The translations under genes were made by a program, and so were the position numbers. 64,000 bases of DNA from Dimorphilus gyrociliatus (taxonomy: Eukaryota; Animalia; Annelida), in NCBI GenBank assembly GCA_904063045.1, contig CAJFCJ010000012.1, forward strand, positions 2,170,001-2,234,000, read 5' to 3'. Position 1 is the stretch's first letter. Each line of letters begins with the position of its first letter. Below, piece by piece: positions 1-64,000 of this stretch. The notes beneath the pieces are model-generated. The model was not told the DNA's origin, did no database searches, and saw only the letters and a program-made list of their open reading frames with translations.

Positions 1-1345
1 TTTTGCATTTGCACGCCATAGACACAATAAAATATGTCGTTACAGGCGTCCACGCAATCAAAAAGTATACAACCAAAAATCCTGTCATATAAAATAGTTT
101 TAGCTCCCTTTTCATTATCCTTAATTTTGAGTCATCGTTGCTAATGTCCATCTTCTTAAATTGCATTTCTTGACGTATCTGTAAAAATTTAAAGAGAAGA
201 TGGAAGAGAAAAGCGAAAGGATAACGAAACAATAATATGATTTATACGAGAATATTTATATATCTACATATAAGATATACATAGGGAGATAGGGAGTAAG
301 AAACAGGGATCTTTTTTCACAAACAACCATTTTGATATGTGATCTACACGCATCGGAATTCTTTTTTTTGTATTTCTGGCACGTGTAATGTAAGACGATA
401 TTCGTAGTAGGGGAAATGTGTTTTAACTACCGGTTTTTTAGAAATTAATGTCAACTCGGGGTCGTTAAGATAGGTAAAAAGTCTATTAATTATCAAAGTG
501 GATACAATAGAAAGAGGATAATGTAAAATTTACCTTTCTCCTTGCTGTCAGTAAAATTCCTATGTACAATACCGACATAATAATAGCCGGTAGTAAGAAC
601 TGTACAATTGCTAATGTTGTAAATTGACCAAAGGAGTATAATTTATCAAGATAACAACCCAACTTGAAATCATCTATTATTGAAAAATAGAATATATTTC
701 TAAAATCATGATACAAGAAGAAGAAGAAGAAGAGGAAAATAACAAGAATATAAGTGGGGAAAAAAACACACTCAACTCATTTTCTGCTCGTTTGATAAGA
801 ACTGTAAATGTATACTCAATGAACCTAAAATTTGAATAATCCATATAATAGCGATAAATGTCTTGATTCTTTTCTTTGTAATTATATTGTGATACTGAAG
901 GGGAAAATGAATAGAAATGTATCTAACTGCCGTTATAGCCACTAAATTCCAAGAAGAAATCATCGTCATGCTCATCAAAGATGTAGCAATGAATATGCAA
1001 AGTCCAGGAGATGCAAATTTGCTTTTAATGTTATTTCTTTCCATATGAGCAGTATTATAAATAGAATACCAAAAGGATGCCCCTGGATGATAAATATAAT
1101 TAACCTATTAGAGGTTTTATCTTAATCCTTTGAAGGAAATTATAGAAAATTGATTAGATTTATTCACCTAAATCACAAGCAGCTTGGCTAAGAAAGAGAT
1201 AGTTTGCAACAGAGTCAAAGTACTGATTCTTCTTAAATACAGCTATAACTATACCATTACCAATCAAACTGAAAACTGACAATCCATAAAGAAAAGAATA
1301 ATAGTACACATTAAATTCAACTGCCGATTGAGTTACGTTAGACAT
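1..1345 (-). CDS. Orphan class-A (rhodopsin-like) GPCR, paralog A; 3' end (TM7) lies beyond the window edge
   Basis: Exons 1345-1168, 1082-777, 673-534, 178-<1 join in frame via GT-AG introns of 85, 103 and 355 nt. TM1 GN (LIGNGIV), TM2 SQAACDL, TM3 Cys and VRY at the DRY position, TM4 Trp, ECL2 Cys, TM5 FLLP, TM6 LIAWTP. Confidence 0.9.
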
Positions 1346-1610
1346 TTATAAATTTATCAAATATTCAGGTTTATATGAGGCGATCTTGCACTAAGAAGTA
1401 AAAGTCGTCAGTGACAATCAAAGCACAGCAAATAGACCGGAAAACGTGATCCTAATGGATAGAGATAGGTTATAATTTAAGCAGCGTCATTGTTAATGGA
1501 AATTTTGTAGGCCTCTTTCGTTACGTCCTAAATGTCATAACTTGTGATTAATACGCACTTTGCCGACTAAATATCTAGATAAACAATGTACTATTTATAA
1601 ATAATTTATT

Positions 1611-2866
1611 CTAAAAATGTACATCTTGAACACGATTTTTAATGCAACAACAACAGCAACAGCTTCTAAAGTGATTACGGAAGGCAGTTTTGAATTCTTT
1701 CATTCTTCCAACGTAAAATAAGATATTAACGGCAGTATTTGAATGTGCAATAATACGACAAGTAGCCCTGATTTATGAAAGGAAAGAGAATGATAAAAAG
1801 AAATGTATAAAAAGTATAAAAAGATGTTTTTAAGGGTTTTCTCCTTTTATGCAAATAAATGACAATCTATGAATTAATTATTATAGCTTTGCTACAATGA
1901 TATGAATACCTATAATATATTCAGAGAATAAACATAGATACATAAACATGCTGATATTTCTTAAATAAATGGTGTAAATTACTAACCTTATATAAGCGTT
2001 TATAGAGCAATTACAAACGATTCTTCTATAAATATATATTGTAGATGGTAACCATGACAGTATAAAGTAACAAACTAAGAAACCAGTTAATTTGAATAAC
2101 TTAAATTCTCTTTTAAGCACATCCCTCTTACTTATTTTTATCTTTCCATCTTTTTGTTGAATTCTATTCCTTTCTTCTTTTACCTTTTTAATTACATACG
2201 CTAAATTTAACGGTTTATCTAAATACTCATATAATATTCTCCTCTTACCTTCTTCCTGGCCGTAATCAGAAGATAAGAATGTATAATAGCCATTATAAAA
2301 GAAGGTAAAAAAAAGTTTAGAACACAGATTACAGTAAATTGAAGAACAGTGTAGTTTTTTTCCGTTTGACATAGGTTGTTTCTCCAATTTGGACGCTTAA
2401 AAAAGTAGTATACGTGTAGACAAGAGGCCAATGTTAATAGACCAAACCATAAAATAGTTATACAGATCCTCGTTCTTTTTGGAGTAACATAGTTATAAAA
2501 CTGCAAAGGAGAGTGAATAGAGATAAATCGAACTACGGTGATAAAGACCAAATTCCATGAAGAGACCATTAGCATACCTTGCAGAAGAGTTGCAAAGATA
2601 ATACAAGGATAGAAACTAGATAAAGTTTTCTGAATGTAGTAATTTTTCATATGAGATGTATTGTATATTGAATAAACAATAGAAAGAAACAAATCTGAAA
2701 CTGCTTGACTAGTAAATAATGCACTATTTATGGAATCGAAGCATTTTTGACGAGTTATTACTATTATGACCATAACATTTCCGCTCACACTAAAAACCGT
2801 AAAAGTATATAATAAAGTATAATAATATAGTTTGAATGTTATCGTTGTCTCTGTGTAATTTGACAT
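1611..2866 (-). CDS. Orphan class-A GPCR, paralog B (complete)
   Basis: Exons 2866-2249, 2183-1987, 1767-1611. SGN, SQAVSDL, VRF, FFLP, ILSWLP, TM7 HSNTAVNILFY, helix 8 KEFKTAF, tail RSCCCCCCIKNRVQDVHF*. Clearly similar to paralog A. Confidence 0.9.
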
Positions 2867-3309
2867 TGTCGTACAGTAAAAATAATACAGTGAGAAACTC
2901 CTACCTATATATTCATTGAAGATAAGAATGTGTGTCTAGCTGTTGTACTGTCATTAGCTATTGGATAGAAATATTCTTTTATCTGTATCACCCCATAGTC
3001 AGATTTTATTATAAAATAATCAGTCGAACTTTGGATTCTTAATAAGCACGTGTTATGTTTATCAACTAACAAAACTATATTCGGAAGCAAGTTGCTTCTC
3101 GTGTATTCATTATAATCCTCTCATTCATCCATCACAGTTATCACCTAGCTAACGTTCAAACAGGGCTTAACATTCCATCAATTTTTTCTTTCACTCCTCT
3201 CGTTTCTCTTCACCTTACACTTTCACTCGCGGGCGCTCTCTCTCTCTCTCTCTCTCTGTCTCTCTTCACGCGTTCTTTCTCTCTCTATCATTCTTGAAGT
3301 ATACAAATT

Positions 3310-8018
<4,709 letters not shown>

Positions 8019-8951
8019 TGTTGATAACGTCAGGTTTAGCTGACGAGAAATGGTCTAAATTTTTTATTTCTTCGATTGGCAGATGTTTGCTCCGCCTAGG
8101 TTATTCGTTTTCCTAAACAGAAACTTCTGATAAATATATATTTATCAAATTTACAAACCAACCCAAAATATAGTTCTTCATCTTTTTTTTTCTAACCTCT
8201 AACCAATTGTTTTCAATTTCGTTTGCTTAAAAAACTTTTTAAGTATATGCAAATGATATTCATGAATAATTTATAGGTATTTTATATATTAAAAAAAATA
8301 ATGGACTAAGATAAGGTCAGTTGTTTTTTTTTATAAAAAAAATGAATGACTTTCAATCTTGTACATAAAAAAATTGACTGCAATATAATTAATGGTTTTT
8401 TTTTTAAAAAAAAAAATAAGAGACACACGGCAGAAATTTTATATAAAGGAAAAAGAAAGAAGAGTTTCATTCTTCTTTAAATCGTATAAAATATAATGAA
8501 TGTTTTATAAAAAATTACCTCCCATAACATAAATATCTCTGTTCAACCGAATGTTTGCTTTTGTTTACTCCTTCAACACGTTACAACCACATGTTGTCAA
8601 CTTAGACAAACTGCGCGCAATAGGTTTTTAAAAGTGAGAGTCTTATCAAGATAAGACCATTTTTAAATACCATGAATAGTTATGAATGTAAGGAAATTAT
8701 TAGTTGAGGTGACAATTAATTTAATTGGGATAAATATTATAATTAAAATTGTATGTTTTTGAATAGAAAGTGCATATTTTGAAAGTATTATTCATCTTCA
8801 AGGGAGATTCTATACTTGATGAAATTTGTTAACGATATGGTGATAAGATCAACAGTAACTTCAGTTAAAAATGTGTGGAACGCGACAAATTAAAAGTACA
8901 TGCTTTGTCCAGACGCATGTCAAAAAAGGGCGTTCAAAGGTCACGAGACGG

Positions 8952-9355
8952 TCAACAATTGCCCAAATATCGGCTGCTTAAAGTGGACATCAGACTTTCA
9001 GGTATCAAGTTACCAATGTATCTAAGCTAGTATACCATTAGTTGCGAATGTTTGGTAAAGTAAAATGGGAATTACCTGCTACTATTCTGTATTAGAAATT
9101 TTAGAAAGGAGACGGAAAGTAATTGTATAATATTGCGTATTAATGCAAACACCTCTCACGTACTTTATTCAAGTTATCTGCCACATGCAATAATAAGATT
9201 TGCGCCTTTATAAACAGCAACTGCCTCCTTAAGAAAATAAATTGTGCATTATAAATACAGCTTACCTTTAACGGAGGCTTTAATACTTGAGAGGAAGTAT
9301 TATTATATAAAATAAAGTGGAATAATAGAACAAATTTTATTCTCAAGGGAACCAT
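8952..9355 (-). other. Candidate small spliced gene (75 aa, signal-peptide-like start) or upstream non-coding exons of the collagen gene
   Basis: Exons 9355-9266, 9220-9164, 9086-9076 (11 nt) and 9021-8952, with donors gtaagc, gtacgt, gtaatt and introns of 45, 77 and 54 nt, join into one open frame. No homology recognised. Confidence 0.3.
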
Positions 9356-9472
9356 ATAAGCATGCTTGCAATAAATACAAATAAATAACTTGTTATATGA
9401 TTAAAATAAATCAAACAACAAAATAATAACAAAAATATTTTTTGTTACAATTAACGGTTGAAATCTTTATCT

Positions 9473-12361
9473 CTATTTAGTATTTCCTATAGACTTCATT
9501 GTCTCCTTACACCAAGTAATGGCCGTGTTGAAATACTCGTAGACGTTTGATCCAAAATTAACAAAATAACCGTCCATAAGTAGATCAGCTCTAATTAAAA
9601 AAAAATATTATTACAAATAACGTCCATATAAATTTTACTAATGAAATTTTAATAGTAATTACTCCAAGATGTTGTGTTGAATCCAAGTTCCCAATTTGAA
9701 AATGTATGGCTTGCAAACGTTCCAAACAATAGTTCCGTAGTGAATTACATAATCAATTACCAATTGTGAGTAATAAAAGACAAACTCTTTAACTATTGGA
9801 ATATACTTATCAATCTGAAAGCATTCAAGTACGATAAACATTAGTCAATTTTTCAAAAGATTTCTAAATAATTTTATGCAACAACTTACTGTGATAAACG
9901 CTTTTTCAATTTTCTGAAGTGCGATTATTCTATAGGGTTCAGATATTTTGGCAAGAGTTAAACTTGTCTCGTAAACCCATTTCCAGAACTGAGTAAGATA
10001 TGGAGAAAGGACCTTTGACACAGCAGCATAGTAATATGGAACATTATCCTGACACCATCTGCAAAAGAAAATTATATATTCATATAAAAAAAAGTCAATC
10101 TTTTACAAACCGTTGGACAAGCTCGAAAGCAATTAACGATTTAGCATACACAAATTTTGATGCTGAAACTGCTCCAATATCATTCAACGTTCGAAAAGTT
10201 TTTGATTCTAAATGAATAGATGTAGAAAGTATAACTATATATTTCAAAGATTTATTCTTTTATCAATTCTTACCATAGAATCCATTGTGAACGTAGCTGT
10301 CATAAATCACAATGCCAGCAAACACAATAATAGCGTAGAAGAGAAACTTCCCTACGAATGAACCCTGACTATTTCTAAATTTTCTGTTGGCCTCCAATTG
10401 TTGGTAGTAGTCTTTTTTTCCTAGTAAATGCTTTAGTTTTCCTGATTCATCTTTTTGTAATAGGGTATGATTCTGCTTCTCAAAGTTTTTCAATGTATTT
10501 CCAAGTTTTTTCTTGTTAATGGATTCCCAGAATTTTTCCTCCTTTGAGTTCAAAATAGAACTGAGGAGAATTCTATAAGAAAATATTATTAAAATTATTA
10601 AGTATTCTTATTAACGATGGCATACTCTGAAGATTGTAAATTATTAGCGTAAATGTTCTCCCAAACTCCAAAACAAATATCATTTTCCAAGCAACATTTC
10701 AAGATAAATAGAATCTATTGGATTAAAATTCTCAATGAAAATCTGAATTTAATAAATAAAATAAAATATTTTACATAAGCCTCTGTTGTTGATGTACAAT
10801 TTTTAGTTAGTTTACAGAGAATTGATTCAAAGACTACTTGAACAACTTCCAACTTGGCATTTTCTAAACACTTTAAAACTAATTTTTCAAAAGAAGTATA
10901 CATTTTCTTCTTCTTGTCACCTGGTAACTTCAAATCGAAAGATAAAACCTCATATAATTTCGGAATTTCAAGACCGGAAAGTGATTTGCAACTATTGATG
11001 TGTTTACTGGAAAATTAAAATTAATCACAGTAACTTTTCTTACTTTAAAATAAAAAAATCTTTATTAAACGTACGATATTAATTTTTCTAGATAAGCAAT
11101 GCAAAAGCCTGTTAGACCTTTTACGTTGAGTAGAGGTACCATAATAACATGCCAGACTATATGAAAATAAGGAAAAACGTTATTTAATATCTTGATACTA
11201 CTGATAAATTAATATTATATTTTACCCCTTAAACCATTCTCGAAGCTTTTGATTCCTACTTGACCAAAAGAATATAAAACATGTAAAGATCTATTGATTT
11301 TACTCTTCATAGTAGGAATTTTCGAAGCCCATTGGATGATAAATGTCATAACAGATACTGGTCTTTCCAAAACGATTAATTGAAAAACCATTTTATGTCC
11401 GTGCACAGGTGTTTTAGCTAATTGAAGGAATGTAAAAGAAATGATTATTAAAAAAAGAAGTACAAGTAAAAAGAAAGATAAATTAAATAATACCTTTATC
11501 ATTCATAAGTTGTTCGCAAAGAAAACTTAAAACATCAAAAATTTCTTCCTCATCAAGAGTTCGTATTAAATTATCGAATAATTTACGAAGGCCTGATCCA
11601 AGAAGATTAAGAGGATATTCTAGAAATAATTAAAAAGATGTTAGATTGGTATTGCTATAATTTCCAAAGTACCTTCGAGAAGTTCATCATCATCTTCAGA
11701 TATAATAGCTTCAGGAACATTTTCCAAGCGAACATTCAGCATCGCAGCAAGATTTTTTAGCCAGATATCTTTATTACTGGAAAAGTTCTTCTTATCTTGA
11801 TTTAGCATACGATTAAATTCATCAGTCTCCAGCTAAGGATCAAATGGCTATAATAAATAAAAATCTAAGTTTTTAGGATAGAGTTTAAACCTCATTTATT
11901 GCTGTTTTTAGATTGGTACTTTTCTTGACTGGAGGAGTTGGTTTTGGGGATTTCGGTTTTGAGTTTTTCGATTCCTTTTCAGGTGATGATTTTTGTGGTT
12001 TTGGATTACCATTTTGTTTTTTGAAAGCATCAAAGCTTGTTTCTGATTCTCTTAGCGGAGCTAAAGAATAAAAATAGGTTAGGAACGTTGTAAATAGAAA
12101 ATAACTAATAATAAACAAGAAATATTGCTTTTGGTTGTGAAATTCTAGTGTATTCAATATACAGGCTTATCAAATATTACACGTGTAAAATTTGAAATTC
12201 TATTTAAAAAATACATATGAAAAACACTTACGAGCCTGTTCTAATTTCGGCATACGATCCTTAATCAACTGCTTTTCAATTTTAGTAATCTTTTTCTGAT
12301 TTTTTAAACCATTTCGACCAGGTTTAACAACAGTTGTCCAAGATGTGTCGGCAGAAGACAT
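9473..12361 (-). CDS. TMEM214: Transmembrane protein 214 (ER membrane protein)
   Basis: Spliced translation MSSADTSWTTVVKPG...IWLKNLAAMLNVRL...EYPLNLL...HGHKMVFQLIV...LYSFGQVG...GLRVWHVIMVPLL...VWENIYANNLQSS...FYAIIVFAGIVIYDSYVH...WCQDNVPYY... matches human TMEM214 blocks (IWLKDLASYLNYKL, DYPYSL, HGYRICIQAIL, WALGQAG, GLKVWLGIMLPVL, VWRQLY) in the same order. Stop TAG 9475-9473. Confidence 0.93.
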
Positions 12362-12377
12362 GTTTTCATGAAAAGAA

Positions 12378-12391
12378 CCGGAAACGGAAAT
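12378..12391. promoter_or_regulatory. Tandem ETS-like sites just upstream of the TMEM214 start codon
   Basis: ccggaaacggaaat 17 nt upstream of the ATG; resembles ETS-type housekeeping promoter elements (motif match only). Confidence 0.4.
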
Positions 12392-13298
12392 GCGATTCTA
12401 GTATATAACCTGGTTTTAAGATGAATACGTCTAATTCTATTTTGCATCACTATGTATACTTTTTAATTTTATCTTTCTTAGAAATCTATTAATAATAATT
12501 AATAATTATCAATTCCATATTTTAATGGTATTTATACTGTAAAAATTTCAACTTATACTTTACTCACGATATTAAGACAATAAAAGAATTCAAAAAAAAT
12601 GTTTCTAGTAGTATTGTTCTGAAATTTTAAGAAATTGTCAACTACTTCAATGTCTTTCTCTCTCTCTCTCTCTCTCAATCTTTCGTACTATTTATATTTT
12701 CATTAGTGGAAAATTGAACGATTCTTTTCTACAGCAAAAGATTAACGAAATCTAGGCACTCTCATTCCACTCGGGGGTATAGAGATTAATGTACTTATTT
12801 TATTTTCTATTTGTTTTGTGACCCTATATAGAAATTGACTTGCTGAGTAACTACATCCCTCTTTAGATGAGATAAAACTTTTTGGACTATGATACCGCAA
12901 GGCATATCCTACGAAAATGGAATTGGGTTTTATAATATACAATTTATATCCTACTTTATCCGATGCTTTTTGCGTAATAGACCTGTAAAATCGTTAGGAA
13001 AGTACGTCCACCTGATAACCTGAAAGCTCCATTTAATTAATTTAAAATTGTCCTATCTATTAAAAAAAGTGAAGGGTCAAGGACCAGCACAAGTTGTTCA
13101 AAACATATTTAAGGTCTCAAAAACACTTTATTATCGATATATAAATTGTATTAGATAAAAAGAAAATTTTTTGGAAAGAAGACAGGTTAGAAGTTAAACA
13201 TCTAAGTAGATAGCTGAGGAGAAATTTAATAATAACCAAGTAGGAAGGTTAGTCCTTAATAGTACTTTATAAGTCAATTATGTAAGAACAGTCATTAA

Positions 13299-15108
13299 TC
13301 AAAAAAAGAAAAGCTTAAAGATGATTGAAATAACCACAACTAGTATGATCAATTTCAAGAAAAGTGAGTTAGAGGATTCGGTGTGACACTTTCTAGTCTT
13401 TGTAGCTTGTTTCACTCTATCCATTTGTGTGAGGATCGCATTTCGAGCTCCTTTCCATTTTCCTGGCCCGAATAGTCGAAATTGGTAAGGTGAACATGGA
13501 CCAAAAAATACGTTCATTGCCAGATAAGGGTCAGTGAGGAATAGAGATTCTGGAGGAATAAAAGGGAAATTATACTTTGAATGAAGAGAAGTTTGATTAA
13601 TTTAATTAACATACTTAAATTTGGTTTACATCCAAATTGCTCTGCCACTTCATCCATAAATGGTATCCAATCAACTTGGATAGTATGCCTTTGACTATTA
13701 AAATATCTTTTAGCCATAGCTGCTTGCTTTTCACGAATATTTTCCCACATTGCCGCTTTGGACGGAAGTTTTGTGGATCCATTAAATACTCTTGCTGCCC
13801 ATCTGGTTTGTAATTCTGCTATTGGATTAATTGCTCCCAAAGGTTGAATGCATCCAATTACAGCTATAGTTGGATGACTCAAGTCAGGTGGAAATGCGTA
13901 CTTAAACAGGTTGACTTTATTATTTTCGACGTTAATAACACCGTTTTCGAGGAAAGGAAAGCCAAAAGTGTAACCTATAAGAATAGCAAATTTAGATAAC
14001 GATACTTGTAGTTAATTGTATAAGTAGACTGTTGAATTATTTAGCCTAGAAAAACGGTAATACCTGTAGCCATAATAATGACATCAGCTTCAACAACAGT
14101 TCCATCTTCAAATTTTAAACCATTTTCTTGTATTTCCTCTATATCTGGTTTAATTATAACCGAGCCGCAAATCAATCTATTAGCCAAATCATCGTTAACC
14201 ATGGGATGCTGCTGAAATAATCTGTGTTTTGGTCTCAGTCCATAAGCTTCATGATTGAGTCGTTTTTCGACTATGTTTTCCGCTATACTATAATTTAAAA
14301 CAAATATTAATAGACTATCTAAAGATCCAAGAGATGCTTACTTGTTCATCATAGACGCTGGAGCATATTTTTGTATTTGTGCAAATACTCTTCTTGTTAC
14401 TTCGATATCGCCTGGTATACCATTTGTTCCAACACGATTTAAAACCCAAGTACCTCTTCTAGTACTTAAATAGACCTGTTTAGATATTCTACCAAGTTCT
14501 ACAGCAATATCACCTCCAGAATTTCCAATTCCAACAATGACTACTTTCGAATCTTCGTAGCCTCTAGGGTGTTTGTATTGATGTGAGTGCAGGATTTTAC
14601 CTTTAAACTTTTCTTGACCTTTAAACTTCGGAGAGAAACGCTTTGCATGATGTCCAGTACATAGTAATACAGCATCAAATATAAGTTCTGTTTCCGAATC
14701 AGCTTGCAAATTTTTAACTTTAACGTTCCATTTTCCATCTTTTTCGAAACTTTTCGATTTTTTTACACTTAGAATTTCATGATGAAATTTAATATGCTTT
14801 TTCAAATCAAAATGATTGGCGTACATATGAAAATACTCCATTAATTTTGTATTGTGCATGTAGTTAGGAAAATCTCCAGGAATAGGATAATCGCTGTAAC
14901 ACATCATTTCCTTACTTGTATTGATAACTGTTGACTTCATAACGCAACCCTGGCCATCTTCTACTTCTTTCTCTGAGTAATTCCATAATCCACCGATCGA
15001 ATTTGTTCTTTCAAAACACACTGGTTCTAAATCTTCTTCCAAACACGCTTTAATACCAGTTAGACCAGCCGCTCCTGCTCCAATAATACAAACTCTCTTC
15101 GAAGGCAT
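13299..15108 (-). CDS. FMO: Flavin-containing monooxygenase A (FMO5-like, canonical motifs)
   Basis: Exons 15108-14342, 14287-14064, 13974-13615, 13549-13299. FAD motif [17 protein letters not shown] fingerprint [17 protein letters not shown] motif [23 protein letters not shown] and a C-terminal hydrophobic anchor. Confidence 0.96.
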
Positions 15109-17013
15109 ATTTCAAGTAATTGGAAAACTCTAGAATTGGAGATTTGTATTTATAATGAGAATATGTTATTCTACTTAAGCATATTTCAATCTTATCTGTA
15201 CTGTTACAATAGGTCGAGACATTTATAGATTATAACCTGATAAGTTATTAGTTTTTAGTACCTCAGTCTCACGTACAACTCATAGTCCTTCTGGTTTTTG
15301 TTTTTGCCAATAAAATCTTAATCTTTATTAGCATATTCCCTTTTAAATTAAAATTGGAGGAGAAAGTCATTTCCCTTCTATTTTCTACAAATTTTTATTT
15401 TAGAATTCTTTCATTGGCGCTTCCATGGCTTTTTTTTAATTATAAGATATGTTATGAATAATACACAGGTACTGAGATAAATGAAAGTTCAAAGCAACAG
15501 ATAGCTTGGATTCTATTTTATATGAAAAATACTATATACATATATATATATTTAGGTCGATCTGAAAATAGCCTAACACTTTAAAATGATACAAGATTGT
15601 GAGTGTAAACTTTGCCAGTTGTAAGTAGTATTCATTTATTATATCTTGTCAAAATTTCCTATCAATGTAATAAACAAGTGCCTAGTTATTTAGCTCTAAA
15701 ACAATTTCATCCGTAAGAATAAAAGAGATAAATTAAAGGTAAATATAGGATATATGCAGAAGAGGCTGAAGTCACACTTTAGCTGAAAGACACCACAAAT
15801 TGGATGGCTTGTATAAGTCCTGATTTTTAACTTTATTTGACTGTTTTTCCTTAAAGGATTGAACGTAGATGTGCATAGAATATATTCTAAAGATGATATA
15901 AACGAAATAAGATTATAAAGTACATTTTTGTTGGTTAAACACATCCAAACTTTTTTCTCAAGGTGTTTTTCTTACAATGCAGGTGGCGCAATTATATAGA
16001 AAATGGTGGAAATTGTATTTAAATAGCTATTCATATAGTATGAAACTTTGATAATCTAATGTAATGATGTATTTTTTTTAGCAATATAAACAAGATAGCA
16101 ACTATTATTAAACAAAATATAAAATCAGATGAGTGAAGGCTACTTTTAGATCAAATCAATTATATCTTTCACTATATTTTGGAAAATTGCAAAACTAATA
16201 AATGGTATTATAATTAAACACAGTAAAACTTTGTTGAAATCTCTTCTTTTTTAGACGCTATCCAATTTTTGTGTATATTGATAAGTCATAAATTAATTGG
16301 TACACTAATTATAATGAATAGTATTATTTTTATGTTTATAAGTTGTTACTTTTAAGCGAATGATGAAAAATAATGAATATAATACCGATATTTATGTTGA
16401 ATTGGTTTTGTTATTTATAGAATGAGTTTCTCCGGCAAAATATTCCAAACAAGGTCATCGGTAACAGTTTTCAACGACATAAGTGTTTTTTGACATAAAC
16501 TCTACAAGAGAATACAAAACCAACTATTCCATTAAAACTGGTTAATCTAATCATTAAACAGCTCTCTAATTATATTTCTACTATTGTCCATACGATATGT
16601 GAAGTATAAACTTTAAATTAATAGTTATAGGAGCCATCTTGTCTACTGTTTAACTACTCTTAATAAGTAAATTACACCTTACTTAGGTAAATTTAGTAAA
16701 AATAAGTTAAAGAGTACATGATTTTTTAGGCCTATATTTGTTACAGATTTTATAAATACTGTTTATAAAAATGTTCAAAACAATAGGAATCTATATTGAA
16801 ATCTATAACGTTTCGAAATTTCGGAATGATAAGATATAATTGTAGTAAAAAGTAGAAATAATATGAATCATTTACTCTAACGTGATTGGCTTATTTAGTA
16901 TAAGATTTTGTCTATAAATGTAATTTGAGAGTCGCTTTTCGTCAAAAGAATTTACGAAGACTGCGTTTCTGAAGCAAGAGCTACAGAGAGAATTGAATCA
17001 GCAGCAGTAGAAG

Positions 17014-18979
17014 ATGTCGAAAGTGTGTATCATTGGTGGAGGTGTATCTGGTCTACCGACTATAAAATCGTGTCTAGAAGAGAATTTGGAGCCAACGTGC
17101 TTTGAAAAGCATAATGATATCGGAGGAATTTGGGCTTACACTACTGATACAAATAGATTTTGCGCATCAGAATCAACAATATTAAATCTATCTAAAGAGA
17201 TGAACGCCTATTCTGATTTTCGTCCGAAAGCTGAGTATCCACCCTTTTTAACAAGGGAACACTACCATAGATATTTAAAGGCATATGCTAAAAACTTTAA
17301 ATTAATGAAATATATTAAACTTGAACACGAAATTTTAAAAGTTGAAAGAAATGGTAGAACAAAATGGTTTGTTACAGTTAAAGATCTAACAAGTGGTAAT
17401 ATTTCAAAATTGGATTTTGATTTTGTCATTATATGCACTGGAAGAAATTCTTCTCCAAATATCGTCAACTTAAAAGGTTCGGACGATTTTCAAGGTAGAA
17501 TTATACATTCTTATCAATATAAGAATTGGAAAAAATACGAAGATAAGAGAGTTGTCGTTGTTGGAAGTTTAAATACTGGTCTAGATATTGCTTGCGAACT
17601 GAGTAGAGTGTGTAATCAAGTAAGCATCTTATATAACTTTTAAAAAACTGGCACTTCTCCTTATAATAATATCTTATGTCAACTTTGAAGGTTTTTTTGG
17701 TAAGTCGGAAAGGTCAATGGATCTTACCAAGATTATTGGAAGGGAAACCAACCTATGCATCAGTTTCATCGCGATTCAAAGGGTTTCTACTTGGCACATT
17801 ACCATTGTCTGTAATAAATTTTATCAGAAAAATTAAACACAACTCTTATTTCGATCATGAACTTCTTGGTTTAAAACCAGAATTTGAACCTTCTGATAAA
17901 ACTGGAACGGGTCTAAACTGTGAAATAGCAGCAAGGTAATTGATCTATTTTCTACTTTTAATCTAGCAAATTGAAGAATGAAAGATATTTTCGATACTTT
18001 AGACTTATTTGCGGTAGAGTAATGCTTAAACCAAAAATTGAGCGTCTACATCAAAGAAGCGTTGAATATGAAGATGGTACCGTATCCGATACTATAGACG
18101 AAATAATACTATGCACAGGTTTTATTACACCTTTCCGTTCTTCATTTAAAATCATTAAAACTAATTATAGGACATTCTCTCTTATATTTAGGTTACAACA
18201 ATCAATGCCCTATTTTAAATACAATCTCTGATATTGAAGGGAAAATAAATAATGAAACAACTGATTTATATCGTCTTATGTTTCCCATTACCGATTATGA
18301 GCCTACCATTGCAGTTGTCGGTCTATTCGGTGTGCCTGGTGGAGTTGCGGGCGTTTCGGAAATGCAATCTAGATGGATTTGTAATGTATTTAAGGTTTAT
18401 ATATTATTTTATTATAGTAAAGTTCTTTGATAGGACTAATACGTCTTATTAAATAGAAAACGATTACTTTACCTAATAAATCGTATATGAAGAAGAAAGT
18501 CAAAGAATTTCAAAGTGCGATGAAGAAACGATACAAACATGGAGCTGAACCATTTAACTATATATCATACATTCCAACAATGAACACCTTGGCATCGGAA
18601 ATAGGATGCAAACCAAATTTCTGTTTGTATATTCAAAATATTAACTTATGTCTCACCTTTAAATAAAGTAATCTCTCTCTTTTTTCTTTCCTTTACCCAT
18701 CTAGGGAAATTATTTCTAACTAAACCGAAATTGGCATTTAAACTATATTTTGGACCAATGGCCCCTTACCAATATAGATTATTTGGACCAAATAAATGGG
18801 AAGGTGCGGAAAAGGCTTCAACGAATATTATTCTCGATACGTTTTCATCGATAATGAAGGAGAAAAAGAAAACAAAGACAACTAGCTCAATTCCAAAGTT
18901 ATTTATTTTAGTAGGTCCGTTCATTGCAATTATTAGTTCTTTAGTTTTAATGCAGCTTAAAAATGAAAGTTTCATCTAA
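17014..18979 (+). CDS. FMO: Flavin-containing monooxygenase B (divergent)
   Basis: Exons 17014-17619, 17691-17935, 18003-18118, 18192-18394, 18457-18622, 18705-18979 join into an intact frame. [35 protein letters not shown] and C-terminal anchor. NADPH motif reads GSLNTG. Confidence 0.95.
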
Positions 18980-19255
18980 TGATAAATTGATGCTTATATA
19001 CAGTATATATATATATATATATATAAATCAAATAATATGGCACTATTATGACAAATTTACTGTTTAATCATCATCTATATTTCCATAATGAATTTAATAA
19101 ATATCAGATTTTTTATGATTAATTAATAAACAGCAGATGGCGTAATAGATTGAATCAATAGGATTTTTTTGCACATATGAATGTTTACTTGGCCCAATAT
19201 TCCTATTACAAATGCTGTTCAGACAGCAACAGTACTTATCCAGATGCTAGTAAAT

Positions 19256-20973
19256 ATGAATTCAATTGTGAACCTTTTCCACTCAATTAAATCCAACTCA
19301 CCGCAAAAAGCTATACAAAGTTGGATAAGGGCGCATCCATGGTTCACTGCGGCTGGTTTAATATCAGGATGGTGGATTTTTAAGATAGTGAAAAGGCCAA
19401 GGAATTTACCACCTGGTCCAATAAGTATACCTTGGCTAGGTGGTTCGTGGAAGTTATTGCTTAATGATCCTTGCAATAGTATAGAGGATTTGGAACAAGT
19501 ATATGGGAATATAAGCTCCCTATATATTGGTGATCAGTTAGCAGAAATTAATGTTTTTTTAGTGTTAAGAAAATACACGGGTGTATTATTTATTCGAAAG
19601 GTTGCACATCTTCATTTCAAGTTACGACCTAATCGAGAAGACTTTTGTAAAGAGAGAGGACGATTTCAACGCAAGACAAACAAAGGATCTCTTATCGAAT
19701 TTTCTAGAGATGGAAGATCGTTAATATAAATTTAAATAAAGAATTGTATTCCAATTTATTTTTATTCAATTTTTTCTTTTATATTTAGTGATCCTTTCCC
19801 AAACTAACAATGAAGAATTCAAAAGGAACAAAAGTTTGGTTTGTGCCATGATAAATTCAACTGACAAATTTTTCGATCGGTCCCACATTCGGGAAACCGT
19901 AGAGGATATGCTTATAAATATATATGAAATGAACGAAACTGCTTTCTGTCCACTAAATCTTCTTAGGAAGGTTTGCGGGGTCTCGATTATGTCGATTATT
20001 ATGTCGAAAGAATACGGTTTAGATGATGATGAATTGGGAAATTTAATTAGGCTTATTGGTGTATGGTACGATAGTTTAGGAACTTGGAATTTTCTCTATT
20101 ACCTTTTACCTTTTCCTTCTCTTTTTCTAAAGTTTTTCGCCAAGGATACTTTGGAGGCCAGTAGACAAGTTAAAGAATTCGTTAGGGAGAGTATCAAAGA
20201 ACACGAGCTATGTTTGGATACGGAAAACCCTAGGGATTTTATTGATTATATGTTAAGCGAATACAAGGGAAAAGTAGACCTAAATCGTATCATAGATACG
20301 ATGTATGTAACATTTCCTGACGCTATACATACAATTTCGTTTCTCGTATATTTAAGCCTATGCTATCTCGGTTACCATCAGAGAGTACAAGAGAATGCTC
20401 AACAGCTTCTCGATTTAGTAACAAAAGGAACCGGACCAAGTCTAAATGATAGAGAAAAATTAGCATACATAGAAGCAATCATATTGGAAACGTTACGAAT
20501 AAGTAATATGGTACCTATGCTTACCGGTCACTTTCCGACTAAGGATAGTACTCTAAATGGTTATAAAATACCAAAATCTTCGACGATTGTGGGTCTTTTA
20601 AATAGTACACATTTTAATGAAGAATTCTTTGCGGAGCCTAAGAAATTCAAACCCGAGAGGTTTCTAGATGATGAAGGAAATCTATTAGTGAACAAAAAAC
20701 TACTAAGCTTCGGAATCGGTAAAAGTTAACAGTCAATTCTTATCTGATGTCAGGTTATTTACATTTACACTTAATATTTCAGGTCAAAGGATGTGTATAG
20801 GAAAAGAAATATCAATAAAAGAATCATTTTTATTAACATCGAATATCCTTAAACACTTTCAAGTCTCCATTAAACAAGATTTATCGTTGGACGATGACGA
20901 GTTTGAAAGAATAATCATGTCTCCTATTTCAACGAAAACTGAGGTTATTTTTAAACCTAGGAGGACACATTAA
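19256..20973 (+). CDS. Microsomal cytochrome P450, CYP2-clan-like, with atypical I-helix
   Basis: Exons 19256-19536, 19601-19719, 19789-20718, 20783-20973. Short TM, KRPR, LPPGP hinge, ETLR (ExxR), KFKPERF, heme motif FGIG|QRMCIG split by the last intron. The start Met could be 19256 or an upstream in-frame ATG (e.g. 19181). Confidence 0.93.
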
Positions 20974-21770
20974 ATATCGAAAGAAATCGCTTCTATTATA
21001 AATCATGCCTCAACTACGTATACTTGAGTAAATTTAGAGAGTTTTCAGATATCCTTGATTTGCCTTAAATCAACTAAAATCTATCGATTTTCAGTTGACT
21101 TTACAAGCACTTTAATACACTTTATGATTGATAAAGTTATCATTTTTCTTTAACGCTCCTTCTCAATTTTCTTCCGTCTCCCCTTTTCCATTCGTTTGTT
21201 ATATAATAACTAAATTGGGTCAGCAATAGTTCGATAAATTTATTTGAACGGATAAAAATAATAATCAGCGCTAGAAGTAGAGAAGAAAATTTGCTCTTCT
21301 TCATAAGGAATTGTTAAAGACAACAAGAAATTTATGCAAATCTCCTAAATGAAATTAATAAAGGAACGATCAAATCTTGATACATATATATCACTTCATT
21401 TTTCTACTTATGTCATCTTTATTTGACTTTTTGCCCTATTCATCGTTCCGGGAAAGGGAAAGACAAAAGCGGAAAGAGGCGAAGGGTATCAGAAGTTTAT
21501 CAACCTCAAAATCCGTTTCGACGGCTTCCTTTCGGTCGCAAATATCATCCTCAAACTTTTAAGGATTTCATTCGTTGACCTATAATCATAGAATCTTTTT
21601 TTTCCGTTTTTTTATAACGGTTTTGAAGAATTGATATCTTTTTTATTTAATCTCTTCATACAGCAATGCTCTTTTGGATGATCTTTCCTCTTTAGGTCAA
21701 GATAAGTTTGACAGTTAAATCTTGTAGTCCGTTCTAGAGATACATTACTTATCTCGTTTTATACGGCCAA

Positions 21771-21785
21771 CCGGAAGATGGCGGC
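21771..21785 (+). promoter_or_regulatory. Composite ETS + YY1 promoter element upstream of the THIK gene
   Basis: ccggaagatggcggc = CCGGAAG overlapping AAGATGGCGGC, about 225 nt upstream of the ATG at 22008. Confidence 0.55.
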
Positions 21786-22007
21786 GTTATTTGTTAAATT
21801 GCGCGCTTAAAATAAACGCCACCTGTCAATGTAACCTTTAACCATATCACACAGTTTGCCAAACAACGCCCGAAGCGACCATCGTAAACCTTCTAAACGA
21901 CAGAAATGTTTAGAAAGATGTAACGAGATATAAATAAAGGAAGAAAATACTTGATTTAAATATAAATAAATAGAAAATTAAATAAAACTACTGTTGAAAG
22001 AAAAATT

Positions 22008-25000
22008 ATGAAAAAGAGGCGAGGATGTTGCGCCTTACTCCATCTCCGAGAAGATAACGCCCGTTTCATTCTCTTATTTATTCTCATGATTTTCTATACG
22101 CTCTGTGGAGCAGGATTGTTTATGTTACTCGAACGCGATAACGAGATTAAAGAAGGGAATAAATATTATCGAAGGTATGAAAAGTTTCTAGAGGATAATC
22201 ATGAAGTTAATAAGACGGAGTTGGATATTTTACTTCGGTTGCACGCTGAAGCGGATAGGACCGGGGTTTTGAATGATAAGCGGCCTAGATGGGATTTTGC
22301 GGGTGCTTTCTATTTTGTCGGAACAGTTGTTTCAACAATAGGTTTGTATGTGGTCTATAAAACTACTTAAAATGTACCTTTCTTGTTGTTTTCTTTAAAG
22401 CTTTTCCTCCTAATTATTTAAGTGTTGAAGAGCATTAGAGTGCTCTCTAATTCTTAGGCTGGTTTATCCTCTCTTATCTTTTCATTACTTCATTTGAATA
22501 TATCAGTGTGCGTAGAAAAAAGTTGTTACAAAATTCTTCATACTCGCTCTCTCTCTCTCTCTCTCACTGTAATTCGTTTTCCTACAAGTACATATGTATA
22601 TCTCTAGCAGATTTAAAGCTCATAGAAACGTACTCTGAGTAAGGAATAATGTTTTTTTTTTACTTAGTAGAATAATCTATCGATTCCCTGGACAACAAAA
22701 CAAAAGCGAGATTCACTTGAAGCTATCATTTAGCTTGTTTTGTTTTGAGTTTTCTAGGCGTTGGCAACGAGGATATCCTCCTTATCATAGAGAAAAAACT
22801 CATAATTATTGAAATTTTGGCAACCTTAAATGCAGTTTAATGGCAATGTACCGAAATAGCTTAAATGCCCACTATTTTTTTTTATTCTTATATAAACCTC
22901 GCCCAAAATAATATTTATATATTTCATAGTAATTGATCTATACAGTCTATTCGGATTAAATTACTCGTGATTATAAGAAGAAGGAAAAAATTTGCTTGTA
23001 TTTGCTCATTAATAGAGAAAAATAGACGAATTACGTTGATATTTAAAAATATATTGATACTAAAGTTTTTTTATTTGATAGAAAATCTCTGTTAGAGAAG
23101 GATGTTTATTATAATATATACAGTATGCATATATATACTGTATATAGACTGTATAAACTGTATACATAAGTGTTAAGTTTAGAAACATACTTAGGTAACT
23201 GTACAGAGAGCGAGAGAGAGAGAGAGAGAGAGCCAGTCTTTCTCTGACCTCCCTGCGTTATTTTAATTACTAGCTAGCTACACCTATAAAGGAATTAAGG
23301 GAATTTGTAATTGTTCGACGTTTACTACGGAGAAGAAAATTAATACGTTCCAATTCTAATTGGCCATGGATAAACTTGACTGCAAAATTGGATGCTAGCA
23401 TTAGAGCCCTTCTTAATTTAAAAAGTGTAGATTATATACGGATTTTATACATCTTATACTTTATTATAAGATAGAAAAAGAATATTATATACTGTATTGC
23501 ACTTATAACTTATACATTGCATTTAGAGTTTATAGATAATGTTGTCTATAAGTAGTACAATGTCTAAAGTATTGTGTGTTGTACTAGAATTTTATTTATA
23601 TACTCATACAAACCCTATATTTAAGAGAAACCAAACATATGACCGAAAGCGAATATGCCAATCATATAGACGTGATTAAACAAAAGCTTTGCCACCGGTG
23701 ATGTTTTCGGCAAAATTGCCCTGTTTGAAAATTGGAGAGTTGAAATAGGACAAAGGGGCAGTATTCGTTTGAAAAGAGGTTTAGACCAGCAATATAAATA
23801 ACGGAATGTGAAAAGGGAGACAGAAAGGCAGACAGGCAAGGAGAGAGAGAGAGACACACACACACACAGACAGACGGACAGACAGAGAGAAAAAGTGGGA
23901 GGAGACAGATAGAAAGGGGAAAGGAAGTGAAAAGATTAAGATAGAAAAAGAGTCGAGTTAAAGTGAGAGAATGAAGATCAATTGACTCTTTTTTTTCCGA
24001 TTTGCGATATTTTTTAGTTAAAATTAGCCTAATTTGAATGAATTTCTTTCTTAGAATTAGCAATTTGTATTGTACAGCTTCTCTTTTTGTCCATCTCACA
24101 CAGTCGATAGTTGCGAGGTTTTACGAAAGAAACTATGATGGACTTATAAATTCTGTCTTGTGTAAACTTGCAATTACCTTATTAATAATAGGTGATTCAT
24201 CACTTGATTAATAATGTAACAACGTATGTACTGTTATGTATTCTCTGCTGGCTCTTTTCTATTTTACGGTTCTTGCTTTCATCCATCTATCTTACGAAAT
24301 TTCTCCTTTACTTCAAATCCTTTTTCTATTTACTATAAAAGCACAAGAATTTATTGTTATTATATGTGTTTTTCAGTAAATTATAACTCTACACTTAATT
24401 GCGTTAATTCGTTGTAAACCGCCTTCTTAGAGGTTGAACAAATATTTTGGATTGACAGCACAAAAGGCAAAATTAACAAAAATCTATAGTCGGAATTTTC
24501 AATATAGCGACAGTCTGCTCTATCTTCTCTGTTATATTCATCTTATTCGCTGTTATTTTCCCTCCTTTCCTTTTCTTCGCTCAGAATAGAATTTTATTTG
24601 TTCTAGGCAATAAAAAAATAAATGAAATGAAAAACTAGAAAAAAGGAGAAAATTATTCCTTTTTTTGCGGTTTTGCAGTTGATCAATTACGTAATTTAGA
24701 ATATTAAAGCATGACAAAAATTCGATTGTAAATATAAAATATATAAAGGCCAGCTGGTGACTTTTTCTTATCTAGGAAAGATATCTTACTGTTGTCACAT
24801 TAACATCTGTTACTATTTAAGACTATCAATAATTGTTTGACTACATGTAAAATAAAGCCTAACAATTTTGATTTTATTAATGCAGGCTTTGGCATGACGA
24901 CCCCTAGAACGACACCTGGGAAAGTTCTCCTCATTTTTTACGGAATTATTGGCTGCTCAGGAGCTATTTTATTCTTTAATCTGTTCCTTGAACGAATTAT

Positions 25001-25757
25001 CACATTTTTAGCTTATATCCTCCGAGCCATCCATGATATGGAATTACGAAGAAAGGGTCTTTGGTCTGAAAGACGAAGAGGTTCTCAAGTTTCCGACGAT
25101 GATTCGCTAGATTCTTGGAAACCGTCTGTGTATTGGGTTCAACTGATTTTGTTACTATCTGCCTGTACAGTAGCTTGTTGTGCTTCGGCCATGTATTATC
25201 CCGTTGAAGAATGGAGCTACTTTGAATCAATTTACTTTTGTTTTGTCGCTTTTGCTACAATTGGTTTCGGCGACTATGTCGTCTCGCAAAAAGCAACTTA
25301 TCAGCGCGTCCATTTGTACAGATTTGGTAATTTCGTATTTCTAGTAATTGGATGTTGCTGTGTTTATTCTCTAGTCAACGTGACGTCAATAGTGATAAAG
25401 CAAGTGCTCAACTGGATTATCAAAAGGCTCGACTGTGCCGATTGTACGTGCTGGTTAAAGCGGCAGAATAAAGCCAGGGGTAGGAGGAACGCCATAACGC
25501 CAGGCGCCGCTAAAAACAGGCATAGAGACTTGGAAGTAGATTCAAATTATGATTCCGAGCTTGGATCCAGAAGGGGAAGCAATGAAATGATATCAATGAA
25601 AGATTTCTTGCAAGCCAACAAAATATCATTAGCCATGATGCAGAAGCAGTTAGCAGAAACTGCAAATCGACACCATCACAGGGAATCCAACGGTTTACAG
25701 GGAGGTGTTGGTCCACTGGCTATTCTCAATAAGAAACTAGGTCAAGAGGACGCTTAG
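22008..25757 (+). CDS. KCNK13: Two-pore-domain K+ channel, THIK subfamily (KCNK12/13)
   Basis: Exon 1 22008-22341 and exon 2 24886-25757 join at STIG|FGMTTP. EDNARF, RWDFAGAFYFVGTVVSTIGFG, LFFNLFLERIIT, WKPSVYWV, second pore FATIGFGDYV, RNAITP. The two-exon split in pore 1 is as I recall for vertebrate THIK genes. Confidence 0.96.
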
Positions 25758-28700
25758 AATAAGTTCTCTACGTAATTATTTAATTTTCTTTCATATGACT
25801 ACTTGTACCTGTAGACGGTTTATAGACATTATACAACATGAATGTGTAAGTACAGAAAGAATTGTAACATCTAATTATTATCGTACTACAGTTAAAAAAA
25901 AAGAGAAAAACAAGAAAAAAAAAAAAACCACCCTGCATAAATATGCTGTTTAAGCAGTATTACACACTGTTCACAGTACATACTTTATTAGTATTATATT
26001 AATTTATTCAGTCATTTTCTTTTAATTACCATCAACTTCTTTTTTATATATGTTTTTTATACATTCTTTCTTCAAAAGAAAAGACATACAGATGAAATAT
26101 TTATAAAAAACCCTAAAAAGAAAGCAAATCTAAACGAGTTAGATTTTACCTATGTATTAGAAGATGACAAACTAATCATAAATGAAAAAAACCTTCTATT
26201 CTTTTCTTAGCTTTTACTTTTTTTTGCCAATATTTATTATCAATTAGTAAGCTACCAGCTAAACTTTAAGGATTACTCCTATAATATAATCAAGATATAT
26301 TTCCTATTTGTTTAACAAATTCATCCGTTATCCAATAGTCATCTAATTATAGCCATATTTATTATTTCAGTATTAAATATTTATAATAACTACCAATAAC
26401 AGTATAATTGGTTTCTTTTACAACCCTTCTCCTTATAATTTATGCGTTATATTTCTATTAATAATTAATTAATATATTGAATATTCATAGATGCTTTGGT
26501 TTATATTTGGGTATTTTTTCTCATTAGGGAAGGGGAAACCTATCTTTTTCATCCTATATATATAATTTTTAACCTCAAAGTCCTATTTTTGCAGATATGC
26601 TATAAAACATACAAAGAACTGTATTAATATGTTTGTATTGTTTAGGAAAACAATTATTTTTATGGTTACAGATATGATTTTGTTAATATTTTTAAATAAA
26701 ATACTGAAAATTAGAAAGATTTTCAAATTTGAGGTGAAAGAAAGGGTGAGAGGCAGGAGTGTAGAAAGGAAAATCAGAAAGGGGGAAGGGAAGGGAGGGG
26801 GAGAGTGGAAGAAACGACAGAAAATGAAGAGAAGTGAGATTTTGATGTTTCTTTTCGTCGAAATATCAATTTGTTCTCTTATGGACAAATATGAAAAATA
26901 CGCTTTCAATTGATAGAGGTGTCTATTTTTTTGCGAGAATATTTTTTCATTAGGAATCAGAAGATAAGATTATGAAAAAGGCTATCTTTCTTTTTCTGTT
27001 ATATTATTTTTTACCAATTAAGCATTTTTGTTACAAAAAAACCACATTACTATATCCTCAGGGTATCTTTGTACCTGTATCACCTATATTGACTATATTA
27101 CTAGGTGTACTTTTACTCATAAATCGATTAATACAAGGATGAAGTTTTCGACTCATAAGAAAAATGTTCTCATCTCACTATATACAGTATTATAATAATT
27201 ATTATTATTCGTATTCACGATTATAGCTTCTGTTCGATCTCAGATACGAAATCTGTTAAAGTAATTTCGAAGCGTCAAACGTCAGGATTTCTAATCAGTT
27301 GAGAGTGAGAGGAAGTTAGAAAGGGGAAAGGAATTGGCAAAAGGGCATGGAATTGAGAATGGGAAAGGACGAAACAGGAATAAAAAAAGCTGATTAAGAA
27401 AGTGAAATTGTTAAATTTTGTTTACTTTTTCAATTTTTGATGAATTTGAGATAAATCTAAAAAAATTAGGCCCATTTCGTATCTTGGAAATTGAGGTCGA
27501 GACTTTTTCTATTCTGGCTTGTTTGTCTTCTTCTTATTAATGACTATCGCCCGCGCGACAGGCGAATCTGTTGACCTACTTTAACCCCTGCATTTTTTCT
27601 GTTAAGAAGTAGAAAGATAAATAGAAAGAAGAAAAGAAAGAAAAAGAAAGAGGAGAGTATAATATCTACTTGCCCTTTTTAGTCTTTTTCGATTAACACA
27701 CAAACACTTTATCGATAGCAATTTATTTTAATGAATACCTTGTCTTTTAGACAATTTGAAAATTATGTCAACTTTAGGAGTAAAAAGAGGAGGGTAATAA
27801 AAAAATATTTCTATTTATATTCACGCAATAAACTCCAAAGAAATTTAAATAAGGAGCTAGCTTTTGCATTCACATCTAAATTTACAATCTGTCAAAATCA
27901 ATAAAAGTTCACTGTTTTGAAAACTTTCCTCTCTATATTTCATATTTATCTTGTCAATATCTTTTATATATATAAAAGAAATATATATTTTTCATCTTTC
28001 TTTCCTGTTGTTGTTGTTGCTGCTGCTACTGCTCCTCCTCCTCCTCCTCCAGATCTCTCCTGCCTGATTATTGTAACATCTTATTCTTTCATCTTTTATA
28101 AAAAAACCAAACCTTCTTCGTTGCTTCTTTCCATCTCTATCTACTCTTCTCTGATATATCTATAAATATTAGTTGATATGCTTTTATATTTAGAATAATT
28201 ATAAATGATAAAAGGAAAGAAAAGTTAATTAATCTATCATCTGCAACGTTGAATACTTTACATAATCAAAGTACTATTACAGAGTGTTGCAAATCGTTTA
28301 TACTCTATGAGGTTGTCTTAGTAGCATCACGAAAAGAGAGAATGTTCAGTTCAAGTATATAATATTAACTTTCTGCAGACTCATCACCAGTGATTTTCCT
28401 GAGAAATTTTACAGTTGTATACTTTATATAGGTAAATATTATTTCATAGACAAAATATAATACAGACACAGACAGCAAAAGTGTTCTCAGGCATTCTGAC
28501 CTTCACGCGATATATGTAATCTTCTAAGCTTGACAAAATTTGCTCATTTACCCAATTTTGTTGCATATTTGTCCATTAAGCAATTGCCATTCTGTAATCT
28601 TAACAACAAAAACTTGATATAGTTTTGTTTCGTATTGCAGCGCTTATAGAAAGATCTCATTTACTGACTTTGAAGATAGATCCACTTGATAATTAGTAAG

Positions 28701-28822
28701 AGAATGAACAAGTATGTTTGGTTTTTGAACAAGGCGTTGAAGTGGCACTCGACCGTTTTATTCCTAGGTCCGACCTCTAATAAATTCTCTGCTAGCGTTT
28801 CTTTTAAACTCTCGTTCGTTCG

Positions 28823-28834
28823 CTCACTCTCTCA

Positions 28835-28898
<64 letters not shown>
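28823..28898. repeat. Compound (CT)n-(AT)n microsatellite
   Basis: Read directly. Confidence 0.9.
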
Positions 28899-31320
28899 TC
28901 ATCTATCAGCCTCCTTTTTACCTTTCTTTCTACATCCATATTTAGATATAAATATATTGAATATACATAAAGTTAATTTCATATTTATTTTGCATCCTTT
29001 TGTGTTACATTAGATGGTAGAAACGGTTAATGACTAGACATTTTTTTCATTATAGGCCAAATCGTATCAATTACACAAACGTTTTACGCCGGATATCGTT
29101 AATTGAGAGTCAACAAAACTTTTCAATGTACTTGTTAGCCAACAGTTGGCTATTCCACGAAAAACAATACTCTTCTTAAGTAGATTTCTTAATGTTAGAA
29201 AAAAACAACAACTTTATTAATTTATTTCTCATTTTACTACGCAGTCGCTTTCTTCTTGGAAACGCTAAACGATTAACGGGACGCTACTGATAGAGAGATC
29301 TAGAATGAGTGAGAGACGGCGTTGCTCTAATTTATCCTCTCTATCAACTGTAAATGTGAAAATGGCTCCAATTCTTCGCGGGAAATTGAACCCAATAAAT
29401 GAGGTCATATTGATATCTGTTAGCTTGACATTCAAGCAAAACAGCAGAGGTGGAAAACACTGTAAACACAAACATCTCAACCTGTTAGTCAAACTCTCGA
29501 TAATATATAACATTTAATCGGATAAATACACCTCCCGCAAAGCTCGTCAGAAAGAGAAGGGGAGAAGAGAAAGAAACATAAAAAATGGTTAAACGATGGA
29601 ATAAAAAGACGAAATAAGACAAAGGCCTAAAATTGGGAATTTTCCATTCTCTTTTGTTTGTAAATAGAAGAATATTGATAAAAAAGTGCCCAAGAATGAA
29701 ATAGATGGAAAATTTAAGATCAATTGATCTATTCATTTTAACTATCTTTGTCCTCTTTTAATAGCGAAATCAAGTAGTTTTAGAAGTGGAGCGGAAATAA
29801 TTTCTAATCGGTTATCAATTAAACGTTGGTGTTTTCATTGTCAGCTCGATTGAATCATAATCATTATAATAATCTAAAGTACTTAACAAATTATCTTAAA
29901 CATTCTGCTTTTATTATTCTTATTATTATAATTTTTATGATAAACAAATAATAAATGTAATATGAAATCATAAAAAGCAAAATGAAAGACTATTATTGCA
30001 CTTTCTTCTTCTGCTTGCCCTTCCTCTTGGTATTTTCCTTTTCCCTTCTTCCGTTAGTTTTGTTGTTATTTTTTAAATTAAATAAATATTTTAAAAGATT
30101 TTTAGAGTGAAGAAAAAAAAAATCACTAATAGTAAGTAAAGTATTACTAATCAAAGGTCTAAATAGGTTAATACGGTTGCAAACACTGTGAAAATTGTAC
30201 CGTTCAATGATGTATTGTGTTTGGCTTGTATTAGCAAAGAGTGTTTATTTATTTTTCTTAGTTATTTCCATCCAATCGATATAAATCAATAATCAAATTC
30301 AACGTTATTTGATGGTGATTTAAGGACAAAATATAACGACGCATTATCATTACCTGTCACATAAAAAAAATCGTTTCTCTACATTTCCACTTTTCCTGAC
30401 TCCCCACCCCCTCCCCCACCTCTCTTCCTCCCTATTCTAAACCGTCTCTAACAGCGTCTTTTTTCTACTATTTTGACAAATAAATAAACAAGAGACTAAA
30501 AAAGTTTCTTTTAAAATTTTCCAATTTCCGATTCTAAACGAGTTTTCATTCGATTAACTTCCTTGGTAAACCAAGTTTGATAGCTAAAAATGAACAAAAA
30601 ACATACAGCATCACTTTTTTCCTGCAGCATACCCAACATTTTGCAGTTTAGCCACAAAATAAAAAAACACTGCAAACAATTTCCGCCTTTCGCGCTACGC
30701 TCCGATTCTTTCGTAATATATATTTTTTCAGCTGCAAAGCACTATTGCTATACAAGAAGAGTCGGCGACTGTAAAATTTCTGCAAGCACAGCAATTTGTT
30801 ATAGTTCACAAAAAAAACACACGCACACCAGCAAACATACACACATATATACATTTAGATAGATCTTGCATAAAGATACTCTGGTATGCGTATACAGTAT
30901 ATGCCTTGCTTATTTATATATGCATAGAAATGCCCTTAAATACAAATATTACATATGTGCTCATAGATTGCAATAGTTATATAATCTTTATAAAATATGA
31001 ATTTACTATAAATAGATCAATATAAATGTATTCTCTATGTATAAGCGGTATATTTTCTATTACATAAACAGAGTATTGTGTTGGTATGTATCAGATCATG
31101 ATGATATAACTATATATTATGAATACAAACTATACATATTGTATATACATTTAGGTGTTTGTATACTACATACACACATCTCTAAAAGCATGCATTACTT
31201 AAGTAACCTTGCGCTCATAGACACATAGGCATATACACAGGCAGACATTTATATATAAACATATACATTCACATACACGTAGATATGGTAGATGTTTCAT
31301 ATAGACGCCCATAGATATAC

Positions 31321-31565
31321 ACATGCATGCACGCATACACACACGCATACACACACGCACACACACACACACACTTATATACAGTATATTTATATACAGT
31401 ATATATATACATATCTATGTATATTACATGTATATACTGTATAAACGTCTAATTACTCGCTTCACATTCATATATAACTCGTATATACTGTATATATATT
31501 GTATGTATAGTATTTATACTAATGTATAGATATACATTTGTATATGCATACATAGATACGTACAG

Positions 31566-31619
<54 letters not shown>

Positions 31620-31632
31620 TACATACACACAC
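31321..31632. repeat. Complex (CA)n/(TA)n low-complexity tract containing five TACAGTA/TACTGTA motifs
   Basis: Motifs at 31380, 31395, 31435, 31486, 31561; pure (TA)n at about 31575-31614. Confidence 0.85.
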
Positions 31633-31744
31633 CCTTTTTTTCAATTACTTTATTTCATTCTGTTTCGTCCTTTTTATATTTTTTACAAGTCAGTCTAATT
31701 AAATGGAATACGATAATGGCATCGTTTTTTTCGTAACGAGGTCG

Positions 31745-31798
31745 TGATTGATTGGTGCCGTCTAGACGAAAACAGACGCCTGAACTGGATCACGTGAT
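31745..31798. promoter_or_regulatory. Orphan promoter-like module (TGATTGATTGG CCAAT-type box + ATCACGTGAT E-box palindrome)
   Basis: gtgattgattgg near 31745-31755 and atcacgtgat at 31789-31798, in a locally GC-richer island with no adjacent ORF. Confidence 0.4.
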
Positions 31799-33538
31799 GC
31801 TCGCAATCAAGAAGCGTCACTGGACAAAGTTGCAGAGCTAGGCAAACTGCTTGTTTTCCTCGACAATTATATAAAAAATAAATGGCAAGGACTAAATTGA
31901 GTAATATCTTAGAGAAGATAGGAGAGGAGAGAGGGAGTGAAAGAGGGAGAGAAAAAGAGAGAGAAAGAGAGAGAGAGAGAGGTAAATAGTAGTTAAATAG
32001 AATTTTGCGAAAAAAAATTGAAGGAGAGGAAAGAAAGGAAAACTAAACGGAAAAATTCATTATGATTAATTCCAAGTTTAATTGGAATTAATTATAAGAC
32101 TTTACTGATGAGTAACACGCATCAGATTTTAGGGGTTTAAAACTTACTGGTAGAAGAGAGTGGAGGAAGATAGGATTTACAAGGATTTTGATCAAAGAGA
32201 GAAACAGTAGTAGAGTATGCTGGCATATACGATTGGCAAATGTCGAATTATAGTAAATTGAGATGAAGAGAAGCGATCGAGTCAACTTTTTCCGTCAATT
32301 GGGTCGCTAATCAATGACTGACTTTAGACCGTTTATTTTTTTTTCGGACAGTCTATAGCTTTGTCGTCTCTTTTATCTTTTCATTTCTTTTCATAAAAAG
32401 TAATTAAAGTAAACTTTTTTTCCCTAAACTTATTAAAAATGTATGAAACTTTCTTAGTTAGACAGAGGCTAATCTAGCAAAATTGGTAAATTGAACAAAT
32501 AACTAACTCTACCCATTTAAAAGTGAGTTTCTTTTTATTCTATGCTCTAATCGCCAACTATAGAATCATATAGTAATCATGGCTTATCTCAAGTAATTAG
32601 GTCAGCTCCATTAACGTTTTCTATTATTCATTGACTTATACCGATGTATATATTGAAGGGTCTAATCCATTTGATGTCACTTTAACATTTTATCATGTAC
32701 AAATCTTGTCTAGACCAATTGCCTGTTTGCTTTACAATATTATATTCTACCAATTTGAAAGTTATGTTAATTTATACATTTTTTCTTCAATTTCTCTTTT
32801 GATTTAGCGTCTCTTAACGGAATATTTGAAGCGTTTTTCCATCTCTTCTGTATTTTCTCTCATTAAAACATCTAATAAAACCGTGTTAGAAGCATCACTT
32901 TATCGTCTATACTTATGTACGCATGAATGAGTATTTATACGCAAATATCCCAAAGGCTTATTTTCCTAATTGATATTCAAGAAGATGCATACGTATTAAA
33001 TTATATTAATTATATTAAAGCGTCTATTAAGGTATTACAAGTATTAACAAAGTGTTTTGTTTTCATGCAATAGCTATTTTTTCCCCTTTAATCGATGCAT
33101 TCCGTTGTTCTTTTATCTCTTTTCTCCTCCTCTCTCTTACAGTCATTCTCCGCCTCTTCTCCTAGCTTTTCAAGTCTCCATATCTATCTCTCTTTTTCTC
33201 TATCCATCCTTAATTCGGATTTTTAGCTGACGAATAGTTTCGTTTCGTTCTAGTTTGCTTTCTTTAATTTTATGCGCATGCGTAGTTTATTAATATTAAA
33301 AGCGTTTGACTTTTACCATATCCTTCATCTATGAAAATAATCTATGTTATAATCTTGAAATTAAATTTATTCAATTTTGTTTACCGGCTATGAAAAAGGT
33401 CAGGAGCAGTGCCAATCTACGTATACACTTCCTTTTCCTGTTGTGATTAACAAAGGTCATTAACCTCTGAAAAGTTTTTTCTCTTTAACTTTTCCTCTGT
33501 ATTGTTGTTGGTTTAGATGAGAGAATTTGATTAGAAGG

Positions 33539-33540
<2 letters not shown>

Positions 33541-33585
<45 letters not shown>

Positions 33586-33600
33586 TATATATATGTATAT
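33541..33600. mobile_element. (TA)n tract interrupted by CAG: representative candidate Tc1/mariner excision footprint (TA-CAG-TA)
   Basis: About 40 nt of pure TA repeat, then tacagta at 33581-33587, then TA repeat again. The footprint interpretation is inference; no transposon body is present. Confidence 0.4.
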
Positions 33601-34729
33601 AAGCGTGTAAGGTAAGGTAACTAAAAGTATCGAAAAGTGAAAGTCAACGCATTTTCTCACGAAAACGAAAAGAAAAATATATTAATCGAAAACATAAGAT
33701 TTTCCTCACCTAAAGCCTTGGTGCATCAGCCGATCCGTTTTACGCCTATATTTTTCTTTTTTGATGCTCTTCTAAGAGAACTTGGAGCGTCCCAAAGGTG
33801 TCTTTAGGATTTTTGTTCGACTTTAATTGATGGCCGAGTGTTAACGTTCGATAAGTATTTTATTTTCGGCTACTCTATTTTTAACAACAAAATTTAAAGC
33901 AAACTTACGGATATACGGTCCAAAGCATTCAAATCGAAAGCACGGATTTAGAGAAAGTCCTTAATGCCATCTACCGGGTTGAATAATTCTTAACCTTTTT
34001 CCATTAGTTAGACGAACATTCTTTATCGACATGTCCCTTAGAGATTGCTTTCTAAAAATCCTTTCGATGAGTCCATTTGTGTTGTTTGCAAGAAAATGCT
34101 TCTATGACTTTATCCAGAATACTCCTATATCCCTTTTTTATATTTATCCTCCAAAGAAAAATGGAAAATCCCAAAAAACTATATTTTAATAATTATTTAT
34201 AATTTTCTTTAAATTCTCATATTTATTCTATACAATCACGTTTTTTATCTTTACTGATTTTATCATATGATCGGTGTCGGGGTCGAAAATCTCTATCATT
34301 AATTTCGGCTAAACGAAATGCCATCTATCGGATAAAACTGTTGTTAAAATAGTTTTTCTCTTTCAATTGTTTTCATAATGATCATTGTAGGTTGTTAAGA
34401 AAAACCAATATAGAAATAGATTTACTTAAATGTATTTGAATATACGGTTAACTCAAGATAAACATATAGGCACACTGTTTATTAGTATATATACTGTACT
34501 GGTAAAATGTTTTATGTACAGATCGTTTATATTCTCATTTTCCATGTATAAGCTGATAGGGATTTTATAGGCCTTGGAAAAATTCTAAGACCTTGGATTT
34601 AATGGTTTTAGAGTCTTATTATTAGGATGATTCAGAGAAAACGAAAGAGAGAGAAAGAGAGAGGGAACGAGAGTGAAAAATCCTACAATAGAGAATATTA
34701 TAAACTGTTTATGTACTTGGACATACAGG

Positions 34730-34767
<38 letters not shown>

Positions 34768-36862
34768 TATATGAACATCTCTAGGAAGCAAGAAAGATCG
34801 GAAGGAAAATATAACTGAAAAATAAAAGCAATCAAACTTATGGGCTTAAATTGTCTTGAAAATGAAACCAACTACAATTACTATCAATCAAACTTCCTCA
34901 TCTTTCTTTTTAATAAATTAACTGGTCTTAATAAGTTAATAAATAATGTATTTATTTAATTATTGTTATTTATACAAGAAAATTAAGCCTTTAAATATAG
35001 TTTTCCGTCTAAAAAGAAGAAAAAATAAATAGCATAATTCTAGAAAAAGAGGGAAATAAGAGGTTTTCTTTTTCGTAAATTGAGAAGAAGGAGAAAAAAA
35101 AGAAAAAGGGAAGATATATTCATTTCGTAAGATTTATAAAACTTAATAATTTAAATCAGTTTAACCGCGTATTGAAATATTGGCGTCTTTAATAAGAATC
35201 CACACATCTTGTTAGGCAGATATTGCAATTCTTCTAATGAATCAAGGCAAGATTTTTTGTTTGAAAGTTAGCTAGAGGATTGGATAAAAAGAAAATTCGC
35301 TATCTTTTAAGACTAGACTATAACTAAATGGGATGTGGATAGCAGGGGTTGAGAGTCGACAGCTACATTTACTGACGTAGCAATTAAGGGACGAAAATTA
35401 TACTCCCTATCTCATCAATTTTAGACTGAGGATAATTGAAAAACATAATATCCAATGGCGAAACTAAGATTAAGCTTCCATCTCAAAGCATGGATTATAC
35501 ATTGAAAAAGTCAGCCCATGAACTATAGGGCCATTGAGTGTAGAAGATGCAAAAAGGAAGCTTAAATAGGAGAAGAGAGATAATTAGTCATTTTTTAAAA
35601 TGCTTTTTGGAAATAAAGAAGTAGATTTACGGAACATTTAAGGTCAATGCTCTCTCTCAATTAAGGGAAGGAAGAGGATAATAAATAAAAAAGGTAAAAA
35701 AGTGAAAAGAGGAATTGGCAAGATAAAGACAAAGATAAAGATAAAGATTTTATGATATAGGCAGGTATTTATAGGTATACAATAAAAAAAAACACTGCTC
35801 GAGAAAATATTGCTTAAAATCTTTTTTTACTGTAATTTAGAGAAGGTTAGATCTCTCCTCTTTCCTAATTTCGTTCAATTTTCAGTCTTATTCCTTCCAT
35901 GAGAGAACAAAAAAGCAAGGTAAAGAGAATGATATGCATTATTTTCATTCGTCAACGTCAATACTATTTAGTATAGGTTTGTGGGATTTTTGCCCTAGTT
36001 CCAATCTATAGAAATGCAAACAAATTGATAATACAAAACAGTTCTTTTTTTGTGAAATACTTGTCTAGTCATATCGTTTCCTCCATCACTTCCTTCTTAA
36101 TTACTATAACAAGCATTTTTTCCGTCTGCGAGCTAATTAGCCTATAAGATGTCACGTTATGCACATTTTATAATGGGAGAGGAAGGCGAAAGAAGGTAAG
36201 GAAAGCGAAAGGTGGCAAAGAAACCGAAGAATTTTAGTCGATTCTTATTTTTTTATGCCACTGTAACGGTTTTTATTTATACTTTTTATATTTTTAATTG
36301 CATTTATTAAGGTCATATTTTATTTCTGTTTTCTTCTTTCCTCTTTACACGTTTAATAAATTATATTAAGTCTATACGGAAATTTTTAGATTTAAAATTT
36401 TTTATCCATAGGCCTAGAAGGTCTTTTAGACTTAATTACCATAAAAAACGCTGTAAATCTTGATGGAAGATTTTTTATTAAAAAAAAAAACCTAATACAA
36501 TAAAAAAAGAAATATTATATATTGTTTGTTATTACATACTTGCTGTGCTACTTACGACCCATAGAGATTTAGGGCGGGGCTAGACGATAATTAATTATAG
36601 GTATAAGAGTGCAAAATGTATATCATGTTTCAATATAGTAGTCTCCTTAATTTTTTTGAAGATGTACAAGTTTCCCTTATTTTATAAATAAAAGTTGATT
36701 TTGCCTTATACTTTCTCTAGTTTCCCTATAATATTTATTTATCAACGCTTTGAATAAATATTCAAAGTAGATCATACCTGTAGAAACTTTCACGACGCTT
36801 GGCGACGCCACAACGTCATCTGTGGCGTTCTGACGAGAGATGCGCAACGAACTGCATGAAGG

Positions 36863-38688
36863 ATGGGTTCCGCCTCGTCAGCTAATCAAGCTGTTTCTAC
36901 AAATCCACAACTTCCAACAGGACCTGTAAAATCGGTTGATTCTCGTCTACCTTTCACTCATTACAAACAAGTTTTCACTCTAAAAAACAATTGGAAGGCA
37001 GTTTCGAGGAGAATGGACGAAGTTTCCAAGGACTGTTTATCAAGGTATTTATGTTTTATTAATGAAAAAGGCAATTAAAAAAAAGTGATTCCACTAATTA
37101 GTCTTCCGTAAAAAGATCTATTCGTTGAGGTGATGAGAATTATTGAAGCATCAGTGCTATGCAGAAATCAATAACACTATCTAATACATGTGTATACAAC
37201 CAACAGCCTAGGGAAATCAATAAATGAATGTTGAAAAAGAGAGAAAAGACGAAAGAGAGGATAAGCAAGGGAGGGAAAAGAATAGATGGAAAGAAAAGGA
37301 CAAAAAAATAGAGAGACAGGCTAAAAGAAGACTGAGATAGGGAAATAGAAACACAGAAAAAAAGAAAAAAGGAGAATAGAATACAGTCGGCTAAAGCGGT
37401 TAATAAAGGAGAAAGAAAGATAGCCAGAGAGAGAGAGAGAGAGAGAGAGGGAGAAGAAAGAATTAAGAAATTAGCTAAAAGATTTTCTAAAGAGAGAAGA
37501 GGCAGATAAAAGAGTAGGAAATTTCTTGTTTTTATGTTTGCAGTGTAGACAATATATACACAGTATTTTCGTTTATAGAGAATTAACTCTATCCAGCAAA
37601 ATATATATAGCTAGCTTCTAGAAGACAATTATCAGTCTATATATTTAATATTAGACATTAACATACATTCTATATGCATATGCTAATAGTCTCGTACAAC
37701 AGATTCTGATATATCTCCATTTGATTTACAAATTTACTAAAATAAGGGAATAAGTGATAGCATTAGTTTATGAACCTGATATTTAGCGCTCTATTAAACA
37801 AGAAAAGATAACCGACAATTTTCTCTTTATTACTGAACGATCAAAGCTTAAATGTCCATCTTTTCTTCTCTTTCGACTTTCTTAATGATTATCTTGAAAG
37901 AAAATTCCTTCAGCATAGTTTTATTTTTCAATATTTAACACTTCGTGGTCTCGAGTCACAGAATTGATTTCGAATATAGTGGATGTATTTTCATCATAAT
38001 ACAGCTTCGAGGCAATTTATGGCCTTGGGCAAGATCAAAAAAGTCGACTGACTAATTCATATTAAAACTGCAATCTTTTTCAGATTCTTTATGGCTCATC
38101 CCCATCATCTACAACTACACTCCGAACTGGCCAAAATGGACAAAAGTACATTAGAAAGCAGCATAGAATTTGAGAACTCTGCTCTAAATGTTTTTCAATG
38201 CATCGATGAAGTTGTTAAGAAATTGGAAGAGGATGTTGACTCGGCTATAGCGGTATTAGAGAAGACTGGAAAATTTCATAAGGGAATAGATGGCTTCGAA
38301 GCTTCATATTTTCAGGTAAGAAAACACAGTTATACCATCTATAAGAAGATCAGTGAAAGTGTAATTTAGCTCAGTCTTAGTCATAAAATATTTAAAATTA
38401 GAGCGATGTTTATTAAAAGTAGAGAAAATTAAGAGAAAAACTTAGGAGAGGAGGGGGTGGATATTATTTATAAACGTAATATAAATTATATATCTCTACG
38501 ACTATATATATATATATATATATATATATTCCATTAATAATGATAAATTTTTTCAGGATATGGAAAATCCGTTTGTGGACTCGATAAAAGATTGTTTGGG
38601 AGAGAGATGTACAGAAGCTACTGACGGTTTATTACACAATTTTTATGCGTTTTTAGTTACTTATTTGTCAAAACCCTTCGAAAGGTGA
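36863..38688 (+). CDS. N-myristoylated globin, globin X-like (GbXL) family, 181 aa
   Basis: Exons 36863-37044, 38084-38315, 38557-38688, with introns at the classical B12.2 and G7.0 globin positions. MGSASS myristoylation motif; DSRLPF...WKAVSRRM, GKFH (F8 His), IDGFEASYF and LGERCTE resemble GbXL proteins as I recall them (DPRLPL...WKGISRAM, IPGFKAEYF, LGDRYTE). Confidence 0.88.
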
Positions 38689-39012
38689 CAATTTGGTAGA
38701 TTTCAATTAAAAACACAATAAAATTTAAATAAATTTTGTACTTATTCAAATATTTCTGTCTTTGATAATTATCTCTAATCGTCCTTAGAAATTATTGATT
38801 ATATTCAACTTTGAAGCGGTTGTCCTTTTGAAAAGAATACTCTTTGAAGACTTTGTAGCGTATTTGTACCTGTAAAACATATTTTATTCCAATATGCCCC
38901 CTATTTGCCAAATAACAGTGATAAATAATAAATCAGAAAGGGATAGAAAGAGTAAGAGAGATCTAGAGTTGCTGTAAGAGCGAGATAGAGAGATATACAT
39001 TTGTATATATAA

Positions 39013-39020
<8 letters not shown>

Positions 39021-39069
<49 letters not shown>
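39021..39069. repeat. Compound (AT)n-(AG)n microsatellite
   Basis: Read directly. Confidence 0.9.
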
Positions 39070-42000
39070 CGGAGAAAGGGGGGAAGAGCGAGTGTCTATT
39101 TTCTGAAGCTTTCGGTTTTAACGTATTTGATTTAGTTGAAAGCGTTTCTGTATATGCTACAACATACAAAGAAAAATACAAACAAACATATATTCAGTAT
39201 ATTTATATACAATATACTGTACATATATATATATATAATACATTCAGCACATTTACATGCTGCACAATAAAAACATCATGTAGAGAGGAAGATAGAAGTA
39301 AGGAGATTTTGTCACATAACGAAAGAAATTATTGAAGATTCTCAGTTCCTATTCAAAAGCTGAGTATTGGATTAAAAAGTATTTTCTTTATTATTTTCAA
39401 TGGTTTTTTTTATATTAAGATAGAAAAAGAAAACTATGTTTATCTATTCATTATGCCAATAAAATACGATCTGTATTGGATGTTATTGAAGAACCAGTGT
39501 TCCCTGCAACGATTTACGTACGAACAATAAAGAACGATATATTGATCCAATGTACCAATCCGTATGTTGCAAATAAAGATTTTTTTCTTAAACCTATGCT
39601 CTTACGTTCATTTACGTTATATTTTTTCATTTCTTTCAGGAATTACATCAGCTTTCATAAACTCACTCAAGTTTTCATTTGTTTGCCCCTTTTACATTCT
39701 CTTTCTCTCTATAAATAGCTTAATATCGCAAACTTTGTAATAATATAATACATTCTGAAATCAATCTATTATATTTTTTTCTTTCTCTTTTCTCTTTTTA
39801 GAAAGAATAAAAATTATTTTCCTCTTCTCTTCTTCCCTAGTTTCTCATTTTTCTTTCCTAATTCACCTAGTGACTTTGTTTTCTCACTTTCCCATTCACT
39901 CGCCCTCTCTTTTTCCTATATGACCTATGACAAATATATTTTATATCTGTGTACGCAAATAGGCTAAGCATTGTTCTATTAAGATAGAAGTTGAATATGT
40001 AGATTTTTGGCGATAGCGATAAATATCTTGTCTAAATTTTGTATGATAGAAATCGATGAATACGAACATAGCTAGAACAATAATCAATAAAAATGCTCTT
40101 TGCAATTTTTTTTCTTTGTGATAAAAGCAAAAAAGCTAACGGGCAAAGTCAAAGAAAATATTCTAATAAAAAAACGAACGAACGTCTACAAATGTTAACG
40201 ATACCATCAACATTTTCTTTTTATAAACGCACGTATATGATTGTTGAACACCTTAAAGGGACATTGCCTTCTCTCTATCCATCCTGTCTTTTTCCCTCTC
40301 TCTCTCTCTTGTGGGCTTTGAAATTACGCTTTTCTAGTAGGGAAAATTTTCCCCTGACATTAAATAAGAAGTAGAAAGGGGAATAAAGAGAAATAAATAT
40401 AAAAACAGGAAAAAATTGTATGGAGTGAGATGAGAGAGACGATTGCGGTAAAGGATATAGAATAGTACTGTTGTATGCAAGTAAATTAATAAAATAGTTT
40501 TCATCTCGACAGCAACTCGTGTCTAATTTATCTTCAAAAAATACTTATTCCTCTTAACAATCGATTACCTTTTCTTTTTCCTTTAAAATCTTCAGTTTCC
40601 ACTATCTGTTTTTCTTTTCTCCTCACTCTCTCTCTCTCTCGCTCACTCACTCACTCACTCACTAACATACTCTCTCCCTTGCCGTCCCTTTTTCTCTTTC
40701 CTGTCTTTCTCTCTATTTATCTAACCATCTATCTACATTTCTATCAATCAATCAATAAATCCTTCGGAAATACATCCTGTTTATTGACATTTGCCCAGTT
40801 CAACAATAACTTAAATTTCTATTAGTATTTTATTTATTTTTGTCATCATTAGTAGTATAAATGAATTGTTTTCCTGTTTTAGTCTAATTTTCATTGAATA
40901 TTCCATTGTTTATATAATTCTCTTTTTACATTGATAAATCGGAAGTAAGATGAAACTGATAATCGACAAAAGTACGGATATAACGATAGCTGAAAAGTGA
41001 TAATATGTACTCTGCTCTTTATTCACAGTCGACTTATCAAACAACTCGGGAAAGAAAGCGTTAAAGTAAAAGAATCTTTTGAAAATTTATCCGACATAAT
41101 GTTCGATTTATCATTTATCTTAAAAAAAAGAAGGGAGGAAAAAAAAAAGAACTATATTTTTTTTTTATTATGAACGCTTTGAAAAAAATTTCCACTTTCT
41201 TTTCCACAAAAGTTAAATGCCTTTTATTACCTTTTCTCTTTAATTTGAATCAATTAAATAACAAGGTAGAAATATAAAAATACTAGACATTTAGACCGTT
41301 AGATTTATTTTAGTATAACCTATAGCCAATACTACCTTAAAAAGTAAATAGGTACATGTACAACTTGGAAGGCACATCGTTATTGTAATAAGTATTTTTT
41401 AAAGAGCAACTTAGTGAGGATTTTTTTTAGGTGACTTTTAGAATTTAACAGGTATTACAGTGACCTTCGATAGCATTTTGCACCATATAATGATTAAAAT
41501 AACGAAAGTAACCTATTAGACTAAAGGTGGAGGAAGATGATTCTGGTTAAAAGAAGAAAAATTTTCCACAACGCCATCTATATTTTTTTGGAAACGTTAT
41601 TAATAAGGTGTAATAACAGGATTTCTAGGGTAGTTTAATGGAATATTATTAAATATTTTCACTCTTGGTATACATATATATCTATATATATAGAAACTAT
41701 AAATACTTAATTGATGAGGTTATACATGTATTATATATATAGTATAAATGGTATTTATGTAGTGCATGTTATACTATATATTTATATATATATACCGTAT
41801 ATTGTGTAATGAAGTAGCCCCTAAATTAAACATTAATTTCTAATAAATATATATTAAATACACAAAAGTGAAAAGATCGATTATTAAAGTCAGTAGGTAA
41901 GATAGAGGAAAAAATTAAAAAAAAAACAGGAAAGAAGAGAGATGAAGAGAGGATATATAGGTCCCTTTATAAAGCGACATTTAAAACAAAAAGGTACTAC

Positions 42001-43664
42001 AGAAAAAGATTAGTGAATACGTCTAAAGAATAGAAATGTCAATTAGAGGAAATTAAAGAGAAATGTACTAGATAAGATAAAAAGAAAATAAAATATATTG
42101 TAACAATAGGTATTAATGTGAAAAATAAATATCGTACTTAAAATCTACCTTGCGGCTATGATTGTATTACTAAATCTAAGGCGCCAAATTTCTTTTACTA
42201 AACTCCATTTATTGGAATTATACTCTAGTTTCCCATTAATTATCTAAAGTTTCAATTCTAATAGAAGACAGTATCGAAATTCCTTTCTCATTAGCCTCAT
42301 CCTTATTCATTTATTTTTTCATGGTATCCTATTCAGTCGTTTATAAAGATTTTTAGAAAGATATAAAGTTGAGCGAAAATTGAGAGCAGCTATAAAAGTA
42401 CAAAAGGGCGATCACTAGGCAAAGAAAGCGGTAAAATAGCACAAGACCCTATCGCCAATTCAGTACGCCATTAACGACTCTATTGACTCAGTTGTAAAAC
42501 AAGACAACCGGCCTTAATTGCCTACATTAATAAATTAGCAGCCGGAAAATTAAAGCGAGTTACAGCAGATATGTAATACGTAGAAGGGAGATAAAAAAAG
42601 GAGAAAAAAAGAGAACATAGTTAAATAAATAAGAATATAAGTTTTTGTAAAGAGGAGAGATAACTAAATGAAAAATAGACTATTATCAAAATATTTCATT
42701 CTCACTTATTTATTTATAAACTAGCTGTTATAATAAAGTATTTCTTTCCTCCTTTTTTTTTTTTCTCATCACTTCGCTTCCTTCTTCCATCTATCTGTCC
42801 GTTAAATCTGATAGATCTTTTAAGATAAAACATTTAAATTCATCACCCTTATTTATCTTTCATTTCTATCTTTCTCTTTAGTATTAAATTACGGATTTTA
42901 ATTGAACCATTAATATAGCACAATCTAAAGAAATAACATAGGAAAGGGGGCGGAAAGGACCCAGAAATTCGATGCTCTTTCATACTTGAATGATTACTAA
43001 ATTAGAGTATGACAATCATTAGACAGAGAGCCTGATGTCTATATTAAATTTCTCTTTCCCAAATACCAGTTGATTCTATATAACTAAATTCTGTCTTTTA
43101 ATAGTCCTTACCATTCTTTTTATACTTGTAACATACATTACAATGCTGTAAAGTTATATAGTAAGAGAAAAAAAAGTTGGAATAAATATCATCATTTTAC
43201 TTCTTTCTTTGATATATAATTATAATTTATTGATTCTATGAAGTTTTTTATATTGTTAACTCTGCTAGGGCCAAAAAATTATACGTATGTTACATGCTTT
43301 TACAAGAGTTTTTTGGTGTTTTTCATTATTCGTACAAGTATATAAAATACGTATGTTTGTATGTAAGTAAGTTTGTAAGTATGCATGTGTTGTTGTTTGT
43401 TTGTTTGCAGTTTGTCTGCGTGAATGCATATTAATATAATTTATTTCATTCATTATCTATCATATTTTATGTCTCTATTTATGAATACGTAAAATTCATA
43501 TATAGGTGTACTTTTGTATAGGTATAGATACAATGTTTGCTCTTTTTTATGTTACATTACGTAATATACGTTTAACTGCAATATGGCACAATAATTTTGC
43601 AGCACAACAGCAACGAACAACACTATAAACCGCAAAACTGTCGAAAAAAGAATTTGCACAGTTA

Positions 43665-46600
43665 TCATTTAATAGGTGTTCCCTTATTCGAGCTCGATCC
43701 ATCTAAATCGTTTCTTCTTTCTTGAGGAGCATCTAAAATCATTGCTCTCCTTGCTGAATAAACTCGATGGTCTTGATCGGAAACGGAATTTGTATTTGAT
43801 CGTTTACTTAGATCTATGACGCCCTCTGGTGTTTCTCGAACTTCTTCTTCAGGTTCGCAGCATGCGCATCTTATTTTCTCTGATCCTTCCGAAGTTGTTG
43901 AAACTGATTTACGCCGCTCTGTATGTTTTTCAATTAGATTTTTGAAGGCTTCCGACGGTATAGGTATAGGTATTGGAACTGGAATCGGGAAGAGAAATGG
44001 CATAGGTACAAGTAGTGTACTCGCTGGTATAATAGGAGGTGGGGGAGGAAGTGGAAGTGGAAGAGGTGGAGGTGCTGGTAGAACAGGGAGGGTCCTAATT
44101 TCTTGTTTTTGTCCTTCTTTCGGCTTAATAGTCGGAAGTGGTGTATGCATATCTTGATCACGCATCTGAATAGATTTAAAGTTAGCCTTCCTTGTAATGT
44201 TTTATAATTATTACTCATTTGTTCAATATTACAGACCTTTAGTCTTCTTATATATTCTCGATCGGTCAGTCTGGCACGTTTCTCGGCTAGAACTTTACTA
44301 TTCCTTTCTGAACTTGCTTCTCTCTTTCGTGACGAACCTTTTGCATTTGAAGCGGTTCTATTCCATAATTCCGGAGTAATAATAATTCTATCGTCCTTTT
44401 GCGGTTCAGCTTTATCCTCTTTGGCCGAATTTAAATGTTCTTCTGTTTCACGACAAAATATGTTCATTTTATATTGATTTAGGCAAGATTCAGAGCAAAA
44501 TTGCAATTGTCCATCACATAAATCAACTTTGCAATGGGCCGATTTGGCTCTATGGCACCAATCACAACTTTTCGTTCGCCTAACGCGGTCATCATCTGAA
44601 TTCTTACGTGTTCGACCTGAATAAGAGAAAATTCTCGTTATCGCCTAAAGATTCTGTTTTATTCCTGCCTCTTTTTTAAAGCCCAAACAAGTAAAAACAA
44701 GAATGACCTAACTTTTGTTGACAATGTAAGGAAAGAGTTTACTAGGAAAATGATTCTTTAATAGCAAATGAAATTTAGTAGCTAGCTGACTTATCTGAAT
44801 GGAATAACAGAGCAAATAAGCTATCATACATTAAAATAAGGACGAAGAGAAATGAGATAGTAATGAGACCGAGAGAGAGAGAGAGAGAAAGAGCGATTGC
44901 AGGTACAGTATATACTGTATATACATATATATTCGTATATACGTGCCAGGGATTTATTCCAGAAAAAGATGGATAGAAAAAGAGAATAATAGAATTGAGA
45001 TAGTAGCAAAAGTTGCAAGCATTTTCTTTCTGAAGTAAATTCTTTATACAATATTCAACCGGAAAATAATTTGGAAAGGAGGAAACGGAAATGTTGAAAG
45101 GAAAGTAATAAAATAATATAGGTATTAAATGAATTTTTAGTAGATTGGAAGAATCGATTAAATATATATTGCAGCTATTGAACAGTTCATCCCTTTGTTT
45201 TGTTAGCATGGTGTCTTCGTAAACTGAAAAAAGTTCACTTTCATGATAAATTAATTTGTCACCTCTGCTCTAGTTTCGGGATTGTGTTCGTACTAGAGAA
45301 TACTTATATCTTAATTTGTTTTCTTCTAGAATTATTTGAAAGGATTAAAGGATTTAATAAATAAATAGATACACTATCTGAAACAAACTGGGAAAAAAAT
45401 CAATGAAGACGACGCCCGCTGACGCCGGAGATCGAATTACTCTATTTAGAAAAGCGTCTACGATTTCAAGACCGCTTATTGGAAAAAGTATACGGCTACG
45501 CCAACCTCGATATTTTTACCAACAGATCTGGATTTTCGACGCTTTAAAACAAAACTGTTAAGAGACTCAGGGTCAGGTCACGTGATATCGTTATACAATA
45601 CGATTGGCTAATTAAGCGTCACGTGACGCAAAAACGCACTATTTGAATTGAGGCCTAGAAGGCCCCCGGTGAAAATGGATTTTAGGGATCGGATTTCGGC
45701 GCGTTCGAATTCGATTAAATGCATAGGGATTTTTTTCATATATATAAATAATATATTATATACATATATAGTAAATATGTATGTAAATTTCCTTATTCTT
45801 TGTCTTAGATTAGTCAAATATGCATTTCTTGACTCATAACTTAACTAATTAACTTATTAATTAATAAATTAAAAATCTTGAATTTAATAAATAATTCTTT
45901 CATTTATATTTTCTTAAATTTACTAAAAAGTTTGTAAAGTTTTCAAAAACCTAGGCAGGAAAAGCGAAAAAAGTTCAATAAGTAACTGGTATCAAATTGA
46001 TACAAACTCGCCAAAACAGCTTCAATTTCAATAAAAAAAAAACTATTAAATATAAGAAACACTTGATGAAATTTATATGTATCCAATGTGCAAATTTAGA
46101 TGTATAAAGTGAAATTCAAATATACTATATATATATATATATATATTTATATAATGTATATGCAAATTATTTTACAGGCACTTTATACTTTTAAAATTGT
46201 AAAGTGAATAATACCATTTGAAAAAAGAAAATATGCATCTTTAATTACAAGAAACTTGTAGAAACGGTTTTTAACCTAGATGAATATTGATCATGATAAT
46301 TCAAAACGTAAGCTCATCTTCACGACTTCAGACCGTTTGACTTAGCTCTGCAGAAATCGATCACGACTTCTTGTATTTTAATTGAAGATCGTGCAAGGAA
46401 AATATCTCTGATTTGGGCATGTTTATTAAGCACGTTAATCGTGTAGCTAGTATTGTTTTTCGTTAAACAATTTGATATAATTCCGGTCAAAAATATCCGC
46501 CCCAAAACAAAAAGAAAATAAAGAATGTATATCTAATATCTAGGCTTCTCCTCTTTACTTTTATTCTCTTTCATCTTTAAAGAAATACATAAATATTATC

Positions 46601-49359
46601 AACAGGAAAAAATAAAAAAAATTGGAAAGACACGTGACTACAATGTAGTCGGCGATGTTTATCTCGCCTCCGGCTCTTTTATACAGTATACTTGATCCCG
46701 TGTTGCACATCTATACAGAACTACTGGCTCGAAATATGAACCAAGTTGAAAACATACTATATATAATCCAACTCTTTTATCCCATCTTCTAACCTTAATA
46801 CAGTATTACCTTAGACTCTTTGAGCTTTATCTTTTTTTCATCATACTTCATTTGATAGAAGATAAATTAATAAGATGAGAAAAGTCTAATAAGAAAATGT
46901 GAACAAAATCGTTGGAAGAAAAGGAGAAGGAGAAGTAATAGTAGTAGTTATAGGAGTATTAGTAGAATAGGAATAGGTAGAGGAGGAGGAGGAGGAGGAG
47001 GAGGATTTTATAATGTTAAAAATGAGTCCTACTGAGGTTAATCGACAAATTTGACATATATTTTTGTCTGATTCTATCTATCTATATATCTCTTTGAAAC
47101 AAGACATTGAAAAGTTTCCGTATTAAGTTTCTTCTATAACAAAGAATTAAAGAAACAACGCAATAAGTAAGACGAATATCTTTAATTATAATAAACTTTT
47201 TTATGACTGTTATAAGATTCCCAATCAAATTTGAAGTTTTTTTAGAAAATTGAGATTAAAAGCGAAAATAAAAAGAAACAAGTCTCTTTTGCACAGATAA
47301 AGATGTCGAAAGGATAAAAGATTCTGCTTTAAATCTTCCCTTATTATACCCTCTCATCAAGTGTTATCTAATTACACAAATGACCTTTAACTCACCTTCG
47401 TTCTCTTGCTTATCAGCTGCATCGTAACCGTACCATTTTGCCAGTAATTCGTTCATAGTCGTCTCGGCATAATCCTATTTTTTAAATAAAAAAACGACTA
47501 TCATTCTAAAAAGGAATTCTCCAGAAACCGAATCCGGCATTGTACAGTGCCTATTAAATACGTAATACGAGCGTAGCGTATCTGTAAATATACGCTTTGT
47601 AATCCTAAACGATGGTTTCAAATTTCAATAAAATATATAAAAGCAAGCCGACCAGAGGATATATTTCTCTATTGCGCATGCGTAGACTTATATAAGCCCT
47701 GCCTAACTGTAAACTATACACGGTACTGAACGTTATCGCGTTACGTTATCTAGATACGTTAGCACATATGTTCGATTACTTCTTGCTCGTTTCGACTATC
47801 GGACGTTTCTTTTTAGCCTTATCAAAAGTTTCTCTTACCAATACCTCTTCTCCTTTACGCCCTTTTACTCCCAAAGCTCCAACCCCCTCCTCATCCTTCA
47901 ATCATCAACGCCATCTAGATTAGAAGTAAATAGCCTGATAATTCGCGTACTATGCGCTCTATATTTCACGAAACAAGTACTGAACCAAGAAAACAGTTTT
48001 AGAAAGATGCGAGTTGTAGTTTGAGAACCAATAAAAAAGAGGTTATAGGCCGAAAAGCAACATCTAACCTCTTCTTTTAAAAACAGCAAAATATTTGCAT
48101 TTTTAAACATTCTTTGCTTTAAAATGTATGTAAAGCCGAAAAATCTATATTTATTAAGACAAATATTTTAACTATAAACCTTATCTTACAAAGTAAAAAG
48201 AAAATGATATTAAATTATCAAAATTCCATTCTTTCGCTTATTTTTCAACTTTTTTAATTGAAGGAGAAAGGGAAGAAAGACGTAACTTCCTAATTATATC
48301 CATAAATATATATATCTATGTATATGTGCGTATCTATTTATATTGTTTATTATATGGTAAATGTATATACGGTATACTTATTTAGGGGTAATGAACAGTT
48401 TTGTATCCAACTATTAAGAATCTCCTAATGATTGCAGTACACTTTCTTTTCCAGTTTTTTGTGCGTTATTATCATTAGCATATAGTACATATATTTAAAT
48501 ATTATATTTATGCTAATAATACCAATAATAAGCCTAATAGTCTTTCGATAGAAGAGCTACTTATTTATTAAATCATTAAAAATGATAAAATATCTCTTTT
48601 ATTAAAATGAACAGAGTAAAAAGGGAAAGATCTTGGTAAGAAGACAGGTTTCCATTTTACTCTCTATTATTTAACTATTTAATACTATTTGTTTTCTTTT
48701 ATATAAGAAATTAAATTAATATCTGCTTCTTTCGGTAAATCAAAACATTCTCTTTTAGGGGGAATATCTTTCAATAGAAATTATTATTAGCGCCATCTGT
48801 AATTGAAATAAGCAGCGCTCTTTTTTCGGTTGGGAACGAATACAGGGAAAATGCGCTTGTAATTTGTGAATGAAAATCATCTTAAAAAGCATAACATTTG
48901 ATTTAAAAAGATAACTTTCACAAACTAGAATCCCTTACTTATTCTTTCAAGTTGTAATATCTCTTCTCTATATATCTTCAATACACGCGGAATTGTTGCA
49001 TAAAAGCCTATTTTAATTAGTTTTTTACTAGGAAATTTAATAGTGGAAATAGAAAAAGACTGTTCAAATTACCTTGATATCGTCCTGGCCTCCAGATTCT
49101 TGCTTAACCTTGAGTTTTTTGGCAGACATCTATTTAGTTTACTTGAAAAGATAAAGTGAAGAGTATACTGTGCCACAAACTCCCTCAGACTGAGCATATT
49201 GACTAGCAACCGGAGCTTGCTGCTAACCTGATACGTCGGATCGGGTGTCGACTGCACGAGCGCCGCTCTTCTTTTGTTGCTGCACCTTCTCATCCGATTC
49301 AGGCTAGCAGAGTTGGGATTTTTGGTGGGAATCTGTATTTTTTTCATTTTGTTTTTCAT
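43665..49359 (-). CDS. SOBP: Sine oculis-binding protein homolog (short form, about 340-380 aa)
   Basis: Exons [49359-49228, possibly UTR], 49129-49073 (MSAKKLKVKQESGGQDDIK), 47474-47396 (DYAETTMNELLAKWYGYD), 44616-44237 (FCS finger CDWC...QFCSESCLNQYKMNIF), 44165-43665 (PFLFPIPVPIPIPIP, GVIDLSKR, YSARRAMILD). All phases are compatible. Confidence 0.92.
45571..45629. promoter_or_regulatory. Promoter-like island inside a SOBP intron: E-box, CCAAT, 14-bp palindrome GCGTCACGTGACGC
   Basis: ggtcacgtga 45576-45585, gattgg near 45602, gcgtcacgtgacgc 45616-45629, within a CpG-rich stretch of about 45400-45720. Confidence 0.55.
46981..47005. repeat. (AGG)n trinucleotide repeat in a SOBP intron
   Basis: Read directly. 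Confidence 0.9.
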
Positions 49360-50922
49360 TTTTTAACGTCCGTTCTGCAATCTCTTCTTTCCCTTGGTGC
49401 CATAAGCCTATCTCTCGTTCAAACCTTTTAAGTAGCTATTTACTTGTTTAACTTTTTTCTCTGCTCTTCTTCTATAGTTTCTTTCGCTCACTCCCTCACT
49501 CACTCTCTCTCTCTCTCTCTTTCCCTTCCTCTCTATCTCTCTATCTATCTCTCTCGCTATCCCTCTTCTTACTCACTCTCTCTCTCTCTCTCTCTCTTAC
49601 TCTCTCAATCTTTCGCTACACATATACAGTGTATATATATATATACATATCAAATATAAATATATAGCATTCTATATATCTAATACATATATATGTCTTA
49701 TTGTCTTCTTTTGCTCCCACTCATTCTCTATACGTATCTATTTGTTAATTATTTGTTAAGACATTTTTTCGTAAATCTTACTCCTCCCATCTTCTATCTA
49801 TGTCACGTCTACCCCTTTCTACATAAGTTCGCCTGCCCTTTGTGCTTCTCTCCCATATTTCCTAATCGTGTTACTTCTACTGAATCCTCATCTTTCAATA
49901 AAATGTGTTCAAGGTCAGAATACATGGCCAAATAATTTTCTCTCTTTGATAATTGGGCTAAGATTTAAATTGTTGTGCAGAATGCATCTCTATACACAAG
50001 CTACCGATATATTATTTCCTTAATTCAAGGGGGATGGTCATTCAACTGAACTGGTAAAGACGGCTGTTCCTCTGGCCTGAATGGTTTAATAAAACATCTG
50101 CTTTCTCCGTCCATCCCGCCTTCTGGCGCCATCTATCCAAGGTAAGAAAACCCTTGTTGTTATATTGCCCCTGATCCTTGAGGATACATGGAAAAAAATT
50201 ATAAAATTGTTAGGCAGATGAATTAGATAGAGATCAAAGATCGTCTTTGAATTCTCCTTTCTTTACAATAGTATAGTTCGATTCTTTTTGGATATCGGAT
50301 ATCGGATTTCTAGCAGTTTATATTGTGTCGACTGGCCTTAATCAGTGATTAATAAAAAAAAGCAGTTGAATAATTCTTGTTATTGTAATAGTTGTAATTT
50401 TAGCGGGGTACATCTTACTATTACATTACTTTCACAAATTTTCTTAACCGATAGATGTCAGGATTAACAATTACAAGAGGGCGCAATACAAATAAATATC
50501 CCATTCTTGAATATCCTCGTTAGCAACAGAAGATCAATAATCGATGGGGTTTTGGATATATTCTCAGCGATAGGCTTAAAGTCTTCTGTCCAATTGAATT
50601 ATTTATAGGCTTGAACATGCGATCTCTATTTGTTGATATTTTGTGATCAAGCCTTGAATTTGCGCTGAGTAAAAAGTATTAAACAAGGTCAAGATTTTGC
50701 TGTTAGTGAGTAAAGTTGACAGTTTTGCAATGGCCATTTGTTGCAAGTAAGAAAGCTGAAAATTAAAATACTTTACCAAAATTGTGACTGCAATAGGAGA
50801 GAAGAGAAGATCCTTAGTAAGAGAGAAAAACTGAAAATCAAATTGGAAAGAGCTGATCACCAAATTTCTTCCCTAAAATAGAAGGATACTTTTAGTTCTA
50901 GTCATCTAATGGGACTTGTGAA

Positions 50923-50974
50923 ATGGGTTGTGGTTCATCAATTAGTTATGGTAAAGCCATTTTTTTAATGATAG

Positions 50975-51006
<32 letters not shown>

Positions 51007-51592
51007 TTATATATTTGTAACTATTTATAAAGATTAATATATTTCAGAACTTTTCAATATATTCCAAATCTTAATCACTGTATCAATCCTTTTATAATGA
51101 CTTTTTTATGACTTTGTTTTGAAATATCATATCCGTTATCCAGATCCTAATGAAATGTACGGTAAAAAGGAAAGAATACCCTTCGAAAACGTGAAAACTG
51201 AGGAAGAGACGGCTAAGGAAAAAAAAGATAATGACCAAAAAAGTAAAAAAGATGAAGAAAACAAAGGGAATAGTTCAAATTTAGAAAAAAATAGAGATAA
51301 AAAGTCCATATTGAAAGGTGATTTGTCTCTCAGAAATGAAGCTAAGATAAATCGACGAAAGAGTCGAGATCTTCGGCTTAGGAATTGTGAAAACAGAGCT
51401 AAGGTAATATAATTTATGCATAATTTTTATTTATAGATCTTGTATTAACAATTCTTTTTTTAAAATCTATAATTAATATAGATGCTAGTTGATCAATACT
51501 ACGAAGAGAGCGAACGGTTCTCTGTTTCAAATTCAAGAGCAACATCTCGAGTTGAACGAGTTGAAGATATATCTATTCAATCTAACTCTTAG
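50923..51592 (+). CDS. Uncharacterised 132-aa hydrophilic protein with MGCGSS dual-acylation N-terminus
   Basis: Exons 50923-50950 (MGCGSSISY-), 51144-51403 and 51482-51592 join in frame at phase 1 and phase 0 GT-AG junctions. A probable non-coding first exon ends at the caag|gtaaga donor at 50141. Confidence 0.75.
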
Positions 51593-53825
51593 TATACGTA
51601 AACAATAAAATTAATCAGTTTAACTTGTTCATAACATTATTATAAACGTTTATACCGGTTTTATATCTTGTACAGTTGTTTTTATATGTATTTTCTTTCC
51701 CAATCATATGATTCTAAATGATGATACATATTTTATATCTGAATTTTCCTTTAATTTATTCAAGATTTCTTTTTTTCGCAAGCTTTCGTTAGAGATTAAT
51801 AATAACTGATTTGCAGGGTGAATATTCTTATAAGGGCGAGAAGGGATTGAACTAAAGCTATGGTAGAGCTAATAATAAACTTAGTGCGATATAAAAACGT
51901 GATTAAGACAAACAAATGTCCTTTTTCTATTTCTAAAAAACATATATCTCTTCTGTCCAGTAAAGTAGTAAATATATAATAATAGAGACAATGATCTCTC
52001 ATAATAGTTGAAGTCTTCTGGTAATACAATAACCAATTTAAATGACTCAGATACTAATAAAAAGTAAGTAGTTAGTATGTGTGCATAATATCTGTAATTA
52101 TTTCGTATATTATTTTACTATATAATATAGGCAAAGAATAATTCATTTAAGCCGGATCAGTTCAAGTAAGCATCCTTGTGCTTTAAAGGTTAACAGTATT
52201 AAATAACAAAGCTTTTTAACTGGAATAAACGTAATACGGGACTGTTTATATAGCGCTCTTATATTTCGGTATACGATATTAAAAAAATGATAAAAATAAG
52301 TTATCTTCCTATAATACAGTTTCTGCAAAGTGCAATGAATCGCTTATATAAAAGTTTAATCAGATATTATAGTTTTTAAATAGTATACAAAAAGAACAAA
52401 CTCACGACTTCTTGTTCTAACTTCCTTATTTTAAGAAAGAAGTTTTACGATTTTAGTAAATTACAGAAATTTGCTTTAATTCCTTTTGAAATCTTTTAGC
52501 AAAGGCTTTTTAAGTTAATAATGTCGCGGTAATCCCTGTAGGTTATTTCCTACTGTTTCTTTAGCTTATACATTTACGAAAGAATTCAGAAATCGAAAAG
52601 TAAGAGAGACAGAGAGAGAACACCGGGATTAGAGACTTACTATTAGAGAAAGAGGAAACTACACAGATAGACATACATTGAGAGAAGAAGAGATTTAGTA
52701 GGAAAACAAACAAAGGAAAAGAGAACTAAAAGTTTATTTTCTCTGTTCCTTTTTGTGTCTCTGTCATTCTTAGTTTTCTAGTTTTCTTATTTGTACACTC
52801 TCTCTTTCTCTCCCTCTCCTTTCTTCACCCTACTTTACATAAACCTTTAATTAAAAAAAAGCGTTTTATTACGAATGAATAGAGAGAATTCTTGCCAAGG
52901 TCTTGACTACTATGAGTGCTTTATTTCATGGAAAATGACAAAGAATAGCGTAACATACTGCTATGTTAAATAACGTTTATTTACACAATCGATAATTTAA
53001 TTTAAGAATGTGTGCCAGAAGGCGTACGGTAACTACTTCATATTTGTTTAAGATATTTTGTAATCAAGTGTATTACATTAACCTCCAAAATATTTTTATT
53101 CATTTGTTCAAGTACAGAGGGCGCTTTGTTATTATTAGCCACCACAAAGTAAACTACAATGGAAGTGTTTTATTTTTCTTATAGATAATAGTACAAATAT
53201 TACTGATAATAATGTTCGTTCGTGGATCATACATATATATATATATACTGTACATATACAATATGTACAGTATATACATAAATTATCGAAATTAACTCTC
53301 TCTTCTTCATTATTGGACATTCGATCCTTATTATATATCCTTATATGACTTTTATCTTTTAATTGCATGAATTTGTTTAAAATTGCAATATGATCTATTT
53401 ATTTATTACACTAATAACATCTAGCATTAGAAAAAGTGAACAGGATAGTGACCTTAATGCTTTAAATATATAGTTTTGACCAAAATTAATATTAGGAAAT
53501 TGGATACTATTTTTATGAATAAAGTAAATGTATAGGTGTACTCGAGTTGTATTTCAATTATCTTAAATCGCCAGTAAAGTGATCATCTAATTAGGTTATT
53601 AGAGCAGACATTATTTTAATCATTTATCACTTATGGAATAGTAAGAAGGGTCGATTATAGATATAATTATGTAAATGAATTAATAGAATGAAATTACTGC
53701 GAATTCTGTTTCAAGAGTTTCATTTCAAGGTCAATAAATTTGCTACGGAAAATGTATATAAATGTAAAAAACCCATCTGTGCACAGTACCATTGTCATTT
53801 GGCAGCAAAAACTACAACTTTGAAA

Positions 53826-54115
53826 ATGAACAGCAAATCAACTAAAACTCTAATTCTACTTTTTTCACTTTGTTTGGTAAAGTTCTTTCTTTTAGTTTCT
53901 GTTGAAATACTTTTTATATTCTTCTTTATTTTTAACAGTTTGGAATGATATCAACAGTTGAAGGAAGCATTCAGGGTGTAACTTGTCATTCGCAACAGGA
54001 TTGTGCAGCTGATCCAAAAATGGCATGTGTATCCTGCGGTAATTATAATTTTGGTATCTGTTGGAAACTTTCCCAAGCAAATTTCAAAGATGGCTGCGGA
54101 TTGTATAATAAGTAA
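53826..54115 (+). CDS. Secreted six-cysteine peptide precursor, 75 aa, family unrecognised
   Basis: Exon 53826-53876, 62-nt GT-AG intron, exon 53939-54115: MNSKSTKTLILLFSLCLFGMISTVEG / SIQGVTCHSQQDCAADPKMACVSCGNYNFGICWKLSQANFKDGCGLYNK*. TATATAAA at about 53755, AATAAA at 54128-54133. Confidence 0.8.
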
Positions 54116-55011
54116 ATATTAGCAGATAATAAAGAATTGGTATATTTCTTCCGTATTTCAATCTTCTATCAATAATCTTGGTCTGACATAGATCAATTAG
54201 AAAAAATATTATCCCTTTTAAAAAGTAATACACATATATGCAAACTGTTGTTGTAATAATTTGAATAAAAAACTCCTATTAGACTTTACATTTGCTACCC
54301 TTTTCTTTACAAATCTATTTCAATTAATAATCTCCGGCTAAAGTAGAATTTTCAACAAAAATCTTTTTATAGTTATTTTTAAGTAACTTAATTATTTTTT
54401 TCTTTATTTTTTTGTTAGTTTTGTTGATATAAATAGAAAATAATTCTTTATTTTTAAAACTATTAAGCTTTTTGCCATAAAGTTTTTATCCCTCTCTTTT
54501 TTTTTTCAAATAGATTACACCGTTAACTTATGTTACAAACATATCTATTTATAATAAAGATAGCATCGGATTCTTTCAATTTTATTTCGCATCACAATTA
54601 CTTTGCATTTATGATATTATCTTTAAAAAAATGTAATGATTATAGGCTAATAGTTAACTTGTTGTACGCTATCTCTATTATTAGTACAGTATATACTTTT
54701 ATTATAGTACAAAATAAGAGATAAACTTTGGAGAGGAATGTTAAAAATTCTTCCCTCAAAATTTGTATTAATAAAATAACGATTAACATGAAAAAAGTTG
54801 AATATTAGATAAGAAGTGAAAGAGAATAAAAGGAATTAGTTGGGAAAATATTCTTCTTTCATATTCAAAAATTGAATAAAAGGAAATAAGAGCACCAGTT
54901 TCCAAAACAGAAAGAGAAAAAAAAACAATTAACAAAATTTTATGAATAGGTTAGCTCGTTAATTGCTAAAATATTCGATTCTTTGGCAAGTTTTTACTCG
55001 GCTATTAAACA

Positions 55012-55048
<37 letters not shown>

Positions 55049-55178
55049 ATATACAGTAAATACATAACTAAAAGAACAAATTAATAAATCTCTTCTTTCC
55101 ACAATTATTTCTTCTAGGAAGGAAAGAAACTTAAGAGAATTAGTCAATCAGAAACAATCAATTAATTCAGTATATTGT

Positions 55179-56671
55179 CTAATCCAAACCCAATTTTCTG
55201 TAGCTGCTATTCGTTGATGACAATACCTTTAAAGATTCGTCAACATGAAATGAGTTTGTATCAGTCATTTTCATAATTGTTTCACGATGATTTAATATAT
55301 CTTGCTTGAATTTTTCTGTTTCGATAAATAGACATTTAACAATTTGTTGATTGAATGATTAAAATTAACTCTAACCAGTCAAATCCTTGAAAGTTCCATT
55401 TGCCTTTGAGGAATCTTCGTCGGGTAGTAATTCTGCAGGAAGTATCTCTCGCGGTACTTCTCGATCGTATAGACTCTCTAGAGTATTGTGGCGAACTATC
55501 CTTTTGAAAAATTTTCCGGGATCGAGAGGTTTCAGGATTGATACAAAAGAATCAACTATTAGGTTATAGTTGATAAGATGCACTGCCTTAAATCTCACAG
55601 GTACGCATCCCTAAAGAAATGGAATAGGCTTAAAAAACAGACTAGGGGGTGTGGTCATGAGGGCGGGGGGGGGGGGAAGTAGGGTGGGGGTTAAGAAGAA
55701 AAAAATAGCAAAATTTTACAGAGAAAGAAAGAAAGAAAAAGAGAGAGATTATAGATTAAATGACTATTTATGTATGTTCTTTCGTCATAGAGGGGCAGAA
55801 AGGAATTTCCAGCTTTTCTTAGCATTGCCAAAGCATAGAAATAATATGTATTTCAAGATTATAAATTTTGCAAGTCTCGTAAGTTAATGTAACCAACAAT
55901 ACTATGGAATTTCGTCTTCTTTTAATACTATAGAAAATATTTATATAACACTTTTCTTTTACCTACAAAGGCCAAACAAATTGCGAGAATTGACCTTGAC
56001 ATTTTACAAGCAAAAATGTAACTGTCCTAGATTTCTAATCATTTAAACTACTTCTTTTTATTCCTGTTACTTACCATTATATTTTTACTAATCATTTTTT
56101 TTTTATCCATGTCTATAAACATAAATCTTTTCCACGTATAATCTTCTAAATCCATGATAAAGACGGTACCTCTAATTTGTGTTCGCTCCGAACTCATCCA
56201 AGTCCATATTCCCGCAATCATTAAGGCTCGTAAAAGATGTGCTGAGGTATAATTTGTTCCTGAAGTATCTAATAGTCCCATCTTTATGTAAAAAACTTGA
56301 CTCTTATTCTTATCCAATCCTAATGGAACCATGAAGCCAGTATTAAACAAATATTGAACTTGCTCCTCATTAGGGTCTAAATTGGCAAAATAGTCAGGAT
56401 AATTTTGAAATAAAGATGAGTAGGTCTCAATTTTTTTTCTAGCCTTAATTTGAGAAAATTTGGCTTGCCTTAAGAAAGGTAGAAGGAAATCTGTTCGTAA
56501 TGGACATTTTATATATTCTGTGTCCTGTATCCAATCACTTAAACATTGAAGAGCTGTCAAACGATCAGATGGTAATTCATTCAATTCGGCTTTAGCTATT
56601 TCTTCATCGTCTGCATCCAATGAACAATTATAATCATTGCGAACGAATCGTCTAGGTTTATTTTTCGCCAT
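55179..56671 (-). CDS. CRAL-TRIO lipid-binding protein (alpha-tocopherol transfer protein/clavesin-like), 322 aa
   Basis: Exons 56671-56075, 55610-55376, 55315-55179. AKAELNE, FLLPFLRQAKFS, QIRGTVFIMDL, PVRFKAVHLIN, ILPAE and the typical C-terminal SYRKLGLD*. Confidence 0.93.
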
Positions 56672-57426
56672 TCCTGCGAAAGTTCGTTTGAACGGTGGAA
56701 ACAGGCCTTTATTTATTAATAGCTTTTCAATAGATAGAAAAAAAATGCTATTTTATATATTAAAATAAGTTAATATTATGTAGCATACCTCAAATAACAA
56801 AATTTGCAATAAAAAGGATTAAATATCTATTTCAATATATTCAAATAACTTTCAATTTGATTGAAAATATCAAATAGTCTATTATTTGGCCTCTATTTAT
56901 TGTCTTGAACTTATTGATTGTACACAACACATCGCTGTGCTGACATCTATAGGAGAACAGTAACATTGTTTCTTTGACTATTGACATTTTAATATGAGTA
57001 AATGGATTCATATAGATTTTTATTCGTACAAAAGTAGGACATGGTTCCTTTATCGCAAGCTTTTAATTTTATTAGATTTTTTTTAAAAAAAAAAATTAGA
57101 AAAAGACTATTAAAGGCGTCTAAACAATAATTTAGTACAACGTAAAGAAATCAACATAAAAGCGAATGGATTAGATATAAGTAGAAAAAAATAGGCTATG
57201 TAAATAATAAATTAAAGAAATGTACTGTATTAGGTTAAAGAGTTATTATCTGTTAATCGATGTTGTACTTGTATCACTCGTTAAGGGGTTAAAAATTATC
57301 ACATATTCTTCACTGTTGATTCAAATATCAAAGGTAGATTATTTCTTTCGATTGATAAAGGAAGAGATAAGAGACAAACTCTTAAAAATCGTGTTCATTT
57401 GGACTGAAATATAAGATAAAGACGTC

Positions 57427-58860
57427 ATGAATTCTCCTCTACAATACGTGTTCTTCGTTCTCTTCGCCCTAAATAGTGAATCTTTCGCAAAAATGGTTGA
57501 ACCCTCGCAAAGTTATTGTTACTCTTCGGATATTAAACCAAACAGAAATTACGCTACGAAAACAACTTACTTCCAATCAATCAACTCCTCAAATAGTATT
57601 TTAGAAGAGTCGACCAATGATTCTAATTGTACTGTAAAATTTATCTATTATCTGAGCCGTCATGGTACTAGGCATAATGGAGATAAAGGTATACGAGAAT
57701 GGCAACAACATTTACCCAAACTCCGAGAACATATTTTAAAATTTCCCAATAAAACCCAACTTTGCCAGAAGGATATTGAAATTATCGCAAATTGGAGTTT
57801 GAGAATGAAGCCGGAAGATGATAAAGATTTGGTTGAAACCGGCAAAAGAGAACAAAAGTTTATCGCTCAGGAAATGAGAAAAAGATTCCCGGATTTCTTC
57901 GCTCAGAATGATTTATTAGAAGATTACGAATTTCGTCATTCGAAAGAGAAGAGAACCCGTGATTCGGCTCTAGCCTTTCTCGAAGGCTTGTTTGGTACGT
58001 CAAATAACGTTCAACTCACCAGATCACCCGAAAAAGATACTCTCTTACATTTCTACAAGCATTGCGATAAATATATTGAAGAAGTTCAAAATAAGCCCCG
58101 TATTGAATATGATAAATTCCTAAAGGGACCCGAGATGCAGGCAGTCATAAAAAGAGTGAACGAAAGACTGGCTTTAACAAATCCAATTGAATATAAAACA
58201 CTTGAAAGTATCTATGATAATTGTGTGTTCGAGTATGGAATTTATAATGATGCTCCGTGGTGCTCAGTTTTCCAACGGGAAGATATAAACATCATAGAAT
58301 ATGCTGAAGATATAAAATATTACTGGGAGGATTCTTATCCTCATAAGGTCACTGTGGAACAAACTTGCAAGCTAGTCTCGGATATTTGGAAACATTTACG
58401 AAATGCAAAAGAAAAGAAAGATAAAAGGAAGATTGTTGGAAGATGGGCCCATTCGGCTACTATGAATACACTCTATACAAGATTGGGATTATATAAGGAT
58501 GAGAAGCAACTACTACATAACAACTACGAGCAGCAAAAGGATAGAAGATGGAGAACAACTTTACACACTCCGATGAGCTCAAGCATCGCTTTCGTTTTAT
58601 TACAATGCAAAGATGATTTCACGGTTCGAGCTTTTCATATGGAAAAATTGATTAAACTGGACGGAATTTGCGCAGAAAAGAATTGTAAATGGAGTGAAAT
58701 TGAAGGAAAATTTAAACCTATAGCGGACAATTGCAATTTTGAAGAGATATGTAAAGTATCTAAAGGGGATTCTTCCGCAATAGCGACAAAGCCTTTTATT
58801 CAATTAATTACCCTAATGACTTTAATATCAATTTCATTACGAATGTTTTTTTATGTCTAA
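57427..58860 (+). CDS. MINPP1: Multiple inositol polyphosphate phosphatase (clade-2 histidine phosphatase), single exon, 477 aa
   Basis: Signal peptide, YATKTTY, YYLSRHGTRH, RTRDSALAFLEGLF, PWCSVF, EYAEDIKYYWEDSY, AHSAT, RRWRTT..TPMSSSIAFVLLQC, C-terminal hydrophobic tail. Confidence 0.93.
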   Translation: MNSPLQYVFFVLFALNSESFAKMVEPSQSYCYSSDIKPNRNYATKTTYFQSINSSNSILEESTNDSNCTVKFIYYLSRHGTRHNGDKGIREWQQHLPKLREHILKFPNKTQLCQKDIEIIANWSLRMKPEDDKDLVETGKREQKFIAQEMRKRFPDFFAQNDLLEDYEFRHSKEKRTRDSALAFLEGLFGTSNNVQLTRSPEKDTLLHFYKHCDKYIEEVQNKPRIEYDKFLKGPEMQAVIKRVNERLALTNPIEYKTLESIYDNCVFEYGIYNDAPWCSVFQREDINIIEYAEDIKYYWEDSYPHKVTVEQTCKLVSDIWKHLRNAKEKKDKRKIVGRWAHSATMNTLYTRLGLYKDEKQLLHNNYEQQKDRRWRTTLHTPMSSSIAFVLLQCKDDFTVRAFHMEKLIKLDGICAEKNCKWSEIEGKFKPIADNCNFEEICKVSKGDSSAIATKPFIQLITLMTLISISLRMFFYV

Positions 58861-59768
58861 AAATGATATTAAAACTCCACCTGGTGAGTCCAGAGTTAAG
58901 AAAAGCAGATGTCATTTTATTCTTAGAATAGTTAATTCTTTTATCGCATTTAGATAATTAAATAGAAAAGAAAGAGTTAAAAGAGCTAACAACTCAAGCA
59001 TATTATATATACTAATAAGATTAAATCTTTTGAATTATTCTATAATAAAGAAATATAGGTCGGATTGTGCATCAGAGAAATCGATCGTCTTATTGATTGG
59101 TCCAAGTAGAAGCTGTTTTTTTTTGGGAGGAGGCGCAAGGAAGGAGACTAAGTGAGGAGAGAGAGGACGGAAAGCAAAGAGAGACATGAAGATAGAGGGG
59201 ACAGTGTAAGAGAGAAAGAGAGAGAGAGAGCGAATAGGATAGAGATAGAGAAAAAAAATAAGAGAGAGGGAGTACGAGTGCAGAGGAGGAAGTGGGGAAT
59301 AGTAAGAGCGGGGCAAAAAAAATTGGTAAAAACTAGAACCGTCTGGAAATTAAAACGGATATTAAGGAAAAAGGTCGGTCGATAACGTATAACCTTATGT
59401 TGGGGGTTAGATTGTCAGAAATGTTTCAACGGCTAAAGTATAGGTTGTGGTGAATATTGGATGAATTAATAAATGGAAAGATTATTGTTCGCCCATTATC
59501 GGTCTCAACTGACACGTTGTTGACTCTATTGATTTTCTTTGCTGAGCTTTCTGTTTGTAGTCGACGCTCTTTTATACGAGATGATTATATCGTATTGTTG
59601 TATTTCGTCAAATTTTGGTGAGAAACCTTCATTGTACATTTTCTTTACTAGCTTTCTTCCGTTTTTTCAATAGGAAATGAATAGTAAAAAAAGTAAAAGA
59701 GAAAAAGTGAAAATCTAGCAATTTCTCACCCATTTTCTCTTTTCCTTACTTGCTCTCTTGTCTCTATT

Positions 59769-59799
<31 letters not shown>

Positions 59800-60389
59800 T
59801 ACCCTCTTTCTTTCGTGCAAAATCCCAATTTTATTACTTTTTCCTTTTCCCCTCAGTAAATTACTATTATACAAATAAGAAATAAAAAACTGTAATATAT
59901 TAAAATAAACCAATTACTCAAACTAAATAAAAACAACTTGATATAGGAAAAAAATCTTAAATACTCTTTAATATAGATATATATATATCTATGATGATGA
60001 TAAAGATTCAATATACACTTATAAATAGACATATAGAAGTTCGGTATTTAAAAGAAAATTGAAAGACAAAAAAAATTGACCAAAAAAAAAAACAGAAGTT
60101 ATTCCATCTGCTACTCTTGTGAATAGAGTTAATTATATTCGACCTTAGAGACAGTGGCTGAATTTCATTCTTGATAAAATATTGCCATAAATTAGTCTTT
60201 TCTTTATCCTACTTATATAATTGATAAGATTGAGTTTATTTTTATGATAATCTGCTATAATCTATTATTATCTTTAAGTGGAATAATATATATAGCGTAT
60301 TTTGTATAATTATATACAAATATATATATATTTGCAGTATATTTTATACTGTACATAGAGTAGAGTACATAGAAATATGTACTATATGA

Positions 60390-60420
<31 letters not shown>

Positions 60421-62699
60421 CTTATAAATAATAAAAGAAAGTTATTGCGCGAAAAGTAGGGTGAATTGTTGGAAAGATAAGTAAAGCATAGAAGAAAAGA
60501 TAGTTAGGCGAGGTAATATTCGGTTAATTAAACTTTTTGAGTATTTTCTGTCGTATGTATGCGTAAAATAAAGCATACAGTATTATAGTAGCTATTATTT
60601 TCTATTGTAAATTCGCCTATAACACGTAGAACGTTTATTAATAGAGAGTGTACTAGTTGCTCGCCTAGTAATAATTAGATCTGCTTATAAAAGCGAAACG
60701 GGTAATGGAAGCCGTTATGGTATGGTTTTTCACTGGATCATTTCTTTTTCCAATATTGCATACTCTCTACCGGAAATTTCTAATAACTTTGACCTTTTGT
60801 TATAATTCCTTCTGTCAATACATTCTCTTCTCTTGGTGGAGAGGCCTAAAAAGCCGGAAAAAGGCAAGAAATGATAATAAAAAAAGCCTTCGAACTGTGT
60901 GTATCAGGGAACGTTTTTACACTCGGTCTATCTTTACACCAGATTAACAAGCTAGTTGACTTCAAAAAGCTTGTAAATGTAACTATTTGATATTGATTTT
61001 TATGACTTGGGACCATCAAAGTGATAAGTTTCTTCTTGAAATCTGACTATTAACTCTGATGCAAATTATATGATCAATCCTTGTTTTGTTTAATGGAAAA
61101 AGTTTACTTTTCTTTCTTTATAAAAAAAAACTACAAAAGCTCATAGAAATATTTTGTTAATGACCAACTTTTGTGCTACTTTTAACTACAACTAAAGCAG
61201 CTTCATTTTCAATTTATCATCCCCTAAAGAAAGGATCCCCCTGCCCCACAAGCATGAGAAAAACGTTATTTTCCACTCTGCCTATTTACATGGGATTAAC
61301 AGGAAGATCGGAGCATCAAAGCGTTCTACAAATGCGTTTCTATCGATCGACCATTTTTTTTCTATTAGAGAAGGTGTTCCTTGTTTCAAATTCATTCGCC
61401 TACTTTTCGTCTCAATTTCAATCTACAGTCCAATTCAGAAGTCTGTTTGAGACTAGATTCGATTGAGAGTAGCTGGAAGCTTTTGACTTTTTCCTTCTAT
61501 CTTTGCAACATTGTGTACTTTGACATTGCTGTCGGATAAAGCATCTCCAAACTCTGTAACGTCTCGTCCTCATTATAGTAATTGGAAAGAAGAACAGTCA
61601 GTATCTCGCTCCCCCCATTGCTATGACTTTAGGGAAATTCAAGACATGACTTCGACTTTATTTTATCAAGTTTTAACCTTGTCGAATATTGATTTTTTTT
61701 ATTTGAAAGCTTAAATTCTCTTCCTCTTCCTCTTCCCATTCTTTTTCCTCTATCTTCTAACGCTTTAATTTTTTCTATGGTTATATTATTTCGATCCTTC
61801 ATTCTCCTCATCACTCTCATTAACTCGCCTCCCCCTTTCTCTCCTTTTCATTCCGCTTTTTTTTCTTCCTATCCATCTTTCCCTGTCTACTTGTCCGTCT
61901 AACTGTCGTTTCCTATTCTACTATTGAGTATTTCTTTTATGAAATTCGAAGAATTAGACACAAGTTAAGCATTAGGCAACTCCTTAGTGACGTAAAAATC
62001 GGATCAAAGACTTTCTCGAAGTAATTCGGCAACATGAGATTGCTTATAATTTTATCCCAAATCGTTTCAACAGCTGTAATTACCGGTCTAATCGAAACTT
62101 GCTTATTTACTCTACTCAGTAAAGCCACTATTTATCTTTAAACACTCTTTTTTTTCCTTCTCATCGATAACAAAAAAGAAAAAATACATCTTTTGTTTCA
62201 GTGTAGGATTACGTAACATGAAAATATACGAATATGTTATAGTAAATAGGTAATATATATATATAATATAAACTTAGAACATTTCAATAAAACTTGACAA
62301 ATACTGTCTATATCAATTTTCTTGCTTTTTTTGGGACATTTTGACTGACAAACATTAGAATATAAAGTTTAAAAAAAGTATTAAAATTTATTCATAATTA
62401 ATGGAATTATGTATTTAAAAATATCCAAATTTTCTTTTTTCCCTTCTTTCTATCTTCCGGTCATTTTTTTTTCTTTTCTCCTTTTTGTCATTTTCCCTTT
62501 TTTTCTGTTTTTTTATCATAATTTCTCTTTTATTCTTTTGTTTTTCACTTTTCTCTTTTATTTAAATAAAACGAGAAAATATTGATTTAATAAAAATTAG
62601 ACGACTTTAAAGAGCGTTATTTTTCTTTCGTTTCTTTTTTCTTCAAATTCGATCTTCCCTTTAAGCATTTCTTTTTTGTAGCTTTCCTTAGATTTGAAC

Positions 62700-63840
62700 C
62701 TATATTTTATCATTTACATTAAATGGTGATGTAGAATTTGAGGCATCGTTTAAACTTGGTATTAACTTGTTAATTTCTAATTGAATTAAATTTGTCCTCA
62801 TTAAACTTTTTGGACTAGAACATGAAAGACTGTGTGGAGAAGGAAATTTTATCTTCTCAATCTTTAGCCACTCAACCAATGGCCGAATATTCACATCACA
62901 ATACCAATTATTATGAGTTACGTCAATAAGACCGAGATTAGGCAGTGTGTCCAAGAGTTCAGCCGGTAAATTACGCAATCCGTTATAGCTCAAGTTCATT
63001 TCTTGAATGTTTGTCCATTTGGAGAGTACTGAAATATTTTTTAATAAGATTTCAGCTAATGTTGAAGAATTCGATAAACTTAAGATGAGCAATTTACTAG
63101 CATTCAAATCCAATATAAATTCATTAACTGCAATCAAGAATTATGTAAAGAGTACTGATTACTTTGCAGTTCAAATATTTATTTTAGCTTTAGTTTACCC
63201 CAGTTGATTTTTTTTTAGTTTGTAACCCCAATACTGCAAAGTTTATCATTACTCTGACTAATGTTTTGGATGGAATTCATGTGCAAAATTCTCAAGTTTG
63301 GTAATGATCCAATGGATTGTAAAGAAGATATTGGATTCAACGACAGATCGAGAATTTGTAAGTTTTTCAGATATTGGAACGTGCCTGTCCGTAAGGCCGA
63401 AATTTGATTATCCGATAAATCCAGAAGACGTAAATTACGTGCAGCATCAAAGGATTGTGACTGGATTTCGCTAATCCGATTCTTTTTTGCGTACAGACTC
63501 TCCAATTCGATCTGCAATAGCTCCTTGGATATTTTCTGTAATCTATTTCTGTTAATGTTAAGTAGTTTTGGAGAGTTTCTTGAGAAGATTGTTAATGATG
63601 TTAGATTGTTGTCATTTAAACGAACATTTAGAAAAGATATTTCAGATTCGCTTGATAAGTTTAATTGTTGAATGGAAGAGGAAGAGAGGTCTAAAACCTT
63701 TAAACTCACTGAGGGTGCAAAGTTCAAGTTTAAAATTGAATTTAACAGATTCTTTCGCAAGTTCAACCTTCTTAGATCCCTTAAACATAAAAAGGCGTCG
63801 GGAGCAATATAGTTTATTTCGTTTTCTTCGAGGTTGATCA
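62700..63840 (-). CDS. Extracellular leucine-rich-repeat protein, 3' portion (5' exons lie beyond the window)
   Basis: Exons 63840-63235 and 63127-62700 (or to a donor at 62718). Repeated LxxLxLxxNxI/L units (LRLLDLSDNQISAL, LQILDLSLNPISSL) and LRRCT NNWYCD...LVEWL...LSCSSP. Confidence 0.85.
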
Positions 63841-64000
63841 CTGATAAAAGGAAATTGGACGCTTTTAAATAAGTTACTTCAACCTTGCTAGTTGTATATA
63901 TTTGAAAAACTTTTCTAAGCTACTCTTTTAGGAAAATAAATCGTAAAGCGTCTAATTTCCTTTCAAATTTGGATTCCCAACAAATTCCTCGCTACTTAAC

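What the first reader, a model, noticed from the sequence alone, without database searches (positions are those of the whole stretch)
53826..54133. Unannotated secreted six-cysteine peptide (toxin/defensin-like)
Seen: a two-exon gene invisible to the ORF track, with a TATA-like element, a textbook signal peptide ending VEG, a 62-nt intron inside the signal sequence, a 49-aa mature region with framework C-x5-C-x7-C-x2-C-x7-C-x11-C, a stop, and AATAAA 13 nt later. Established: small secreted peptides with three disulfides and an intron in the signal region are typical of defensins, knottins and venom peptides. I cannot match this spacing to a named family. The peptide is about neutral in charge (3 Lys and 1 His versus 3 Asp), unlike most cationic antimicrobials. 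Inference: a new disulfide-rich peptide (pheromone, protease inhibitor, toxin or immune effector), flanked upstream by a CTCF-like site at 53115.
Basis: partly seen in the sequence, partly recalled or inferred. Interest (0 to 1): 0.8.

Follow-up and report, generated by a model that had tools for sequence, protein, structure and literature searches.

The report
Orphan six-cysteine peptide of miniature annelid
A small, likely unannotated two-exon gene of what is likely a tiny marine worm encodes a predicted secreted 49-residue, six-cysteine peptide with no relative found in the databases searched; its predicted knottin-like core and exposed tail suggest, untested, that it would block carboxypeptidase enzymes.

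Summary
The gene is there as described: ATG 53826, 62-nt GT-AG intron, 75-aa precursor, 49-aa mature region with Cys gaps 5-7-2-7-11. It is the only locus in the window passing my gene filter, which 1 of 40 shuffled windows passed. A run holding spliced sequence has an exact contig over most of exon 2 and the 3' UTR; the junction itself was not covered. Corrections: 4 Lys, not 3; the contig runs 102 nt past the cited AATAAA. A neighbour gene clusters with Dimorphilus gyrociliatus, a meiobenthic annelid. No homologue was found. Two single-sequence models (pLDDT 74-76) match mostly knottins, weakly (Z 2.0-2.6), over residues 4-38 only, suggesting a knottin-like core that lacks the first knottin cysteine and gains a C-terminal one. 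The five-residue tail with Tyr third from the end mirrors potato carboxypeptidase inhibitor, and the Cys spacing resembles snail NvCI, but P1 is Asn, not aliphatic. Best guess: carboxypeptidase inhibitor (about 25%). A diverged, probably broken, copy exists. Real, orphan, moderately interesting; toxin reading unsupported.

The parts
53755..53760 (+). TATA-like hexamer, 71 nt before the ATG
   Evidence: sequence; only match of TATA[AT]A in 53701-53830; function not tested
53826..53876 (+). Exon 1 coding part: n-region and most of the hydrophobic core of the predicted signal peptide (17 codons)
   Evidence: not covered by contigs in run X1
53877..53938 (+). 62-nt phase-0 GT-AG intron inside the signal-peptide coding region
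   Evidence: similar in size and GC to the 60-nt intron of the neighbour gene that a contig of X1 skips; splice junction itself not observed
53939..53965 (+). Exon 2, end of the predicted signal peptide (ends Val-Glu-Gly)
   Evidence: cleavage site inferred from the recalled -3/-1 rule
53966..54112 (+). Predicted mature 49-aa peptide, Cys at 7, 13, 21, 24, 32, 44; predicted short strand, short helix, beta-hairpin (19-24/30-34), short helix, strand
   Evidence: 53999 onward covered by an exact contig in X1
54098..54112 (+). Five-residue free C-terminal tail after the last Cys, Tyr third from the end, Asn second, Lys last: candidate carboxypeptidase-binding tail
   Evidence: sequence; comparison with tails described in PMC9966942, PMC7038206, PMC10687636; binding untested
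54113..54269 (+). Stop codon and 3' UTR with two AATAAA hexamers (54128 and 54264)
   Evidence: contig of X1 covers to 54235, past the first hexamer
53115..53124 (+). CTCF-core-like 10-mer upstream; link to this gene not shown
   Evidence: 4 matches in window, 0.55 expected; not among the 25 matches to the 14-mer at up to 3 mismatches

Best explanation
This two-exon gene encodes a 75-residue precursor whose predicted signal peptide would be cut to release a 49-residue peptide with likely three disulfides and a predicted knottin-like core, which most likely works as an inhibitor of extracellular zinc carboxypeptidases (M14A) by pushing its free C-terminal tail into the active site. Shown: the gene structure, the six-Cys framework, the tail, and an exact contig over 53999-54235 in a run that holds spliced sequence. 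Inferred: splicing at 53876/53939, secretion, cleavage after Val-Glu-Gly. Predicted: a beta-hairpin core like knottin Cys II-VI, with Cys44 supplying the third disulfide in place of knottin Cys I. Hypothesised: as in potato inhibitor PCI, the enzyme would clip the last residue (Lys49, which would suit a B-type pocket), the new terminal carboxylate (Asn48) would bind the zinc and Tyr47 would fill S2; the role would be protection of mucus, gut or egg-cocoon surfaces from microbial or own peptidases. Confidence by layer: real expressed gene 0.93; secreted disulfide peptide 0.9; knottin-like core 0.55; carboxypeptidase inhibition 0.25.
For: Gene and expression: (contig 53999-54235, 0 mismatches; the same run skips a 60-nt CT..AC intron in the minus-strand neighbour; depth figure 1737.5 against 2.8-5 for contigs on upstream non-coding stretches and 25.5 and 303.9 for the converging neighbour, so read-through from the neighbour is unlikely; the tool warns that depth is a poor measure of expression). 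Fold: 6 of 9 rows and 9 of 12 rows at Z>=2 are knottin-type chains by my recall of those entries, among them two plant peptides (2hlg; 6jic, titled a carboxypeptidase inhibitor); they align mature residues about 3-41 and mostly begin at chain residue 5-8, leaving the knottin N-terminus and query Cys44 unmatched. Tail: five residues after the last Cys with Tyr third from the end, as in PCI (Cys34, Tyr37, Val38, Gly39); papers state that such inhibitors have unrelated folds and share only the P1/P2 tail, tails of 2-5 residues and often an aromatic P2. Cys gaps 5,7,2,7,11 against 5,7,3,10,12 in snail NvCI (0.07% of random spacings come as close) and 5,7,2,7 against 5,5,2,6 for PCI Cys II-VI (0.6%). 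Such inhibitors are known from two annelids and a snail.
Against: [quoted passage not shown] No sequence match to PCI, NvCI or LCI among solved structures at E<=10. All fold matches are weak (Z<=2.9; Foldseek E>=2.6), venom knottins and agouti-related protein score the same as the plant inhibitors, and the top row is an unrelated transglutaminase stretch. The models are single-sequence (pTM 0.52) and may lean to knottins. The spacing comparisons were chosen after the fact against two families out of many; with about a hundred frameworks to choose from, a match as close as NvCI's is not rare. NvCI-like and knottin-like readings need different disulfide pairings, so they cannot both be right. 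ESM Atlas leads (0.79-0.83, below the tool's 0.9 line) point to venom knottins and cyclotides, not to inhibitors. The splice junction and the strand of the transcript were not observed.
Confidence: 0.25

Rival explanations
1. An antimicrobial or antifouling defence peptide of epidermis or mucus that acts on a specific microbial target (for example chitin or a fungal membrane lipid) rather than by cationic membrane lysis.
For: Small, likely secreted, six Cys, knottin-like model; well represented in run X1; a diverged second copy fits the birth-and-death pattern of immune peptides (general knowledge). PCI itself has antifungal activity (PMC10687636 passage), so this overlaps with the best explanation.
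Against: Net charge about +0.5; no CxxxC/CxC defensin motifs; no Pfam defensin, macin or chitin-binding match.
Confidence: 0.25
2. A secreted signalling ligand or pheromone (agouti-, prokineticin- or astakine-like use of a cystine-stabilised core), possibly tied to reproduction in a species with dwarf males and hypodermic insemination.
For: Agouti-family chains appear among the fold matches (2kza Z 2.1; 1hyk Z 2.2); lineage-restricted sequence; glandular copulatory secretions are described for the family (10.1101/491886 passages).
Against: No dibasic processing site or amidation glycine; six Cys rather than the ten of prokineticin or agouti domains (recalled); no tissue or sex data.
Confidence: 0.17
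3. An inhibitor of serine or other endopeptidases through a surface loop, or a non-enzymatic structural or adhesive component of mucus or cocoon.
For: Knottin scaffolds often inhibit trypsin-like enzymes (general knowledge); Pro-Lys-Met in the loop between Cys13 and Cys21 could serve as P2-P1-P1'; one fold match is a knottin bound to HTRA1 (8se8, Z 2.0-2.1).
Against: No Kazal, Kunitz, antistasin or squash family match in Pfam; the loop assignment is speculation.
Confidence: 0.18
4. An ion-channel-acting toxin used in defence.
For: Venom knottins are the most numerous weak fold matches and Atlas leads.
Against: Venom peptides dominate solved knottins, so this is expected for any knottin-like model; scores are below the tools' thresholds; I found no paper on venom in this species (listings only) and recall it as a biofilm grazer.
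Confidence: 0.1
5. Not a protein-coding gene: a chance frame in a non-coding or antisense transcript.
For: No homologue; junction unobserved; codon-position bias of differences to the second copy is not significant (7 of 13 listed at third positions, p = 0.10).
Against: 1 of 40 shuffled windows passes the filter; exon 2 is 38% GC against 21-28% around it; exact contig over exon 2; Atlas recognition 2528, a level 9 in 100 shuffled proteins reach; 6 of 11 changed codons in the second copy are synonymous.
Confidence: 0.05

Closest known systems
Potato carboxypeptidase inhibitor (PCI) and related Solanaceae knottins
   Same: Six Cys; gaps 5,7,2,7 resemble PCI Cys II-VI gaps 5,5,2,6; five-residue tail after the last Cys with Tyr third from the end; weak fold matches to 2hlg and 6jic (Z 2.0-2.2).
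   Different: No counterpart of PCI Cys8; an added 11-residue segment and Cys44 before the tail; P1 Asn instead of Val; no sequence similarity; animal, not plant, so any likeness would be convergent.
Nerita versicolor carboxypeptidase inhibitor (NvCI) and NpCI, marine snails
   Same: About 50 aa, six Cys, gaps 5,7,3,10,12 against 5,7,2,7,11; central two-stranded hairpin; Tyr in the C-terminal tail; lophotrochozoan.
   Different: NvCI tail is 2 residues, here 5; NvCI pairs Cys 1-3, 2-6, 4-5, which the knottin-like model would not; no sequence match at E<=10.
Inhibitor cystine knot peptides (spider and scorpion toxins, agouti-related protein)
   Same: Predicted short strand, turn and beta-hairpin that align over about 28-35 residues at rmsd 1.9-4.3 A; Atlas leads 0.79-0.83.
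   Different: No adjacent Cys-Cys; the knottin N-terminal segment is unmatched and a C-terminal helix, strand and Cys44 are added; Z only 2.0-2.6; no Pfam or sequence match.
CS-alpha-beta defensins and macins of invertebrates
   Same: Small, secreted, disulfide-rich; a mussel defensin appears in Foldseek lists at E 6-9.
   Different: No CxxxC helix or CxC strand motif; neutral charge; matches are at noise level.

Membership tests
Small C-tail metallocarboxypeptidase inhibitors (PCI/LCI/TCI/ACI/NvCI functional class) | Free C-terminal tail of 2-5 residues after the last Cys | tested here: met
   5 residues after Cys44; range from PMC9966942 passage
Small C-tail metallocarboxypeptidase inhibitors | Aromatic residue at P2 | tested here: met
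   Tyr47, third from the end, as Tyr37 of 39 in PCI
Small C-tail metallocarboxypeptidase inhibitors | Aliphatic residue at P1 (usual, not absolute) | tested here: not met
   Asn48; rule from PMC9966942 passage
Small C-tail metallocarboxypeptidase inhibitors | Tight inhibition of an M14A carboxypeptidase | not testable with these tools
   needs an enzyme assay; no complex model was obtained
PCI family (plant knottin inhibitors) | Cys framework 8,12,18,24,27,34 in register | tested here: not met
   gaps 5,7,2,7,11 against 3,5,5,2,6; only a shifted four-gap match
NvCI family | Detectable sequence similarity to NvCI | tested here: not met
   no such chain among solved structures at E<=10; phmmer is insensitive at this length
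NvCI family | NvCI fold and Cys 1-3, 2-6, 4-5 pairing | tested here: inconclusive
   Cys gaps close; fold searches on low-depth models cannot exclude it; pairing not reported by the tools
Inhibitor cystine knot (knottin) | I-IV, II-V, III-VI disulfides forming a knot | not testable with these tools
   model coordinates and disulfides are not returned
Inhibitor cystine knot (knottin) | Consensus spacing, recalled as C-x3-7-C-x3-6-C-x0-5-C-x1-4-C-x4-13-C | tested here: not met
   in register, gap 2 (7) and gap 4 (7) exceed the recalled ranges; the consensus comes from memory
Inhibitor cystine knot (knottin) | Cystine-stabilised beta-hairpin core | tested here: inconclusive
   6 of 9 and 9 of 12 rows are knottin-type but Z is 2.0-2.6
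CS-alpha-beta defensins | CxxxC in a helix and CxC in a strand (recalled definition) | tested here: not met
   gaps are 5,7,2,7,11
Prokineticin / colipase-fold domain | Ten Cys with adjacent Cys-Cys (recalled definition) | tested here: not met
   six Cys, none adjacent
Pfam DUF5637 (PF18687) | Score at or above the gathering cut-off of 31.3 bits | tested here: not met
   15.3 bits, E 0.021

The most novel reading that the evidence does not exclude
A new, independently evolved class of metallocarboxypeptidase inhibitor from a polychaete: a knottin-like core with a permuted third disulfide (first knottin Cys lost, a C-terminal Cys gained) that presents a PCI-like five-residue tail ending in Lys, tuned to B-type carboxypeptidases; or, in the alternative pairing, the first non-gastropod relative of NvCI.
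Probability: 0.2. Interest if true: 0.62.

Novelty: new variant of a known kind. Interest (0 to 1): 0.38.

Why it matters
Natural small inhibitors of metallocarboxypeptidases are few, sit on unrelated scaffolds and share only the tail (PMC5511257 introduction); a further scaffold would be a clean case of convergence, and a Lys-ended tail would be a lead for B-type enzymes. Whatever its function, a three-disulfide framework without a database relative is a usable new miniprotein scaffold, and it shows that a well-represented transcript can be missed by annotation in a compact animal genome. If it is simply one more lineage-specific secreted cysteine-rich peptide, which is common in invertebrates, it is of modest interest.

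Tried and rejected
Own-genome search: no genome is held, so copy number could not be counted. Window-wide tblastn and blastn: no second copy in the window. Word-based protein search at 31-102 aa and at 103-2000 aa: no candidate; lengths under 31 aa were not searched. phmmer over 1.84 billion representatives: 10 hits at E<=0.001, all 426-2777-aa repeat proteins whose score is summed over 4-34 stretches; best single stretch 16.9 bits and without the six-Cys frame, so all 10 were rejected. Metagenome scan: 5 of 96 candidate stretches passed the tool's test; all 5 were rejected on translation (stops or no Cys frame). Solved structures by sequence: one PHD finger at E 0.21, then none. Foldseek: 0 of 13 and 0 of 16 matches at E<=0.001. 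NvCI and PCI themselves were not listed in the VIA searches, which shows nothing either way. Atlas: all scores under 0.9, leads only. Complex with a carboxypeptidase: no model and no verdict were obtained. Sequencing runs: one holder listed, kind not on record, no RNA holder listed; exon 1 and the junction had no contig cover, which proves nothing. Earlier findings: nothing in 3 look-ups. Literature: 8 searches listed no paper on this peptide; one search was uninformative; subscription papers and bioRxiv supplements, including the species' annotation tables, were not seen. The CTCF-like site was set aside as unlinked.

Full report
Observation. The gene described is in the sequence. Exon 1 runs from the ATG at 53826 to 53876, a 62-nt intron (GTAAAG...TAACAG) from 53877 to 53938, and exon 2 from 53939 to the TAA at 54113-54115, giving a 75-aa precursor without internal stop. 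The N-terminus has two Lys and a hydrophobic core (9-residue mean hydropathy 3.1 at residues 9-17), ending Val-Glu-Gly; SignalP was not available, so the cleavage site rests on the recalled -3/-1 rule. A filter for such genes finds this locus alone in the window and 1 start in 40 block-shuffled windows; the filter was written after seeing the gene. Exon 2 is 38% GC against 21-28% for the intron, exon 1, the upstream region and the 3' UTR. Of five AG acceptors tested, the one after 53938 gives the 75-aa product; one after 53974 would keep all six Cys in a 63-aa product, one after 53998 gives 55 aa, two give short Cys-poor frames.

Organism. A neighbouring potassium-channel exon has its best named relatives in nemerteans, molluscs, brachiopods and annelids at 60-74% identity, and its 99% identical hit shares a 90% cluster with DgyrCDS9105 of Dimorphilus gyrociliatus. 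The window is therefore likely from that miniature annelid or a very close relative. Passages of bioRxiv 10.1101/2020.05.07.078311 give a median intron of 66 bp and CTCF as the commonest motif in open chromatin, mostly at promoters, which fits the 62-nt intron and the excess of CTCF-core matches in the window (4 against 0.55). The match at 53115 lies about 640 nt from the TATA-like hexamer at 53755 and is not among the matches to the longer consensus; nothing links it to this gene.

Expression. One run holds the stretch (X1, kind not on record). It contains spliced sequence: a contig skips 55316-55375 (CT..AC), an intron of the minus-strand neighbour. A 238-nt contig matches 53999-54235 with no other letters, at a depth figure of 1737.5, against 2.8-5 for contigs on upstream non-coding stretches and 25.5 and 303.9 for the converging neighbour. 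The tool warns that contig depth is a poor measure of expression and shows no strand; still, read-through from the neighbour would not exceed the neighbour. No contig covers exon 1 or the junction, so splicing remains inferred.

A second copy. At 80% likeness a 452-nt contig of depth 8 aligns to 53925-54036 with 19 differences in 112 nt, beginning inside the intron, so it is unspliced and likely genomic. Of the 13 differences listed, 7 are at third positions (p = 0.10); 6 of 11 changed codons are synonymous, and the first Cys is lost. Read in register, its loose end shows stop codons from the fourth Cys codon on, though an indel could explain this. It is not in the window. The gene thus likely has at least one diverged, probably broken, relative; copy number could not be counted.

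Homologues. None was found. The word-based search found no candidate at 31-102 aa or at 103-2000 aa in a collection that does hold this species' annotated proteins, so the gene is likely unannotated. All 10 phmmer hits among 1.84 billion representatives are long repeat proteins with summed scores and no six-Cys frame; all 5 metagenome loci are chance. Pfam gives only DUF5637 at half its cut-off; solved structures give one PHD finger at E 0.21. The Atlas gives leads at 0.79-0.83, mostly venom knottins, conotoxins and cyclotides, all under its 0.9 line.

Fold. Two single-sequence models (49 and 46 aa; pLDDT 73.8 and 76.4, pTM 0.52) agree: short strand, short helix at 10-13, hairpin 19-24/30-34, short helix 37-40, strand 44-46. 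They are not independent. Foldseek finds nothing at E<=0.001. VIA-align over 48,161 chains lists 9 and 12 rows at Z>=2, of which 6 and 9 are knottin-type by my recall of the entries: spider and scorpion toxins, agouti-related protein, an engineered knottin, a tomato peptide and a Lycium carboxypeptidase inhibitor, Z 2.0-2.6, rmsd 1.9-4.3 A over 28-36 residues (also 2kza). The other rows are unrelated stretches, one of which tops (Z 2.9). These scores are weak. The pattern is consistent, however: the alignments cover mature residues about 3-41 and mostly start at chain residue 5-8, so query Cys7 and Cys13 likely correspond to knottin Cys II and III, knottin Cys I has no partner, and Cys44 would supply the third disulfide from a C-terminal extension. 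This is inference; the tools return no disulfide list, and an NvCI-type pairing or an in-register knot is not excluded.

Mechanism. The only specific functional clue is the C-terminus: five residues after the last Cys, with Tyr third from the end. In PCI the last Cys is 34 of 39 (PMC5877539 passage), Gly39 is clipped, the Val38 carboxylate binds the zinc (PMC7038206 passage) and Tyr37 contacts the enzyme (PMC10687636 passages). Inhibitors from potato, leech, tick, Ascaris and snail have unrelated folds and share only this P1/P2 tail (PMC5511257 introduction), 2-5 residues long, often aromatic at P2 and mostly aliphatic at P1 (PMC9966942 passages). The peptide meets tail length and P2 and fails P1 (Asn). 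Its Cys gaps (5,7,2,7,11) are close to those of snail NvCI (5,7,3,10,12) and, shifted by one, to PCI Cys II-VI (5,5,2,6); 0.07% and 0.6% of random spacings come as close, but the two families were picked after the fact from many. I therefore commit to inhibition of M14A carboxypeptidases through the tail, with the terminal Lys suiting a B-type pocket, at about 25%. An antimicrobial role is about as likely (25%) and overlaps with it; endopeptidase inhibitor or structural mucus component (18%), signalling or reproductive ligand (17%; copulatory gland secretions are described in passages of 10.1101/491886), toxin (10%) and non-coding (5%) follow. No binding model was obtained, so binding remains open.

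Known and new. It is not a member of the PCI, NvCI, defensin or prokineticin families by the features tested, and knottin membership cannot be settled. It most plausibly works like a small disulfide-stabilised inhibitor or defence peptide. Eight literature searches listed no paper on it (listings only except for the passages cited; PMC6780499 passages), and three look-ups of earlier findings were empty. Subscription papers and the genome preprint's supplements were not seen and may bear on 'unannotated'. Lineage-specific secreted cysteine-rich peptides missed by annotation are common in invertebrates (own knowledge), so the finding is real and new as a sequence but not surprising as a kind: new variant of a known kind, interest 0.38; 0.62 if it proves a further convergent carboxypeptidase-inhibitor scaffold (probability about 0.2).

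Noticed in passing
run X1 contig laid on window:53925-54036: Unspliced, low-depth (8) 452-nt contig with 19 differences in 112 nt: a diverged copy of the gene outside the window that has lost the first Cys and, read in register, shows stops from the fourth Cys codon; probably a broken paralogue.
   Followed up: partly
   Followed up: no
window:15980, 48790, 50126, 53115: Four exact CTCF-core 10-mers against 0.55 expected; three lie in 48790-53124, a stretch without recognisable coding exons.
   Followed up: partly
window:45300-53800: About 8.5 kb in which the longest stop-to-stop frames are about 100 aa and none looks like a known exon, long for so gene-dense a window.
   Followed up: no
window:55058-56752 (-): Converging neighbour that reads like a CRAL-TRIO/alpha-tocopherol-transfer-type gene (name recalled from the translation); its 60-nt intron 55316-55375 is skipped in X1.
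   Followed up: partly
window:13514-20729: Two divergently oriented flavin-monooxygenase-like genes followed by a cytochrome P450-like gene: a small detoxification cluster (names recalled from translations, not searched).
   Followed up: no
window:21966-25757 (+): Two-pore potassium channel KCNK12/13-like gene, used here for taxonomic placement.
   Followed up: yes
window:2219-6569, 43665-44644, 57415-58860, 62700-63919: Frames that read like a GPCR, a collagen, a sine-oculis-binding-protein-like gene, a single-frame 481-aa histidine-phosphatase (MINPP1-like) and a leucine-rich-repeat protein (names recalled from translations, not searched).
   Followed up: no
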